Part shown: positions 1 through 64,000 of the stretch, one piece after another | Numbering within the stretch: position 1 is the stretch's first letter | Layout: every line of letters begins with the position of its first letter | Virus record (IMG/VR): IMGVR_UViG_3300028844_004047 | Span: 1-64,000 of that record | DNA: 64,000 nt | Origin: a virus | Direction: 5' to 3' (one strand) | Notes under the pieces: generated by a model | The model's database searches: none | What the model saw: the letters and a program-made list of their open reading frames with translations, nothing else | Told to the model about the DNA's origin: nothing | Made by a program: the position numbers and the translations under genes

Positions 1-798
1 AATGAACTTAGAATGGTTAGGTTGGGAAGTGACGTCCTACCTGTTTATACTCAGTCTGATTGGAGTTACTTCTGGCGCAAGCCTGATGTACGAAAATATT
101 GCGAGACCAACTTCGCTAACGTCGGCGCAAAAGCTCGTGAACTTGATGTTAGGTTGTCTATGCATCCTGGTCAGTTTACTGTACTTGCGTCAGATAATCC
201 TGACATCGTAGATAGGAGCGTAGAAGAATTTGAATATCACACCGACGTCATACGCTGGATGGGATACGGGCGTACCTTCCAAGACTTCAAATGCAATGTC
301 CATATATCAGGCAGGCAAGGTCCAGCCGGTATCAAACACGCAGTTAACACAAGATTATCTCAAGAAGCGAGAAACACGATTACAATCGAAAATGACGAAA
401 ACGCATGGGGAATTAATGACAGTCTCGAGCTGGTCGACACCTGTGCCCTCGTACTTGACATACACCATCACTGGTGCCGTGAAGGCGAATATATTTTACC
501 AACCGACGATAGATATAAACGTGTAATTGATAGTTGGCGTGGTGTACGTCCTGCAATTCATTATAGTGTTAGTAGAGAAGACTACCTTAAGGACCATGAC
601 CCTAATGTATTACCTGATAAGGAATTACTATTGGAACAAGGTTACAAAAAAGGTAAAATGCGGGGTCATAGCGATATGATGTGGAATAACGCAGTAAATA
701 CTTGGGCAAGTTCATTTAACGAGTTTGCAGATATTATGGTAGAATCGAAACATAAAAATTTAGCAAGTATTGGATTTTTTGAATCGTTTAGTAGTTAA
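1..798 (+). CDS. uvsE: UV damage endonuclease (UvsE/UVDE), 5' end outside window
   Basis: Motifs RLSMHPGQF, NVHISG, TIENDE, LVLDIHHH, HYS, HSD, DIMVESK; frame open to window edge. Confidence 0.9.
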   Translation, partial: NELRMVRLGSDVLPVYTQSDWSYFWRKPDVRKYCETNFANVGAKARELDVRLSMHPGQFTVLASDNPDIVDRSVEEFEYHTDVIRWMGYGRTFQDFKCNVHISGRQGPAGIKHAVNTRLSQEARNTITIENDENAWGINDSLELVDTCALVLDIHHHWCREGEYILPTDDRYKRVIDSWRGVRPAIHYSVSREDYLKDHDPNVLPDKELLLEQGYKKGKMRGHSDMMWNNAVNTWASSFNEFADIMVESKHKNLASIGFFESFSS

Positions 799-808
799 GG
801 GAGTTTAC

Positions 809-1000
809 ATGGAAATAACTATTTGGCACATCATAACCTTTGTAGTCTTTACTGCCTTGTGTGCTTATTATAATTTTAAGTCAGGTGTTGAACATGGTAT
901 AAATGCAACATTGGATACTTTAGAAAAAACTGGATTAATAGATATAAAAGGAACTGAAATACAAAAAGCAGTTACAAAATTAAATGAAGATGAGAATTAG
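809..1000 (+). CDS. small membrane-anchored hypothetical protein
   Basis: AGGGAG RBS before ATG 809; N-terminal hydrophobic helix. Confidence 0.7.
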   Translation: MEITIWHIITFVVFTALCAYYNFKSGVEHGINATLDTLEKTGLIDIKGTEIQKAVTKLNEDEN

Positions 1001-1397
1001 TCACGAACCTATAACAGACACAGATCAAGTGGAGAAGTTTTATGCCAATGAATCCGGAGACGAAGTTAGATATATATGCACTACTGAGCTCAATATTCCT
1101 GATGTTCCTTGTGATATTTTTTATAGGAGAAAGCCAGACAATAATGACGATCGTGGGTATTTCGGCTTATATTGGGATAAGGATACTAGGGCGTTAACAA
1201 AGATGAATGCCGACATGGTTGAAGGTATGCAATTTGCTATGATAGAATCTGAAGAAGTATTTCATTATAGTAGTGCTTTAAGCGATGAAAAAGAAGTAGA
1301 CGGTAAGATAATAGGCGGCGGAAGACAACATATAAGCGGTTGGGGGTTTCAAATTTTTATATTAGATGACGGCAAGTTCAAATTACTTGATAAATAG
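984..1397 (+). CDS. hypothetical phage protein
   Basis: 137-aa ORF overlapping upstream stop, operon context. Confidence 0.7.
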   Translation: MKMRISHEPITDTDQVEKFYANESGDEVRYICTTELNIPDVPCDIFYRRKPDNNDDRGYFGLYWDKDTRALTKMNADMVEGMQFAMIESEEVFHYSSALSDEKEVDGKIIGGGRQHISGWGFQIFILDDGKFKLLDK

Positions 1398-1401
1398 TTG
1401 T

Positions 1402-1518
1402 ATGTTAGAGGGAAGTATTTTCTTCCATAGTAATTTCGATTACTAAATTTTTGGTCGGATTTAATGGTACTTTAAAAATAGTATAACGTGTTAACGGATT
1501 TGAATCTCTCTCTAGCAT
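1402..1518 (+). ncRNA. candidate structured RNA or leader
   Basis: 12-bp closing stem 1402-1413/1507-1518, 7-bp UUCG hairpin 1428-1445, directly after late motif TAAATA at 1391. Confidence 0.4.
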
Positions 1519-1545
1519 TACTATCCCAGATGAGATCAGCACTTA

Positions 1546-1905
1546 ATGACAACCATTTTTATCTTACTATTAATAAAGCACACAATCTGTGATTTATTTC
1601 TACAATCAACACGACCACCAGCAGATAAAAGTAAAATATTAGGTTATGGACTACACAGGCATTGTTTAGACCATGCAGTAGCAACAGCCATTATTTTATT
1701 GTTCTTTATCGAAATACAATATGCATTGTTATTTGGGTTATTAGATTATATAGCACATTGCACAATAGATTGGCTAAAACACAAAATTTTAAAAAAATAT
1801 AACGTAGTTAAGAATGGAAAAATGTTCTGGGGTTTACAAAGTATTGACCAATCATTACATTATATAACTTACTTTATTATTGTAATAATGATAGGACACA
1901 TTTAA
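1546..1905 (+). CDS. DUF3307-like membrane protein
   Basis: KHxxxDxxLQ, HCLDH, HCTIDWLK and DQSLH His motifs within TM helices. Confidence 0.75.
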   Translation: MTTIFILLLIKHTICDLFLQSTRPPADKSKILGYGLHRHCLDHAVATAIILLFFIEIQYALLFGLLDYIAHCTIDWLKHKILKKYNVVKNGKMFWGLQSIDQSLHYITYFIIVIMIGHI

Positions 1906-1930
1906 TGACACAAGGAAAATTTCATATAGT

Positions 1931-2629
1931 ATGCAATTAGAAGTTATTGAAGTCACACATTATACAGACAAATTATTTAGAATACAATTAGAAAGACCGT
2001 CTACATATAGATTTGTAGCAGGTGAGTTTACTATGATAGGTTTTCCAGAAGAAAAACTTAAAAGAGCATATTCGTATACTAGTGGACCGTATGACGATTA
2101 CTTAGAATTTTATAGTATTAAAGTGCCTGAAGGTCCTTTAACATCTAAATTACAATACATTGAGCCAGGTAAGTTTTTAGAAATTGGAGACAAACCAACA
2201 GGAACATTAACACTTAATAATTTAGAATTAGGTGGAACATTACATTTAATGGCAACAGGTACAGGTATTGCACCTTTTATTAGTTTGTTAAGAGATCCTA
2301 CAACGTTTGATCATTTTAATAAAATTAAACTTTGTTGGACTGTTCCTTTTAAAAAAGATTTAAGATCCTTTAACAATTTTTTAGAGGAAAGTGAGATTGA
2401 TTATTTTCCTACAGTAACTAGAGAAGAATTTAAGAATCAAGGAAGAATTACCAAGTACATAGACGAGGGTATGTGGGACGACATTACACCTGAAAAAGAT
2501 AAAGTTATGATTTGTGGTAGTTTAGAATTTAATTTAGAAATGAAAGAACGTTTACTTGCAAAAGGGTTTGAAGAAGGCAATAAACGTACTGCCGGAACTT
2601 TTACTCTGGAGAAAGCGTTTGTTGGTTAG
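1931..2629 (+). CDS. fpr: ferredoxin/flavodoxin-NADP+ reductase
   Basis: RAYS, GPLTS, ATGTGIAPF, VMICGS, C-terminal EKAFV. Confidence 0.92.
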   Translation: MQLEVIEVTHYTDKLFRIQLERPSTYRFVAGEFTMIGFPEEKLKRAYSYTSGPYDDYLEFYSIKVPEGPLTSKLQYIEPGKFLEIGDKPTGTLTLNNLELGGTLHLMATGTGIAPFISLLRDPTTFDHFNKIKLCWTVPFKKDLRSFNNFLEESEIDYFPTVTREEFKNQGRITKYIDEGMWDDITPEKDKVMICGSLEFNLEMKERLLAKGFEEGNKRTAGTFTLEKAFVG

Positions 2630-2822
2630 ATAACTTGTGTTTTTCCCTATATTCCAATTGAGTCTTAAAACGTTCTATAACCTCAGGATCATTCCCCGAC
2701 TGTTCTATAAACATTTTTATAGCAACATACCCGTCACCTAAAAACATCAATCTACCGTCAATATACAACTTTGATCTTGTTGTTGCATAATCAAGGATAA
2801 TATTCTTGTGACTATATTTCAT
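2601..2822 (-). CDS. hypothetical protein (late promoter)
   Basis: ATG at 2822 preceded by TATAAATA on minus strand (2828-2835). Confidence 0.6.
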   Translation of the reverse strand: MKYSHKNIILDYATTRSKLYIDGRLMFLGDGYVAIKMFIEQSGNDPEVIERFKTQLEYREKHKLSNQQTLSPE

Positions 2823-2840
2823 ACAAATATTTATAAAAAA

Positions 2841-2885
2841 GGTTGACAGATTGGCAAAAGGTGTTATTATATAATAGTAAGTTAA
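2841..2885 (+). promoter_or_regulatory. early sigma70-type promoter plus conserved leader
   Basis: TTGACA-16bp-TATTAT with TG extension, then GTAAGTTAA; 44/45 identical to 7153-7197. Confidence 0.85.
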
Positions 2886-2902
2886 GCAATTAGGAGAAGT
2901 CA

Positions 2903-3067
2903 ATGTTCGATGTATTTACTAGCCAAACAGGCACAATCTTTAATCATCAGTTTCCAACAGTAAAAGAAGCAGTTAAATTTGCTCGTACACTAGGAATAGA
3001 TGCACAAATATTCAAAGTTGGTGATCCTTTTACTGTAGTTAAGTGGGTTTTTGTTAAAAAAACCTAG
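2903..3067 (+). CDS. small early hypothetical protein (54 aa, not in ORF track)
   Basis: AGGAG RBS, ATG 2903, directly after early promoter. Confidence 0.7.
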   Translation: MFDVFTSQTGTIFNHQFPTVKEAVKFARTLGIDAQIFKVGDPFTVVKWVFVKKT

Positions 3068-3095
3068 TAAAATAAGGCAAAAATAGCCCTATAAA

Positions 3096-3150
3096 AGGTT
3101 GACAGAATGAAGAAAGGTGCTATTATAATAGTATAAGTTAACAAAAAGGA
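3096..3150 (+). promoter_or_regulatory. early promoter plus leader
   Basis: TTGACA 3099, 16 bp, TATTAT; 3121-3150 identical to 6846-6875. Confidence 0.85.
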
Positions 3151-3156
3151 GAACAA

Positions 3157-3489
3157 ATGAATACATTTACTAAAGACAATTTTAATTATGATGGTATGTA
3201 CTTAACATATAATCTTAAACCTGGACAACATTACGGTAATAACGAGTTTGTTGCTAGATTTAAATATCAAAAATTTGCTGGTTCTTTTAAAGCATTTTTA
3301 ATTAAAAACTTCACAACAGATGAATACTTTAGTAGATACAAAGCAGGTGAAAGTCCGTTAGATATTTTAGAGTCTAAAGGCTTTGTTACTCCACAAGCAA
3401 AAAAATTGTGTAAGCAAAACGGCTTAACTCCTAGCAAAGAAAATTTTATGATATGTATTCAACAAATAGCAGAAGCAAGGGGATTATAA
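3157..3489 (+). CDS. early hypothetical protein
   Basis: AAGGAG RBS, own promoter. Confidence 0.75.
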   Translation: MNTFTKDNFNYDGMYLTYNLKPGQHYGNNEFVARFKYQKFAGSFKAFLIKNFTTDEYFSRYKAGESPLDILESKGFVTPQAKKLCKQNGLTPSKENFMICIQQIAEARGL

Positions 3490-3490
3490 T

Positions 3491-4609
3491 ATGCAAAATA
3501 TAACAAGTTTAGCAAGTCTTTATAAAAGAGATACAAAAGGTAAATTGAGAATTTGGACTATTGAATATGGTTTTGATTCTGAGGATGTCGCGGGTATCAG
3601 GACTATCTCTGGTTTAGTTGATGGTCAAAAAATTACAGGTGAATGGAATATTTCAGTTGCTAAAAATACTGGTAGAGCAAATGCTACTACTTCTAAAACA
3701 CAAGCAATGGCAGAAGCACAAAGCGAGTGGACTAAAAAAGCAGATAAAGAATATTTTGAAAATATAAATGACGTGGATAGTTATGAACTGTTTAAGCCTA
3801 TGTTAGCACATGACTTCACAAAAACTCCAGTTACAAGTGGATACACACAACCTAAATTAGATGGTATTAGATGTGTAACAGATACAAATGGTATGCACAC
3901 AAGAGGAGGAAAGCCTATTAATAGTTGTCCGCATATTATGGAAAGTTTACAAAATTTAATTGATAATAATCCTAGCATTGTACTAGATGGAGAACTTTAT
4001 AACCATGAACTTAAAGCAGACTTTCAAAAGATTGTTTCGCTAGTTAGAAAAGTAAAATGTAGACCAGAAGAGATTGCTGAAGCAAAAGAAAAAGTACAGT
4101 ATCATATATATGATATGTTTGATAAAAACAATCCAAACATGACTTTTATTGAAAGAAGCAAATGGTTAGCAGACAACGTTTCAGGTGATATGATTGTTCT
4201 TGTTAATACTGACAAAGCAGATACTACACAAGATATTGATAAGTTATATGGAGAATACACACAGGCTGGATACGAAGGTCAAATGGTAAGACAGGATACT
4301 CCATATGAATGTAAAAGAAGTAAAAACTTGCTAAAAAGAAAAGAGTTTATTACGGAAGAATATACTGTAGTAAGAGTAGAGGAAGGACAAGGTAACTGGA
4401 CGGGTTATGCTAAAAAGTTTGTTCTTGTTTTAAAGGATGGAAGAGAATTTAGTTCAGGAGTAAGAGGTTCACAAGCACAACTGAAAGCACTATGGGAAAG
4501 TACACAAAAGCCTAGTTGGGTAACTTGTAGATATTTTGAATTAAGCAATGATGGTGTTCCAAGGTTTCCTGTAGTTATTGATTATGGTAATGGAAAAAGA
4601 GATGACTGA
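3491..4609 (+). CDS. lig: ATP-dependent DNA ligase
   Basis: KPMLA, QPKLDGIR (motif I), LDGELY, YEGQMVR, KRSKNLLKRK, PRFPV. Confidence 0.95.
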   Translation: MQNITSLASLYKRDTKGKLRIWTIEYGFDSEDVAGIRTISGLVDGQKITGEWNISVAKNTGRANATTSKTQAMAEAQSEWTKKADKEYFENINDVDSYELFKPMLAHDFTKTPVTSGYTQPKLDGIRCVTDTNGMHTRGGKPINSCPHIMESLQNLIDNNPSIVLDGELYNHELKADFQKIVSLVRKVKCRPEEIAEAKEKVQYHIYDMFDKNNPNMTFIERSKWLADNVSGDMIVLVNTDKADTTQDIDKLYGEYTQAGYEGQMVRQDTPYECKRSKNLLKRKEFITEEYTVVRVEEGQGNWTGYAKKFVLVLKDGREFSSGVRGSQAQLKALWESTQKPSWVTCRYFELSNDGVPRFPVVIDYGNGKRDD

Positions 4610-4796
4610 AATACAAACAAAAGGTCATCATTTAGTAGGAGTTGAGTGGCCCGTTATTGGTTCCAAGGGCGACGAGTACACAGTTGTTATGCAAGACAGA
4701 GGATTTGAATGTAATTGTCCGGCATATGTAAAGTGTAAGCATATCAAAGGAATCGAATCAGTCTTAAAGGGAGACGAGTACAATGGGATTTATTGA
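4602..4796 (+). CDS. SWIM zinc-finger protein
   Basis: GSKGDEYTV...CNCPAYVKCKHI. Confidence 0.75.
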   Translation: MTEIQTKGHHLVGVEWPVIGSKGDEYTVVMQDRGFECNCPAYVKCKHIKGIESVLKGDEYNGIY

Positions 4797-4887
4797 ATTT
4801 TATGCAATATTGGCAGTAGTACATATTATGGCTAAAGTGGCAGGCAAGGAAGATATACTGATGATGTGTGTCTCAGGTTGTAAATAA
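4783..4887 (+). CDS. tiny hydrophobic protein (34 aa)
   Basis: GGAG upstream, ATG 4783, ends before terminator hairpin. Confidence 0.4.
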   Translation: MGFIEFYAILAVVHIMAKVAGKEDILMMCVSGCK

Positions 4888-4901
4888 GTGAAAAAAAGAT
4901 T

Positions 4902-4930
4902 AAAAAGCCTTGTTTATCAAGGCTTTTTTT
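4902..4930 (+). terminator. intrinsic terminator
   Basis: AAAAAGCCTTG...CAAGGCTTTTTTT hairpin with U tract. Confidence 0.7.
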
Positions 4931-4940
4931 ATGGTTTAAA

Positions 4941-4975
4941 AGGTTGACAGATAAGCAAATAGTGTTATTATAATA
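4941..4975 (+). promoter_or_regulatory. early promoter
   Basis: AGGTTGACA-16bp-TATTAT. Confidence 0.85.
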
Positions 4976-5004
4976 GTATGAACATTAAAAAACAGGAGAA
5001 AAAA

Positions 5005-5472
5005 ATGCAGAAATATGCGATTATAACTTCAGTTAGAGAAAACTATGCCGCTCATAATGATGATTGGGATGGTGAAACAACTTATTGGAAAAATAAGTTT
5101 GGTTCTACTTACATTGTAGAAGCAGAATCAGAAGCAGAAGCACGTTCTGTTATTGATTTGGTTACTTCTGAAAGTAAAGCATTTATAGAATATAAAGAAG
5201 ATTTCTTTCCTGTTGCAGATGAATTTCAGTCAGAATTTCAAAGAGATCAAGCAAGACACGATCCTACTGGATATGATACTTTGTATCTTGATAACCAAAT
5301 TAAGAAAGGTAAATCTGGTGATTGGTATATGAAAAGAGGATATATTGTTGGTGGATTTCAAAAAGACAAGTATCCAGAATTAGTGGGTAAGTTTGTAGGT
5401 AATGTTGATAACCTTACAAAAGGTAAATGTGTACTTTCAATTGAAGGTGACAAACGTAAGGAGATAGCATAA
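5005..5472 (+). CDS. early hypothetical protein
   Basis: AGGAG RBS before ATG 5005. Confidence 0.75.
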   Translation: MQKYAIITSVRENYAAHNDDWDGETTYWKNKFGSTYIVEAESEAEARSVIDLVTSESKAFIEYKEDFFPVADEFQSEFQRDQARHDPTGYDTLYLDNQIKKGKSGDWYMKRGYIVGGFQKDKYPELVGKFVGNVDNLTKGKCVLSIEGDKRKEIA

Positions 5473-5732
5473 TGAGTAGTATTGCAGGAATAGTAGGAGC
5501 AATTTGGGTAACAGTAGTTGGTGTTGCCGAAACTGGTGTAGTTACAGGAAAAGATATTTTGACTGTTGGTAAAACAATTTACCAAATAGAACAAAAAACA
5601 AAGAAAGAAGAGTGGGGTGCATCTGCCCATGAAGAAGGTGCTCAAATTATCAAGGATATAGCAAGAGGAACGTCGTATGTACAAGTTAAGCCAAATGCTA
5701 ATCCATTACCAATAATAACAAAGCAACAATAG
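5472..5732 (+). CDS. hypothetical protein
   Basis: TAATG coupling, AGGAG RBS. Confidence 0.65.
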   Translation: MSSIAGIVGAIWVTVVGVAETGVVTGKDILTVGKTIYQIEQKTKKEEWGASAHEEGAQIIKDIARGTSYVQVKPNANPLPIITKQQ

Positions 5733-5739
5733 GAGAAAC

Positions 5740-6141
5740 ATGACAACAGATATATTTTTTAATAAAGACGATTTAGGTAAAAACCTTTACTCGAAACAAA
5801 CGTTCTACACAGTAATGGTAGAGCAACACGTTCTTGCAAATAACAAGGACGAAGCAGATAAATTGTTTTTAGATGGTGGAGGAATTGACCATTCTAAGAT
5901 TACAACTGATATAGCAGAAGCAAAAGATGGAGTTGAAACTACTGTTGTAGATGCTAATTACACAGATTCAGGTGATACAGTTTTCTTAGGTAAAGTTGCA
6001 TATGATGAAGATGATGAATATGCAGAAGAAGATGGTAATGTTGTTATTGACACTTATGCTGATGAAGATGTAACCGAAAAAGCAGAATCAGATATTGACA
6101 CCGCAATACAATTAGAAGCAGAAGCTCAGTTAGGGAAATAA
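5740..6141 (+). CDS. acidic hypothetical protein
   Basis: AGGAG RBS; strongly D/E-rich. Confidence 0.7.
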   Translation: MTTDIFFNKDDLGKNLYSKQTFYTVMVEQHVLANNKDEADKLFLDGGGIDHSKITTDIAEAKDGVETTVVDANYTDSGDTVFLGKVAYDEDDEYAEEDGNVVIDTYADEDVTEKAESDIDTAIQLEAEAQLGK

Positions 6142-6822
6142 ATGAATAACCATAGCAAAGCAATTTTTAGAAAAATTAAGAAATGGGCGATATACATTTC
6201 TGGTGTTATATTTTTCACAACAATAGTTTATGCAGTTGGAACTTTTTATCCAAATAATTGGGTAGTTAAGAAACTTGTAAAAGTTACAGAACAGTCGATG
6301 ATTAAAGAATGGAAGTCATATGGATATCAGGCTCCAGAAATTGTTTACACTAATAATACAGAGTTTGTTATTGCCGTAGGTAAATGTATTAGTTTTCATA
6401 ACTTAACTTTAGACCACAAAAGCAGAGTCCATAGAGATATTATTATTGCAATGGCAGTATTAGAAACAGGGTATGGTAAAAGTAGGTTTGCCAAAGAGGC
6501 TAATAATCTATTTGGTATGAGAACTTGGAATCCGAGTACTCCACAGTTAAAACCTTTGGATTTACCTAAAGCAAAATTTGGTGTAAAGAAGTATAATACA
6601 AAATGTGATAGTGTCCTTGATACGATTAACAATATTAATACACACCCGGCATATGAAGGATTTCGCACTCTAAGAGCCCAGCAAATTGACAATGGGCATA
6701 TTGATATTAATAAACTAATTGATCAATTACATAAATGGAGTACTAATCCAGATTATACTGCTCTAGTCAAGCATAAAGCCAAAGATGTTGAAAAGATTTT
6801 AATTAAATTCTATGGCAAATAG
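6142..6822 (+). CDS. membrane-anchored glucosaminidase (Bax/GH73-like peptidoglycan hydrolase)
   Basis: AMAVLETGYGKSRFAKEANNLFG, WSTNPDY; N-terminal TM helix. Confidence 0.85.
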   Translation: MNNHSKAIFRKIKKWAIYISGVIFFTTIVYAVGTFYPNNWVVKKLVKVTEQSMIKEWKSYGYQAPEIVYTNNTEFVIAVGKCISFHNLTLDHKSRVHRDIIIAMAVLETGYGKSRFAKEANNLFGMRTWNPSTPQLKPLDLPKAKFGVKKYNTKCDSVLDTINNINTHPAYEGFRTLRAQQIDNGHIDINKLIDQLHKWSTNPDYTALVKHKAKDVEKILIKFYGK

Positions 6823-6875
6823 GTTGACAGATAGACGAAAGATGTTATTATAATAGTATAAGTTAACAAAAAGGA
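6821..6875 (+). promoter_or_regulatory. early promoter plus leader
   Basis: AGGTTGACA-16bp-TATTAT...TAAGTTAA...AAGGA. Confidence 0.85.
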
Positions 6876-6882
6876 TATAAAA

Positions 6883-7152
6883 ATGACAATAGAAAAGAAA
6901 CCAGAAGCAGTAGATAACATAGTTATTGACTTAGACGGTCCAAATGGAAATGCATTTTATTTACTTGGCGTTGCAAATAATCTATGTAAACAAGTTGGTT
7001 TAGACTTTGCTCCCATTGAAAAGAAAATGAAAAAGGGTGATTATCTTAATTTACTTAAAGTCTTTGACAAGTACTTTGGTCCTGTAGTTACATTACAGAC
7101 TAGTAATCCAGAATATTTAGATGCATTTATGAAAGAAAAAGTACTTCATTAG
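6883..7152 (+). CDS. conserved phage hypothetical protein
   Basis: IDLDGPNGNAFYLLG motif typical of a widespread phage family. Confidence 0.75.
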   Translation: MTIEKKPEAVDNIVIDLDGPNGNAFYLLGVANNLCKQVGLDFAPIEKKMKKGDYLNLLKVFDKYFGPVVTLQTSNPEYLDAFMKEKVLH

Positions 7153-7197
7153 GGTTGACAGATTAGCAAAAGGTGTTATTATATAATAGTAAGTTAA
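7153..7197 (+). promoter_or_regulatory. early promoter plus leader
   Basis: Near-identical copy of 2841-2885. Confidence 0.85.
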
Positions 7198-7216
7198 TTA
7201 ATAAGGAGATAAAAAT

Positions 7217-7594
7217 ATGATGAAATCAGCAGAACTTTTAAAATTTAATGGTGAATGTGCAGATCCGCAAGTTATTTGGAACGAAGCAGTTGCAAAAGGT
7301 GTTGACGCCGTAAACGAATTCACTGCTAAACACGGTGAACCAATGTATTGTGGATTTGCTAGTGTTCAAATTAATCCTGCACAAGGACCGTTTGTTAAAT
7401 TTCTTAAACAAAAAGAACTTGGTGGAAAAGGTTATCCAAAAGGATACAGGGTTTCATATTATGATATTATGCCAAATGATCATCAGTATAGACATACACA
7501 ATCTATGGATATTAAAGAAGAATGTGTTAATGCATTTACAGATGTTCTTCAAAGTTATGGTATTAAAGCATATGGTCAGTCGAGGGCAGATTAA
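7217..7594 (+). CDS. conserved phage hypothetical protein
   Basis: AAGGAG RBS; CGFASV and QSMDIKE motifs. Confidence 0.75.
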   Translation: MMKSAELLKFNGECADPQVIWNEAVAKGVDAVNEFTAKHGEPMYCGFASVQINPAQGPFVKFLKQKELGGKGYPKGYRVSYYDIMPNDHQYRHTQSMDIKEECVNAFTDVLQSYGIKAYGQSRAD

Positions 7595-7908
7595 TGAATA
7601 GGTTAGATAATTTTGTAAACACTGCGACACCAATACAATTTTATGGTGATCCAGATCCTTTTCAAGTTAGGTTAGCATTTGGCGACTATGAGTTGAGTAT
7701 TGTAAAACACAAAGGTTCATATGGCGGCGAAATGGGTCTTTATGAAATTGGAGTGTTTAAAGATAGTTTAATGGAAGAAATGACAGGTATTACTGAAGAT
7801 GGTGATACTGTTAAAGGATTCCTATCTAAAGACGAAGTGGATGGAATTATTATTAAAATGTTTACACTTACTGGTAAAGAACCAAAACAAATCGTGGAGC
7901 AAATGTAA
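7594..7908 (+). CDS. conserved phage hypothetical protein
   Basis: SIVKHKGSYGG..GLYEIGV; TAATG coupling. Confidence 0.75.
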   Translation: MNRLDNFVNTATPIQFYGDPDPFQVRLAFGDYELSIVKHKGSYGGEMGLYEIGVFKDSLMEEMTGITEDGDTVKGFLSKDEVDGIIIKMFTLTGKEPKQIVEQM

Positions 7909-8204
7909 TGCAAAATAGTAACGAACTTCAAACGGCACTAGATGCCATTCAAGCAATTCGTACTCAATCAGATTTAAATGTCCTTGCTGAAGCATGGAAA
8001 AATCAACAGACTTTTATTGCCACTCGCATTGGTCGTATGGTAAAGAAAGGTGACACTATCCAATGGGAAAACCGGGGTGTTATTAAAACTGGAACAATCG
8101 TCAAAATGAATAAGAAAACCTGTGAAATTCAAAATGCAGGTGCTACTCCTTTTGGACGTACAGTTACAAAAATCTACAATTCAATGATTGTAGGGAAAGT
8201 ATAG
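7908..8204 (+). CDS. hypothetical protein (KOW/SH3-like C-terminus)
   Basis: KKGDTIQW..G.IVKMNKKT; coupled start. Confidence 0.65.
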   Translation: MQNSNELQTALDAIQAIRTQSDLNVLAEAWKNQQTFIATRIGRMVKKGDTIQWENRGVIKTGTIVKMNKKTCEIQNAGATPFGRTVTKIYNSMIVGKV

Positions 8205-8212
8205 AGGTAGGT

Positions 8213-8359
8213 ATGATTAGGTTCGCAATTTTGGTAGCCATATTTTTAGCAATCTATCCAATGATTGGAAATGGCTGGGAACAATTCAGTAATGACTTTG
8301 AAGAGTTTGGCGCAAGTGTTGAATTCGTTAAAAATGCATTTAAAAACTTGAAAGGTTAA
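8213..8359 (+). CDS. small membrane protein (48 aa)
   Basis: GAGG RBS, hydrophobic N-terminus. Confidence 0.55.
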   Translation: MIRFAILVAIFLAIYPMIGNGWEQFSNDFEEFGASVEFVKNAFKNLKG

Positions 8360-8362
8360 AAA

Positions 8363-8569
8363 ATGACAAAAGTAGTAAGTTATGTAGATACAAATTATCT
8401 ACGAAAAAGGGTTTGTTCTATGACAACAGAACAAATTGTGGATAAAGCATTCAAAGTTAAGAATTGGATGGATATGAATAAAGATAATGATTGGGTACAA
8501 CAGGCTGGTCAAAATTTCATTCATAAACTTAATGCAACATATACTTTCGATGAGGGAGTGATACGATGA
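8363..8569 (+). CDS. hypothetical protein
   Basis: ORF in early operon. Confidence 0.6.
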   Translation: MTKVVSYVDTNYLRKRVCSMTTEQIVDKAFKVKNWMDMNKDNDWVQQAGQNFIHKLNATYTFDEGVIR

Positions 8570-8745
8570 ACGATATCTTAGATGATATTGAAAACCTTGA
8601 AACTGCAATTACTCTTATTCAAGAAGGTGCTAGTGATGAGAAACAAATGGGAATCACAATGATTCAAAATGTTATTTCTCAAAAGCAAAAGCAAATTACA
8701 GATTTTGAAAAACAACTTGAGTTAGAATTTGTAGAAAGTATCTAA
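8566..8745 (+). CDS. hypothetical coiled-coil protein (59 aa, not in ORF track)
   Basis: ATGA overlap, GGAG RBS, fills operon gap exactly. Confidence 0.7.
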   Translation: MNDILDDIENLETAITLIQEGASDEKQMGITMIQNVISQKQKQITDFEKQLELEFVESI

Positions 8746-8999
8746 TGAACAAAGTTAAACAAAATTATTTTGTACAAATAAAAAAATTAACTGAGCAAAG
8801 AACTACTATTGCTCATCGGGCTATTGGCGTGTTATCGGCTGTTGTTCATATGAATCAAACTGCTGGAGTTGAAAGAATCGCACCAGCAACAATGGAAATG
8901 ATCACAGATTTTGTTAGCGAATATGACAATCTTTCAGAACAAATTAAACACACAGATTTATTGCTTGATTTAGTAGACCAGAAAGTAGATGAAGCATAA
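8745..8999 (+). CDS. hypothetical protein
   Basis: TAATG coupling. Confidence 0.65.
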   Translation: MNKVKQNYFVQIKKLTEQRTTIAHRAIGVLSAVVHMNQTAGVERIAPATMEMITDFVSEYDNLSEQIKHTDLLLDLVDQKVDEA

Positions 9000-9214
9000 T
9001 GGATAATGTTATAAATGTAAAGGCAATGTTAGCCGCCAAGCAATTACAATCTAAGATTACTAGGGATATTGATAAAGAGAAATTCCAAGTACAAGTTGAA
9101 TATGATTGTATTAATAATGAAAAGTATAACTGGACTAATTTAGATTTTCAATTAGTCTGTAAAACAACTGGAAAGAAACATGAAATACCTGTTACTACTA
9201 TGTTTGGCAATTAG
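8999..9214 (+). CDS. hypothetical protein
   Basis: TAATG coupling. Confidence 0.6.
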   Translation: MDNVINVKAMLAAKQLQSKITRDIDKEKFQVQVEYDCINNEKYNWTNLDFQLVCKTTGKKHEIPVTTMFGN

Positions 9215-9545
9215 TGTTAGTGCCTGTTCGGCAACTAACCAACCTACAAGTATTCACCGTACTAGTACGGCAGATATGGATTTCGAACGAATTAATCACC
9301 TAGTGGTTGACTGTAAAATAGCAAAAGCCCAATATAACTGGCTAGATAGTAAAAGAACGGATAAGGTTGACAAACTCAAAAGTTCCGTGTATAGTAATAC
9401 TAGAGCTGGACAAATATATGCAAGTTTTACAGGACAAAGCAAATGGGCATACACAACAAGGAGTGGTTTAAGAAATGCAGTCATCGATTTTAAACAAAGT
9501 CAAATTCGCGAGCATTGTTGGCCTACTATGCCTATCGGGTACTAG
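9180..9545 (+). CDS. lipoprotein
   Basis: Signal peptide with lipobox VSAC. Confidence 0.75.
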   Translation: MKYLLLLCLAISVSACSATNQPTSIHRTSTADMDFERINHLVVDCKIAKAQYNWLDSKRTDKVDKLKSSVYSNTRAGQIYASFTGQSKWAYTTRSGLRNAVIDFKQSQIREHCWPTMPIGY

Positions 9546-10011
9546 TTATGCAAAAGAACGTTGCAGTGTTGTAACGTCAACAGAAACAGTTAGTGTAACA
9601 CAGATACAAAAATATGATAGTGTATCGAAAAGTGTTATTCCTAATCAAGATGGTACTTTAAATTGTAGTGTAATGTTTAATGCTTTAATTGGAGGTCAAT
9701 GGTATCCTGCTTATGGTAAAGCAGATGGACATACAAACCAAAATTATGTATGTAACCAAGCCTTAAAGAATGCACAAACGGAAGTTATCCGTATAGCAGG
9801 TGCAGAAAGAATTATTAATAACCAATATATGGTTTGTGATGATAATGTAGATTACAACAAAAAAGTTGGTTATGAATCAGAATTTACTTACAAAGGTTTT
9901 AGATGTAAGTATTTTATGCAAACTGTCGAACAAGCAGGCAAGTTGTATAATATAAACAAACCCGCTTGTGAAATCAGTCCTGGTCAATGGGTTGGGATTG
10001 AAAACTGGTAA
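9475..10011 (+). CDS. exported Cys-containing protein
   Basis: Signal peptide ending SYA; several Cys. Confidence 0.7.
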   Translation: MQSSILNKVKFASIVGLLCLSGTSYAKERCSVVTSTETVSVTQIQKYDSVSKSVIPNQDGTLNCSVMFNALIGGQWYPAYGKADGHTNQNYVCNQALKNAQTEVIRIAGAERIINNQYMVCDDNVDYNKKVGYESEFTYKGFRCKYFMQTVEQAGKLYNINKPACEISPGQWVGIENW

Positions 10012-10021
10012 AGAGGAAAAA

Positions 10022-10588
10022 ATGAACAAAGTAACAACAATAATTGCATTAGTAGGTGTAGTATTCCTTTCGGCTTGTAGTAGTATGACGCCAGGGAGTC
10101 CTGAAAGTCTTGCTAAACTACAAAAAGACAAAATGAAGGCTAAAGAAAAAGCCCTCGAGAATACAATCGATGAAATGCCGAAATGGTATTTGAAAACTCC
10201 AACAAGCGATTATGCCGTATACGCGGCTGGTACTGGTGTTTCAGATGATCCACAATACTCATTAGATATTGCTATTCTTAGAGCAAAGGTTATGTTAGCA
10301 GATAGACTGCAAGGTGAACTTTCTCAGAAAAGTAAGAGTATTAAAACTAATGGATCGGAAATCAATACACAGGCTACACAAAACGTTATTAATGGCGTAA
10401 ACGTAGCAGGGTATAAGATTAAACACAAGGTGCTAGAGTTAGAAAGTGGTCAAGTTAGAGCATATGTTCTTTTGGAGTACCCAATTAACGGTACTAATGA
10501 CGTTTTGGAATACAAAGCGACACAAGAGGATAAAAAGTTCAAAGATGGACTAACTGAAAAAGCATTATCCGATTTAGAAAAACTGTAG
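10022..10588 (+). CDS. LPP20-like lipoprotein
   Basis: Lipobox FLSAC; MPKWY, YAAGTG, AILRAKVMLA pattern. Confidence 0.7.
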   Translation: MNKVTTIIALVGVVFLSACSSMTPGSPESLAKLQKDKMKAKEKALENTIDEMPKWYLKTPTSDYAVYAAGTGVSDDPQYSLDIAILRAKVMLADRLQGELSQKSKSIKTNGSEINTQATQNVINGVNVAGYKIKHKVLELESGQVRAYVLLEYPINGTNDVLEYKATQEDKKFKDGLTEKALSDLEKL

Positions 10589-10599
10589 AGAATTCTTTA

Positions 10600-10677
10600 C
10601 TCCTGGTAGCTCAGTTGGATTAGAGCAACGGTCTTCTAAACCGTAGGTCGCAGGTTCGAGTCCTGCTCAGGAGGCCA
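10600..10677 (+). tRNA. tRNA-Arg(UCU)
   Basis: Cloverleaf, anticodon loop CT-TCT-AA, GTTCGAGTCC, encoded CCA. Confidence 0.95.
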
Positions 10678-10682
10678 ATTAT

Positions 10683-10716
10683 AGGCAATGGTACTTTAAA
10701 GTATCATTGCCTTTTT
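10683..10716 (+). terminator. intrinsic terminator after tRNA
   Basis: AGGCAATGGTAC/GTATCATTGCCT stem plus T run. Confidence 0.8.
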
Positions 10717-10752
10717 GGGTGAATAAATACTAATATAATCTAAAGGTGAAAA

Positions 10753-11868
10753 ATGAAGGCTTTTGTTATTGTCCACGATAATCCGAAGGACACATGGTTT
10801 TATAAGGTCGCCACCAACTACACTAAACTTAATTTTGATTACTGTATGGCAGACCGTTTTAGCGAAAATGCTGAATGGCATTTTTATGAGACCAATAACC
10901 TTGATTGGAAAAAGTTCAATCAATATGATTTCACTGTTGCAGTTAAACCTGGAACTATATTCCCTTATTCATATTTCCAAAGAGTTATAGAACACCAAAT
11001 TGGTAAATTCAAATGGAACACCGTTGGACCATCTATGATTTATTGCCCAACAGGCGTAGGAACCACAGAAATTAAACTACCATATAACTTCAGCCATGTA
11101 AACCCAGAAAATGCAGACACATTTAGTGAAACACATGATAGTGCAATAGATATGGTTTTAAAGAATTCAAACCTGGCTTACGTTGTACACAATGAGATAC
11201 CAAAGCCCGTGTATGAGCTTAACAAACCCGTTAAATGGGCAATGACAGTGAGTTCTGGCTTCTATATTAACTATATTCTACAAGATGCTGGCTTTGATAA
11301 TAACACTATTGTAAACCATATTGATATAAGCAAAAGCAGTTTAGCAGTAAGAAAGTATACAATAGAACACTGGGACGGAGAAGATTATTTGTCTTGGTTA
11401 GACCATTTATATGATAAATTTCCCTTATTAACAGTCTTTAACGGAAAACAATTTAGACGTGGACATAGACCCACTCATAATGTTTTAGAACATATGGACA
11501 CAAAATGGACAAAGAGTCAATGGCAAGAACATTGGAAAAAATATCAAAAATGTAAACACAATTATTATGTTTGTAACTTAGGAGATACTAGTGCATTCAA
11601 AAAAATATTAGCAGAACATAGAGCATATGATTCTAGTGTATTTTGGTATAACGGTGCATTAAAAAGACAACCTGCAAATGTTAATAAAACAAGTAACCAA
11701 AGTCATCAAAATGCAAAAAGATTTATTGATACTTTAGTGAATTACAATCCAGAATTATTGGTATATGGATCGGATCATTGTTGTAATACATTTAATGGAA
11801 TAACATCTAAACAAGCACTAGAACAAATGGCAAGAGATTCAAGAGCAGATTTATGGAAACAGGTGTAA
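10753..11868 (+). CDS. hypothetical protein, first gene of late modification-enzyme cluster
   Basis: 371-aa ORF after late motif TAAATA at 10724. Confidence 0.75.
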   Translation: MKAFVIVHDNPKDTWFYKVATNYTKLNFDYCMADRFSENAEWHFYETNNLDWKKFNQYDFTVAVKPGTIFPYSYFQRVIEHQIGKFKWNTVGPSMIYCPTGVGTTEIKLPYNFSHVNPENADTFSETHDSAIDMVLKNSNLAYVVHNEIPKPVYELNKPVKWAMTVSSGFYINYILQDAGFDNNTIVNHIDISKSSLAVRKYTIEHWDGEDYLSWLDHLYDKFPLLTVFNGKQFRRGHRPTHNVLEHMDTKWTKSQWQEHWKKYQKCKHNYYVCNLGDTSAFKKILAEHRAYDSSVFWYNGALKRQPANVNKTSNQSHQNAKRFIDTLVNYNPELLVYGSDHCCNTFNGITSKQALEQMARDSRADLWKQV

Positions 11869-12440
11869 TACCACAACATAAACGTATAGGCATTTTGTTT
11901 AGTGGAGGTGCTGATAGTACACTTATGTTATATCAACTTTCCAAAACACATCCAGACAGTGAGTTTTATTTGTATGTAGGATCTAGATTAGATGACGGTC
12001 AATATCATTTAGATAATTGTAATAATATACTAAATGAATTAAAACTAAATAATATTAAAGCATATGCAATATATACTTTTAAAGATAGAGCTGAAGGAAA
12101 AGCAAATAGAGATAAGTTAAGAAAACAATTTTTTGATTATCATAACTTAGATTGCTTTATAAATGGCTTTACTCGAAACCCTTCCGAATACATTGGAGAA
12201 GGCGAAGACCAATCACGCAACAAACAAATGGAAAAGGTAGTTACTACACCGAATGGGTTAACTATGTATAGACCTTTAGCAGATTTAGATAAAAAAGGTG
12301 TTGCAAAACTTTATAAAGAATACGGTATATTAGATTCTTTATTTCCATTAACTATAAGTTGTGAAGCAAAACAACCACCGAGACCTTGTAAAGAATGTTG
12401 GTGGTGTAAAGAAAGGCACTGGGCCTTTGGAGAATATTAA
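11853..12440 (+). CDS. QueC-like PP-loop ATPase
   Basis: SGGADS PP-loop; C-terminal SC...CKECWWCKER Zn motif. Confidence 0.8.
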   Translation: METGVIPQHKRIGILFSGGADSTLMLYQLSKTHPDSEFYLYVGSRLDDGQYHLDNCNNILNELKLNNIKAYAIYTFKDRAEGKANRDKLRKQFFDYHNLDCFINGFTRNPSEYIGEGEDQSRNKQMEKVVTTPNGLTMYRPLADLDKKGVAKLYKEYGILDSLFPLTISCEAKQPPRPCKECWWCKERHWAFGEY

Positions 12441-13228
12441 TGCAATTTTATGATTTAGAATTTAGTAGAGATCCTTTATTGATGTGGGAAAAGTTAAAAA
12501 CAAAACCACCGGTTGATAAAGAAGGATACAATAGCCTTTATGATTTTTGTAAAGCAACAAGTAGATATCACTTTGACGAATCAAGAGATGATATTGTAGA
12601 ACTAGATGGGGATTGTCCTCCAGTAATACCTGTTGGAAATTTTGGTGGAGACTGGGACGAAGCAGTAGCAGAATTAAGTAAAGAAACTAAACCAGCAGAT
12701 TTTAAGTTTCGTAAAGAAACTAGAAAAGATACAACAAACGATTGGGAAGAAAACGACTTTAAAAAATGGGGATATGATATCGATGGTGGATACACTATTG
12801 CAAATAGAACTTTACACCCTAAACTAAAAGATAGTTTACAATATATTGTTGATGCATTTGGATTTGAAAAACCAGGTGTAGTAAAATTTGATGTACAAAA
12901 ACCTGGGCAATGTTTTTATTGGCATTTAGATAATTTTGGTGGAGTACTTAAAAAATCCAGACAAGAATATGATAATGCTGATAAAGGAGATTTGGATCAA
13001 CGTAAAGTAATGAGAACAATGATATTTTTAGATGACCAGCATCAAGGACAAATATTTCAACTAGGCAATCTATTAATAAAATGGAAACGTGGCGATTGTA
13101 TTACATGGCCCTGGAGAGATGTTCCACATGGAACTTGTAATTACGGACATAAACCAAGACCCGTGCTAAACATAACTGGCGTAGTAACAGAAAAAACTAA
13201 AGAATTTCTATCTAATGCAACAACTTAA
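12440..13228 (+). CDS. 2OG-Fe(II) oxygenase/cupin-like protein
   Basis: QKPGQCFYWHLD (HxD), distal PHGTCN, R.VLNITG. Confidence 0.75.
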   Translation: MQFYDLEFSRDPLLMWEKLKTKPPVDKEGYNSLYDFCKATSRYHFDESRDDIVELDGDCPPVIPVGNFGGDWDEAVAELSKETKPADFKFRKETRKDTTNDWEENDFKKWGYDIDGGYTIANRTLHPKLKDSLQYIVDAFGFEKPGVVKFDVQKPGQCFYWHLDNFGGVLKKSRQEYDNADKGDLDQRKVMRTMIFLDDQHQGQIFQLGNLLIKWKRGDCITWPWRDVPHGTCNYGHKPRPVLNITGVVTEKTKEFLSNATT

Positions 13229-13754
13229 AGATATCTTTCAACAAGGTAGTACAGACATTTATAGATGGCCCGATTGTGCTACACCTATGATAGATAAGAT
13301 AAATGAATTAAAACCAAACGCAGTAATAGATTTAGGCTGTGGTGCTAATTTATACAAAAAGTGGATTAATAATTTAGTTGGTTTAGATATAGCAACTACT
13401 GAAGCAGATATAAATGGTTTAATTGAAGATTTACCATTTAATGATAATAGTGCAGATGTTGTACTTGCTTTAGGTAGTATAAATTTTGGTAGTGAAGATT
13501 TAATCAGAACACAACTTGACGAAGTAAAAAGAATAACAAAGCCAAGCGGACATATATTTTTTAGAGTTATGTGTGAACATAAACATGAACTATATTATCC
13601 ATGGAATGAAAAGAAAGCAAAACAGTTTGCAAAAGAATTTGGATTTACATTTGTAGATGGACCTAGAGTTATATATAAAACAATATGGGAAACTAGAGAA
13701 AAAACAGTCGGTGATAGAGGGCAAGAAAGGCTTTATTGGGAATGGACAATTTAA
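13215..13754 (+). CDS. class I SAM-dependent methyltransferase
   Basis: VIDLGCG, GLDI, LPFNDNSADVV, RITKPSG. Confidence 0.85.
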   Translation: MQQLKDIFQQGSTDIYRWPDCATPMIDKINELKPNAVIDLGCGANLYKKWINNLVGLDIATTEADINGLIEDLPFNDNSADVVLALGSINFGSEDLIRTQLDEVKRITKPSGHIFFRVMCEHKHELYYPWNEKKAKQFAKEFGFTFVDGPRVIYKTIWETREKTVGDRGQERLYWEWTI

Positions 13755-14374
13755 GAATTTATAGCGGAACATCAGAAGCAGAACATCATTGTGTACTAGA
13801 AGGTGTTGTTTGGGATAAACAGGAATTATTAGATTTTTATAATCAGTTTGATGACAGTTGTCATTTACCATGGAATGAATTTAAAAAGAAATACAATAAA
13901 GACAATCCTTATCGCAAAACACTTACTGATAAGTTTAGACAAATATACGCACCTAATTTTGAAGGTAAAGAACTTATTGAATATCCAGTTATACAAAAGT
14001 TTATTAAACAGTTTAATTTTAAAGTACCATTAAGTGTAACAGATGTACAAATATTAGCATACGAACCTGGCTTTGCATTTGTACCGCATATTGACCAAGA
14101 GGTAGAATTAAGCATTATGTTACCTATTATTCCAGATGATGGTGGCGAGCCTTTAACATTTTTAGAAGGAGATGACTTTCGCAATCCTGGAAAAGAGATT
14201 TACAAAGTTTATTACAGTACAGAACATCCAACATTAGTAACAGGTAAAACTATTCATAGTGTTGAAGAAATGAAAGATTTCAGAGTAGTATTACGTTTTC
14301 GTACAAATGGAGAAACATACGAAGATGTAATTAAAAAACATAAAAAAGGTGAATTTATTTTACCATTATCGTAA
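13736..14374 (+). CDS. 2OG-Fe(II) oxygenase-like protein
   Basis: FVPHID (HxD), IHSV, FRVVLR. Confidence 0.7.
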   Translation: MGMDNLRIYSGTSEAEHHCVLEGVVWDKQELLDFYNQFDDSCHLPWNEFKKKYNKDNPYRKTLTDKFRQIYAPNFEGKELIEYPVIQKFIKQFNFKVPLSVTDVQILAYEPGFAFVPHIDQEVELSIMLPIIPDDGGEPLTFLEGDDFRNPGKEIYKVYYSTEHPTLVTGKTIHSVEEMKDFRVVLRFRTNGETYEDVIKKHKKGEFILPLS

Positions 14375-14382
14375 AATAAATG

Positions 14383-14411
14383 TTGACACATTGCATTTTC
14401 TTTGCTATATT
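14383..14411 (+). promoter_or_regulatory. sigma70-type promoter for tRNA cluster
   Basis: TTGACA-17bp-TATATT. Confidence 0.7.
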
Positions 14412-14432
14412 AAATCATAACGTTGTTTATGA

Positions 14433-14518
14433 GGGGGTGCGGTGCAGTTGGAGAGGCACACTGGTCTCCAAAACCAGGACATGAGTCAAAATAGGTTCGA
14501 ATCCTTTCACCTCTGCCA
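14433..14518 (+). tRNA. tRNA-Trp(CCA) with atypical 13-nt variable region
   Basis: Acceptor GGGGGTG/CACCTCT, anticodon stem CTGGT/ACCAG, loop CT-CCA-AA, GGTTCGAATCC, G73, CCA. Confidence 0.85.
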
Positions 14519-14533
14519 ACGTAAGGAAACAAT

Positions 14534-14731
14534 ATGCATAAGGCAAAACAATTAGAATTATTTAAGGACAACATATTTGATACAACAACAAAGATTCGTA
14601 TATTAAAAGAAGAGATTGCATATGCGAAATCACAGTTGGAGCCACACGATACAGGACATATACATACTGCTATCAGTTGGATGAAAGAAAGAGTTAGAGC
14701 CTTAAAAAAGAAACCAAATTTGGGTGAATAA
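14534..14731 (+). CDS. hypothetical protein within tRNA cluster
   Basis: AAGGA RBS; QLEPHDTGHIHTAI. Confidence 0.7.
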   Translation: MHKAKQLELFKDNIFDTTTKIRILKEEIAYAKSQLEPHDTGHIHTAISWMKERVRALKKKPNLGE

Positions 14732-14734
14732 AAA

Positions 14735-14821
14735 GCCTGCGTGGCGGAATAGGTAGACGCAACGGACTTAAAATCCGTTATCGATTACGGTGTGTGGGTT
14801 CGAGTCCCTCCGCAGGCACCA
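14735..14821 (+). tRNA. tRNA-Leu(UAA)
   Basis: GCCTGCG/CGCAGGC acceptor, loop CT-TAA-AA, long variable arm, A73, CCA. Confidence 0.95.
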
Positions 14822-14835
14822 CCCAGAATTCATAT

Positions 14836-14910
14836 GGTCCCTTCGTCTAGTGGTTAGGACAACGGTTTTTCATACCGTAAACAGGAGTTCAATTCTCCTA
14901 GGGACTACCA
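14836..14910 (+). tRNA. tRNA-Glu(UUC)
   Basis: GGTCCCT/AGGGACT acceptor, loop TT-TTC-AT, CCA. Confidence 0.92.
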
Positions 14911-15026
14911 AATTGTCGAGTGAGTGTAAACACGGTTAAGCCAATAAACGACATTAAAATTAAGACATTGGTAGGAAACAAGGCGCCTTCATTAGAAAGA
15001 CCTTCTTTTACTTCATTTTTAAATGC

Positions 15027-15055
15027 TTGACATTGTGGTATATTTCGTGTATTAT
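15027..15055 (+). promoter_or_regulatory. sigma70-type promoter
   Basis: TTGACA-17bp-TATTAT. Confidence 0.75.
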
Positions 15056-15085
15056 AACAGTATAATTAATTGAAAGGACTACAAA

Positions 15086-15325
15086 ATGGGAAGAGTATTT
15101 ACACAAGACACACTTAACACTACCGGCTATAACAAAAGTGAACTTATTCTAGTTTTAACAAAAATGATTAGAACTGGACTAGCAAAAAGTGTGGGTGAAG
15201 CAATAAAAATGCTAGACGAGGGTACAGTAAATAAAGAAGAATTGTTAGAATTAGTTATTAAATCCCATCAACAAGAACTTCCTAAGTCTGAAACACAGGA
15301 AGAAGTTAAAGTTAACGTAAGGTAA
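15086..15325 (+). CDS. RNA polymerase omega-like or hypothetical protein
   Basis: MGRVFTQD..N..ELILV..K..R..A...L.EG weakly resembles RpoZ. Confidence 0.4.
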   Translation: MGRVFTQDTLNTTGYNKSELILVLTKMIRTGLAKSVGEAIKMLDEGTVNKEELLELVIKSHQQELPKSETQEEVKVNVR

Positions 15326-15330
15326 TAAAT

Positions 15331-15519
15331 ATGTTTAACAAAGTAGGCGACTTTTTACAGTCGCGAGCAGAAAATAACGAATCCAGAGCACAACGTAGAG
15401 AAAATGCTCGTAAGGCGTATAAGTTGGCAAAAAAAATGCGTAAGGAACTTGAAAAAGATCCTGAGTTGGCAAAAGCCGTTAGAGATGGTAACCAACAACT
15501 TAAAACACCTATTAAATAA
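15331..15519 (+). CDS. basic hypothetical protein
   Basis: AAGG RBS, operon context. Confidence 0.6.
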   Translation: MFNKVGDFLQSRAENNESRAQRRENARKAYKLAKKMRKELEKDPELAKAVRDGNQQLKTPIK

Positions 15520-15522
15520 TAT

Positions 15523-15741
15523 ATGAAAAAACTTGTTTTACTAGTAACATTCTTAATCCTTGCTGGTTGTGTACAACCATCTATGCTTAATGATGATGAA
15601 AGTTCTGGTATACATAATATGGGTAGTATTGCCAATGTATTAGGCTGTATGTTTGCTCCCCAAGATCCAAGTTGTACAAAGAAACAACCAAGCGAATCGG
15701 AAAAAGAAGCAGACGAAAAAGAGTGGAACGAAGTTAAGTAA
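15523..15741 (+). CDS. small lipoprotein
   Basis: Lipobox LAGC. Confidence 0.7.
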   Translation: MKKLVLLVTFLILAGCVQPSMLNDDESSGIHNMGSIANVLGCMFAPQDPSCTKKQPSESEKEADEKEWNEVK

Positions 15742-15760
15742 ATCAATTAAGAGGCATAAT

Positions 15761-16198
15761 ATGACAATGCATTTAGAAAGAGGACTAACAACCCTTAATA
15801 CTCGAAAACGTAAAACTAAAAAGAAAGATACAAAAGCAGATATTCAACGTTGGCAAAAAGAATTGCGTGATTACAATAAAAAGATGCGTCAATGCCATGC
15901 TCACAATATGCAAATGACATGGAACGAGTATGTTGATTATGTTAAAGGTAGATACAAACCTAAAAATCCGCCAACTGCAATTAAAGAACCTTGGCATTAT
16001 TCAGGACCAAGTGTTAGACAAACAGAACACGTTCCAAGCCTAAATTCTAAAGAAAGTTTTACAACTGCAACAAAACGAAAACCTATGGAATATACCGGTG
16101 AAAGACGACTGTTAGGCATAGCAACTATGCATAAGAGTAATCTAGTGCCCGTATTCAGCGATGACGACGCCAAAGAGTTGGCGAAAATGAGACGTTAA
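15761..16198 (+). CDS. conserved T4-like marine phage hypothetical protein
   Basis: GAGG RBS before ATG 15761; C-terminal GIATMHKSNLVPVFS..AKMRR. Confidence 0.75.
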   Translation: MTMHLERGLTTLNTRKRKTKKKDTKADIQRWQKELRDYNKKMRQCHAHNMQMTWNEYVDYVKGRYKPKNPPTAIKEPWHYSGPSVRQTEHVPSLNSKESFTTATKRKPMEYTGERRLLGIATMHKSNLVPVFSDDDAKELAKMRR

Positions 16199-16216
16199 CA
16201 AGGTAAATACTACACA

Positions 16217-16441
16217 ATGGCAAAAGACGGCACCATAGAAGTACAGGGCGTAGTAGAACAACTATTACCAAATGCACTATTCAAAGTAAAAGTCGCAGGA
16301 CACGATAAAACCTTAGTCGCTCACCTAAATGGTAAGATGCGAAAAAATAACATTAAAGTTTTGCTAGGTGATAAAGTGGATCTAGAAGTTAGCGTCTATG
16401 ATATGAATAAAGGACGTATAACTTATAGGCATAAACAGTGA
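16217..16441 (+). CDS. infA: translation initiation factor IF-1
   Basis: MAKDGTIEVQGVVEQLLPNALFKV..AHLNGKMRKNNIKVLLGDKV..GRITYR. Confidence 0.97.
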   Translation: MAKDGTIEVQGVVEQLLPNALFKVKVAGHDKTLVAHLNGKMRKNNIKVLLGDKVDLEVSVYDMNKGRITYRHKQ

Positions 16442-16482
16442 GGATAATCTTCACTATTCTAAAATAAAAAAAGGAGTCAAAT

Positions 16483-16716
16483 ATGGACATACTTAATAAA
16501 ATAAAAGGCTGGAGTTCAGCTCTAACAGAAGCAGGTATTAGTTTAATATCTTTAGCAGTTGTACTTGAAGTACTATTTAATGGACAGAATATTCCATTCT
16601 GGCCAAACATCAGTGTAATCGCAAATGTACAAAACATTATTGCTGGATTTTCAGCACAAGGTCTTGTAGGTTTAGTAGCGATTTGGGTGTTATACCACAT
16701 TTTTACAAGAAAATAA
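16483..16716 (+). CDS. small conserved membrane protein
   Basis: AAGGAG RBS; two TM helices, GLVGLVA. Confidence 0.75.
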   Translation: MDILNKIKGWSSALTEAGISLISLAVVLEVLFNGQNIPFWPNISVIANVQNIIAGFSAQGLVGLVAIWVLYHIFTRK

Positions 16717-16755
16717 TAACGTAATAATTTGGTACAAAAATAAGGAGACCAAAAC

Positions 16756-16917
16756 ATGACAAATTGGATAAAAAGTAGAGTAAAAGAAAGAACATCGCAT
16801 TCAGGAGCGGCTTTAATTGCTATTGGTGTAATTGTTCTAATTGCTGGACCTTTTGCTAAATTGGCGGCATATGCCGCAATCGGTTATGGAGCATGGCAAA
16901 TCTATAAAAAAGGTTAG
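16756..16917 (+). CDS. small membrane protein (53 aa, not in ORF track)
   Basis: AAGGAG RBS; WIKSRVKERTS then two hydrophobic helices. Confidence 0.75.
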   Translation: MTNWIKSRVKERTSHSGAALIAIGVIVLIAGPFAKLAAYAAIGYGAWQIYKKG

Positions 16918-16920
16918 TGA

Positions 16921-17208
16921 ATGCCCAAACTTACAGCCTTACATAAAGGCAAGTCAATTCAAGTAGAATACACAGGCACAGACAATGTAATGATTGCCCT
17001 ATACGATGATATCGATTGGGGAACTTGCGGAGGATCTTGTGCCTGTGGTTCATGTATATGCACAGTACTTGAAGGAGAAGAATTTTTTAAAGACCCAAGT
17101 GAAGAAGAATTAGATATGCTTCACGCAGAAGGAAGACCTAACAGTCGTTTAGGATGTCAACTAGATTTAGATAACGCACCCGATGGGAAAGTAAAAATTA
17201 GAATATGA
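16921..17208 (+). CDS. fdx: 2Fe-2S ferredoxin (adrenodoxin/ISC type)
   Basis: CGGSCACGSC, EELDML, SRLGCQ. Confidence 0.9.
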   Translation: MPKLTALHKGKSIQVEYTGTDNVMIALYDDIDWGTCGGSCACGSCICTVLEGEEFFKDPSEEELDMLHAEGRPNSRLGCQLDLDNAPDGKVKIRI

Positions 17209-17627
17209 AAGTAGAAATAAAAGACTTCAATCGAAGTCCAGATGCAGAAGGCAGTTTTGATTTAAAAATAACTGACCCAAATGTTAATCAAGAAGATATT
17301 AAAAAAGAACTTCGCGAAGTACATGATCCAGAAATCAGCATAAATATATTTGAACTAGGATTAATTTATCATTGTGATGTTGTAGAAGGTAATTGTACAA
17401 CAGTTATGACACTTACAAGTCCTTTTTGTCCAGTAGCAGGCGAGATGCCAATATGGACAGAACAAGCATTGTTAAAAGTGCCTGGTATTAATAAAGTAGA
17501 TGTACAAATGACATTTGAACCTACATTTAATCCATCACAAATGAGTGAAATTGCACAGTTCACATTAAATTTAGGAGATGATAACCACGATGACGAGTAT
17601 GTTACCAACTATCACAGATTCCGCTAG
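17205..17627 (+). CDS. SufT/DUF59 Fe-S assembly protein
   Basis: V.DPEI.INI.ELGLIY, MTLTSPFCP. Confidence 0.9.
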   Translation: MKVEIKDFNRSPDAEGSFDLKITDPNVNQEDIKKELREVHDPEISINIFELGLIYHCDVVEGNCTTVMTLTSPFCPVAGEMPIWTEQALLKVPGINKVDVQMTFEPTFNPSQMSEIAQFTLNLGDDNHDDEYVTNYHRFR

Positions 17628-17928
17628 AAATTACTTAATTAAAACGGCAGACAAACAAAATGCAACTAATGTATACTTTGGTGTACAAGGTGGCGGTTGT
17701 GCAGGTTTTAAATATAAATGGGATTCTATCGAAACGGATAAAATCAATCCTGAAGATGAAGTTATTAAATTAGATGAAGAAAAAAATCTAATTATTGATA
17801 AGTTTAGTTTATTCTATATTATGGGAACAACTATAGATTATAAAGAAAGTTTTGGAGGTTCCCAAATTGTAATTGAAAACCCCCAAGCAACTAGTTCTTG
17901 CGGTTGCGGAGAATCAGTAGCATTTTAA
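17599..17928 (+). CDS. iscA: IscA/HesB A-type Fe-S carrier
   Basis: GGGCAGFKY, NPQATSSCGCGES. Confidence 0.93.
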   Translation: MLPTITDSARNYLIKTADKQNATNVYFGVQGGGCAGFKYKWDSIETDKINPEDEVIKLDEEKNLIIDKFSLFYIMGTTIDYKESFGGSQIVIENPQATSSCGCGESVAF

Positions 17929-19014
17929 CTACTTTGGTGGATTAATACCTTTTGGTTCCATCGGTTCCACTGGTTCCACTTCTTGTTTTTCTTCCTTCTT
18001 ACTTAAAGACTCCCAATCACCTAACTCAAACGTATGAGTTGACACTTCCCCGGATTCTACATTTTCAACCTTAACTGTGGCCATTTCTCCGTCTAACTTT
18101 GTTTTTAAGTATTCGAAGATATCACCATACTCTTTTACCTGGATCCCATCAATTTCTAGAATGTAAGATTCGCTTGTCATTCCAGCAATATAGAGATTAC
18201 TCTCAGGCGAGGCCTTTATTTTTACCCTCTTCATATCAACGTCGAAATCAACTTCGATGTTTAAAGCAGGTCTTCGTACTTTGCCGTACGAAAGTATTCT
18301 GTCGTAAACCCATCTCACATCATCTAAATGAATGCTCATTGCCCAGGCTTGTGTCTTTGCAGTCGGGTCACGAGATAGAATCATAAGTGTATTGATGCCT
18401 ATTAAATCACCATGTTCATCGAACAATGGTCCGCCACTATTACCTGGCATTATAAGTGCATCTGATTGTATTAGTCTTTGCCACGGTGAAGACACAAATC
18501 GTTTTGGATTGCTAACAATACCTTTACTAACACTCCAAATCATACCTTGCGGATGACCGATAACATAAATGTCTTCTCCAAAGTTAGGATCTTTGCCCCA
18601 CTTAACAGGATTAAATTTATAATCCTTTGGTAGGTCAATTTTTATTACTGCAATGTCAGAAAGAATATCAAATCCAACAATAGTTGCATTATATTCTGTC
18701 ATGGATTCGTCTTCATACATCCATACTGAAATTGTATTACCTTTTTCGATAACGTGATAGTTAGTAATAATATGTCCTTCTTTTGACATAATAATACCTG
18801 ACCCTAAACCAGAGCCCTGCTCCGGTGGAGGTACTGGAATCATGTTACCTGATGTTTCGTCTATAGTCGGTGTTACGTTTTTAATAGAAACAAAAACAGT
18901 TGACTTTAAATTGTTGTCAATATTTTTTAATCCACTAGTAGCAGTATCAGTAAAACTGAAATATGTGATTATGCTAACGCAGGCGACTAATAGGAATTGT
19001 TGAACTCGCATCAT
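17929..19014 (-). CDS. HtrA/DegP-like serine protease with PDZ domain
   Basis: GLGSG, ITNYHVI, SDIAVIKI, GNSGGPL triad; N-terminal signal/TM. Confidence 0.92.
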   Translation of the reverse strand: MMRVQQFLLVACVSIITYFSFTDTATSGLKNIDNNLKSTVFVSIKNVTPTIDETSGNMIPVPPPEQGSGLGSGIIMSKEGHIITNYHVIEKGNTISVWMYEDESMTEYNATIVGFDILSDIAVIKIDLPKDYKFNPVKWGKDPNFGEDIYVIGHPQGMIWSVSKGIVSNPKRFVSSPWQRLIQSDALIMPGNSGGPLFDEHGDLIGINTLMILSRDPTAKTQAWAMSIHLDDVRWVYDRILSYGKVRRPALNIEVDFDVDMKRVKIKASPESNLYIAGMTSESYILEIDGIQVKEYGDIFEYLKTKLDGEMATVKVENVESGEVSTHTFELGDWESLSKKEEKQEVEPVEPMEPKGINPPK

Positions 19015-19252
19015 ATTTTAATGTCCTTTTTCGTAATGCACTATCTTTTTGTGCAAGTTTATAAACGTCACCACAACAACCGCAGTAGTGATTAACCCAT
19101 TTATTCAGTCGAGATGTGCTGATGTCCTTTGAACTTCTAAGGAATAAACTTGAACAATTATCACACAATAATGCGTAAACTTGCAAACTTCTTTTAGTTG
19201 CAAAGCCCTTACGTCGATGCCATTGCTTAATAAATGTATATCCTAAATACAT
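18974..19252 (-). CDS. hypothetical Zn-binding protein
   Basis: CDNC and HYCGCC; minus-strand TAAATA at 19258-19263. Confidence 0.65.
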   Translation of the reverse strand: MYLGYTFIKQWHRRKGFATKRSLQVYALLCDNCSSLFLRSSKDISTSRLNKWVNHYCGCCGDVYKLAQKDSALRKRTLKYDASSTIPISRLR

Positions 19253-19339
19253 ACTAGTATTTATCTTTTTAGCGTTCGGCTATCGTAATTCGTTGATAAA
19301 TAATAGTACGAAATTATTTAATCTGCAGGAGTTATAACA

Positions 19340-20032
19340 ATGGCGAAACAAGCAATCAACATTGGAAGTAGTGCAAATGATGGCGCAGGTGATCCTTTAA
19401 GAACCGCCTTTACTAAAATTAACGAAAACTTCACTGAAGTCTACACAGAATTAGGTGGATCAAGTTTAAGTAATATTAGTATTACAGGCAACACTATTGG
19501 AACAGATGATACCAACGGAAATATTACATTAAGTCCGAATGGTACAGGTGCTATTGTTGTAGATACTTCTAAAAATTTACAATTTACTACACACACTGAT
19601 AATGCAGTCTTAAAATTTGATGCAAGTGGTAATGTAGTAATAAGTTCAGTAGTTGATGATGGAACAACAGTTACAATGGGTGACATTGCAATAAATGGAA
19701 CAACATCTACACTAACAACAACTACAAATGATATTAACCTAGTACCAGGTGGTGGCGAAGTTAATGTTAGTGGTCACGTTTTAAGTGATACAACAAACAC
19801 AAAAGATTTAGGCTCTGCGGCAAACGTATGGCGTGGGATCTTTGGAACAAAATTAACCGCAACAGGTGATAGAATCAATATTACTACAACACATACACCA
19901 GCAAGTGCTCAAGGCGCCGCAGGTGATTTAGCAGGTGATGTAGCCATAGACGCAAGTTATATCTATTACTGTACTGCGGCACATGATGGCGCAACTGCTA
20001 TCTGGAAAAAAGTCGCACTAGTGGCATTCTAA
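19340..20032 (+). CDS. baseplate wedge/tail-fibre connector-like protein (T4 gp9/gp10-type N-terminus)
   Basis: INIGSSANDGAGDPLRTAFTKINENF; late motif at 19297. Confidence 0.8.
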   Translation: MAKQAINIGSSANDGAGDPLRTAFTKINENFTEVYTELGGSSLSNISITGNTIGTDDTNGNITLSPNGTGAIVVDTSKNLQFTTHTDNAVLKFDASGNVVISSVVDDGTTVTMGDIAINGTTSTLTTTTNDINLVPGGGEVNVSGHVLSDTTNTKDLGSAANVWRGIFGTKLTATGDRINITTTHTPASAQGAAGDLAGDVAIDASYIYYCTAAHDGATAIWKKVALVAF

Positions 20033-20047
20033 GGATAGGAGAACACA

Positions 20048-21968
20048 ATGGCTGGAACTAAAAGAGTAATTAATATAGGAACAAATGCAGACGACGGTAC
20101 AGGTGACTTACTTCGTGCGGCGTTTGAAAAAGTAAATCAAAACTTTGATGATGTATGGACATATGGTGCAGTTAATAGTAATTTAAATATTACTGCTGAT
20201 ACCATTGCTGGTACAACTGATGTTATCGTGGATCCTGCAGATTCAGGTGCTTTTAAAGTAGCCGGTGATACCATCATTAATCCAAACAATGGTAATTATA
20301 ACTTTACTGTTAATACAGATTTAGCCAATGACGTTTTATATGTTAAAGGTAGTTCGGGTTTTGTTGGTATTAAGAATAATGCTCCAACAGTACCACTTGA
20401 TGTAACAGGTGATGCTAAAGTTTCAGGTACTGCAACATTAACGACTTTAAGTGTAACTGGAAATACAACACTAGGTGACAGTAATACAGATACAGTTAAT
20501 TATGTTGCAAAATCTAGTTCAGACTTCTTACCAGTTAGTACTACACAAAATTTAGGTGGTGCTAGTAATCGTTGGGGAAATGTTTATTCAACTAACCTTG
20601 ATGTAAGTGGAAGTATTAGTGGTACATTTACTGGTAATATGACAAGCACACTAACAGGTGATGTTAATAACACTAACGTAACAAGTGTTAACTTAAACGT
20701 AACAGGCCCTAGTAACGTTCAAAACTTAACTGTAACGGGTGATTTAGTTGTACAGGGTACAACTACTACTCTTGAAACAAACGACGTTTTAGTTAATAAT
20801 CAAATTACATTTGAAGGTACAACTGCTGACGCACACGAAACAATTTTAACAGTTACAGAACCTACACAAGATAACACAATTACTTTTAAAAACGCAACTG
20901 GTACAGTAGCATTTAGCATTTTTAACTGATGTTCCAAGTGGTATAAACGATTTAAGTGATGTTGATACTTCAACAACTCCTCCAACTAATGGACAAGCAT
21001 TAGTTTGGAACAATGCTAATTTAGAATGGGAACCAGGCACAGTTGGTGGTGCTTCAGAAATAAATGATTTAACTGCGGCAGTAACATGGGCAAATATTCC
21101 AGATGCAAATGTTCCAGCAAGTGCAGTAACACAACACCAAGCGGCATTGAGTGTAACAGAATCACAAATTAGTGATTTAGGAACTTACTTAACAAGTGTT
21201 CCAGCACAGACGTTTGCTAGTTTAACAGGTAAACCAACTACGATAGCAGGTTATGGAATTACAGATGCATTTGATGGTGCATACGGATCGTTGACAGGAA
21301 CTCCAACAATGTATGCTAACTCCGACGTTGATGCCCACTTAAACCAATCAAATCCAACTAGTGGATACGTTCTTTCTTGGAATGGTTCTGATTATGCTTG
21401 GGTGGCAAACAGTAGCGGCGGTGCAACAAGTATCAATACTGCTGGTAACACAGGAACAGGTAGCGTAACTTTTGCAAGTGAAACATTAACTGCAACAGGA
21501 ACAACAAACCAAATTAATGTTAATGCGGCAGGTTTTGCTTTAAGTTTCAGTTTAGATGCAGATTTAACTGGGTTAACAACAATTAACACACATACTATTC
21601 CAAGTGGTACAGGAACACTAGCATTAACAGGTGATCATCCGCAACATACTTTTGTTATTGCCGCTAGTGGATCAACGGATTATACATTTAGTGATGGTGA
21701 TAATCATTGGTTCCCAACTACAGAGAATGATCCTGTATTATACTTACGCAGAGGCGAAACTTATATCTTTAATGTAAATGCATTAAGTGGTTCACACCCA
21801 TTTGAGATTAGGGTAAGTAATGGCGGTAGTGCATACAGTACTGGTGTAACGAACAATGGTGCAACAAGTGGAAACGTTACTTTTAAAGTACCTATGTCAG
21901 CACCTGCAACATTATACTACCAATGTACTTCACACGCAGGAATGGGCAATACGATTAATATAGTATAA
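20048..21968 (+). pseudogene. tail fibre/baseplate protein interrupted by 7-nt duplication (frameshift near 20907-20920)
   Basis: gp9/gp10-type N-terminus; removing one TAGCATT copy fuses 20048.. and ..21968 in frame (VAFLTDVPSGINDLSDVD...); C-terminal cupredoxin-like domain. Confidence 0.75.
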
Positions 21969-21986
21969 ATTAGTAGTTGATATTAT

Positions 21987-21994
21987 TATAAATA
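21987..21994 (+). promoter_or_regulatory. T4-like late promoter TATAAATA (representative copy)
   Basis: TAAATA core also at 1391, 10724, 16204, 19297, 24401, 27112, 30061, 30996, 39401, 41361, 45193, 49896, 50997, 55594, 55904, 61310, 62167 (+) and 2828, 19258, 34365, 41304 (-), each shortly upstream of a gene or leader. Confidence 0.8.
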
Positions 21995-22016
21995 CTACTA
22001 ATAAGAAGGAAATATA

Positions 22017-24392
22017 ATGGCATCACCTGTTTGGTACACTACTGCGAGTAATCTAGGCGTAATACAAGAAGGTCAATTTTACCAATTTGGCTTAGACGCA
22101 AGAGATCCGGCTGGCGGAACAATTGAATATTCAATTGTATCTGGTAAACTTCCTGACGGTATCGAACTAGCGAACAATGGGCTATTATTTGGTAACCCAA
22201 GAAAAGTAGTACAAGGTGTACCTGTTGAAGTAAACAGAGATGTTACTAGCAAGTTTTCTATTAGAGCAAAAGATTCCACTGGTATTGTTAATGATAAAAC
22301 ATTTCAGTTAATAGTAACAGGGCAAGATATTCCTACATGGGAAAGCACACAGTTTTTAGGAAACTATATCGATTTCCAATATATTAATAAACAAATTTTA
22401 GTAAATGATTCGGATACCGAGGATACATTAACATACGAATTGTTAAGTGGATCATTACCAACCGGAACAGAATTAACAAATGACGGTTATATAAGAGGAT
22501 TCATACAGCCACAACTAGTTCAAGGTAGTAGCAATGTAGGAAGTTTTGACACTTCAGCATTTGATACTGAATTATTTGATTTTGGACAAGGTGTTGGTAG
22601 TTATAGTAAAATGCACCACTTTGTTGTTAGAGCAAGTGATGGAAAAGCATTCATTGTTAAAGAATTTAGTATATATGTATTTGGTGCTTTTGATTTAAAA
22701 GCAGATAATGACACAATTACTGCTGATAAAGATGATTTATTAATTCAAGCAGACACAAGTAGTCAATACGGTCCAATTATTAGACACGCAGATAGTAATA
22801 TTGGAACATTCTTACATGACAATATGTTTAGTTTTAAAGTAGATGCTATTGATTATAGTGGTGCTGGTATTACTTACAGTATATACGCCGGAGATGCCGC
22901 ATGGGATCAAGCAGGTTATGATACAGAATTGTTTGATGCTATCGAAGGAGAAATGCCTGAAGGTTTAACTATTGATCCTAGTACAGGTTGGATACATGGT
23001 AAACTTCCTTTCTTAAATCAAGTTATTAAAGAATATTCATTTATTGTAAAAGCGGCAAGAACAAGTGATCCTGACAACTTTTACGATACACACCAGTTTA
23101 CAATGAAGTTAATAACTAATAAAGATTTAGATATTACTTGGAACACTCCTAAAGATTTAGGAATATTACAAACAGGTGCGGCAAGTACTTTATTTGTTAA
23201 TGCAACAAGTAAAAATAATACTGCTCTTGTATATGAATTACAACCTAACAGTAAATTGCCACAAGGATTAAAATTAAATTCAACAGGCGAACTTGAAGGT
23301 AGAGCAAGTTTTAAAACATTCCAGTTAGATTCTGGTACAACAAAATTAGATGTTGTTCAAAATTCGGCAACAACCACAGTTGACGGAACTTATACATTCT
23401 CAATTAAAGCAAGAGACAACACAGGAACATTATTTAACACAAGAACATTCAGTGTTGTTGTTAAAAACGAGTATAGTGCACCTTACGAAGATTTATATAT
23501 TGATTTATTACCAAGTCAAGTAGATAGAAATATTTGGAAAGATGTAATATACAATAGACAAGATATTCCAGACGAAGATTTATACAGAGCAACAGATATT
23601 TACTTTGGTAGACAAGAACATCCTAGAATGTTATTCTTACCAGGATTACCTGCAAACACATTGTCTAAATATTTTGAATCAGTTTACAAAAACCACCATG
23701 ATATAAATTTAAGATTTGGTGATTTTAAATATGCAAAAGCAACTGACAACAATAACAATCATATATATGATGTTGTGTATGTTGATATATTAGATAAGTT
23801 TGATCCTCCAGCAGGAACAGTATTAAATACTGCTAACTTAGAAATTAAATATTCATCTATTAATAATCCAATTACAGTAGATGAATCAGCACATATCGAA
23901 AATACTAATTTAAGAGCAAGTGCAAATAATAATAAAGTTTTATATCCAGCAAGTTTAAGTCGTATGAAAAAACGTGTTGAAGATAAATTAGGTATCCAGG
24001 ATAGTAGAACACTTCCACGTTGGATGACCAGTGTACAAGATGACGGTACTGTATTAGGATTTACAAGTGCTTGTGTGATTGCATACTTAAAACCAGGAGC
24101 GGGTAAACGTATTCTTTATTATCTAGATATTAATAAAAATATTAATTTAAACAAAATTAACTTTACTGTAGATAGATATGTATTAGATGCATACTTCAGT
24201 AAAAATTATGATAAAGATAGTACACCAAAAGCATGGTTAGTAGGAGCAGAAACAACATTTGATTCAACAAACACTAGTTTAGATGGTAAGAATACAAGAT
24301 TTTTCCCTAATATCGATACTAAACGTACAGATATTACAGATGGTAATAATTATATCAAATTCCCAAGGAATGAGATAATTGACTTACCGTAA
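22017..24392 (+). CDS. Ig/cadherin-repeat virion (baseplate) protein
   Basis: Repeated SGxLPxGxxLxxxGxIxG Ig-like modules; late promoter. Confidence 0.75.
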   Translation: MASPVWYTTASNLGVIQEGQFYQFGLDARDPAGGTIEYSIVSGKLPDGIELANNGLLFGNPRKVVQGVPVEVNRDVTSKFSIRAKDSTGIVNDKTFQLIVTGQDIPTWESTQFLGNYIDFQYINKQILVNDSDTEDTLTYELLSGSLPTGTELTNDGYIRGFIQPQLVQGSSNVGSFDTSAFDTELFDFGQGVGSYSKMHHFVVRASDGKAFIVKEFSIYVFGAFDLKADNDTITADKDDLLIQADTSSQYGPIIRHADSNIGTFLHDNMFSFKVDAIDYSGAGITYSIYAGDAAWDQAGYDTELFDAIEGEMPEGLTIDPSTGWIHGKLPFLNQVIKEYSFIVKAARTSDPDNFYDTHQFTMKLITNKDLDITWNTPKDLGILQTGAASTLFVNATSKNNTALVYELQPNSKLPQGLKLNSTGELEGRASFKTFQLDSGTTKLDVVQNSATTTVDGTYTFSIKARDNTGTLFNTRTFSVVVKNEYSAPYEDLYIDLLPSQVDRNIWKDVIYNRQDIPDEDLYRATDIYFGRQEHPRMLFLPGLPANTLSKYFESVYKNHHDINLRFGDFKYAKATDNNNNHIYDVVYVDILDKFDPPAGTVLNTANLEIKYSSINNPITVDESAHIENTNLRASANNNKVLYPASLSRMKKRVEDKLGIQDSRTLPRWMTSVQDDGTVLGFTSACVIAYLKPGAGKRILYYLDINKNINLNKINFTVDRYVLDAYFSKNYDKDSTPKAWLVGAETTFDSTNTSLDGKNTRFFPNIDTKRTDITDGNNYIKFPRNEIIDLP

Positions 24393-24447
24393 ATAAATGA
24401 TAAATAAATATATTACAATATAAAGTAATACTTGGAGTTAAAGAAAT

Positions 24448-25179
24448 ATGGCTAGTTCAATTAATACAACTAATATAGACGGTACTTTTCCAGTCGCAGG
24501 ACAAGATAATAGTTCACAGGGTTTTAGAGATAACTTTACTAACCTAAAGACAAACCTTGGATATGCTAAAACTGAGATTGAAGATTTACAAACTAAAGTA
24601 GTTTTAAAATCCGCATTAACAGGTACTTCACTTGATAATGATATGGGTGGAAACACTATCTATAACGTTGAATTAAACAGAGCAGTAACTACTAAAAACT
24701 CAATTGGTACTGTAACAGGAACTTTTACTGTTAACTATCAATCAGGTGGTTACCAAACACTTACAACTAGCGGTGCAGTAACATTAGGCTTTAGTAATTG
24801 GCCCGCAACAGGCAAATATGCTGAAGTAGACGTTATGATTAACGTTGCAGATGTTACACATACTTTAACACTACCAGCGGCTGTATCACATGGCACAGAT
24901 GGTATCCAAGGATATAGCTCAAATGTTATTACTTTTAGTGCAACAGGAAACTACTTGTTGCGTTTCTCTTCAGACGACAATGGTTCTACAATAACAGTTC
25001 AACTGTTAAGTGGACCACAGGTTGCAAAAGGTTTAGTATACAGAACAATTAGCACAAACACAGGTCAAGCAGGTGATACTGCTGGAATGGTGGCATATGA
25101 TGCCAGTTACTTGTATGTTGCTATTGCTGACTACGATGGCTCAACTGCAATTTGGACAAGAACCGCCCTTTCTTGGTAA
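24448..25179 (+). CDS. virion structural/tail protein
   Basis: FPVAGQDNSSQGFRDNF N-terminus; C-terminal module shared with 19340 gene. Confidence 0.75.
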   Translation: MASSINTTNIDGTFPVAGQDNSSQGFRDNFTNLKTNLGYAKTEIEDLQTKVVLKSALTGTSLDNDMGGNTIYNVELNRAVTTKNSIGTVTGTFTVNYQSGGYQTLTTSGAVTLGFSNWPATGKYAEVDVMINVADVTHTLTLPAAVSHGTDGIQGYSSNVITFSATGNYLLRFSSDDNGSTITVQLLSGPQVAKGLVYRTISTNTGQAGDTAGMVAYDASYLYVAIADYDGSTAIWTRTALSW

Positions 25180-25255
25180 TATTTTTTACCAATAATACTT
25201 GACTTTAACCTTCAATTATATTATAATCAGGATATAATATACTTACGGAGTTTCA

Positions 25256-26221
25256 ATGAAAATCATCGCAGGAAATAGCAACCTAGAACTTGCTAATGCA
25301 GTTTCCGAACATTGTTTTACAAATATTGTACCTTCTAATATCTCAACTTTTGCAGATGGTGAAAGTAGTGTAGAATTTTTAGAAAATGTTCGGGGCGAAG
25401 ACGTCTTTATTATACAATCAACAAGTACACCAGTTAATGATAACTTAATGGAATTAATGGTAATGATTGATGCCGCTAAACGTAGCAGTGCCAAACGTAT
25501 TACCGCAGTTATTCCTTATTTTGGATATGCACGACAAGATAGAAAAAGTGCAAGTCGTACACCAATCACTGCCAAACTAGTAGCAAACTTAATTACCAAA
25601 GCAGGTGCAGATAGAATCCTTACAATGGATTTACACGCAGGACAGATACAGGGCTTCTTTGATATTCCTGTTGATGACTTAACAAGCAGAATTGTATTTG
25701 CTAAAGATATTAAACGTAGACTTAATATGTATGGTAACAATCATATAGATACAGTGTTTGTAAGTCCGGACGCAGGTGGAACTGTAAGAGCAAGAAAATT
25801 TGCAGAAATGTTTAATGGTGATATTGCCATTGTCGACAAACGTAGACCCAGAGCAGGCGAAAGCGAAGTAATGGGAATTATTGGAGACGTAGAAGGAAAA
25901 CACGCAATACTAGTAGACGATATTATTGACAGCGGAGGTACATTATGTAATGCCGCAAAAGTTATTATGGAACAAGGAGCATTATCTGTAAGGGCATATA
26001 TTACACACGGTGTTTTAACAAATAGTGCTTGTCAAAAAGTTGAAGACAGTTGTCTTGAACATTTAATTATTACAGATTCTATTCAAAATCGTTGTCCAGA
26101 TAACTGTAAGAAAACAATTCAAATATCAACTGGTGCTCTTTTTGGAGAAGCAATCAGAAGAATAACAAATGAGGAAAGTGTTTCTTCATTATTCAATACC
26201 TCATTAATGAAAACGGAGTAA
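25256..26221 (+). CDS. prs: ribose-phosphate pyrophosphokinase
   Basis: FADGE, PYFGYARQDRK, DLHAGQIQGFF, SPDAGG, VDDIIDSGGT; sigma70-type promoter near 25199. Confidence 0.97.
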   Translation: MKIIAGNSNLELANAVSEHCFTNIVPSNISTFADGESSVEFLENVRGEDVFIIQSTSTPVNDNLMELMVMIDAAKRSSAKRITAVIPYFGYARQDRKSASRTPITAKLVANLITKAGADRILTMDLHAGQIQGFFDIPVDDLTSRIVFAKDIKRRLNMYGNNHIDTVFVSPDAGGTVRARKFAEMFNGDIAIVDKRRPRAGESEVMGIIGDVEGKHAILVDDIIDSGGTLCNAAKVIMEQGALSVRAYITHGVLTNSACQKVEDSCLEHLIITDSIQNRCPDNCKKTIQISTGALFGEAIRRITNEESVSSLFNTSLMKTE

Positions 26222-26224
26222 TAA

Positions 26225-26632
26225 ATGCAAGTCGATTTGAACAAGTACAAAGAATTTGTTGAAGAAGTAACAAGTTTAGAATCAAACAAAACTATGGTGT
26301 TAAAACATACCATGGAAGAATTGGAAAAAGAAAGTGGTGTTAACATTGCACTACTATTAACAGGTGCAATCGGTATTGCAAGTGAAGGAGGCGAATTTGC
26401 TGAAATTGTTAAAAAATGTATATTTCAAGGTAAACCACTTGATAATGAAACTATCTTTCATGCTAAACGAGAACTTGGCGATATTATGTGGTATTGGATT
26501 AATAGTTGCAGGGCACTTGGTTTGGACCCAAATGAAGTAGTAGCAGAAAATGTGAATAAACTTAAAGCACGTTATCCAGGTGGAGAGTTTGATGTACACT
26601 ATTCAGAGAATCGTAAAGAAGGCGACCTTTGA
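26225..26632 (+). CDS. MazG-like nucleotide pyrophosphohydrolase
   Basis: SEGGEFAEIVKK, ELGDIMWY, NVNKLKARYP. Confidence 0.9.
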   Translation: MQVDLNKYKEFVEEVTSLESNKTMVLKHTMEELEKESGVNIALLLTGAIGIASEGGEFAEIVKKCIFQGKPLDNETIFHAKRELGDIMWYWINSCRALGLDPNEVVAENVNKLKARYPGGEFDVHYSENRKEGDL

Positions 26633-27114
26633 TTGAAAAAATTAAAACATGGATAGAAGAATTCGTTTCAACACATAACGAAACTATTGGACACGTTCCA
26701 TGCCCATTTGCCAAACAGGCAATGTTAACAGATAAAATTAGATACAAGGAAGTAAACAGAGACAATACAGTTTCTACACTAGAAGACCTTGTAGATAATT
26801 GGAATGACAAATATGAAGTTGTAGTTGTTTATGCAAGAACATCAGAAATGACACCAATGGAATTAGCCAAACTTGTTGAAGACTTTAATGAGGAGGCTAT
26901 GAAAAAAGATATTGTAGCACTAGAAGATCATCCTAATGATTTTGAGATGTTAAATGGTGTTAAGATGAATTTTGGTAGTGCAATACTAATATTAGTTCAA
27001 AGATTAAGTAAACTTAATAATGCAAGTAAAATGTTACAAAAACAAGGGTATTACGAAAACTGGAAACAAGAAAACTATGATGATGTAGTATCTTGGAGAT
27101 TCAAAAGCCAATAA
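26629..27114 (+). CDS. DUF1415-like protein
   Basis: WIEEFV...PCPFAK, DHP; TTG start overlapping upstream stop. Confidence 0.6.
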   Translation: MIEKIKTWIEEFVSTHNETIGHVPCPFAKQAMLTDKIRYKEVNRDNTVSTLEDLVDNWNDKYEVVVVYARTSEMTPMELAKLVEDFNEEAMKKDIVALEDHPNDFEMLNGVKMNFGSAILILVQRLSKLNNASKMLQKQGYYENWKQENYDDVVSWRFKSQ

Positions 27115-27141
27115 ATACTACTTTAAGTAGGAGTATTATTA

Positions 27142-27564
27142 ATGGCCATATATGCCCGAGTAGATTTATCTAAATGTAATTACACAACGTTACCAAATTA
27201 CAAGGTAATCAAGTCTCCTAATATAACAGAATTAAATAAAATTTACACAAAGTACTGTAGGTATAAAAAGTTTAAGAGTGTAATGCCTATATTTGATAGT
27301 GATTATAAAAACAATGATGTAATAGGTTATTACGACAATGACAAACTTGTTGCATTTAGTATTATCATAATACAAGATAAAGAAAATGTTGAAGCATTAC
27401 AATTTGCATGGGATTATAAAAATCCTAAACTATTTTTAGGATTAAGAAGTTTAAGAAATGAATGTGCTATATATAAAGCAAAAGGCTACAAGTATATGTA
27501 CTTAGGTGAAGCACATTCTTATAAAAAACAGATAGATGGCTTTGAGGTATTAGGACCTCTATAA
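27142..27564 (+). CDS. ATE/Bpt-like aminoacyl-tRNA-protein transferase, C-terminal GNAT domain only
   Basis: YYDNDKLVAFS..FAWDY..LGLRSLRNE..AK.GYKYMYLG..YK fits ATE_C pattern. Confidence 0.7.
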   Translation: MAIYARVDLSKCNYTTLPNYKVIKSPNITELNKIYTKYCRYKKFKSVMPIFDSDYKNNDVIGYYDNDKLVAFSIIIIQDKENVEALQFAWDYKNPKLFLGLRSLRNECAIYKAKGYKYMYLGEAHSYKKQIDGFEVLGPL

Positions 27565-27565
27565 T

Positions 27566-28804
27566 ATGACATATAGAATTAATAAGGCAAATGCATACAA
27601 TGGATGGGATCCTTTAAAACAGGTTGTACTTGGAAATGTATTTGAACCAGAGTTCTTTGAAGACCTTAAAGACCATAAGTTAAGAGATTTACTACAAAAA
27701 CTTTTATACGAAACACACGAAGATTTAGACAACATACAAAAAACACTTGAAGATTTAGGAGTTGATGTAGTACGTTTACACCCTAATTTAACTCAAGCCG
27801 CCACGTTGGCAGAAACAACAACACACGGCGTTGGTTATTCTAGTATTATGGAATACTATGAAGAACAAAAATCAGCATTTAATGGAATACCTAAGCCTGC
27901 ATTAATGCCTAGAGATTACTTAATAACAATGGGCGATAAAATATTGTTAACACAACAATATCCAGAGTTTCACAAATTTATGACATCAAGCGGACAAAAC
28001 TTTATTAATCCGGATTGTTTGGATATGAGATTAACAGTTGATCCAAAAAAAAGAAAATTTAGAGGACCATTAAGACCTAGAAAAGAATATGTTGAATATG
28101 ATACTACATATAAAGCAGAATGGTTTGATGTAAATATTCCAGAAGGAACGTTTTCTAATGATCCTGATTTTATAAGAGCAATGGGTTATACTTGGGGATT
28201 TTGGGCACCAACTGTAACTAGAGTTGGCGACACTTTAATATTAGATACTAAAGATGTTGAAAATTTAGATGATGTAATGATAGAATTGTATCCACAATTT
28301 AAACGTACAAATACTGCTAACGGTGGTCACAGTGATGCAACATTTAATTTACCTAAACCTGGACTTGTTATTTGTGCTTCTTATCTAGATAAAGATACTT
28401 TTAAAGAAACTTGCCCGGGCTGGGACGTTTTAAAAATTCGTACAGGTACAGAAAAAACTATGGAATCAGAATATGGTAGTTGGCAACAACAAAAGCATCT
28501 TACTGATGGTAAATGGTGGACACCTGATGCTAAAGATAATCCAGGATATACAAAGTTTATTGAAGAATGGTTAAACACTTGGACAGGGTATTCAGAAGAA
28601 ACACAATTCGAAGTTAATATGTTAAGTGTAAATGAAAATACAATTTTATCTATGAATTACCAAAAGCAAGTACATGATAAATTAAAAGAACATAAAATTG
28701 AGCCTATTTACTGTCGTTTTAGACACAGAAACTTCTGGGATGGTGGTTTACACTGCTTAACACTAGATACAGTTCGTGAAGGTGGAATGCAAAGTTACTT
28801 TTAA
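27566..28804 (+). CDS. amidinotransferase (pentein fold)
   Basis: WDPLKQVVLG, PRD, GHSD, DGGLHCLT catalytic Cys. Confidence 0.85.
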   Translation: MTYRINKANAYNGWDPLKQVVLGNVFEPEFFEDLKDHKLRDLLQKLLYETHEDLDNIQKTLEDLGVDVVRLHPNLTQAATLAETTTHGVGYSSIMEYYEEQKSAFNGIPKPALMPRDYLITMGDKILLTQQYPEFHKFMTSSGQNFINPDCLDMRLTVDPKKRKFRGPLRPRKEYVEYDTTYKAEWFDVNIPEGTFSNDPDFIRAMGYTWGFWAPTVTRVGDTLILDTKDVENLDDVMIELYPQFKRTNTANGGHSDATFNLPKPGLVICASYLDKDTFKETCPGWDVLKIRTGTEKTMESEYGSWQQQKHLTDGKWWTPDAKDNPGYTKFIEEWLNTWTGYSEETQFEVNMLSVNENTILSMNYQKQVHDKLKEHKIEPIYCRFRHRNFWDGGLHCLTLDTVREGGMQSYF

Positions 28805-28821
28805 AAGGAGTAAATACTATT

Positions 28822-29283
28822 ATGGAAGACGTTAGTTTAGCAATCGGAAGTGACCACAGAGGTATAAAACTTAAAAACTATATATATGATTATGTAGCAC
28901 CCAATACAGATGAAGAGCCTACAAAATTTAACATTAGTGTGTTAATTGACGTAGGAGCATATGATGATAAATCTGTTGATTACCCAGATATTGTAAGTGA
29001 AGTAGCAAATAATATGGAGCATCAAACACATGGTATTCTAGTATGTGGTTCTGGATTTGGTGTAACTATTGCGGCAAATAGATATCCACATATCAGAGCG
29101 GCAAATTGTAGAACAGTAAAAGATGTAGTAATGGCTCGAAAACATAACAACATAAATGTATTGTGTTTAGGTGCAGACTTTGTTAAAGTTACAGATGCTA
29201 AAGACATTGTTAAAGCATTTTTTAATACAAAGTTTGAAGGCGGCAGACACGAAAAGAGATTAGGAAAATTGCGAAATGTATGA
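28822..29283 (+). CDS. rpiB: ribose-5-phosphate isomerase B
   Basis: IGSDHRG, DYPD, VCGSGFG, ARKHNNINVLCLG, FEGGRH. Confidence 0.95.
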   Translation: MEDVSLAIGSDHRGIKLKNYIYDYVAPNTDEEPTKFNISVLIDVGAYDDKSVDYPDIVSEVANNMEHQTHGILVCGSGFGVTIAANRYPHIRAANCRTVKDVVMARKHNNINVLCLGADFVKVTDAKDIVKAFFNTKFEGGRHEKRLGKLRNV

Positions 29284-29509
29284 TCCAAGAGGTGAAGATT
29301 TATCTAAAATAAAAGATGATGATTTAGTTGAACGTATTAGTAACTTACACAAAAGAATGAAGTTCTTTTATAATACAGGCAATAATCAAGCAATATTACA
29401 GTTAAACGTTATGTTGTCTGAAGCAAATGCTGAACAACAACGTAGATGGGCCAAACAGGGCCAAGCACAGTTAGATAAAAAAGAAAAGAATAATATACTT
29501 GACAACTAA
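29276..29509 (+). CDS. hypothetical protein
   Basis: Overlapping start, helical. Confidence 0.6.
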   Translation: MYDPRGEDLSKIKDDDLVERISNLHKRMKFFYNTGNNQAILQLNVMLSEANAEQQRRWAKQGQAQLDKKEKNNILDN

Positions 29510-29538
29510 CCTTCATATGTTGTATAATATACAATAAT

Positions 29539-30063
29539 ATGGAAAGAAATATGCATACTGACGAATACGGCATCGTATATCATAATGAATTAGAGTTATT
29601 TGAAGAACTTTATAAGAATCCTAAATTAGACATTAGTAAGTTTAATGTAACTGATCCAGAGACTTATAATAAAAGTGCAGATAGACTTTATAGTGATGGG
29701 CCAAGATTACACTCGATAGAAAAGCCAAGCATTTCTGTAGAAGATTTTGATAAAGAAAATCAAAGTCAATGGAATATGCCAAAAGAATATGAAGAATTTG
29801 ATATATGCAAATGGTTATTGGAACAATGCAATAATGATGCAGAGTTACAAAGAGTCGGTGCAGAACTTCTTTTGTATCAAGAAAGAAATTTACTAAATCT
29901 ATTAAAGTTTTTAAAGTATTTTGTGGAAACTATGAAGAAAAATAACGTAGTTATGGGACTAGGACGTGGTTCTAGTGTTTCAAGTTTTGTTTTATACAAG
30001 ATAGGTGTACACAAAGTTAACAGTATGTACTATGATTTAGATGTGGGTGAATTCCTTAGATAA
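29539..30063 (+). CDS. stand-alone fragment of DNA polymerase III alpha (DnaE-like palm N-part)
   Basis: GLGRGSSVSSFVLYKIGVHKVNSMYYDLDVGEFL matches DnaE GPGRGSxAGSLVxYxLGIT..P..Y.L.FERFL; own promoter near 29499. Confidence 0.8.
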   Translation: MERNMHTDEYGIVYHNELELFEELYKNPKLDISKFNVTDPETYNKSADRLYSDGPRLHSIEKPSISVEDFDKENQSQWNMPKEYEEFDICKWLLEQCNNDAELQRVGAELLLYQERNLLNLLKFLKYFVETMKKNNVVMGLGRGSSVSSFVLYKIGVHKVNSMYYDLDVGEFLR

Positions 30064-30094
30064 ATAATAGTAGTATATAACTTGGAGAAATATA

Positions 30095-30637
30095 ATGGCA
30101 AATAAGACATATAGAACTGCTAATGGTAAGCAAGTTGATATCGAGACATTGTCTTTGCAAAATGAAACAATTATTGCAGTAGGCAACATGAGTGTAAATG
30201 CTCGTGGAGACCAACTTGGAGAAGGCGGCAAAATTGTTAGGACTAGAGAAGAGGTTATGAAAGAGCATTATGCAGTAACTAATTCTATTGTTCCAAATGA
30301 TGACGCTATGCCTAGAGATCCTAATGTGGAGAACATTGAACAACCAGTACAGGCACAACAACCTGCACCAGTTCATGAAACTCCGCCGGAACCTACACCA
30401 GAAGCAAATAAAATCGTTGAAGATGATCCTGCAGGTCCACTAGATGAACCAGTAGCAGAAGGTCAAAATGACGAATGGGTAGAAGATGAAGATGGTAACT
30501 TTGTAAGACCAGAAGATGCAAAAGCATCAACTAAAGGTATTGCAGATGCACTAGCAACATCTAAGTCAGTGAGTGTTCCTATGGAACAAACACCTAAACA
30601 AAAAGCAAGAGCTAAAAAAGGTATTAAGAGAATATAA
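30095..30637 (+). CDS. conserved jumbo-phage hypothetical protein with acidic low-complexity C-terminus
   Basis: YRTANGKQVD..AVGNMSVNARGDQLG; late motif. Confidence 0.75.
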   Translation: MANKTYRTANGKQVDIETLSLQNETIIAVGNMSVNARGDQLGEGGKIVRTREEVMKEHYAVTNSIVPNDDAMPRDPNVENIEQPVQAQQPAPVHETPPEPTPEANKIVEDDPAGPLDEPVAEGQNDEWVEDEDGNFVRPEDAKASTKGIADALATSKSVSVPMEQTPKQKARAKKGIKRI

Positions 30638-31002
30638 TGCAAGTAAATCATAAACCCTCATACGAAGGAACTTATAAAGCAAATAGTGTAAAAGCATTGC
30701 ATGATAATGTTCTAGTTAAAGACATGAACTTCGAAGAAAGAGTAACAGCCGGCGGAATTATCTTACGAAGTGATGATGGCACAAGCGACGGCGTTCGACC
30801 ACGATGGGCTGAAGTTTATGCAGTCGGTTCAAAACAAGTAGATGTAAAACCAGGACAATGGGTTTATGTCGAACATGGTAGATGGACACGTGGCGTACAA
30901 ATTGAAGATAGCGAAGGAAACACATTTAAACTTCGTAAAGTAGATAAAGACTCCATATTACTAGTATCTGATGAGGATCAAAGTGACTTTTCCGATAAAT
31001 AG
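30637..31002 (+). CDS. groES: co-chaperonin GroES-like
   Basis: ALHDNVLV, TAGGIIL, VYAVG, VKPG. Confidence 0.85.
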   Translation: MQVNHKPSYEGTYKANSVKALHDNVLVKDMNFEERVTAGGIILRSDDGTSDGVRPRWAEVYAVGSKQVDVKPGQWVYVEHGRWTRGVQIEDSEGNTFKLRKVDKDSILLVSDEDQSDFSDK

Positions 31003-31077
31003 TAATGTACAAAATGTACATAATTAAACTATACGCCTCGAGGTAGTAATACTGGAAGGATCTTAGGAGAAAATAAA

Positions 31078-31335
31078 ATGGCAATTAGACATATATCTGA
31101 TTTAGACGACAATAACGCAACAACATTCGCAGACATGACGGCATGGTATGCTACACATGGTCCTTGTGGATCAAACAACACTGGTTGTACTTCAATTAAC
31201 TTTGAATTACACACAGATGGACAAGGTTGTCGTAGAACAATTATATTTGAAGATGAAACCCAATTTCAGGCTTTCTTCCCAAATAGTGTTGACAAGGCTT
31301 TTACTGTAACAAGAATCGAAAAAGTAACTATATAA
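31078..31335 (+). CDS. small late protein, paralog A
   Basis: AGGAG RBS; shares MAIRH, HG, FEL, RRTxxFED with next gene. Confidence 0.75.
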   Translation: MAIRHISDLDDNNATTFADMTAWYATHGPCGSNNTGCTSINFELHTDGQGCRRTIIFEDETQFQAFFPNSVDKAFTVTRIEKVTI

Positions 31336-31349
31336 TAGGACCTAGTTAA

Positions 31350-31622
31350 ATGGCTATTAGACACGTTGCAGACATTGTTACGAAAAACGGAAATACATAC
31401 GAAAATTTAGAAGAGTTTATTCTAGAACACGGCATGGTAGGATCAGGTGGCCCAAACACAGTTTCGGCTGATTTTGAATTATTACCTGCTAGAAATGGAT
31501 TTAGAAGAACAGTAGTTTTTGAAGACAAAGCTCGTTATGATGCTTATTTTCCGATGATTAGTAACGCCGATTCGGCAAAGACTTGGACGTCAACAAAAGT
31601 TAGCGAAGAAATCATAGATTAG
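31350..31622 (+). CDS. small late protein, paralog B
   Basis: Paralog of 31078 gene. Confidence 0.75.
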   Translation: MAIRHVADIVTKNGNTYENLEEFILEHGMVGSGGPNTVSADFELLPARNGFRRTVVFEDKARYDAYFPMISNADSAKTWTSTKVSEEIID

Positions 31623-31682
31623 TTCTTGACTTTCAAAACTTAATTGTATATAATATAATTAAATTACTTAAAAAGGTGCTCG

Positions 31683-32600
31683 ATGAAAGAACTATGGACT
31701 GAAAAATATAGACCCGCTTCTGTGGGTGATTATGTGTTTCGTGATGAAGCACAAAAGAAACAAGTTGAATCTTGGGTTTTGTCCGGCGCCATACCGCATC
31801 TACTTTTTAGTGGTGCACCTGGCGTTGGCAAAACTACACTAGCAAAGATTCTTATTAACGAACTAGGCATCGATCAATATGATGTACTAGAAATAAATGC
31901 TAGTAGAGAAAATTCAGTAGACACAATTAGAGACAAAATAACTGGCTTTGTACAAACAATGCCTTTTGGAGAGTTTAAGATTGTACTACTAGACGAGGCG
32001 GACTACATTAGTCCAAATGGTCAGGCGGCATTACGTGGTGTTATGGAAACATATGCCAGTACTGCTAGATTTGTTTTAACGTGTAATTATCCAAATAGAG
32101 TAATTCCAGCATTACATAGTCGTTGTCAAGGATTTCATATTGAAAAAATTGATACAACAGAATTTACGGCAAGGATTGCCAAAATTCTTATTGACGAAAA
32201 TGTGAAGTTTGAATTAGATGTTTTGGACAGTTACGTTAAAGCCACATATCCAGACTTGCGTAAGAGTTTAAACTTATGTCAGATGAATACTGTGGATGGT
32301 GAGCTACAAAGCCCGAAGGAAAGTGAAAATACTACTGCTGATTATAAACTAGCAATGGTAGACTTGTTTAAAGAAGGTAAAATTCGAGAAGCAAGAAAAC
32401 TATTAACTAGTCAAGTAAGAGCAGACGAGATGGAAGATTTATTCCGTTGGATGTATGATAATTTGGAACTTTGGAGTGACACTGACGAAGGACAAGACAA
32501 GGCGATTCTAACAATTAGAAATGGTTTAGTTAATCATGCTCTAGTTAGCGATCCAGAGATCAATCTTTCAGCAACATTGGTTGAACTATCTCAGATTTAA
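31683..32600 (+). CDS. sliding clamp loader subunit (gp44/RFC-like)
   Basis: LWTEKYRP, GAPGVGKTT, EINAS, LLDEAD, SRC. Confidence 0.95.
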   Translation: MKELWTEKYRPASVGDYVFRDEAQKKQVESWVLSGAIPHLLFSGAPGVGKTTLAKILINELGIDQYDVLEINASRENSVDTIRDKITGFVQTMPFGEFKIVLLDEADYISPNGQAALRGVMETYASTARFVLTCNYPNRVIPALHSRCQGFHIEKIDTTEFTARIAKILIDENVKFELDVLDSYVKATYPDLRKSLNLCQMNTVDGELQSPKESENTTADYKLAMVDLFKEGKIREARKLLTSQVRADEMEDLFRWMYDNLELWSDTDEGQDKAILTIRNGLVNHALVSDPEINLSATLVELSQI

Positions 32601-32720
32601 TCTAAGACACAACCTGTAAGACATATAACTTGAGGCACCGATAGGTGTCTTTAGTTGTGATATAGTGATTACAATAAGTGTAATTGCGTTATATTTTTTT
32701 ATTTAATAAGGATAATAATA

Positions 32721-33326
32721 ATGAAAAAAATATTAATGTTAGTTTCTGTTTTAACAATGATGGCAACATCGGCGTTTGCAGAAAATTATGATAATGGTAC
32801 AATTGAACTGGTAGCAGTTACTGACAGTTATGCCATATCAATTAAAACACCAGAAACTGGAGCAAACGAATATGGTATTGCAAAAGATTTAGGTGTCGTA
32901 AACGGTGAGCTCAAATTCTTTCAAAACGGTAGTGTAAATGATTACCAATTGAAAGCATCAAAAGAATTAGTCATGCCAATTGGTGGCGGTGTTGACATTG
33001 AGCCCATTGCAGAAACATATGCAGGTGCAGGCTTGGCGTACAAATGGGGAGATAGTTTAACTAATGAAACTGTTACTGCTTCTCCGTATATTGGCGTACA
33101 AAAATCTGTAAGTGTATTAACACCATTTGTTGAAGTAGGTTTTGACTGGCAATCAACAAGCAATGATGTTTTAGACTTTGATAGGAATAATTCTTATTTA
33201 GAGTATGGAACAACATTTACAGTAAGTGAATCTATGCTTTTAAAAGCATCTATTGTTGAAGATCGTTCAAAGAGCTTTGACTTAGAAGATAGAGAACTTG
33301 CTTTAGGAATAGTTGTTAGTTTCTAA
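32721..33326 (+). CDS. outer-membrane beta-barrel/porin-like protein
   Basis: Signal peptide (SAFA), alternating beta pattern, terminal Phe. Confidence 0.65.
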   Translation: MKKILMLVSVLTMMATSAFAENYDNGTIELVAVTDSYAISIKTPETGANEYGIAKDLGVVNGELKFFQNGSVNDYQLKASKELVMPIGGGVDIEPIAETYAGAGLAYKWGDSLTNETVTASPYIGVQKSVSVLTPFVEVGFDWQSTSNDVLDFDRNNSYLEYGTTFTVSESMLLKASIVEDRSKSFDLEDRELALGIVVSF

Positions 33327-33340
33327 CTATAATACAGCCA

Positions 33341-33381
33341 AAAAGAAACCCAGTATACAATTAAGTGTACTGGGTTTTTTT
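33341..33381. terminator. bidirectional intrinsic terminator
   Basis: AAACCCAGTATAC/GTGTACTGGGTTT stem flanked by A and T runs between convergent genes. Confidence 0.85.
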
Positions 33382-33389
33382 ATGAATTA

Positions 33390-33914
33390 TTAATCTTGTG
33401 TTTTGTTTTTCTTATCTTCGTTTGCTTTTAACTTACGTTCTAGCTCTTTAATTTTTTTATCTTTAATATTTTCATCAGCAATATCTTGTTTTTTTCTTAA
33501 CTCGTCTGATTTCCATACTTGACTACACTTGTCTTTAAGTTCTTTAAAGTCAAGTCCTAGTTCAAGTCCTTTGTATCTACCACACATTTTCAACAATTCT
33601 AATTGCTGTCTTATTGCGGCATTTTCTGTTACAATACCTCTATAACGTTTTGTACAGGTACTTTGTAATGGGATTCTAAATCTAATACCAATAGTAGCTC
33701 TATCATCATCATATCCGTTATTAACGTTTGATCCTGCACCTCTATTAGTGTTTTGACTATATTCGATATATGGTTCTAATGCGGCGCCACTACAATGTTG
33801 ATCAGAGTTTAAGTAATCGTTTCTTGCATGAGCAGGGCTAACAAAAAATGCAAATAAAGCCAAAGCCGCTAGTAGTAAAAATGTAAATCGTAAGTCCATC
33901 CTTGAGCCCTCCAT
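33390..33914 (-). CDS. exported hypothetical protein
   Basis: Signal peptide AHA; four Cys; coiled-coil tail. Confidence 0.7.
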   Translation of the reverse strand: MEGSRMDLRFTFLLLAALALFAFFVSPAHARNDYLNSDQHCSGAALEPYIEYSQNTNRGAGSNVNNGYDDDRATIGIRFRIPLQSTCTKRYRGIVTENAAIRQQLELLKMCGRYKGLELGLDFKELKDKCSQVWKSDELRKKQDIADENIKDKKIKELERKLKANEDKKNKTQD

Positions 33915-34333
33915 TAGTAACCACCTGTCAGTTCACGTTTTAAATCTTTAATATCATATGTGAGTTGATTAAGTTCGTCACTTAATTTGTAATAACTTTC
34001 TTCTAATGCTCTTAGCTCTGCCGCACTAGCCATTTTGAAGGATCCATCTCTAAGGGCTTCTGCTTTAATTCTAATTTCAGTAATTCGTGAGAATGTATCT
34101 GTCATTTGTATAACAAGTTCTTCACGTGCTTCATTGTATTTTTGTGTTAAGTTTTTTATCTCTATACCATACTTTTCGTCAACTGATGCAATCCTTTGAG
34201 TATGCTCACTTAGAAGTATAGTATGGGCGGCAATAGTGTTGTTTAATGTGGATACAACATTTATACCTGTGTAAAGAGAACCTATTAGTGCAAGGGCAAT
34301 AGGGAGCCAAGTAAATACTTTTTTTAATTCCAT
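33914..34333 (-). CDS. membrane-anchored coiled-coil protein
   Basis: N-terminal TM; GAGG RBS; minus-strand late motif at 34365. Confidence 0.7.
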   Translation of the reverse strand: MELKKVFTWLPIALALIGSLYTGINVVSTLNNTIAAHTILLSEHTQRIASVDEKYGIEIKNLTQKYNEAREELVIQMTDTFSRITEIRIKAEALRDGSFKMASAAELRALEESYYKLSDELNQLTYDIKDLKRELTGGY

Positions 34334-34401
34334 CGGTTTTCCTCGTTAAAACTGCCCTTCAGTGTATTTACCAAAAAAAAGCAAAAAAACCCCGTCTTTT
34401 T

Positions 34402-34453
34402 AGGTTGACAAATAGGACAGATATGTTAATATATAGTATAAGTTAACAAAAGG
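34402..34453 (+). promoter_or_regulatory. early promoter plus leader
   Basis: AGGTTGACA-16bp-TAATAT; TATAAGTTAACAAAAGGA. Confidence 0.8.
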
Positions 34454-34461
34454 ACTACATT

Positions 34462-34725
34462 ATGAAACGTAATTATAGATCAGCCTACAATGAACTACTA
34501 AAGATGCAATGTCCTGTTATTGAGGGCGGCGATAGGGGCGAAGATACGTTCCGTATTAGTGCAGAACAAAACTGTGAAGATGTCAACGAAACTGTATGGG
34601 CAGACTACAACAATATGGGTTTGGGTTTGTTTGGTGTTAACAACAAGATTAATGCAGTGTTAGACAAGCATGGATTGTATGCAGAATGGATTAATCCTGG
34701 TGTTCTATCAGTACAAGAAGTATAG
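34462..34725 (+). CDS. early hypothetical protein
   Basis: FRISAE, LDKHGLYAEWINPG. Confidence 0.75.
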   Translation: MKRNYRSAYNELLKMQCPVIEGGDRGEDTFRISAEQNCEDVNETVWADYNNMGLGLFGVNNKINAVLDKHGLYAEWINPGVLSVQEV

Positions 34726-34825
34726 TTAGGTAATTTTTTCGATTGACACTTTGAGTAAAGATGCTATTATAGTATTATAAGATAATAAACCTTAGGCTGG
34801 ATATGCCGCAACAGAGGAATATGAG

Positions 34826-35953
34826 ATGAGTAAACACGCAGATATTGTAAATGAACAATACAACCATAAAGAGAGTAATTTTGTCTCTTTACAAACCCGT
34901 ATAACAGAAGCATTTAAACTTGCACCTAAGTTTGAAGCACAACTCGAAGCAGTTGTAGAAGAATTCAAAAGACGTAACAAAGATAACTGGTCATCATACA
35001 GTGACATGGAATTAGTACAAGCAATTCCTGTAGATTTTAGTAAAATACTAATCGACTCAACAATGCAACGTCCTGTTAATATGCGTCATGTATTAAAAAT
35101 CCTAAACTATTTTAGTCAAACTATGGTTATGCCTATACAAGTATATAAAGAAGGTGACAATTATATTGCTTGGGACGGACAACATACTAGTATTGCACTT
35201 TATCTTATACTTACAAAAGTATTTGGTGAACGTCAAGTAGGTACAATGATTCCTGTTAACATTTATCCAGTTAAGCAAAAATTAGAAATTCGTAGAAACT
35301 TTATTCTACTTAATGGTGATGCTAAAGAGAAACTAGATTTTATCGATACATATCGTCAAATGGTTTATGGTGCTATTATTGATAACAGTGATGATCCTAT
35401 TTGGCAAGACACTGCTAAAATTAATGACTATTTAAAAGAAGCAGGTCTATTTGCTACACACGAAAAGTTTGGTGATGATAGAGAGTCTGGTGCATTTACA
35501 TTGTTGGCTGATACTATTATGACAAAGAAGTTAGAAAAACGTAAAGACGTTGATGTAACTCGTATGTTTGCAAAGTATTGGGTTTATATTAATGATGAAC
35601 GTCCTGTACAAGCAAAAGAAGCCAGAATGCTTTATGAATACTTTGATGCTTGTTTTAAAGATAATGTAAAAGTAGATGACAAATACTTGTTAGACTTTGC
35701 ATTATTCTGTAAAGAATACTTTGAAGCAAATTGGTCTGAAACAGGATCGTTTTGGAGTAAAGTAAAACTATCTTATGAAACTTGGTATAAAAAGGCTAAC
35801 CCAGAAGAATTTGAAGAAAATGGTTTAAAAGGTTTTACTACAGAACCACGTTTTGGTGTTCCGTTTTTGATTGCACAACTTAAAAAAAGTACTAAACTTA
35901 AAACACCTAAGTACAAACACTTGTATGCAGTTGATGGAAAGGATCTTTGGTAA
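34826..35953 (+). CDS. ParB/Srx-fold (DUF262/DUF6551-like) domain protein
   Basis: IDSTMQR and YIAWDGQHT motifs; own promoter TTGACA 34743-16bp-TATTAT. Confidence 0.7.
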   Translation: MSKHADIVNEQYNHKESNFVSLQTRITEAFKLAPKFEAQLEAVVEEFKRRNKDNWSSYSDMELVQAIPVDFSKILIDSTMQRPVNMRHVLKILNYFSQTMVMPIQVYKEGDNYIAWDGQHTSIALYLILTKVFGERQVGTMIPVNIYPVKQKLEIRRNFILLNGDAKEKLDFIDTYRQMVYGAIIDNSDDPIWQDTAKINDYLKEAGLFATHEKFGDDRESGAFTLLADTIMTKKLEKRKDVDVTRMFAKYWVYINDERPVQAKEARMLYEYFDACFKDNVKVDDKYLLDFALFCKEYFEANWSETGSFWSKVKLSYETWYKKANPEEFEENGLKGFTTEPRFGVPFLIAQLKKSTKLKTPKYKHLYAVDGKDLW

Positions 35954-36414
35954 TGATTCGTAATCCAGATAAAGATAAGTTTAAAAGTTCGGCAGTATTA
36001 ACAGAACAACAACTTAAAGCAACCACTTGTATGTTACAAGATTGTGATAACAAGTTAAGTATGTATGAAGGTCCTGGTAGTCAAGTACTATGTAGACAAC
36101 ACCAACTTGAGTGTGTTGAATATGGTGGAATGGGAAAACCAGAAAGACCACATACATTTTATCGTAACTGGATATGTGATAGTTGTAGTTACGATCCACG
36201 TGAAGATGAACTAAGATTTGGTCACGTTGAAAATGAATATGATAAGATTCGTGCAATGCGAGGAGTGATGCACGGTGATCATATACACTTAAAGTCTAAG
36301 GGCGGAACTGATACTAAAGATAATATTAGTACTTTATGTGTATTGTGTCATATGGCAAAAACTTATACTCAAAAGGACTATTTGGGTAAAAAGCAGGATA
36401 ATATGGTAGTTTAA
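35953..36414 (+). CDS. HNH endonuclease with Zn-binding Cys
   Basis: CDSC..HGDHIHLKSKGGTDTKDNISTLCVLCH; TAATG-coupled to upstream gene. Confidence 0.85.
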   Translation: MIRNPDKDKFKSSAVLTEQQLKATTCMLQDCDNKLSMYEGPGSQVLCRQHQLECVEYGGMGKPERPHTFYRNWICDSCSYDPREDELRFGHVENEYDKIRAMRGVMHGDHIHLKSKGGTDTKDNISTLCVLCHMAKTYTQKDYLGKKQDNMVV

Positions 36415-36546
36415 TGATATCTTTCTTAAAAAAAATTTATTGCAAAATAACACATTCGTTGAAATATAAGGGTTTTTTAAAGGTTGACAGATTAAACATA
36501 TATGTTATATTAAGTAAAATGATGTTAAATACTAGAGAGCATAGAC

Positions 36547-37041
36547 ATGAAAGTTATAGTGACAGGTGGGTGCAAAACCCAACGGAAATTTTCAGAAAGT
36601 TTGGCACGATTCTGTGCAGACTTATTAATGTCCAAGCGACTTCAGAACTCAATACATTTAGATATACAACTTGTTCCAAATCTAATGAAAAAGGAAGAGG
36701 TATATGGTGATTCGTGTTGGGAAGATAACAATTGGCGACCACGTGAGTTTACTGTCCGGGCAGATAGCAAACTTCGTATGCGTCGGCTACTTGAAACCAT
36801 TGCACACGAAATGGTACACGTTAAACAATTCGCTAAAGGCGAAATGGTTGACCTTGCTCGTGCAGACAAAATTCGCTGGTGTGGTAAAATGTTTGAAGAA
36901 AAAGATTCAAACTATTATGACTACCCTTGGGAAATCGAAGCACACGGCAGAGAATGTGGACTATTTGTACGTTGGGCACAAGCAAAGAAATTGTCTAAAG
37001 AAAAATGGGCAAACAACGAAGACTTCAACTTTAAAACTTAA
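36547..37041 (+). CDS. zincin metallopeptidase (HExxH)
   Basis: TIAHEMVHVKQ, YYDYPWEIEA; early promoter at 36484. Confidence 0.85.
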   Translation: MKVIVTGGCKTQRKFSESLARFCADLLMSKRLQNSIHLDIQLVPNLMKKEEVYGDSCWEDNNWRPREFTVRADSKLRMRRLLETIAHEMVHVKQFAKGEMVDLARADKIRWCGKMFEEKDSNYYDYPWEIEAHGRECGLFVRWAQAKKLSKEKWANNEDFNFKT

Positions 37042-37067
37042 TCAACAATACATAGAAAAGGGCAAAT

Positions 37068-37406
37068 ATGACTAATAATCTTACAGGTAAGATACAATCA
37101 ATTTACGACTTAACTTCCAATGAAGCGGAGGTACGTGACTTTGGTAAAGATATGATGGATCTAGCCTTCATCGAAAAAGATGATGTTAGAGCAAACAAAC
37201 TTTCAGACTTAGGTTATCGTTTAAGTAGATTTGGTGAATTATGGAGTATCAAAGGTAAAGACATTACCGATGAAGAACTGCAATTAATTAATTATGGGCA
37301 AAAAGAAATTAATGCTCCTAAAAACAAAAAGAAATTGCAACGTCTAAAAGATTTACAAAAAGAGAAATTAGAAAAAGCATTTATTCAATCTTCGCCAGTC
37401 GAGTAA
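37068..37406 (+). CDS. hypothetical protein
   Basis: ORF with RBS in early operon. Confidence 0.65.
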   Translation: MTNNLTGKIQSIYDLTSNEAEVRDFGKDMMDLAFIEKDDVRANKLSDLGYRLSRFGELWSIKGKDITDEELQLINYGQKEINAPKNKKKLQRLKDLQKEKLEKAFIQSSPVE

Positions 37407-37409
37407 GCA

Positions 37410-37556
37410 ATGTATCAAGTTGTTTATATTCCTAAAGTTGAAGACGAGGTAATCGTCGCAGAATTTGATTCCATAGAAGAAGCAGAATCTCATATGGAAT
37501 TAATTAAAGTAGAACGCCCTAATGCGTTCCCACATCATTATATAAAGGAGAAGTAA
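37410..37556 (+). CDS. small hypothetical protein (48 aa)
   Basis: EFDSIEEAE motif; fills operon gap. Confidence 0.6.
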   Translation: MYQVVYIPKVEDEVIVAEFDSIEEAESHMELIKVERPNAFPHHYIKEK

Positions 37557-37682
37557 ATGAAATATTTTATGATTATTATGGTAGCACTATCTTTAGGTGC
37601 TTGTTCTACAGTTGCTGGTGTTGGCAAAGATATCCAAGATGCGGCTGAGTATACAAAAGAAAAAGTTGGTTCAAAACTGTAG
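37557..37682 (+). CDS. entericidin EcnA/B-family lipoprotein (41 aa, not in ORF track)
   Basis: AAGGAG RBS; MKYFMIIMVALSLGAC-STVAGVGKDIQDAAE. Confidence 0.85.
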   Translation: MKYFMIIMVALSLGACSTVAGVGKDIQDAAEYTKEKVGSKL

Positions 37683-37748
37683 AAATAGGTTGACAAAAGT
37701 CGCATAATATGGTATACTATATGTATAGTTAAGAAGAAGGAGAGTTAA

Positions 37749-38468
37749 ATGTCAAAAGAAGTTTACACGTTTACAAAAGCACTTACAATCGCTTTTACGG
37801 CACAACGTTTTAACGATTCGTATCAAAAAGAAACTGTGGTTCCTTATACCATTGACGGTAAACTCACAGGCACTCCAACTGTTGCTAATAAACAAATTAT
37901 GCGATTCCTAGTAAACAATCACGATGGAATGGATCCAAACGTTATTGACTTCTTAAATAAAAACGAAAAGAAACTTCGTGTAACTGAAGATGATGAAAAA
38001 GATACATCTGAAACTATAGAATGGTTAGAAGGTTTGGCTATGCGAGCCATGGCAAGTGACCTTAACGGATTTGAATCTAAATTATATTCAACATTCGAAA
38101 AAGATGATATTTCAACATATGACTTTGGAATGATTGCAAGTATACCACAAACTGTACAACGTGTAGTTAAAAAAGAAACAACAGAAGATTTGATTATGAA
38201 ATCCTGTACAGGTGACTGGATAGGTAAAGTAGGTGATAAAGTTAATGTTACTGCTAAAATGATTTCTGGTGTTTACAGTCGTAACTATTCGAGTTACATT
38301 TATGTTGCAATAGCAGATAATAAACTTATTACTTTCTGGAGTCAAAAAGACTTTTTGGAAGAAGTTGGTAAAAATGTTAAAATTTATGCCAAAATAAAAA
38401 GGACTGACATGAGTCGTTGGTATCCTAGCATTAAAGAAACTCAACTTAACTACGTTAAAATAAATTAA
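37749..38468 (+). CDS. early protein with C-terminal OB-fold-like domain
   Basis: WIGKVGDKVNV...AKIK...TQLNYVK; promoter TTGACA 37690-17bp-TATACT. Confidence 0.65.
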   Translation: MSKEVYTFTKALTIAFTAQRFNDSYQKETVVPYTIDGKLTGTPTVANKQIMRFLVNNHDGMDPNVIDFLNKNEKKLRVTEDDEKDTSETIEWLEGLAMRAMASDLNGFESKLYSTFEKDDISTYDFGMIASIPQTVQRVVKKETTEDLIMKSCTGDWIGKVGDKVNVTAKMISGVYSRNYSSYIYVAIADNKLITFWSQKDFLEEVGKNVKIYAKIKRTDMSRWYPSIKETQLNYVKIN

Positions 38469-38545
38469 GAGGTTTACGGTACGATCTCCTTCTTAACTTA
38501 CACGAGCCCTGTCATGTTGTACCGTGTGGCAGGGTTCATTTTCTT
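38469..38545 (+). ncRNA. candidate small RNA: two hairpins with complementary loops around an anti-SD/anti-leader segment
   Basis: HP1 GAGGT/ATCTC; HP2 12 bp 38504-38515/38526-38537 plus T-rich tail; loops ACGGTAC/GTACCGT complementary. Confidence 0.55.
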
Positions 38546-38558
38546 GAAAGGAAAATAA

Positions 38559-38726
38559 ATGGCAAGATATCAACGAACAGAAGCAGACACAAAGGCCATT
38601 GAAGAATGGTTAGCAAAAGGCAACAAAATTACTGTATGTGAACCTTATGCAAGAACAGAGGATATCGGCTACATGAGTCGCTGGAAAGGTTCTAAAAAGA
38701 AGAAAAAGGTTGACAAATCGACATAA
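38559..38726 (+). CDS. SutA-like RNA-polymerase-binding small protein (55 aa, not in ORF track)
   Basis: AAGGA RBS; AIEEWLAKGNKITVC resembles SutA core FLARGGKI. Confidence 0.6.
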   Translation: MARYQRTEADTKAIEEWLAKGNKITVCEPYARTEDIGYMSRWKGSKKKKKVDKST

Positions 38727-38768
38727 GGTGCTATTATAAAATAGTAAGTTAAACAATAAAAGAAGAAG

Positions 38769-39350
38769 ATGAAATTGAAAAAAATTATATTAACAGACGC
38801 AGATGGTGTACTCCTTAATTGGGAGTTCGCCTTTAACTGTTGGATGGAAGAACACGGATTTAAAACTACAAAAGGATACCAGTTCAAATACGATATGGCT
38901 GAACGTTATGGTATTCCAAAAGCACAAGTTAAAACACTAATTAGACAGTTTAATGAAAGTGCTACAATCGGATACTTACCTGCTCTACGTGACGCAGTTC
39001 AATATGTTACAAAACTTGCTGACGAAGGTTGGGAGTTTCATTGCATTACATCATTAAGTAATAACAAATATGCAAAAAGGCTAAGACAGAAAAATTTAGA
39101 CAAGTTGTTCGGAGAAGGAGTCTTTACTAAACTAATTTGTTTAGGTACTGGAGACGATAAAGATGACACACTTGCACAATACAAAGGATCCAAACTTTGG
39201 TGGATTGAAGACAAACCTGTAAACTGCGAAGCAGGATTAAAAGCAGGACTTAAACCTATACTTGTAGAACATGGACACAACATGAATGGCGAGTATTCTT
39301 ACCCAATAGCAAAAGATTGGGAACACATCTATAACATTGTAACAGTCTAA
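38769..39350 (+). CDS. HAD-family 5'(3')-deoxyribonucleotidase-like
   Basis: TDADGVL, ITS, WIED, HN; early promoter at 38710. Confidence 0.85.
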   Translation: MKLKKIILTDADGVLLNWEFAFNCWMEEHGFKTTKGYQFKYDMAERYGIPKAQVKTLIRQFNESATIGYLPALRDAVQYVTKLADEGWEFHCITSLSNNKYAKRLRQKNLDKLFGEGVFTKLICLGTGDDKDDTLAQYKGSKLWWIEDKPVNCEAGLKAGLKPILVEHGHNMNGEYSYPIAKDWEHIYNIVTV

Positions 39351-39361
39351 GGTTGCAAATC

Positions 39362-39379
39362 ATTTAACAAAACTGTAAT
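39362..39379 (+). promoter_or_regulatory. putative Pho box
   Basis: ATTTAAC-AAAA-CTGTAAT, 11-bp period, upstream of PiT-like transporter. Confidence 0.5.
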
Positions 39380-39475
39380 CTTTCTTTTGACATTATCAAG
39401 TAAATAGTGTTACAATGAAATAATATATAAATCAATAACAAGCAACGTCGAGCTTGGCCAATATGGAGATATAAA

Positions 39476-40438
39476 ATGGACGCATTAACACTTTGGATGG
39501 GTGTAGGTTTTTTACTAGCCGCTTATTCTGTTATCGCAAACGATTCAGTACAAACTCTCGGTACATGGATTGCATCAAACAACGAAAAATTTAATTGGAA
39601 AACTTTATGGATCGCCGCATCGGCGGTTTTGCTTTGGGCCTTATGGTACGGGTGGTATGTCAATGGGGGAGATATATCATACGGACGTCTTAATAGGATA
39701 CCATGGCAAGAAGTAAAATGGTATCATGCAATGGCACCTGCTTTACTTTTATTACTAACAAGGATAGGTATTCCTGTTAGTACATCATTTTTAGTATTGT
39801 CGGCATTTGCTAGTACATTTGTATTAGAAAAAATGTTAATGAAATCTATTATGGGTTATGCAGTCGCGGCAGTGGCGGCTTATGCCATATGGATAGTTAT
39901 AACTAAATTTATAGATGAAAAACATGACCCTGTAAAAGATGAACACAAAGTATATTGGCGAGTTGGTCAATGGATAACTACTGGTTTTTTATGGTGGACT
40001 TGGTTAAGTCATGACATGGCAAACATTGCCGTATTCCTGCCAAGACAAGTAAACTTTGAATTAATGGTAATGATAAGCCTTGTGTTTGTTATAGGCTTGT
40101 TCTTTATGTTTAGAGAACGTGGAGGAAAAATACAACAAATTGTATTAGAAAAGCACAATACAAGATATGTAAGAAGTGCAACATTAATTGATTTGTTTTA
40201 TTGGTTAGTACTTTGGTTCTTTAAAGAACTCAATGATATCCCAATGTCAACAACATGGGTATTTGTTGGACTATTATGTGGACGTGAACTTGCAATGGCA
40301 ACTATGCTAGGCAATGGAAAACTAAAAGTAGTATTTCCTTTAGTTGGCAAAGACTTTCTTAAGATGATAACAGGATTGTTAGCATCAGTAGGTATTGTTA
40401 TTACAATTCACTATGTATTAATACCAAACGGATTTTAA
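39476..40438 (+). CDS. PiT/Pho4-like phosphate transporter
   Basis: Multi-TM; two repeats with ANDSVQ/HDMAN and PVSTS/PMSTT signatures. Confidence 0.7.
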   Translation: MDALTLWMGVGFLLAAYSVIANDSVQTLGTWIASNNEKFNWKTLWIAASAVLLWALWYGWYVNGGDISYGRLNRIPWQEVKWYHAMAPALLLLLTRIGIPVSTSFLVLSAFASTFVLEKMLMKSIMGYAVAAVAAYAIWIVITKFIDEKHDPVKDEHKVYWRVGQWITTGFLWWTWLSHDMANIAVFLPRQVNFELMVMISLVFVIGLFFMFRERGGKIQQIVLEKHNTRYVRSATLIDLFYWLVLWFFKELNDIPMSTTWVFVGLLCGRELAMATMLGNGKLKVVFPLVGKDFLKMITGLLASVGIVITIHYVLIPNGF

Positions 40439-40443
40439 AGATA

Positions 40444-40467
40444 GTGGGTGGGTTTCGGCTCACCCAT
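40444..40467. terminator. UUCG hairpin between convergent genes
   Basis: GTGGGTGGGT-TTCG-GCTCACCCAT. Confidence 0.6.
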
Positions 40468-40525
40468 AATCACCGATACAGTATTCATAGCAGTAGTGTC
40501 CGGAACACTACAATATAAAATTTAC

Positions 40526-41251
40526 TTAATCATTATCACCATAAATTGCTAATACCTCCGTTACTGCTGGATGACGTTCTATGTCCTTATGCGAAAACTG
40601 TACACTTTCGATATGATTTGAATCTCTCGTTTGTACAAGTTGCATAAAGTCTAATAGTCCGTTGTCTTTAACTTTTCGATCAGTCTGTTTAACATCTCCG
40701 GTTACAACAATTTTACTTCCTTCGCCGATTCTGGTCAATAGCATCTTCATCTGATTTGGCGTTGCATTTTGCATTTCGTCTGCGACGATATATGCATTTT
40801 TAAATGTGCGACCTCTCATAAATGCTAGGGGTGATATTTCGATGATTTGTTCGTCTAGCATCTTGGCTGTTTCTTTAGGAGAGTAATATTCGTGTAAAAC
40901 ATCGAACAATGGACGAGTCCACGGTTCCATTTTTTGGTTGAGATCACCTGGTAAGAATCCATGTTTTTCATCATCAACACCAACTGCTGGACGAGTACAA
41001 ACAATCTTGTCAACTAAACCACTTTTATAATGTTTTATAGCAGATAGCATAGCAATCATGGTTTTACCCGTTCCTGCTGGTCCTGATGCAAAAACAATAT
41101 CCTTGTTAGACGTAAGCAATGCATCTACATATGATTCTTGCGTTCGACTTCTAGGAATGATATTAACTTGTTTTTTTCGTCCATAACTTGCATTATGGTT
41201 GTCTTGTGAAATGTACATATATTCTTCTTTTTTGTGTCTACGTTTGCCCAA
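40526..41251 (-). CDS. phoH: PhoH-like ATPase
   Basis: GPAGTGKT, GFLPG, PLAFMRGRTF, DEMQN, TRIG, GDVKQTD. Confidence 0.97.
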   Translation of the reverse strand: MGKRRHKKEEYMYISQDNHNASYGRKKQVNIIPRSRTQESYVDALLTSNKDIVFASGPAGTGKTMIAMLSAIKHYKSGLVDKIVCTRPAVGVDDEKHGFLPGDLNQKMEPWTRPLFDVLHEYYSPKETAKMLDEQIIEISPLAFMRGRTFKNAYIVADEMQNATPNQMKMLLTRIGEGSKIVVTGDVKQTDRKVKDNGLLDFMQLVQTRDSNHIESVQFSHKDIERHPAVTEVLAIYGDND

Positions 41252-41400
41252 TTTGAACCTCCTGAGTTTATAGTTGTATATAAAACATATTATATACTAA
41301 AAATATTTAACTCTATAAGACTAGAAATAAGTGAATATAAGTCAGAACCTTTAAAAAGGATAAATACTTTGAGTAACGACAAACGGTAAGATAGATAATC

Positions 41401-41916
41401 ATGAAATCAAATAATATTGTAACTAACGTTAATAAACTATATCAAGCAGAAAGTTTTATGACTACATTGGTGGATTTTGAACGTGTTTTAGACAGTGTTC
41501 ATTTATACGCCTATGACAATTGGGTAAAAGGTGAATTAGTAGAAGGTCCTAAAGTTGAAAAACATTGGGTAACTTGCACATTCATGTGGCCTCACAAAAT
41601 GATGCCAGAACCTACAGGAGCAAAAAGACTCCTAGACTACAATATTAAAGTACGTTACAAAAAAGACATATTAGAAAGTCCTGTATCTATAAAGATGCCA
41701 GATGACAAAGAACCGGGTGGAAACTATCCTAAAATGAAAACTGATCCTATTTGGTTAGTTGAAATTAGAATGCCTAGAACAATCATGTCTGACATTTATC
41801 GTGGTACTATGGAACTAGAAGGCGAAAAAATCGATCTAGATGATATCAATTCAGCATACCAACAAGATTTAGATTTTGACGGAGTACAAGATGACAATAC
41901 AGAAGAAGCAGAATAA
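41401..41916 (+). CDS. conserved jumbo-phage late protein
   Basis: DFERVLD, NW..GELVEGP, MP.P.GAKRL; late motif. Confidence 0.75.
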   Translation: MKSNNIVTNVNKLYQAESFMTTLVDFERVLDSVHLYAYDNWVKGELVEGPKVEKHWVTCTFMWPHKMMPEPTGAKRLLDYNIKVRYKKDILESPVSIKMPDDKEPGGNYPKMKTDPIWLVEIRMPRTIMSDIYRGTMELEGEKIDLDDINSAYQQDLDFDGVQDDNTEEAE

Positions 41917-42454
41917 ATTATTTGAAGGTCTTCGTAAAGGCGACTTATTTGATATTATTGATAGTAATGTAACTATTGATAGATACAAAAGTAAGATGGG
42001 CGAAGATGACCAAGTAGTTGTATTAGGATTTAAAGCACTTCATAAAGAAGGTGCAAGAGATTTAGTAGAATTTATCGAGTCAGGATATGAGTGGGTATTA
42101 GATGCTAATGAAAGTCCTGCTACTGACGAAAAAGGTAAAGTTACTGTATTTGTTGAATTCAATCGCAGAACTAGTTCTCCAGCAAAGATTGTAGAATTAT
42201 TAAATGACTTAAATCATTTAACTGAAAAACAAGACTGGACTTTTTCATACTATAAAAATGAATATCCATCACCGGTTACTGAAGAAAACTTAAACGTTAT
42301 TCCTAAATCTCCTAAAGAGTATAGGGATAGATTAATGCAAGAGCAAGAACTCGATAATATGATGATGCAGGCAGGTTTAGATCCAAGTAAGCGATATAAA
42401 AAAGCACCAGAAGATAAAGATATATCATTCATAAAGAGCCTTGCCCAAAACTAA
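41876..42454 (+). CDS. conserved jumbo-phage late protein
   Basis: ID.YKSKMG.D, FIESGY.WVLDA, VFVEF.R. Confidence 0.75.
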   Translation: MTEYKMTIQKKQNKLFEGLRKGDLFDIIDSNVTIDRYKSKMGEDDQVVVLGFKALHKEGARDLVEFIESGYEWVLDANESPATDEKGKVTVFVEFNRRTSSPAKIVELLNDLNHLTEKQDWTFSYYKNEYPSPVTEENLNVIPKSPKEYRDRLMQEQELDNMMMQAGLDPSKRYKKAPEDKDISFIKSLAQN

Positions 42455-42465
42455 AAGGCTTAACA

Positions 42466-42975
42466 ATGCAAAAAAATTACGATAAGTGTTTAGAAACTAT
42501 ACTTCATCATGAAGGTGGTTATGTAAATCATCCTAAAGACCCTGGGGGTGAAACTAACTTGGGAGTTACCAAGAGAGTTTACGAAGAATGGGGCGGTAAA
42601 AAAGACATGAAAGACTTATTAGTCGAAGATGTTGCACCAATTTACAAAAAGAATTATTGGGACAAAATGAAAGGCGACGATCTGCCAAGTGGATTAGACT
42701 TATGTGTATTCGACTTTGGTGTTAACGCCGGACCAGGACGTTCTGCAAAATATCTACAAACTATGATTGGAACAGTAGCCGATGGAGGCATTGGTCCAAA
42801 CACACTTAAAAAAGTTGATGAGTATGTTAGTGAACATGGATTAGTAGATACTATTGTAAACTTTCAAAATGCAAGACAAGGTTATTACGAAAGTTTAAGT
42901 ACATTTTCTACTTTTGGTAGAGGATGGACAAGACGTGTTGACGAAACAACCGAATTAGCAAAAAAATTAGTCTAG
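42466..42975 (+). CDS. endolysin, glycoside hydrolase family 108
   Basis: HEGGYVNHPKDPGGETNLG, FDFGVNAG, FGRGWTRR. Confidence 0.95.
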   Translation: MQKNYDKCLETILHHEGGYVNHPKDPGGETNLGVTKRVYEEWGGKKDMKDLLVEDVAPIYKKNYWDKMKGDDLPSGLDLCVFDFGVNAGPGRSAKYLQTMIGTVADGGIGPNTLKKVDEYVSEHGLVDTIVNFQNARQGYYESLSTFSTFGRGWTRRVDETTELAKKLV

Positions 42976-42981
42976 TATATT

Positions 42982-43467
42982 ATGTTTAGTAGTTTAAAAA
43001 TAGGATTAGTGATACTTATACTTGCAGGAGCAGGTGGGGGATTCTTGTATGTAAAGAATCTAAAAGCAGACTTGGCTATGAGTGAAGCAAATAATGTTTT
43101 ATTAGAGCAAGGTGTTGAAGACCAAAAACAAGCACTGGCTCAAATGAAAGCAGACTTTGTAGCAATCAATAAAGCCAATGCTGATCTTAATAAACTAGTA
43201 GACACATTAAACAAAGAAATAAAAGTATTAGACACTAAATTTAATAAAGTTAATGGCAAAGGTGACCAGAGAGATTTGGGCGACCTTGCCATTAAGAAAT
43301 CAAAAGTAATTGAAAGAATAATCAATAAAGGAACTAAAAATGCTCAACGTTGTTTTGACATAGTAATGGGCAGTCCTTTAACGGAGAAAGAGAAAAATGC
43401 GACTAAGAAATCAGAAATCAATTCTGAATGTCCTAGCATTGCTAACCCTAATTACGTTCCTTACTAG
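42982..43467 (+). CDS. i-spanin (Rz-like)
   Basis: N-terminal TM plus coiled coil, follows endolysin, overlaps lipoprotein gene. Confidence 0.7.
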   Translation: MFSSLKIGLVILILAGAGGGFLYVKNLKADLAMSEANNVLLEQGVEDQKQALAQMKADFVAINKANADLNKLVDTLNKEIKVLDTKFNKVNGKGDQRDLGDLAIKKSKVIERIINKGTKNAQRCFDIVMGSPLTEKEKNATKKSEINSECPSIANPNYVPY

Positions 43468-43783
43468 TTGTAGTGCGGCAGTTAAGCAGTTAGAGATTTT
43501 TAAAGTAGAGGAACCAAGACAACCTCTTAATTTAGAAAAGCCAATGCCAGCACAACTTAATGAGATCAAATGGATTATCATTAATAGTGAGAATGCTGAA
43601 GAAGTATTTGCTAAATTAAAAAAAGCAGAAACTGATGCAGTTATTTTTGGATTAACAGATGAAGGTTACGAAGCATTATCAATTAACTTTGCTCAAATTA
43701 GAGCATATATGATTCAACAAGATAAGATAATTGACGCATATAAAAAGTATTACGAAACTGAAGATACTAAAAAAGACAAATAA
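43397..43783 (+). CDS. o-spanin (Rz1-like lipoprotein)
   Basis: Lipobox LTSC, Pro-rich stretch. Confidence 0.7.
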   Translation: MRLRNQKSILNVLALLTLITFLTSCSAAVKQLEIFKVEEPRQPLNLEKPMPAQLNEIKWIIINSENAEEVFAKLKKAETDAVIFGLTDEGYEALSINFAQIRAYMIQQDKIIDAYKKYYETEDTKKDK

Positions 43784-43968
43784 TGACAAGAAAAACTAAT
43801 ACAATGTTGATAGGCTTATTAGGTACAATCCTATTAGGGTTGGCTACATGGACTTTAGTAACACTAATAGAACTTCAAATTTTAGTTGGTATGATACAAT
43901 CCGATTTAGAAAGTGTGGACAAACAATTTGGTCGGGTTTATAATTTTATAGATTCAGTAAGAAAATAA
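43783..43968 (+). CDS. small membrane protein
   Basis: TM helix; coupled. Confidence 0.6.
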   Translation: MTRKTNTMLIGLLGTILLGLATWTLVTLIELQILVGMIQSDLESVDKQFGRVYNFIDSVRK

Positions 43969-44195
43969 TGAAATTTGTATTATTGTCTGCACTTGTAATT
44001 CTTATGAGTGGTTGCGGTGTACAATTTAAAGACTGTAAGTTTGATCCTGGTGCAGATATTACTGTACAAAAGGAAAAAGTAGAGAAGTCAGAAGATGGGA
44101 CAGAAACTACAGATAAAAAAGATAGTGATATTAGTGTAACAGATGATACAACAATACGCATTAATCCTAAAGCAGATTTCAGTTGTCCGTTTTAA
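43968..44195 (+). CDS. small lipoprotein
   Basis: Lipobox MSGC. Confidence 0.65.
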   Translation: MKFVLLSALVILMSGCGVQFKDCKFDPGADITVQKEKVEKSEDGTETTDKKDSDISVTDDTTIRINPKADFSCPF

Positions 44196-44219
44196 TAAAT
44201 AAAATAACAAAGGATTAAT

Positions 44220-44474
44220 ATGGAATATATTTCAAACATGATATCAGAGATGGCTACTAACCGTCTATGGATATGGACTGCTTTAATTGGTTCATTATTT
44301 GGTTTAGCATTTTCAACTTACTTTAAAAGTACAAACATAGGTATTTGGTTGTATGGTAAGTTTGATAAAACATTAGACTTTTTAGTAAACCGTTGGGGTT
44401 GGACATGGTTCAAACAACAACCATCTAGACTAGATAAAATAGAAGCAAGATTAGATAAGTTAGAAAAGAAGTAG
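44220..44474 (+). CDS. membrane protein
   Basis: AAGGA RBS; TM helix. Confidence 0.7.
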   Translation: MEYISNMISEMATNRLWIWTALIGSLFGLAFSTYFKSTNIGIWLYGKFDKTLDFLVNRWGWTWFKQQPSRLDKIEARLDKLEKK

Positions 44475-45182
44475 ATGTTCAATCCTGGAATATTCTCTCC
44501 AGATGTACAACAGAAGTACAAGGATCATTTTACTAACAAGGGCTGGCTTGCAATCGATGATATATTACACGAAGAATATATTACACATCTGTACGAATCT
44601 GTACAAAATTTAAATTATGATTATAGAGGTGGAGTTGGCGACTGGTACGAAGAAGTCCCATATACTCAACCTGCTGAAGGTGAATTATTAAAACAAAAAG
44701 TTCAACACTCTATGTTTAATGACGATTTTTCATTTTTTCATAGAATTGCAAAAGTTAGAAGAGATAGCAAATATACAAATAAACACACAGAAGAATTTGC
44801 ACAAGAAGTAAACTTGGGTAAAACATTTAAAGAATGGGTACAAAATCTTACAGGATTTGATAACCTATATACAACTTACCCTACATTTAGTTTTTACAAG
44901 TACGATAACTGGATTACATCACATTATGATCCTACTAGAAAAGTTGCTTATTTGTTTTACTTTACAAAAGAATGGAAAACAGAGTATGGCGGGCAACTAT
45001 GTTTACAAGATGAGCAAGATAAAGTACATACAACAATAGCACCAATTGGCAACAGATTAGTGCTCTTAGACGTGTCAAAGCCGTCGTATAACAAGCATTT
45101 CGTTAGTCCTGTTAGTTTTGTAGCACCTACGCCAAGATATAGTCTCGTAGGTTGGTATAGTGAAAAACCACCCAAGAATTAG
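44475..45182 (+). CDS. 2OG-Fe(II) oxygenase (prolyl-hydroxylase-like)
   Basis: SHYD, YLFYF..W..EYGG.L, HFVSPV, RYSLVGW. Confidence 0.85.
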   Translation: MFNPGIFSPDVQQKYKDHFTNKGWLAIDDILHEEYITHLYESVQNLNYDYRGGVGDWYEEVPYTQPAEGELLKQKVQHSMFNDDFSFFHRIAKVRRDSKYTNKHTEEFAQEVNLGKTFKEWVQNLTGFDNLYTTYPTFSFYKYDNWITSHYDPTRKVAYLFYFTKEWKTEYGGQLCLQDEQDKVHTTIAPIGNRLVLLDVSKPSYNKHFVSPVSFVAPTPRYSLVGWYSEKPPKN

Positions 45183-45235
45183 TCGAATACGATAAATACC
45201 AGTGTAGTTAAGAATACACAAGGAGAATCGTATCT

Positions 45236-45532
45236 ATGTCAGACGTACAAAAGAAAAAAATCAACATCGAGCTAGAGGTTGATACAAACCAAGTAGATAG
45301 TAGCAAGAACCCGTTTCAATGGTTAATTCATTTAGCAAAAGCAGTAGACAGTTGGAGAATATTCCCAAGATTATTCTTAACAGTATACATTGTGTTATTA
45401 TACAAGGTTGTATTATGGTATATGGCTTTAAACGCACCGAGTATGGAACAATCAGGTTTAGTATCAATAGTAGTTGGTGCTGGCGCGGCTTGGTTCGGTT
45501 TATATACCGGAACTTCCAAAAACAAAAGTTAA
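45236..45532 (+). CDS. holin-like two-TM protein
   Basis: DSWRIFPRL plus two TM helices; late motif at 45193. Confidence 0.55.
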   Translation: MSDVQKKKINIELEVDTNQVDSSKNPFQWLIHLAKAVDSWRIFPRLFLTVYIVLLYKVVLWYMALNAPSMEQSGLVSIVVGAGAAWFGLYTGTSKNKS

Positions 45533-45575
45533 ATAAAAACTTGCATCTACTTCAAAGATGTAGTATAATATAACC

Positions 45576-46382
45576 ATGAGCGACTATTATAACATACTTG
45601 GAGTAGACAAAAGTGCCAATGCTGACCAATTAAAGGCGGCATATAAAAAAGCGAGTATGAAGCATCACCCTGATAGAGGTGGTAGTGAAGACGAATTCAA
45701 AAAGATCAACGAAGCATACACAACTCTAAAAGATCCACAAAAAAGACAACAGTACGACAACCCAAACCAATTTCAATTTAATACATCTGGGTTTAGTTTT
45801 AATAACGAAGATATACCTGATAATGTAGCAGACCTTTTTGCAAGTATGTTTGGTAGACCAGGAGGTATGCATAAACCTAGAACAAGGGGATCCGATATAC
45901 GTTTACAAATGCCAATGACACTAGAAGAAATTGCTAGTGGTATAAACAAAACAATTAGTGTTAACATAGCAGGCAAGGATGAAGTATTAAATATTACTAT
46001 ACCAATGGGTATGCAAAATGGACAACAAGTTAGATACAAAGGAAAAGGTAATCCTGGTCCTGTTGAAAGAGGAGATTTATATATTGTTGTAAAGCAATTA
46101 CCTCACAAAGTATTTGAACGTAATAATAACGACATTTATAGTATGCAAGAAATAAGTGTATGGCAAGCAATGATTGGAGCAGAATATTCGCTAGAAACAG
46201 TGAATAATAAAAAGATCAAATATAAGGTAAATCCGGGCAGTCAGCCAGAAACCCGCATAAAACTAGCCAATCAAGGTATTAATGGCGGACATCACTATGT
46301 TATTCTTCATGTTTTGGTGCCAAAAGACTTGACAGAATCGCAAAAACAAGTTATATTAAGTATTATGAATGGTAAAATATGA
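45576..46382 (+). CDS. dnaJ: DnaJ/CbpA-type co-chaperone
   Basis: J domain with HPD, G/F region, C-terminal domain, no Zn finger. Confidence 0.92.
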   Translation: MSDYYNILGVDKSANADQLKAAYKKASMKHHPDRGGSEDEFKKINEAYTTLKDPQKRQQYDNPNQFQFNTSGFSFNNEDIPDNVADLFASMFGRPGGMHKPRTRGSDIRLQMPMTLEEIASGINKTISVNIAGKDEVLNITIPMGMQNGQQVRYKGKGNPGPVERGDLYIVVKQLPHKVFERNNNDIYSMQEISVWQAMIGAEYSLETVNNKKIKYKVNPGSQPETRIKLANQGINGGHHYVILHVLVPKDLTESQKQVILSIMNGKI

Positions 46383-46852
46383 AACTAACAGATAACATAT
46401 TAAACATTATTACACAACCTGTGGTATTTGATACTATGGAAGATAAAATAGAGAACGAACGTCTATCTGTAATTATGTTTGGATTCATGCGAGAATCAAA
46501 TGGTATTGGTTTAGCGGCAAATCAAGTAGGAATAGATACTAGTTTATTTGTTACATTTACTGAAGGCAAGTATACTGCATTTTTTAATCCAGTATTAATA
46601 GAATGGAGTGATAGATTAGTTAAGTTTGATGAAGGGTGTTTAAGTTTCGAAGGCGAAAGTCTTATTGTAGAAAGACCTGAATGGATTAAACTTGAATGGC
46701 AAGATCACAAAGGAAACAAAAGTAAAAAAATATTACATGGAATTAGTGCTAGAGTATGTTTACACGAATACGACCACTTAAAAGGCATTACATTTCATCA
46801 ACGAATTAATAACACTAATATAACGGAAGATTTATTATATGTTAAGACCTAA
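46379..46852 (+). CDS. def: peptide deformylase
   Basis: GIGLAANQ, EGCLS, HEYDHL. Confidence 0.95.
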   Translation: MKLTDNILNIITQPVVFDTMEDKIENERLSVIMFGFMRESNGIGLAANQVGIDTSLFVTFTEGKYTAFFNPVLIEWSDRLVKFDEGCLSFEGESLIVERPEWIKLEWQDHKGNKSKKILHGISARVCLHEYDHLKGITFHQRINNTNITEDLLYVKT

Positions 46853-49175
46853 TCCAGAAATAGAATTAATTGTAGAAAAGGCTAGTGAGTTTGCCGCCAA
46901 ATACGGACACAGTTATGTTACTGTTGAACATTTATCACTTGCATTAATTAACTACAAAAACTTTAGAATTATGCTTGAAGAGTTTGGTGCTGACTTTGAC
47001 GGACTTAATGATTCATTTGTTAAGTATCTTACTGACAACCAATTTGGTAAAAAAGCAAAACAAGGCGAAGAAGTTAGACTTCTTAGAACACACGCATTAG
47101 AAAGAGTTTTTAATAGAGCATATACTCAAGTACTATTTGGTGGTAGAGAACATATGCAAACTATAGATATCTTTTTAAGCATCTATGCAGAAGAAAAAGG
47201 CTATTCAATTTACTTGTTTAAAAAGTTTGGTGTTAATAAAAAAGATTTAGTAGAATTCTTTAACGAAACATATGTACATGATAATCCATACAGTGGAGAA
47301 CTAGGCAGAGAAGACGCTGAACGTACACTAACAGAGTATTGTACAGATTTAAACAAACTAGCAGAAAAAGGTGAAGTTGATCCTGTAATAGGTAGACAAC
47401 ATGAAATTGATGAACTATGTCAGATACTAGGTAAAAGAAACAAAAGTAATGTATTACTAGTTGGTGATCCTGGTGTTGGTAAAACTGCTATTGCGGAAGG
47501 ACTAGCAGGTAAAATTGTTGCTGGCGAAGTTCCACAATATTTAAAAGAAGCAACAATTTATAGTTTAGATATTGGTGGTCTAGTTGCTGGTTCTAAATAT
47601 AGAGGCGAGTTCGAAGAAAAAATTAAAGATGTATTTGAAAGTTTACAAGCAAAGCCTGGTAGCATTGTGTTTATTGATGAAGCACATACAATGAGAGGTG
47701 CAGGTGCTACAAGTGGTAGTGGTCCTGATTTTGCACAAATGGTTAAGCCTTATATTACTAGAGGACTAAGAGTTATTGCAAGTACAACTTGGGAAGAATA
47801 CAACACAAGTTTTGAAAAAGATAGAGCATTGATGAGAAGGTTTTATAGACTTACTATTGATGAGCCAACTCCAGCAGTTGCAAAAGATATTTTAGTTGGA
47901 CTTAAAAAATATTTTGAAGAATACCATACTGCTAAAATTACAAAAAATGCCATCGAATCGGCAGTTGATTTAAGTGTAAGATATCAAACAGACAAGAGAT
48001 TGCCTGATAAAGCAATTGACTTAATTGATAGTGCTTGTGCTAAACAAAGACTATTAAACAGAAGTAATTTTACAATTAACAAGCCAAACATACTAGAAGA
48101 ATTAAGTAAAGCAGTTAAGATTCCTGTTGATCAATTAGGTAGTGCTAGTAGTGGTGTTAAAGTAGAAGAGAATTTAGAAACAATTGAAGGTAAAATTAAA
48201 ACAGGATTGTATGGACAAGACAAAGCAGTTGATACAATTATGGATAGAGTTACAGTAACAAGAGCAGGACTTAAATCACATAGTAAACCTGTTGGAAGTT
48301 ATTTGCTAGTAGGACCTACAGGTACTGGTAAAACAGAACTTGCTAAACTATTAAGCGAAAACTTACATATGAAACTTCTACGTTTTGATATGGGAGAGTA
48401 TCAAGAGAAACACACAGTTGCAAGACTGATTGGTGCACCTCCAGGATATGTAGGATACGAAGATGGTAACTTGGGTGGAGGTTTACTTGTAAGTCAAGTA
48501 GAGAAAGATCCTAATGCCATTATATTGTTTGACGAGATTGAAAAAGCACACCCAGATGTAACAAACGTATTGTTAAGTTTAATGGACGAAGGATTTGTTA
48601 CAAGTACAAATGGTAAAAAAGCAGATGCTAGAAACTGTATTGTATTAATGACAAGTAACTTAGGTGCAAAAGAATCTGAGAAAAGAGGCATTGGGTTTGG
48701 TGCTAGTGAAGAAAATGCAGAAGCAAGTACTGAAGAAGTTAAAAAGTTTTTTGCTCCTGAATTTAGAAACAGATTAGATGGTACTATTAAGTTTAATAAA
48801 CTTGATAAGAGTATTATGCGTAAAATTGTTATTAAGTTTATTGATGAAATAAATGAACTAATGATTGAAAAAGGTTTACATATTACTATTAGCGAAAGTG
48901 CAGTAGAAGAACTTGCTAAAAAAGGATACGAACCTAGTATGGGTGCAAGACCTTTAAAACGTGTAATTGAAAATGAAATTAAGATACCATTGTCTAAGTC
49001 TATTATTAGAGACAAGCCAATTGCAGGAACTAATATTATATTAAAATACGAAGATGATAAGTTTACTTTTGAATACAAACCAGAAGAAGTTATTGTCGAC
49101 AAGTTAGCACATAATCCTGGTGTTGACGAAGATGGCTTAATAGTTTTAGACCAATTCAAACCAAAAGTACAATAG
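46839..49175 (+). CDS. clpA: ATP-dependent Clp protease ATPase ClpA
   Basis: Clp N-domain, two AAA modules ([16 protein letters not shown]), IGF ClpP-docking loop. Confidence 0.93.
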
Positions 49176-49202
49176 ACATATTTCATTAAGATAAGTATTA
49201 GT

Positions 49203-49898
49203 ATGACTAGTACTAGTGAAAGATTATTCTATAATCAGTATCAATACCGCATTAGGTTTATGTTAAGACGAGGCGGATCGTTGCTACGAAGTATCTATCG
49301 ATATAAAGATGTAAATCATATACTATCTACACTCGATGATTTTAGAAATAGAGAACTTGAGTACAAAAATACTTCTAAAGGTTTTCATTCAAATGGAGAC
49401 AGTCTTTGGACTTTAGATAATAAAGAAGTTGAAGACTTATTATCTTTGTTTGTGTATAGAGAAAATTTTGATAATCTAGGCAAAGTTAGAGTTGAATGTC
49501 CTAATGTAGACTTTTATTCTAATAATGAAGATTATATAAAACGTGCTGAAGATATTGGTATAGAAAATTTAGAAATTACTAGGAGTCTTACTGAAGAGCC
49601 TAATACTATTATTACTGAAAAACTACCATACGGCGTATACAATTTAAAGTGTATGACAAAATATTGTTGGGTAGCAGATGATGTTGTAGTAGCATTACTA
49701 AATTATCAAGACTCTGGGGAAATTAAGTTTCCATGGACTTGGGAAACAAGAAGAATGTATACAAATCACAACAATGTATATAGACAAGAAAAACCCTTGC
49801 CAGAGTACATTTATGCTTTAAACGAAGATAGCCTTACTATGCTTGGCTTAATAGCAGGTAACGTAATTAATACAATATACTCTTACAAGATAGCATAA
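49203..49898 (+). CDS. hypothetical protein
   Basis: 231-aa ORF with internal LFY..Y.Y-type repeat. Confidence 0.7.
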   Translation: MTSTSERLFYNQYQYRIRFMLRRGGSLLRSIYRYKDVNHILSTLDDFRNRELEYKNTSKGFHSNGDSLWTLDNKEVEDLLSLFVYRENFDNLGKVRVECPNVDFYSNNEDYIKRAEDIGIENLEITRSLTEEPNTIITEKLPYGVYNLKCMTKYCWVADDVVVALLNYQDSGEIKFPWTWETRRMYTNHNNVYRQEKPLPEYIYALNEDSLTMLGLIAGNVINTIYSYKIA

Positions 49899-49923
49899 AT
49901 AGTTACATAATTAGGAATATAAC

Positions 49924-50286
49924 ATGACAACAACATTAATCACAACTACAACACATGGTGCCGCAAATGGTAATTATGATGGATCAGCAACTTCATTTTT
50001 TAGTGAAAAGAGTGCAGGTGATGGTTATTACGGATATACAGATGGTGTACACACTGTTGCAGGATTTCCAAATGCATTTGTTGGAACTATTACATTCCAA
50101 GGAACGTTAGCACAAGATCCAGCATCAACTGATTGGTTTGATATTCCAGGTATCACAATTGGTAATGGTGCAACTACAGTCAGCGATGCAGTAACAGGTA
50201 ACTTCACAGGTAACTTTGTTTGGATTAGAGCTAAAGTAGAAAACTTCACAGCCGGAACAATTACAAAAGTACAATTCAATTATTAA
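49924..50286 (+). CDS. small beta-rich virion protein
   Basis: Late motif; GDGYYG, QGTLA..P...DWF, GNFVWIRA. Confidence 0.7.
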   Translation: MTTTLITTTTHGAANGNYDGSATSFFSEKSAGDGYYGYTDGVHTVAGFPNAFVGTITFQGTLAQDPASTDWFDIPGITIGNGATTVSDAVTGNFTGNFVWIRAKVENFTAGTITKVQFNY

Positions 50287-50295
50287 GGGTTTCAA

Positions 50296-50988
50296 TTGTC
50301 TAAAGAACACAAGTTTAATGAAACAGAGATTTCATTAATTAAAAACAGCCACGTTAGTTTCATGGTTCCGTGTTACGGAGGTGCTGTCTTTGAAAATTTC
50401 TTTGTTAGTTTTAGTAGACACATTATCAATATGAATGGAAACGGTTTAAGATTTTCATTAGAAACTATTGCTAACGAAAGTTTAGTTACTAGAGCAAGAA
50501 ACAATCTTGTTGCAAAGGGAATGGCAAATCCTACTGCAACACATCTAATGTTTATTGATGCTGATATTGGATTTGAAACATTAGATGTTTATAAATTAAT
50601 AGCCTCTGATAAAGATGTTATAGGTGGCTTATACCCTAAAAAGAATTACCCAGTACAATATGTAATTAATACTATACCAGGCGAAGAACAACAAGAATCA
50701 GGCATACAAGAAGTACACGATATTGGTACTGGCTTTTTATTAATAAAAAGACACGTTATAGAAATGATGTTTCAACGTTATACAGATTTAAAGTATAAAA
50801 ATTCTTTGAATCTGGATACTAAATTTGAGCCATTTATGTATGCCCTATTTGATACTTGGCTATTACCCGATGGCAACTATTTAAGTGAAGACTACACATT
50901 CTGTAAACGTTGGAAAGATATGGGTGGTAAGATATTTGCACACAATGACGTTAGATTAAGGCATTCGGGTTACCATACGTTCCGTTAG
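50296..50988 (+). CDS. GT-A glycosyltransferase-like protein
   Basis: ESLVTRARN, FIDADI (DxD), GTGFLLIKR, LSEDYTFC. Confidence 0.85.
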   Translation: MSKEHKFNETEISLIKNSHVSFMVPCYGGAVFENFFVSFSRHIINMNGNGLRFSLETIANESLVTRARNNLVAKGMANPTATHLMFIDADIGFETLDVYKLIASDKDVIGGLYPKKNYPVQYVINTIPGEEQQESGIQEVHDIGTGFLLIKRHVIEMMFQRYTDLKYKNSLNLDTKFEPFMYALFDTWLLPDGNYLSEDYTFCKRWKDMGGKIFAHNDVRLRHSGYHTFR

Positions 50989-51020
50989 CATTCACATAAA
51001 TACACTATATAGGAGCAAGT

Positions 51021-52271
51021 ATGAATCATTTAGTAGTTTATCCAGGTAGATTTCATCCTTTTCATAAGGGCCATGCTAGTGTATATAATGCATTAGTAAA
51101 GAAATTCGGTGCGGATAAAGTATTCATATCAACAAGTGATAAAGTTGTTCCACCTAAAAGTCCTTTCTCATTCGAAGAAAAGAAAAAGATGATGATGCTT
51201 ACAGGTGTTCCTGAAAGTGCTATTATTCAAACTAAAAATCCATACCAAGCACAAGAACTTGTTTCAAAGTATGATCCTGCAGATACTATATTAATGTTTG
51301 CAGTGAGTGAAAAGGATATGGCTGAAGATCCACGTTTTACATTCCAACCTAAAAAAGATGGTAGCCCTAGTTACTTTCAAAAAGCAGGTAAGGATATGCA
51401 GTCATTAGATAAGCATGGATATATTGTTGCAGTACCTACTTTAAGTTTTAAAGTATTAGGTAAGCCAATGAAAAGTGCAACAGAATTTAGAAGTAATTTT
51501 GCAAAAGCAGATACTGACACACAAGAGAAAATGATTACAGATTTATTTGGAAAATATGATCCTAGTGTACACGAATTAATGACAGCCAAAATTACAGAAA
51601 TGGCAGATTTGTATAACAAGTATCCTGTTTATAAAAAAGTTCCAGAAGCCGCAGGTGTTGGTATTGTTACAAAACAAAACGCAACTAAAGATAGCCCTGT
51701 AGGCAGTGAATATGACAACGTAAAGAAATTAAAATTAAGTAGTAAAAGTAAAAAGCCGTACATCTCTAGAATGATGGAAGTAACAAAAGCAATAAAAGAG
51801 TTAAAAGAAGCAAAGGCGCTAACAGTTCAGGATTCCATGAAGATCAATAGTAAACTAGAACAGTTGAAAGCAGTAGTTCAAATACATAACAACACAAAGA
51901 TTGTTGAAAGCCTGTATGCATTAGACAAAGAAGACATTATGAACAGTGAAGTATTAGTTCAAGGTGTTGGACGTTATAGCATTAAGTCATTAATGGCAAA
52001 TGTTCATAGCAAGTTACAAGACTTGTCCGATGAAGCAGGTAAAAATGAACCAACTAATTTTAAAAATATCAAAAGTAAACTAGACAGCGGAATATTGCAA
52101 TTAATGGTTAAGTCGTTGGAAGATGCTTTTAATCAAATCGAAAATACTAGACGTGCAGGTGGTAAAGCCAGTCAAGGTATTCCTAAAAATGTTTTTGATA
52201 GTTTTGAAACAGATTTAAGGGAATCATGGCAAAAAAGAAAATTGACGAAAAACAATACTGGACAAAATTAA
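51021..52271 (+). CDS. HIGH-motif nucleotidyltransferase-like domain fused to extra modules
   Basis: YPGRFHPFHKGH, SPFSFEEK, SATEFR; late motif. Confidence 0.8.
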   Translation: MNHLVVYPGRFHPFHKGHASVYNALVKKFGADKVFISTSDKVVPPKSPFSFEEKKKMMMLTGVPESAIIQTKNPYQAQELVSKYDPADTILMFAVSEKDMAEDPRFTFQPKKDGSPSYFQKAGKDMQSLDKHGYIVAVPTLSFKVLGKPMKSATEFRSNFAKADTDTQEKMITDLFGKYDPSVHELMTAKITEMADLYNKYPVYKKVPEAAGVGIVTKQNATKDSPVGSEYDNVKKLKLSSKSKKPYISRMMEVTKAIKELKEAKALTVQDSMKINSKLEQLKAVVQIHNNTKIVESLYALDKEDIMNSEVLVQGVGRYSIKSLMANVHSKLQDLSDEAGKNEPTNFKNIKSKLDSGILQLMVKSLEDAFNQIENTRRAGGKASQGIPKNVFDSFETDLRESWQKRKLTKNNTGQN

Positions 52272-52522
52272 AAAAGAAGTCGCCTAAATACCCAGACTTT
52301 ACTTGTCCTAGTGTAGACGATATACTAGAACGTATTGCAAAAGTTCAAAGTAAACAAAAATTATCACAGTGGCAACACAAATTGATAATAAAGAGAATGG
52401 AAGAGTTAAGAACAGACAATGAACAGTTGAGAGAAAGTGGCAGATACTGGCACGAAACTTGTAAAACAACAGTTGAAGATATGTTTGACCTTAACAAAGA
52501 AAGTAAATGGAAGAAAAAATAA
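52226..52522 (+). CDS. hypothetical protein
   Basis: PDFTCPSVD..ME.LR..N.QLR. Confidence 0.65.
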   Translation: MAKKKIDEKQYWTKLKKKSPKYPDFTCPSVDDILERIAKVQSKQKLSQWQHKLIIKRMEELRTDNEQLRESGRYWHETCKTTVEDMFDLNKESKWKKK

Positions 52523-53943
52523 TGTCTTATTCGTGGTTAAAAGAATATTCAAATGACAGTGTACCTGTTACACAAGGTGACTTGAATAAACTTGAAGACT
52601 ATGCTGACAAGTTATTTTCTAAAGTTGGTGTAGACGTAGAGTTTACTAGACACTTTCTTGATAGAGTAAATGATACTCGTAACCAAAAACAAATTAATGT
52701 TGCAGAACTTATTAGAATCTTTAAGCAAGAGTACAAGTACTACGGCAAAAAGATTGCACAACTAGGTCCAGATGCAGAAGCAGTAATGAAAGATATGAGA
52801 ACAGATGTTAACATACCATTTGCTTTACGTTGGGATAGTGCTAATAACGAACTAGATCTCATTGCTAAAACTGTGATGCGTAAGAAAGATTTTAAAACTA
52901 GTAATCCTGAATTTGCAGTAGAAGAATTTAGTTGGACTGAAGCAGAAGAAGATAACACTAAAGAATGGCAAAAGATGTATGGCGATTATGCAGAGACAAA
53001 CATCTTTGAAGACTTGGCACCCGAGTCTGAATTATATGTAGATATGGACGGCGTACTTGCAGACTTTTTTGGCGAGTGGGCTAAACTAATGGGTGTGGAC
53101 AGTTGGCGTAATATTAAAGACATTGATTCAGCATTAAACAAAATTAAACAACAGCCTAACTTTTGGATTAACTTACCAATGACAAGTAATGCTTTACAAC
53201 TATTAAGTGCCATTAAAGCATATAAAGGCAAATATAATATATTAAGTGCTCCATTAGCCGGCGATAAAAATAGTGTCCCACAAAAGAAAGAATGGATTAA
53301 AAAGAATTTAAGTTCTTTCCCACCACAAAAAATTATTATAGATCCTAACAAATCTAAATATGCTAAACAACCAGACGGAACACCAAACGGTTTAATTGAT
53401 GACTATGGTGATAATATTCGTAAATGGGAACAAGCAGGCGGTATTGCTATTAAACATAATAACAAAAACATAGATAGAACTATATCTAAATTGGATTCAG
53501 AAATTAACGAAGATCCATTCCATGATATTAGTAGATTTATTAACAGAATAACTTCACCAAAATCATACAAATATGCAGTAGAATTGTTACATAAAATTCT
53601 ACAACGTAAAGAACAAGAAGATGGTAAACTAAAACATAGTTTAGGTTACTATGCTCAATCAGTAGCAAATACTATTAAAGGTGCTGATTGGCGTAATATA
53701 GTAAAATTATATATTAAGCAGTATGGCGATGAAGCCGTTTTACAAGACGACGTGATAAAAGAAAACGGTATAATTACAGATCAAAATACTACTGATGATG
53801 TTAAACCGGGAGAAACACAACGACAAGCATTAAAATTTGGAAATAAGATAGATAAAAAAGGTAGTCCGCCGTTACTACACACATCAGCGGCGAAAAACAG
53901 TGACCCTAACACATTAAGCAACTTAGGTATAGGGAATAAATAA
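52522..53943 (+). CDS. multidomain protein: RelE/BECR-like domain, HAD nucleotidase and two further modules
   Basis: VEFTRHFLDRVND..AKTVMRK; LYVDMDGVLADF..LIDDY..W. Confidence 0.75.
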   Translation: MSYSWLKEYSNDSVPVTQGDLNKLEDYADKLFSKVGVDVEFTRHFLDRVNDTRNQKQINVAELIRIFKQEYKYYGKKIAQLGPDAEAVMKDMRTDVNIPFALRWDSANNELDLIAKTVMRKKDFKTSNPEFAVEEFSWTEAEEDNTKEWQKMYGDYAETNIFEDLAPESELYVDMDGVLADFFGEWAKLMGVDSWRNIKDIDSALNKIKQQPNFWINLPMTSNALQLLSAIKAYKGKYNILSAPLAGDKNSVPQKKEWIKKNLSSFPPQKIIIDPNKSKYAKQPDGTPNGLIDDYGDNIRKWEQAGGIAIKHNNKNIDRTISKLDSEINEDPFHDISRFINRITSPKSYKYAVELLHKILQRKEQEDGKLKHSLGYYAQSVANTIKGADWRNIVKLYIKQYGDEAVLQDDVIKENGIITDQNTTDDVKPGETQRQALKFGNKIDKKGSPPLLHTSAAKNSDPNTLSNLGIGNK

Positions 53944-53962
53944 TAAGACAAGGAGACTTGTT

Positions 53963-54268
53963 ATGGATTATCAAGATAGAGTACAATGGATCGTCGAGGA
54001 ACTAGATAGTTTATTAGAAGATTTTACAGGAAAAGAAAAACCTGGAAGTCGCCCAGGCAGTTTAAAACGCAAAGCGGCACAGTACTTAGGCAAAGGTGCT
54101 GGCGATAAGTTAAGTAAAACAGATTTAAAAAACCTTAGAGCTAAAGCAAATCATTTAAAAAAAAGTTCTAAGAAAAGTGAGAGAGACAGAGGCAACCAAT
54201 TAGCAAAGCAAGTTAATTTTGCATATAACTTTAAGGTAGCCGAAGATAAAAACAATGAGATTATTTGA
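53963..54268 (+). CDS. basic putative internal head protein
   Basis: Acidic leader ending LLE, then K/R-rich body. Confidence 0.65.
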   Translation: MDYQDRVQWIVEELDSLLEDFTGKEKPGSRPGSLKRKAAQYLGKGAGDKLSKTDLKNLRAKANHLKKSSKKSERDRGNQLAKQVNFAYNFKVAEDKNNEII

Positions 54269-54443
54269 ATTAGAACAAAAAGCATTAACGGAAGAACAGT
54301 TTGACGAAGCGGCTGGTAAAAAGGACGCTTGTTATCATAAAGTTAAATCACGTTATAAAGTTTGGCCCAGTGCCTATGCCAGCGGTGCACTAGTTAAGTG
54401 TAGAAAAGTTGGTGCGGCTAATTGGGGTAAAAGTAAAAAGTAA
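54255..54443 (+). CDS. basic putative internal head protein
   Basis: MRLFEL..FDE; KDACYHKVKSRYKVWPSAYASGALVKCR. Confidence 0.7.
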   Translation: MRLFELEQKALTEEQFDEAAGKKDACYHKVKSRYKVWPSAYASGALVKCRKVGAANWGKSKK

Positions 54444-54745
54444 TGAGAGCATCTGAATTTATCAGTGAAGACCTAAGAGCATGGTTCGGCAAAGGCAAGA
54501 AGGGCGGAGCCGGAGGTGGTGGTTGGGATCGCTATAATACTAAAGGCGAACGTATTGGTAAATGCGGAGATAGAAGCAAAGGTGAAGGCAAACCTAAATG
54601 CTTGTCTAAATCACGTGCGGCTAGTTTAAGAGCCAAGGGCGGTAAAAAAGCAATCGCGGCGGCTGTTAATAAAAAACGCAGAGATGATCCAAAAAAGAAT
54701 CGCAAAGGCAAAGCGAAAAACGTTTCTAATAAAGTTAAAAAATAG
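54443..54745 (+). CDS. very basic putative internal head protein
   Basis: MRASEFISE leader; K/G-rich. Confidence 0.7.
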   Translation: MRASEFISEDLRAWFGKGKKGGAGGGGWDRYNTKGERIGKCGDRSKGEGKPKCLSKSRAASLRAKGGKKAIAAAVNKKRRDDPKKNRKGKAKNVSNKVKK

Positions 54746-54802
54746 TTCTTGACTTTATGATCAAAATTATGTATTATACAAGCATAAGGAAAACAATCAA
54801 AC

Positions 54803-55588
54803 ATGGCGCATAAAGACGACAAATATACCAAAGACGGTAAAAAGATCGACTGGATAAAAAACAGACCTTCAGCACCTAATTACTATAAACATAGATTCAT
54901 TAATGATGGTGTTACTGCATGGCAAATGCCTGACCCATCACAAGAAGATATTATGTGTGAGTTACAATTACAAGCCATTGGCGACTTTGCTCCTTTAGAT
55001 ATTACAATAGATGAAAGTTTATTTAGAAAAGAATTAAAACAATACGAAGATAAATGGGTACCTTACTTAAGACGTGAAGGGGTTACTAATGATAGAGAAG
55101 GATTATTGTTAGTAGGTGCTGAAGGAGATTCAGTAGGAGATAGTTTAAGTATGCCTGAAGTTAGAAAACGTTTAGGCGAAATACCAGGTAAACGTCTTTT
55201 AGAAACAGATTTATGTTACCCAACAGAAGCATTTCATAATTTAACTGCCTTATACCCAATAACAAAATACTTTGATAAGTTAGGCAGATCCATGCTAGTA
55301 AAATTAAACAAAGGCGGTTGGTTCCCACCACATAGAGATACACCACAATTAAGCAGAGATTGTTTTAGAGTGGTAGGCTTCTTAAGTAGAAGTTGTGGGC
55401 ATGGTGGATTTATGTGGGAACATGATTATAGACCTGTACAAATAGAACCTATGCGTTGTTATTATGCAGATACAAGAAAAACTCATAGAACCGCGGCATT
55501 TGATTCCGATATTATTCATTTAGTAATTAACGTTCCTAAAACTTGGGAAAACGTATTAAAATTATTAAGTATCACCGAACATCATTAA
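54803..55588 (+). CDS. aspartyl/asparaginyl beta-hydroxylase-like 2OG-Fe(II) cupin
   Basis: GGWFPPHRD, DTRKTH, IHLVINV; sigma70-type promoter near 54749. Confidence 0.75.
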   Translation: MAHKDDKYTKDGKKIDWIKNRPSAPNYYKHRFINDGVTAWQMPDPSQEDIMCELQLQAIGDFAPLDITIDESLFRKELKQYEDKWVPYLRREGVTNDREGLLLVGAEGDSVGDSLSMPEVRKRLGEIPGKRLLETDLCYPTEAFHNLTALYPITKYFDKLGRSMLVKLNKGGWFPPHRDTPQLSRDCFRVVGFLSRSCGHGGFMWEHDYRPVQIEPMRCYYADTRKTHRTAAFDSDIIHLVINVPKTWENVLKLLSITEHH

Positions 55589-55604
55589 TTACATAAATAC
55601 TAGT

Positions 55605-55832
55605 ATGAAAATTTGGGAAATAACATCAATAGACGACAGTGTAACCGAAGACGCAACACCGGGTGCTACAGATAGTGGTGCAATGGCTGGAGCGGCTGTG
55701 GCATTTCCATTGTTTGGCGATCCTAAAAAGGCTCGTAAAGCAGTAGATCCATACGGATATACAACGCCTAAGGGTAAAAAGAAGACTAAATTCCCACCAT
55801 ACACTAAAAAAGTTAAATCAATATTCGCATAA
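55605..55832 (+). CDS. putative internal head protein
   Basis: MKIWEI..VTEDATPGAT; late motif. Confidence 0.65.
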   Translation: MKIWEITSIDDSVTEDATPGATDSGAMAGAAVAFPLFGDPKKARKAVDPYGYTTPKGKKKTKFPPYTKKVKSIFA

Positions 55833-55938
55833 TCCACTGTTTAAGTATAGTGTATTAATGTCTATTGGTGTTAATATAAGATAGTTTATTTGTTCATAAA
55901 GAATAAATACAACATAGTACAAAGAAATTGGAGTTATT

Positions 55939-56283
55939 ATGAGAGCAAAACACTTTAAAAAGAAAATTAATGAAGATGTGTCCTCTGACGCCAAATTAAT
56001 GGAATTAGACCACGAAGTAAACATGGCAAAAAGCGATTTGTATAAAATCGCCAAGTATGCTATTGAACTTCATAAAATCTTACAAAATGTATCCGAAGAA
56101 CAAGGCCTTGAAGGCTGGGTACAGGCAAAAATTACAAAATCGGCAGATTATATGAGTAGTGTTAAACACCACTTAGAATACAAGGAACCAGGTGATGATG
56201 TTCAAATCGTTGCGGTACCTGCCGAACAACCTCAGGCTGAGATGCCAGCAATTCAACCACAAGAGTCAATCAAGGAAGAGTAA
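55939..56283 (+). CDS. putative head/core protein
   Basis: MRAKHF..INE; DHEV.MA..L, LEGWVQAKIT.SADY. Confidence 0.7.
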   Translation: MRAKHFKKKINEDVSSDAKLMELDHEVNMAKSDLYKIAKYAIELHKILQNVSEEQGLEGWVQAKITKSADYMSSVKHHLEYKEPGDDVQIVAVPAEQPQAEMPAIQPQESIKEE

Positions 56284-56284
56284 T

Positions 56285-57028
56285 ATGTCAGAAGATTTTG
56301 CAACACTAGTATCTAAACTTAATGAAATGTCAGAAGATAATTATCAAAAAGAAGAAGAAGTAACAAAAGAAGTTGTTACTGAATCTGCAAATGATATGCG
56401 TGGCATATTAGACAAGTTTAATACAGTTACAGAATCTAACATATTAGCACAAAAAGGCAATGTCAAAATGGTAATGACTGAAAGTCATACAGACCATTTT
56501 AACGTTGATGTTATGATCGATGATGATGTTGTTGCTAGTGGTCAATATGACAGACTAGATAATGCATATACAATCGATAGCGATGACTTTACTAGTGCTG
56601 ACGAAGTATTAGAAGCATTCGCACAAACGGCACATGAAGAAGGCAAAGAGTTTAAAGAATCAGAAGTTGTAGCAGAAGCAACACCTGATGAAGCCTATGT
56701 TCATAATATGTTTGAAAAAGCATCAGCAATGATTAATTCATTGGAAAAAGTATTTAGACAAGATGGTTTAATGATGAAGAAGATTGATGCTATTGGTGGT
56801 GACACTAGTTGTTGCAATCGTATAGCAGAAGCTCTGTCAGATGCATATGAATCATTAGAAGATGGTCACTATGATGCAATGGCACATATTCATAACGAAA
56901 GTAAATTAAAAGCAGAACTAGAGGCGGCTTTAAATGAAGAGCCTGTAGAAGAAGAAAAGAAAAACTGCGGTTGCGGACAAGATCCGTGTGTAACATACGG
57001 TGAGGAAAAAAGCAATGAAAGTGAATGA
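56285..57028 (+). CDS. acidic modular head/core protein
   Basis: Repeated VTES/xxE linkers; CGCGQDPCVTYG module. Confidence 0.7.
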   Translation: MSEDFATLVSKLNEMSEDNYQKEEEVTKEVVTESANDMRGILDKFNTVTESNILAQKGNVKMVMTESHTDHFNVDVMIDDDVVASGQYDRLDNAYTIDSDDFTSADEVLEAFAQTAHEEGKEFKESEVVAEATPDEAYVHNMFEKASAMINSLEKVFRQDGLMMKKIDAIGGDTSCCNRIAEALSDAYESLEDGHYDAMAHIHNESKLKAELEAALNEEPVEEEKKNCGCGQDPCVTYGEEKSNESE

Positions 57029-59775
57029 TATCAATTCTAATAAATTAGAATCTCGTAAATTTTATAGTGAAGAAGAACTAGCAGAATTATTTGGTATAGG
57101 TAAAAAAGAAACACCTGTTAAACAAAGTGATGCTTTTAAAGTTTTACAAAATATTGAAATGAGAAAATCAGGAACACATCCTGTAAAATTCAGTGATGGT
57201 TACACAGTTGATATTGATCCAATAATTGCAAAAAAAATTAATGCCTGGGTAGCAAAAAGAGATAAGAAAGATCAAGCAGGTGCAGAAGGTTTAGTACGCA
57301 GTTGGGAAGGCTTTCAAAAGATTGCTAAAGTATTAGGTATACAAGATAAACTTCCAGTTCCAAGAACTGTTGAAGATACCAATGAATCAGAAAAGCGTTG
57401 GAAACAAACTAGTATGTCTCCAGCAGAAGCAGAAAAAGAATACGGTAAAGAAAACGTAAAAGTTAAAAAAGGTGCATTGCGTAATGGCGATGACATGGTA
57501 GAAGTATTTGTTGAAGATACAAACGAAGAATTAAATGCTATTTTATCATTAGCAGGTATTAGCACAATGACACCAGTACAGGCGATTGTTGCAGAATCTA
57601 AAGAAGAAGTAACAGAAATGAACAAGTATGGTATTTCGGCTGTACATAAAGGCGGAAAGTTTTATGCATTTAGACATGGTAAAATGGTCGGTGGACCTTT
57701 TGATACTATGCAAGAGTTACAAGACTTCCAACTAAAAAGTATTGAAAACGAATCATATGATATGACACCAGGTGGTCAAGTTGAGTATGAATTTACAAAA
57801 GCAGATTTCCTTGCTAACGAAGATGAGAATATGCATACTGAAAATGCAATGGAACTTGTAGCAAAGTTTGGTACTGAAGAAGAAATTAAACGCATGGAAA
57901 TGATTATGACTGCACACAATACACGTGGTCACATTGAGCCTGCTGAACAAGAAGAACGTGATAGTTATGTTAGAAAATACTATCCAATGTTAGAAGATAC
58001 TGTAGAAGAAGTAGCAAGTCCAGAAGAACAAGCACAGCCAAGCAGTGTTGCTATGGACACATTAAGATTGATTGTTACTAACAAACAAAATATGCCAGTT
58101 AAGTTTGCAGATGGTCAAATGAAAGTTGACTTATATACTGCAAGTGCTATTACACAAGTATATGATAAAGTTAACGACGCTAATAAACAAAAGATGCTTA
58201 ATATGTTAGGTACTAAAGAAGGTATGGTTAAATTAACTAACCTTGTGTTTGGTATGCTAAACAAAAAAGAAAGCATTGGTGAAGGACTAGAACAAGATTT
58301 AGTTGATATGTACAAAGGCGATGGCGAAGCAGGTCTTGCCGATTATATTATCACACACTTAGGTGTAGATGAAAAACAATTTGAAAAAGAATTTGAAAAA
58401 GCCGGAAATGCAATGAAGTTTATTAAAAACTTCGTAGCAAAACAAAATGAAGGTAAGAGTCCACATAAAAAAGGTACTGCAAAGTATAAGAAGCATATGG
58501 CGGCAATGCACGCCGAAAGTTTAGAAATTTCCGAAGATGCATACAATCGTATTGAAGCATTTAGAGATAGCAGATTACAAGAACTATCATCTACAGAATC
58601 AGATGAGGTTAAAGGAATATTAGAAGACTTTGAAAAAGACGAAGTTAAAATAATATTAGACAAACATGATGTTAAAAGTATAGACGATATAGAACTTGGT
58701 TCTGAAGTTTATGAAGAATTATTTGCATATTATATGGATTCAGGTGAAATGCCATACGGTGTAATGAAAGCCAGAACTGGTATGCCAGATGAATGGATTG
58801 CAGATAGATTAGACGATTTAGGTCTTTTAGAGCAAAACATTGAAAGCAATAACGTATTTAATAATTTACAAGATGTAAAAAGAACAAGTGAAGGTGAAGA
58901 GAACATGGCACAAGCAAAGGCTATGAGAGGTTCACAGTTTACAGATAAACAAATTAAAATGGCATTTGGTATTTTAAACGATCCAAAGTTTAAAGGTGGT
59001 AACTATAGTGGAGCAGTTGAAGTTATTAACAAAGTTGCACCAGGTTTAGCAGATCATCCATCAGTAGAGTGAATGCTGTGATGCTCCATTAGACAATTAT
59101 CAAAACGAATTAGGTATTTGTAGTGATTGTGGAGAACACGCCGGTGCTCATAATGTTGATGAATCAGTTGATATCAATACAGGAAAACCAGTACCTAAAA
59201 CTAATTTTATGGGCGTTAATGTAAGAAGTAAAGAAGATAGAATTAGAGATAAAGAAACACAAATTGCACTAGCAAAACGTAACGCACCTAAAAGTGGATT
59301 GAAAGCAAAAGATGTTCCACAGTTAGAAAAAGAACTTGCTGATCTTAAAAATGAAGGGTATGCAAGATTACCTGATATGCCTGAGAAGTATGTAGCAAGA
59401 GATGGACTAGAAGGTCCTATTATGACACGTTCAGGTAAAGTTGTTTACTACGATAACGTAGAAGGCAAATACTATGATCCAGACACAGATATGTATTTGA
59501 CATACGATGAATGGAAAGCATATGATTTCATAGGCTGGCAATTACCAATTAAACAAGAAGACGAAGTTATGGAAGAAAAATTAACTGTAACAATGGCAGA
59601 CATGAAGTTAAACACTAAAGCATATCAAAATCTTTTAAAAGGCGACGAAAAGTATATTGCTGATAAAGAATTGATGAAACACATTTTAGCAAATGGCGGT
59701 AGAGAAAAATTAGCCGCAAGTTGCAATTATGAAAGTGCTGAATTAGACCGTTTAAAGCATCTGTCAGGATTGTAA
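57015..59775 (+). CDS. large modular head/internal polyprotein, frame break near 59066
   Basis: Many modules separated by xxE(S/D/G) linkers; first frame stops at 59072, +1 frame open 59068-59775 with no upstream start; ends ELDRLKHLSGL. Confidence 0.7.
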
Positions 59776-59779
59776 TAGA

Positions 59780-59974
59780 ATGTCCTTTAAGGACACAAAC
59801 TACGCCGCCTTAGATTATTGTCAAAATTGCGGACATGGATCACATTGCGGAGGTTCTTTATGGAAAGAAGTAATAGACTATCCGTCCGAACAACCAAAAG
59901 AATACAGACAAATAGAAGTTTGTAAACATTGTAGATGTAAAAAATGCTTAACGAACGACAACAAAGTATCTTAA
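59780..59974 (+). CDS. small Cys-rich Zn-binding protein
   Basis: CQNCGHGSHCG...CKHCRCKKC. Confidence 0.7.
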   Translation: MSFKDTNYAALDYCQNCGHGSHCGGSLWKEVIDYPSEQPKEYRQIEVCKHCRCKKCLTNDNKVS

Positions 59975-60602
59975 ACAAAACTTCTCCTACACTCATCATT
60001 AAAAATTTTATATCTGAACCAGAACAGATACACTTACTAAACATACACAAAGATAGACCAGATTCTGAAAAAGTATTTAAGAATACAGGTCCTATTGCTA
60101 GTAAGTTACCACATAAAGACGACGGACACTTCCAAAATATAATGAGTAGAGTTGAAGACGTACTTCGTACAAAAGTAAAACCATTCGGTGGTAATTACTT
60201 CACTGTACGACATCCACATATACTACACAATGATGTACCACACGACCATAATATTATACCTGGTAAGTGTATAGTATTACCATTGGAAAAAGTATATACA
60301 AAATATCAATTTCCTATGTTAGATGACGCACAGTTTTATATCTTTGATCAAATGTATTTTGATCGTCCAGTTAAACATATGAAGATGTTTATAACTTACA
60401 TGAAGACAATAGACTACCTGACACAAAAACAGGACATATGAAAGATGAGTGGCTAGAAGGATTTAGTGTTGAATCTGCTTGTAATTGGGTACCAGGTGAT
60501 GCTATTATATTTGATTGTGCTAGACTACATTGTGCTAGTAACTTTATGGATAATGGTATAGAAGAAAAAACCGGATTAAGTATCTTTACGGAGTATGCAT
60601 AA
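59944..60602 (+). pseudogene. 2OG-Fe(II) oxygenase-like gene split by frameshift near 60375
   Basis: HND motif in first frame; W.PGDAIIFD..RLHCASNF..K.GLSIF in -1 frame ending at TAA 60602. Confidence 0.75.
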
Positions 60603-61312
60603 TGATATTCACGTTTGGAGATAGTTGGACTGCAAAATGGCAAAGTTATAAACCATGGCCCGCACTATTAGATAAACCAAGTAAAAACTTCGCCGCGGCT
60701 GGTTCTAGTAATAAACAAATACTTGACCAAGTATGCGAAGCAAGTTTAGATTATCCAGACGAAGACGTAGAAGCAATTATAGTTGCATTTACAAGTATCA
60801 ATAGAATGACTGTTAATATTAGTGTTAACAGTGAATTGTGTATATCAGACCATCCAGATCCTTGGTATGCAGATGTACAACAAAGAGTATTTGATGATGG
60901 AGTAACATTAAAAAATGTTATGGAATATTCATTATACAACTTTCACGCAATTGAATGCGTGGCAAAACAAACTTGGGATTGTGACGTGTATTTTATACCT
61001 GTCTTTGAAGATGACGATTATTGGAGGAAACAAGAACCTTTTTTACAATACAGCCTAATAAACTTATTGCACTTTGAAGAAAAGCAAAAGTATTTCATGT
61101 ATAACTGTCCTGTGTATGAATTAGGGTATATGCAAGATCCTAATGAACTTGGACAAGCATGGTTAGATAAGAACTGTGATAGTAATTGGCGTAAAGCACA
61201 CTTTGAAAGAAGTGATTATACTTTAAATAGTAACTTATTTGACAATACACAACACCCTAATCAACGAGGACACGAGATACTAGCAAATTATTTTAATAAA
61301 GTTTTGAGCTAA
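60602..61312 (+). CDS. SGNH/GDSL hydrolase-like protein
   Basis: FGDSWT, NFAAAGSSN, DNTQHPN..GH. Confidence 0.8.
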   Translation: MIFTFGDSWTAKWQSYKPWPALLDKPSKNFAAAGSSNKQILDQVCEASLDYPDEDVEAIIVAFTSINRMTVNISVNSELCISDHPDPWYADVQQRVFDDGVTLKNVMEYSLYNFHAIECVAKQTWDCDVYFIPVFEDDDYWRKQEPFLQYSLINLLHFEEKQKYFMYNCPVYELGYMQDPNELGQAWLDKNCDSNWRKAHFERSDYTLNSNLFDNTQHPNQRGHEILANYFNKVLS

Positions 61313-61320
61313 ATACTAAT

Positions 61321-61896
61321 ATGAAATACAAAGATATATTACCAGTCAACGAAGGTGTACAATATCACCAAACAAATAAGATCCCGCTTCACGAATCAAT
61401 TTTTCGTTTAGGCAGTGACGAATACTTTCAAATGTTTAGAGATGCAAGGAAACTATATGCAGAAGGTAAGTTAAAAGACTTACATCCATATGATGAAGAA
61501 ATACTTCGCGATACATTGCTTGGAGAGTGGGAACAGTTAAGAGTAGGTAATGTGCCTTTGGATATGATTATCAGCGAAGAGAATCATCAAGCATTCTTAG
61601 AAGCAGAGTATCAAGGCAAAAAAGTAAGTTTAAATAAACCTAAACGTGGTGGCAGTAAAAAGTTTTATGTGTATACAAAAAACAAAAAAGGCAATGTTAT
61701 TAAAGTATCCTTTGGTGCCGACAGCGGTGGCGGAAAATTAGCAGTTAAGTTAAGAGATCCAAAAGCAAGAAAAGCCTTTGCAGATAGACATAATTGTGAT
61801 CAAAAGAACGACAAAACTAAAGCAGGTTATTGGAGTTGCCGTTTACCACGTTATGCAAAAAGTTTAGGATTAAGTGGTGGCGGAACTTGGTGGTAA
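61321..61896 (+). CDS. putative internal head protein (two modules)
   Basis: MKYKDILPVNE; second module EAEYQGKKVSLNKP..F.DRHNC..AGYWSC. Confidence 0.7.
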   Translation: MKYKDILPVNEGVQYHQTNKIPLHESIFRLGSDEYFQMFRDARKLYAEGKLKDLHPYDEEILRDTLLGEWEQLRVGNVPLDMIISEENHQAFLEAEYQGKKVSLNKPKRGGSKKFYVYTKNKKGNVIKVSFGADSGGGKLAVKLRDPKARKAFADRHNCDQKNDKTKAGYWSCRLPRYAKSLGLSGGGTWW

Positions 61897-62164
61897 TGCT
61901 TTTCCTTTTGTAGAGGAAAACCTTTCAAAAAATAGACGAATTAGAATGTTCCCAGAAACTGTTTGGGAAGAAGATTTAGTGTGGCACAGAGATGCTGAAG
62001 ACCGTACTATTAAAGTTATTAGTAGCAATGGTTGGAAATTGCAAATGGACAATGAACTGCCTAAGGACTTAATAATAGGCGAATCGCATTTTATTCCTAA
62101 AAAAGAGTATCATAGGGTAATCAAAGGCGAAGGTGAATTGATTGTAGAAATAGTATCTGATTAA
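61874..62164 (+). CDS. small cupin protein
   Basis: LVWHRD, FIPKKEYHRVIKG. Confidence 0.75.
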   Translation: MVAELGGNAFPFVEENLSKNRRIRMFPETVWEEDLVWHRDAEDRTIKVISSNGWKLQMDNELPKDLIIGESHFIPKKEYHRVIKGEGELIVEIVSD

Positions 62165-62194
62165 GATAAATAGTTTATATTATAGGAATACACA

Positions 62195-63259
62195 ATGAGA
62201 GCAAGACAGTTTTTAAAAGAATATACAGATTTAAGTACTGCTAAAGCAGAAATACTTAAAAGTATCAATGCCATTGACCCGGACACAAAAGATGAAGATG
62301 CCCGTGCAAAAGCAGAAAAAGTATTAGATAAGATTTACACTGTTCTTAATAAAAACTCAGTGCTAGACAGATTCACATCAGTACTACCATCCATACTTAA
62401 AGATGAATACAACGATACGCAGATAATGAAAATTGCCGGTGAAATTGCGAAGGCGCCATTATCCTATGCTGAAAAAATGAAGTTCACAGAAAATCTAGCA
62501 AGTAATAAAGTAATCAATGCCAAAGTATTAGTAACACCAGGTACATATACTATTGATAAATTATGTTATGATAGTTCACTTAACAAAGAAGTATTTTTAC
62601 ATTTAAGAAGTTACGGTGTTGGACAACAAATGAAAGGTCCAATGGAACACGCATTGGCAATTTTAAGTTCAGGTATTAGTATTAAAGGTAAAGGTGATGT
62701 TACAGTAGGTACTACTCCTGTAGAAGTTAAAGCGGCAATTGGTGAGAAAAAAGGTTCAGGCGGTGGACGTTTTGGTGAAGCCGGTGAAGTTCCAGGTAGA
62801 GAGGCTATGATTGCCATCATACAATCATACGAATGGTTAGCAGGTCCTGTTAATGAATACCTAGAAGGACAAGCAAGTCTAAACGTTGAGAATTTTACAA
62901 AAATTGTTAATGCCACAGGTGCAGAACCGAGTGAACGTAAAAAACTTGGTGATGAGATATTTGGCAAAATCTTCCCAGGCAAGTCAGGACAAATTGTTTC
63001 AGTATTCCAAAATAAAAACGCAGACCCCAATGAAGTTAGAAAAGCATATATCAAAGCAAACTTTGATTGGTACAAAGATTCAGACATGGGCGGTGCTTGG
63101 CAAGTACTAGTAGGAATTAGTATGGCAGATAACTCCGTGGGAGTTATGAAGGATTCTAGCGATTTCGATAAAGTTGCTACTGCTAAAAAGAACCCAGCAA
63201 TCATTACCACTGGTAAACCAATGGAAATGTTATTCCAATTTAATCCAAAATTATCATAA
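62195..63259 (+). CDS. putative head-packaged PD-(D/E)XK nuclease-fold protein
   Basis: MRARQFLKE leader; GPMEHAL..GKGDV.....EVK. Confidence 0.55.
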   Translation: MRARQFLKEYTDLSTAKAEILKSINAIDPDTKDEDARAKAEKVLDKIYTVLNKNSVLDRFTSVLPSILKDEYNDTQIMKIAGEIAKAPLSYAEKMKFTENLASNKVINAKVLVTPGTYTIDKLCYDSSLNKEVFLHLRSYGVGQQMKGPMEHALAILSSGISIKGKGDVTVGTTPVEVKAAIGEKKGSGGGRFGEAGEVPGREAMIAIIQSYEWLAGPVNEYLEGQASLNVENFTKIVNATGAEPSERKKLGDEIFGKIFPGKSGQIVSVFQNKNADPNEVRKAYIKANFDWYKDSDMGGAWQVLVGISMADNSVGVMKDSSDFDKVATAKKNPAIITTGKPMEMLFQFNPKLS

Positions 63260-63265
63260 TTATAG

Positions 63266-63295
63266 GTTGACAACCAGTCAACAATATTGTATTAT
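63266..63295 (+). promoter_or_regulatory. sigma70-type promoter with operator-like inverted repeat
   Basis: TTGACA-17bp-TATTAT; GTTGAC-aacca-GTCAAC over the -35. Confidence 0.7.
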
Positions 63296-63338
63296 AGTAA
63301 CAATATATCAATAATATCCAACGGATAAAGGAGTTCAA

Positions 63339-63617
63339 ATGAGTGCAGATAAAGTATTCAATCCTGAAGAAAAAGCAAAATTGACTCAGGTAATTAATGA
63401 AGGCATTAGTGTAATGCAAGAAGTTGAAGATCTAAACGAAGGTCTTTCGGATACTGTTAAAGCGATTGCAGAAGAAATGCAAATCAAACCAGCAGTATTA
63501 AAAAAAGCAATCAGAACAGCCCACAAAGGAAACTTTCAAGAGAATGCAGATGACTATGGTAGCATGGAGAATATCCTTGCAACAGTAGGAAAAATTGGCA
63601 CCACTGGATCTAACTAG
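63339..63617 (+). CDS. T4 DsbA/GapR-like dsDNA-binding protein
   Basis: AAGGAG RBS; helical, I.EE..IKPAVLKKAIR.AHK. Confidence 0.65.
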   Translation: MSADKVFNPEEKAKLTQVINEGISVMQEVEDLNEGLSDTVKAIAEEMQIKPAVLKKAIRTAHKGNFQENADDYGSMENILATVGKIGTTGSN

Positions 63618-63898
63618 TGGAAAAGATTAAAGCATTTTGGGTAAATTCATACAAAAGCGATAAAACGGCTTTTGGATTTGAATTAGTAAGTTTTGTGTTT
63701 ACAGTTGGCGCAAGTTTAACTTTGGCTTTTAATGCCAGAGATCCTAATATGCTAATTGTATATCCTGGATTTTTCGTTGGATCATTAACACAATGTTATG
63801 CAAGTGTTCGCAGAGGAGCGGCTTGGGTAACAGTATTAACATTCTACTTTAGTTGTGTAAACGTATTTGGATACGGTATCGCGGCAGGGTGGTGGTAA
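63617..63898 (+). CDS. small multi-TM membrane protein
   Basis: GTG coupled start; three hydrophobic helices. Confidence 0.65.
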   Translation: MEKIKAFWVNSYKSDKTAFGFELVSFVFTVGASLTLAFNARDPNMLIVYPGFFVGSLTQCYASVRRGAAWVTVLTFYFSCVNVFGYGIAAGWW

Positions 63899-63914
63899 CA
63901 AATAGAGGACATTT

Positions 63915-64000
63915 ATGAAAGAAGGATTTAGAATCCCTTTAACTAAATTTAAAGTCAGACAAGGTGATGTTGTTTTAGAACAAGGTTGTAGTTTTGATGA
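63915..64000 (+). CDS. 5' part of a gene, possibly a peroxiredoxin/redoxin
   Basis: GAGG RBS; MKEGFRIPLTKFKVRQGD resembles Prx5-type N-terminus; truncated by window. Confidence 0.4.
   Translation, partial: MKEGFRIPLTKFKVRQGDVVLEQGCSFD

Follow-up and report, generated by a model that had tools for sequence, protein, structure and literature searches.

A conserved RNA element in an early operon of T4-like giant phages and its predicted pairing with the leader of a late gene

Between two early genes of a marine giant phage lies a structured RNA element in which two kinds of conservation meet. The stem of its hairpin has changed at most positions among relatives and is paired in all of them, and the strand in front of the hairpin and a heptamer in its loop are identical throughout. 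The invariant strand is complementary to the TIR of a late gene for a 98-aa protein, and this complementarity is itself conserved in four genomes. We consider the chances about even that the element is an antisense RNA, made early, which would block translation of the late gene and pair more weakly with the leaders of early genes. Judged from the sequences, the antisense reading appears to be the most economical account of the pattern of invariance.

Genomes and sampling

The window, i.e., the whole stretch of 64,000 nucleotides that was analyzed, corresponds to positions 1-64,000 of an IMG/VR virus contig of 80 kb (IMGVR_UViG_3300028844_004047; 34% G+C, estimated completeness 22%). The source phages are uncultured marine T4-like giant phages and are virulent; one relative carrying the element is a 306-kb contig that is 87% complete (G001). 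Relatives were gathered in three ways, through neighbouring proteins, with a 22-nt pattern in viral contigs, and with the 18-nt linker in metagenome contigs. This last scan was anchored on 18 invariant bases and left the 10 bases 5' of the anchor and the loop free to vary. The sampling gave nine distinct variants of the element (the window, L001, L002, L007, L023, L027, L031, L034 and L036), across which the flanking 239-aa protein has 46-60% identity to that of the window. It also returned about 10 unrelated chance matches, several of which are real minus-strand gene leaders. The target was compared in the four genomes with enough sequence, all of one clade: G000, to which the window belongs, G001, G002 and G003.

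The genome has both early and late promoters. The T4-type late motif ATAAATA occurs 21 times on the plus strand and twice on the minus strand, mostly 15-45 nt 5' of an SD and ATG. Early promoters form one strong sigma-70-type class, AAAGGTTGACAGA-N-TGTTATTAT, which is followed by a leader of the form (G/A)TAAGTTAA...AAGGAGAT...ATG. The features of the early locus and of its predicted late partner are collected in Table 1.

Table 1. Features of the element, its operon and the predicted late-gene partner (positions in the window).
Feature	Position	Strand	Remarks
Early sigma-70-type promoter (TTGACA-17-TATACT) and leader of the element's operon	37690..37748	+	
Upstream 239-aa early ORF, phrog_2319, OB-fold-like C-terminal beta domain	37749..38468	+	
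Invariant 29-nt single strand TTTACGGTACGATCTCCTTCTTAACTTAC, proposed antisense seed	38473..38501	+	identical in nine variants
ACGGTAC, 5' strand of putative pseudoknot helix	38476..38482	+	invariant; 7 bp, -9 kcal/mol
Hairpin 2	38504..38537	+	arms 38504-38515 / 38526-38537, loop 38516-38525; 12-16 bp, -17 to -22 kcal/mol
GTACCGT, in the loop of hairpin 2, flush with its 3' arm	38519..38525	+	invariant, complementary to 38476-38482
U-rich tail ATTTTCTTGA	38538..38547	+	window only; variable in relatives
SD AAGGA (38548-52) and 55-aa ORF (38559-38726)	38548..38726	+	3' of the element in every variant
T4-type late promoter motif GATAAATA, 5' of the target leader	45191..45198	+	
Predicted target leader/TIR	45202..45235	+	5' hairpin GTGTA-GTTAAGAA-TACAC (45202-45219), then AGGAGAATCGTATC (45221-45234)
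Target ORF, 98 aa, phrog_10198	45236..45532	+	directly upstream of dnaJ-like gene (45576); 6.7 kb from the element

Locus and transcription of the element

The 239-aa and 55-aa ORFs on either side of the element are both downstream of the early promoter at 37690, and the last codons of the 55-aa ORF contain the -35 box of the next early promoter. Between the 37690 promoter and the element, the plus strand holds no promoter-like site with at least 10 matches beyond weak intragenic ones, and across the variants no conserved sigma-70 or late motif is present 5' of the element. A conserved sRNA promoter of its own was therefore rejected, as ATAAATT precedes the element only in the window and the L001 lineage. 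Contigs from four RNA libraries, which come from several studies, cover and bridge the element, and although DNA carry-over is possible, they are consistent with co-transcription of the element in the early operon and with nothing more. Early synthesis is proposed because the element sits in an early operon, lacks its own promoter and is bridged by these contigs.

One form of the original prediction was an sRNA derived from a 3'-UTR. A discrete RNA of this kind is not supported so far, as the RNA-library contigs run through the hairpin and half of the variants lack a terminator tail. The T-rich tail itself is good in the window, L002 and L036 and moderate in L027 and L031, but poor in L001, L007, L023 and L034; it was correctly seen in the window and varies among the relatives. 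The window copy is the best-scoring intrinsic terminator within 10 kb. A putative RNase E-type site (G|WUW) lies just before the invariant block, and its G at -4 and U at -2 never vary. We infer from these two bases only that an RNase E-type cut would fit there.

The neighbouring genes had been described as OB-fold-like and SutA-like, and as possible partners of the element in a three-part switch from early to late expression. The first label is fair: the AlphaFold model of the 239-aa protein (pLDDT 84) has a helical N-terminal part and a C-terminal beta domain, and the latter gives many weak OB-fold matches to SSB/RPA (E at least 3.8e-3). In a viral scan with an alignment of distant relatives of this protein, one remote homologue was found, in a different context. 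The SutA label of the 55-aa protein is only a lead. The Pfam SutA-RBD model (PF20661) failed, with no match to four 55-aa orthologues even at E <= 10, and in a six-frame search of G000-G002 it found only a different 55-aa ORF in G001 (17.8 bits against a cut-off of 29.3), to which hhalign relates our 55-aa protein with a probability of 24%. The lead comes from a protein atlas (score 0.81), and the sole feature common to the 55-aa protein and SutA is the motif [WF]L-x-KG-[NG]-K-[IV]. The three-part switch with the neighbours is not supported.

Structure and conservation of the element

The coordinates and sequence strings from which the analysis started were all correct, including ACGGTAC (38476-82), GTACCGT (38519-25) and the linker ATCTCCTTCTTAACTTAC (38484-38501). 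When the nine variants were realigned with a covariance model, the 12 pairs of hairpin 2 were 100% paired, and 10 of the 12 had changed on both sides. None of 500 shuffles reached the observed values, and sliding the partner strand by 1-3 columns lowered the pairing to 30-49%. Each variant additionally contains 1-6 G-U pairs; read from the minus strand, these positions would set A against C. Hairpin 2 is a real plus-strand RNA structure, because the covariation exceeds that of shuffles and slid registers and the G-U pairs are strand-specific. The check for covariation in relatives thus strongly supports hairpin 2, and it finds the linker invariant in all nine variants.

The sequence (T/A)T(T/A)ACGGTACGATCTCCTTCTTAACTTAC and the loop heptamer GTACCGT show no change in the nine variants. 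In the seed region, positions 38478-38497 and 38499-38503 are predicted to pair with the late-gene TIR, and 38484-38501 form the anti-leader and anti-SD linker, whose reverse complement has no other occurrence in the window at 0-2 mismatches. The element is present once per genome, also in the 87%-complete 306-kb genome, and a search for further copies in each genome found none; a covariance-model match in G007 (E 0.09) was weak and spurious.

The complementarity of ACGGTAC and GTACCGT is exact and the same in every variant, and since neither strand varies, there is no covariation evidence for the pseudoknot helix. Two observations speak for a 7-bp pairing: the loop stays constant although the stem below it changes freely, and the plus strand of the 80-kb record contains GTACCGT just once. 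An H-type pseudoknot would also be geometrically plausible, with 2-3 nt before the first heptamer, no gap between the second heptamer and the 3' arm, and 21 nt of linker to cross the 12-bp stem. The element had been proposed to consist of two kissing hairpins, of which the upstream one (hairpin 1, GAGGT/ATCTC) is weak (-4.3 kcal/mol) and confined to the window and the L001 lineage. Other weak local hairpins occur in L023 and L034, and nothing comparable is found in L002, L007, L027, L031 and L036. As hairpin 1 lacks conservation, the heptamers are not both presented in conserved hairpin loops, and the kissing-loop architecture does not hold. The aligned variants instead point to a hairpin loop that would pair with an upstream single strand, i.e., a putative pseudoknot.

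Several other identities were considered for the element. Against Rfam, the window gave only four tRNAs at gathering score, and C4 (RF01695) was not matched; at E <= 10 there were only chance-level rows, such as rpsL sRNA (20.6 bits against 37) and preQ1-II (16.6 against 47). Membership among tRNA-like RNAs or riboswitches was rejected, given no Rfam support and a preQ1-II row at chance level. A small ORF or a read-through of the stop codon across the element was rejected as well, since the reading frame of the block with respect to the upstream stop differs between variants and there is no start codon in front of it. The original prediction had excluded an inverted gene start, and rightly so, as no ATG, GTG or TTG follows on the minus strand; a minus-strand gene start is also at odds with the G-U pairs in the stem.

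Pairing with a late-gene leader

The predicted target leader begins with a 5' hairpin whose flanks change in compensating fashion between genomes; it then reads AGGAGA(A)TCGTATC, followed by ATG. In the window, AGGAGAATCGTATC ends 1 nt before the ATG at 45236. The orthologous target leaders are at 45236 in the window and at G001rc 228184, G002rc 50719 and G003rc 10275. The 98-aa protein has a charged tail and two hydrophobic stretches that by eye look membrane-spanning; it matched no Pfam family, and phrog_10198 is listed as function not annotated.

When whole genomes were scanned with the invariant strand, the same orthologous TIR was the top non-self duplex partner in four of four genomes, at duplex energies between -29.8 and -34.5 kcal/mol; background sites averaged -8.8 kcal/mol (sd 3). 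The next-best sites, at -23 to -25 kcal/mol, are unrelated and are not orthologous between genomes. The predicted duplex of about 25 bp reaches from the loop of the target 5' hairpin across the SD and ends at position -3 relative to the start codon, and about 25 of the 29 invariant nucleotides lie inside it. In its first block, UUCUUAAC(U)UAC(AC) pairs with the loop and 5' arm of the target hairpin, with 7-8 pairs in the loop. In the second, GGUACGAUCUCCU pairs with AGGAGAUCGUAUC over an uninterrupted run of 13 pairs in G001-G003, including 11 exact Watson-Crick pairs; in the window (G000) this block is broken by one bulged A, for which the element shows no compensation. The target segments predicted to pair are 45202-06, 45207-13, 45221-26 and 45228-34.

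Cofolding with hairpin 2 retained gave a net gain of -24.2 to -29.9 kcal/mol in the four genomes. For shuffled leaders the mean was -5 to -7 and the minimum -10.6 to -16.7 kcal/mol, and 0 of 100 per genome reached the observed value. By the energies of the window scans alone, the margin of the late TIR is modest: in a window-grid control in G003, the real query reached -28.7 kcal/mol and the best of 14 shuffled queries -27.2 kcal/mol. An exact two-block match of 8+10 nt within 25 nt was obtained with 0.8-3.5% of shuffled queries per genome. The paired parts of element and target are invariant, leaving zero compensatory changes for the intermolecular pairing, as for the pseudoknot.

In an IMG/VR pattern scan, the target-type leader turned up in no contigs other than the four with the element; the loose form of the pattern gave 81 matches, of which only the four known contigs were real. 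Relatives of the 98-aa protein are encoded at 22 loci, and the orthologues with 67-81% identity have short ordinary leaders. No element was found near these orthologues, either within 9 kb upstream, where the sequence extends that far, or on five whole contigs. However, the contigs with ordinary leaders are 7-18% fragments that hold no 239-aa homologue, so the element's absence from those phages is not proven. The co-occurrence of element and leader may therefore count as one evolutionary event and not as many, because the positive genomes belong to one clade and the contigs are fragmentary. The target lies in a highly conserved late module, in which the 98-aa protein is 92-97% identical, and the conservation of the leader is not special in itself because the whole module is very conserved.

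Pairing with early leaders

The original prediction saw in the linker a complement to the shared leader and SD of early genes. The leader matches that it listed (2877, 3134, 6859, 7189, 34439, 37727 and 38744) are all real and stand just behind GGTTGACA...TATTAT promoters. We compared the 19-nt linker with shuffled linkers on the leaders that stand behind GGTTGAC[AT]-type promoters, 11 in G000 and 18 in G001. The mean linker-leader duplex in G000 was -11.6 kcal/mol against -5.9 kcal/mol for full shuffles (0/300), and when the anti-SD was kept in the shuffles, the control mean was -8.8 kcal/mol and again 0/300 reached the observed value. The corresponding mean in G001 was -10.2 against -6.0 kcal/mol (1/300 for full shuffles, 6/300 with the anti-SD kept). 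The linker is thus complementary to the early-leader class beyond shuffled linkers in two genomes, and by these controls its complementarity to both conserved leader blocks does not look accidental. The linker complement also resembles the T7 gene 10 RBS, the epsilon sequence and the 16S 3' tail, which presumably does no more than restate its anti-SD nature.

These results bear on the idea that the linker occludes the 5' end and SD of all GGTTGACA early transcripts and thereby shuts off early translation, which we consider unlikely as the primary function. In its favour, the two halves of the linker correspond, in the right order, to the two parts of the leader consensus (G/A)TAAGTTAA-N4-AAGGAGAT, TAAGTTAA is enriched on the coding strand, and many targets would account for an invariant seed. 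However, individual leader duplexes have only -5 to -17.5 kcal/mol, and about half of the class pairs through the anti-SD alone; strong SDs will pair with any anti-SD sequence. In a scan of about 100,000 windows of G001, leader/TIR sites made up about 6 of the top 30 by raw energy, and many unrelated coding sites scored equally. The proposed complementarity to early leaders is supported insofar as it exceeds that of shuffled linkers, but these leaders are not the best partner. In every genome one late TIR pairs better by 12-17 kcal/mol, and its pairing includes the GGUACG part of the seed, which the early leaders do not match. Furthermore, RNA from one early promoter would have to serve 15-20 target promoters.

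Two single early leaders were also considered as partners and rejected. The leader of the element's own operon pairs with -19 kcal/mol in the window but with -7.4 in G001, and it varies among relatives. At the syntenic position before the next, HAD-like gene, L027 and L036 have no promoter or leader and have kept the element.

Proposed mechanism

We infer pairing in the cell, its direction of regulation and its outcome from the complementarity, and propose the following course with the confidence given at the outset. Pairing would nucleate between UUCUUAAC of the element and the loop GUUAAGAA of the target 5' hairpin. The duplex would then spread through the SD (AGGAGA) to position -3, and it would open the pseudoknot because GGUAC is common to both pairings. 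Binding of the 30S subunit would be blocked, and RNase III might cleave the long duplex. Protection of the RNA would come from the hairpin together with the paired 5' end. As a net effect, synthesis of the late protein is expected to be delayed or subject to a threshold, because the RNA comes from an early promoter and its target from a late one. The weaker pairing with early leaders (TAAGTTAA...AAGGAGAT) could be a secondary function or a cross-reaction.

Such a mechanism might explain why the loop is as constant as the seed. If the seed must match the late leader and ACGGTAC must match the loop, the loop would be frozen too, and the stem would only have to remain paired. On the other hand, an RNA made early must persist in order to act late, which is a point against the antisense reading. 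In an extended form, the element would be a pseudoknot-gated timer, in which early RNA titrates the first late transcripts and also dampens early leaders, and so coordinates early shut-off with a late event at the membrane, for instance the timing of lysis; the possibly holin-like protein would appear once late mRNA exceeds the RNA pool. This extension is improbable in our view, and a role of the 98-aa protein in the timing of lysis is a guess.

Alternative explanations

The position of the element directly 5' of the SD of the 55-aa gene fits a purely cis-acting role too. As a 5' element of this gene (an operator, a riboswitch-like pseudoknot or a coupling device), its anti-SD strand would sequester the downstream AAGGA around a clamp hairpin, under the control of a ligand, a protein or a terminating ribosome. 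The element indeed precedes the SD in nine of nine variants, at a distance of 5-30 nt, and it stayed with the 55-aa gene in the L002 lineage despite the insertion of a 67-aa ORF upstream. The upstream stop codon, which is the TAA at 38466-68 in the window, is constantly 5-9 nt before ACGGTAC. Covarying stems with invariant unpaired bases are typical of aptamers, and in L027, L031 and L036 the MFE fold reaches over the hairpin to pair UUCUUAA/CUCCUU with the SD on its downstream side. However, this pairing amounts to no more than 5-7 bp and is missing from the predicted folds of six of the nine variants, and the region between hairpin and SD varies in sequence and length. A cis role also leaves the invariance of UUAACUUAC and GGUACGAU unexplained and would make the 25-bp match to the late TIR a coincidence. 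With distant homologues of the 55-aa protein lacking such an element and no Rfam family matching it (preQ1-II with its 16.6 bits against a gathering score of 47 included), we regard a purely cis-acting role as distinctly unlikely.

The complementarity evidence is identical if the roles are reversed and the late leader (45202-45235) acts on the early operon RNA, leading to its cleavage and decay or to its activation at late onset. Late leaders from a T4-type promoter should far outnumber a single early transcript, and the duplex adjoins the TIR of the 55-aa gene. Yet the SD inside the duplex belongs to the late gene and not to the 55-aa gene, a stable hairpin with a putative pseudoknot at the 5' end characterizes a regulator RNA more than a target, and either outcome would be conjecture, which makes the reversed roles very unlikely.

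The least probable explanation, which we hold to be highly improbable, is an ordinary terminator or stabilizer hairpin beside the relic of an inverted leader duplication, with a non-regulatory complementarity: the window copy does score as a terminator, in the distant relatives L015 and L020 a plain terminator hairpin stands in front of the small homologous gene, and the reverse complement of the linker resembles a real leader (identical 18-mers are minus-strand leaders in the unrelated L035 and L037), but 29 nt and a 7-nt loop remain 100% identical while 10 of 12 stem pairs change and the neighbours fall to 46-60%, four of the nine variants have a poor and two a merely moderate U-tract, and RNA-library contigs continue through the hairpin.

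Comparison with known systems

For the antisense reading, the closest functional analogue would be the c4 antisense RNA of P1 and P7 (Rfam C4, RF01695). c4 belongs to temperate phages, where it controls an antirepressor, is matured by RNase P and has its target downstream in its own operon. In contrast, the element belongs to a virulent T4-like giant phage, and the late gene predicted as its target lies at a distance of 6.7 kb, behind a late promoter of its own. The element also has one hairpin and a putative pseudoknot, unlike c4, and the two show no similarity in sequence or structure and no Rfam match at gathering score or at E <= 10. What they would share is the character of a phage-encoded structured RNA of about 70-80 nt that uses short single-stranded or loop segments on a target not encoded on the opposite strand. 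c4 is cut from or carried on a longer transcript, as is proposed for the element on the early operon. Moreover, c4 RNA uses two blocks of pairing on the ribosome-binding region of its phage mRNA (PMC12197685).

In its layout, the element resembles enterobacterial 3'-UTR and intergenic sRNAs such as CpxQ, SroC and DapZ, which have a conserved single-stranded seed before a stable 3' hairpin and follow a coding region. The possible RNase E-type site before the invariant block is a further likeness to the CpxQ type. Unlike in these sRNAs, the U-tail for termination and Hfq is not conserved, and the seed has 25-29 nt compared to 7-12 nt. The sRNAs of the CpxQ type also do not characteristically have a 5' pseudoknot, and the processed form of the element is a candidate only.

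In T4, read-through transcripts made early carry hairpins that sequester the RBS of genes e, soc, 49 and I-TevI. Translation of a late gene is there withheld by an anti-SD on the TIR and tied to the class of transcription, as would be the case here. However, the anti-SD of the T4 hairpins lies a few nt upstream in cis and is missing from the late transcript, whereas that of the element is on a separate conserved structured element kilobases away and would act in trans.

Another phage device aimed at the SDs of its own messages is RegB of T4, an endoribonuclease that acts on early SDs (GGAG) and changes the translation programme (PMC3014915). RegB is a protein nuclease, whereas the element is an RNA, and its best predicted target is a late TIR; a search for RegB-like proteins in these genomes gave only a sub-threshold match. 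The sRNAs of PAK_P3 were checked as a precedent for RBS targeting, and this proved wrong.

Significance

Temperate phages have supplied most of the known phage antisense RNAs, and no function has yet been assigned to T4's stable small RNAs; for virulent phages, reviews list very few base-pairing RNAs that regulate the phage's own genes (PMC4933390, PMC12197685). The pairing described here comes down to a testable pair of a 67-nt RNA and a 45-nt leader. If the antisense reading is true, the 98-aa protein would be a product whose timing matters, and an RNA layer would be added to the early-to-late programme of T4-like phages, beside RegB, RegA and the RBS hairpins that act in cis.

Genomic context of the element

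In the 306-kb relative an additional ORF has been inserted after the 239-aa gene and ahead of the conserved structured RNA element, with the spacing from the preceding stop codon to the element still at 5 nt. The final codons (KKVDK) of the 55-aa ORF downstream of the element also contain the -35 box belonging to the early promoter that follows. This placement of the -35 box was seen in six lineages, while the loci L027 and L036 have no early promoter at the end of the 55-aa ORF and carry the HAD-like gene directly after it. The 306-kb relative also encodes a second, different 55-aa ORF, directly following a 378-aa ORF, and this gave the only SutA-RBD-type match (17.8 bits, under cut-off).

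Positions of features near the element and elsewhere in the genomes
Feature	Position	Remark
RegB-like match (PF10715)	window 34958-35125	within ORF 34826-35953; weak, sub-threshold
-35 box of next early promoter, AAGGTTGACAAA	window 38700-38726	lies within 3' end of 55-aa ORF
Late promoter motif NATAAATA, examples	window 45192, 50996, 53936, 55903, 62166	
Additional 67-aa ORF	L002 3729-3932	306-kb relative
Second 55-aa ORF	L054 1462-1629 = G001 289663-289830	SutA-RBD-type match FLDKGGKVEKLDP

Early and late functions

The weak match to RegB, the T4 endoribonuclease aimed at early SDs, covers profile positions 18-72 and recurs at the equivalent place in the window and in two related genomes (G001 and G002). 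Across the three, scores are 12-16 bits, below the cut-off of 27, and E values are 5e-4 to 9e-3. The T4-type late promoter motif NATAAATA occurs 21 times on the + strand vs twice on the - strand of the whole 80-kb record, and the majority of copies lie 15-45 nt upstream of an SD and start codon.

The 98-aa protein (window 45236-45532), the predicted late target, is 92-97% identical between genomes whose early 239-aa proteins share only 57-60%. Its relatives in more distant phages (67-81% identity) have longer or different N-termini, and their genes have plain leaders.

The linker's complement as a leader

The exact 18-mer GTAAGTTAAGAAGGAGAT, the linker's complement, is a genuine gene leader in two unrelated metagenome contigs (L035 and L037), where an ATG follows after 4-5 nt. 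The linker's complement is therefore a naturally occurring strong RBS context outside the element of these phages.
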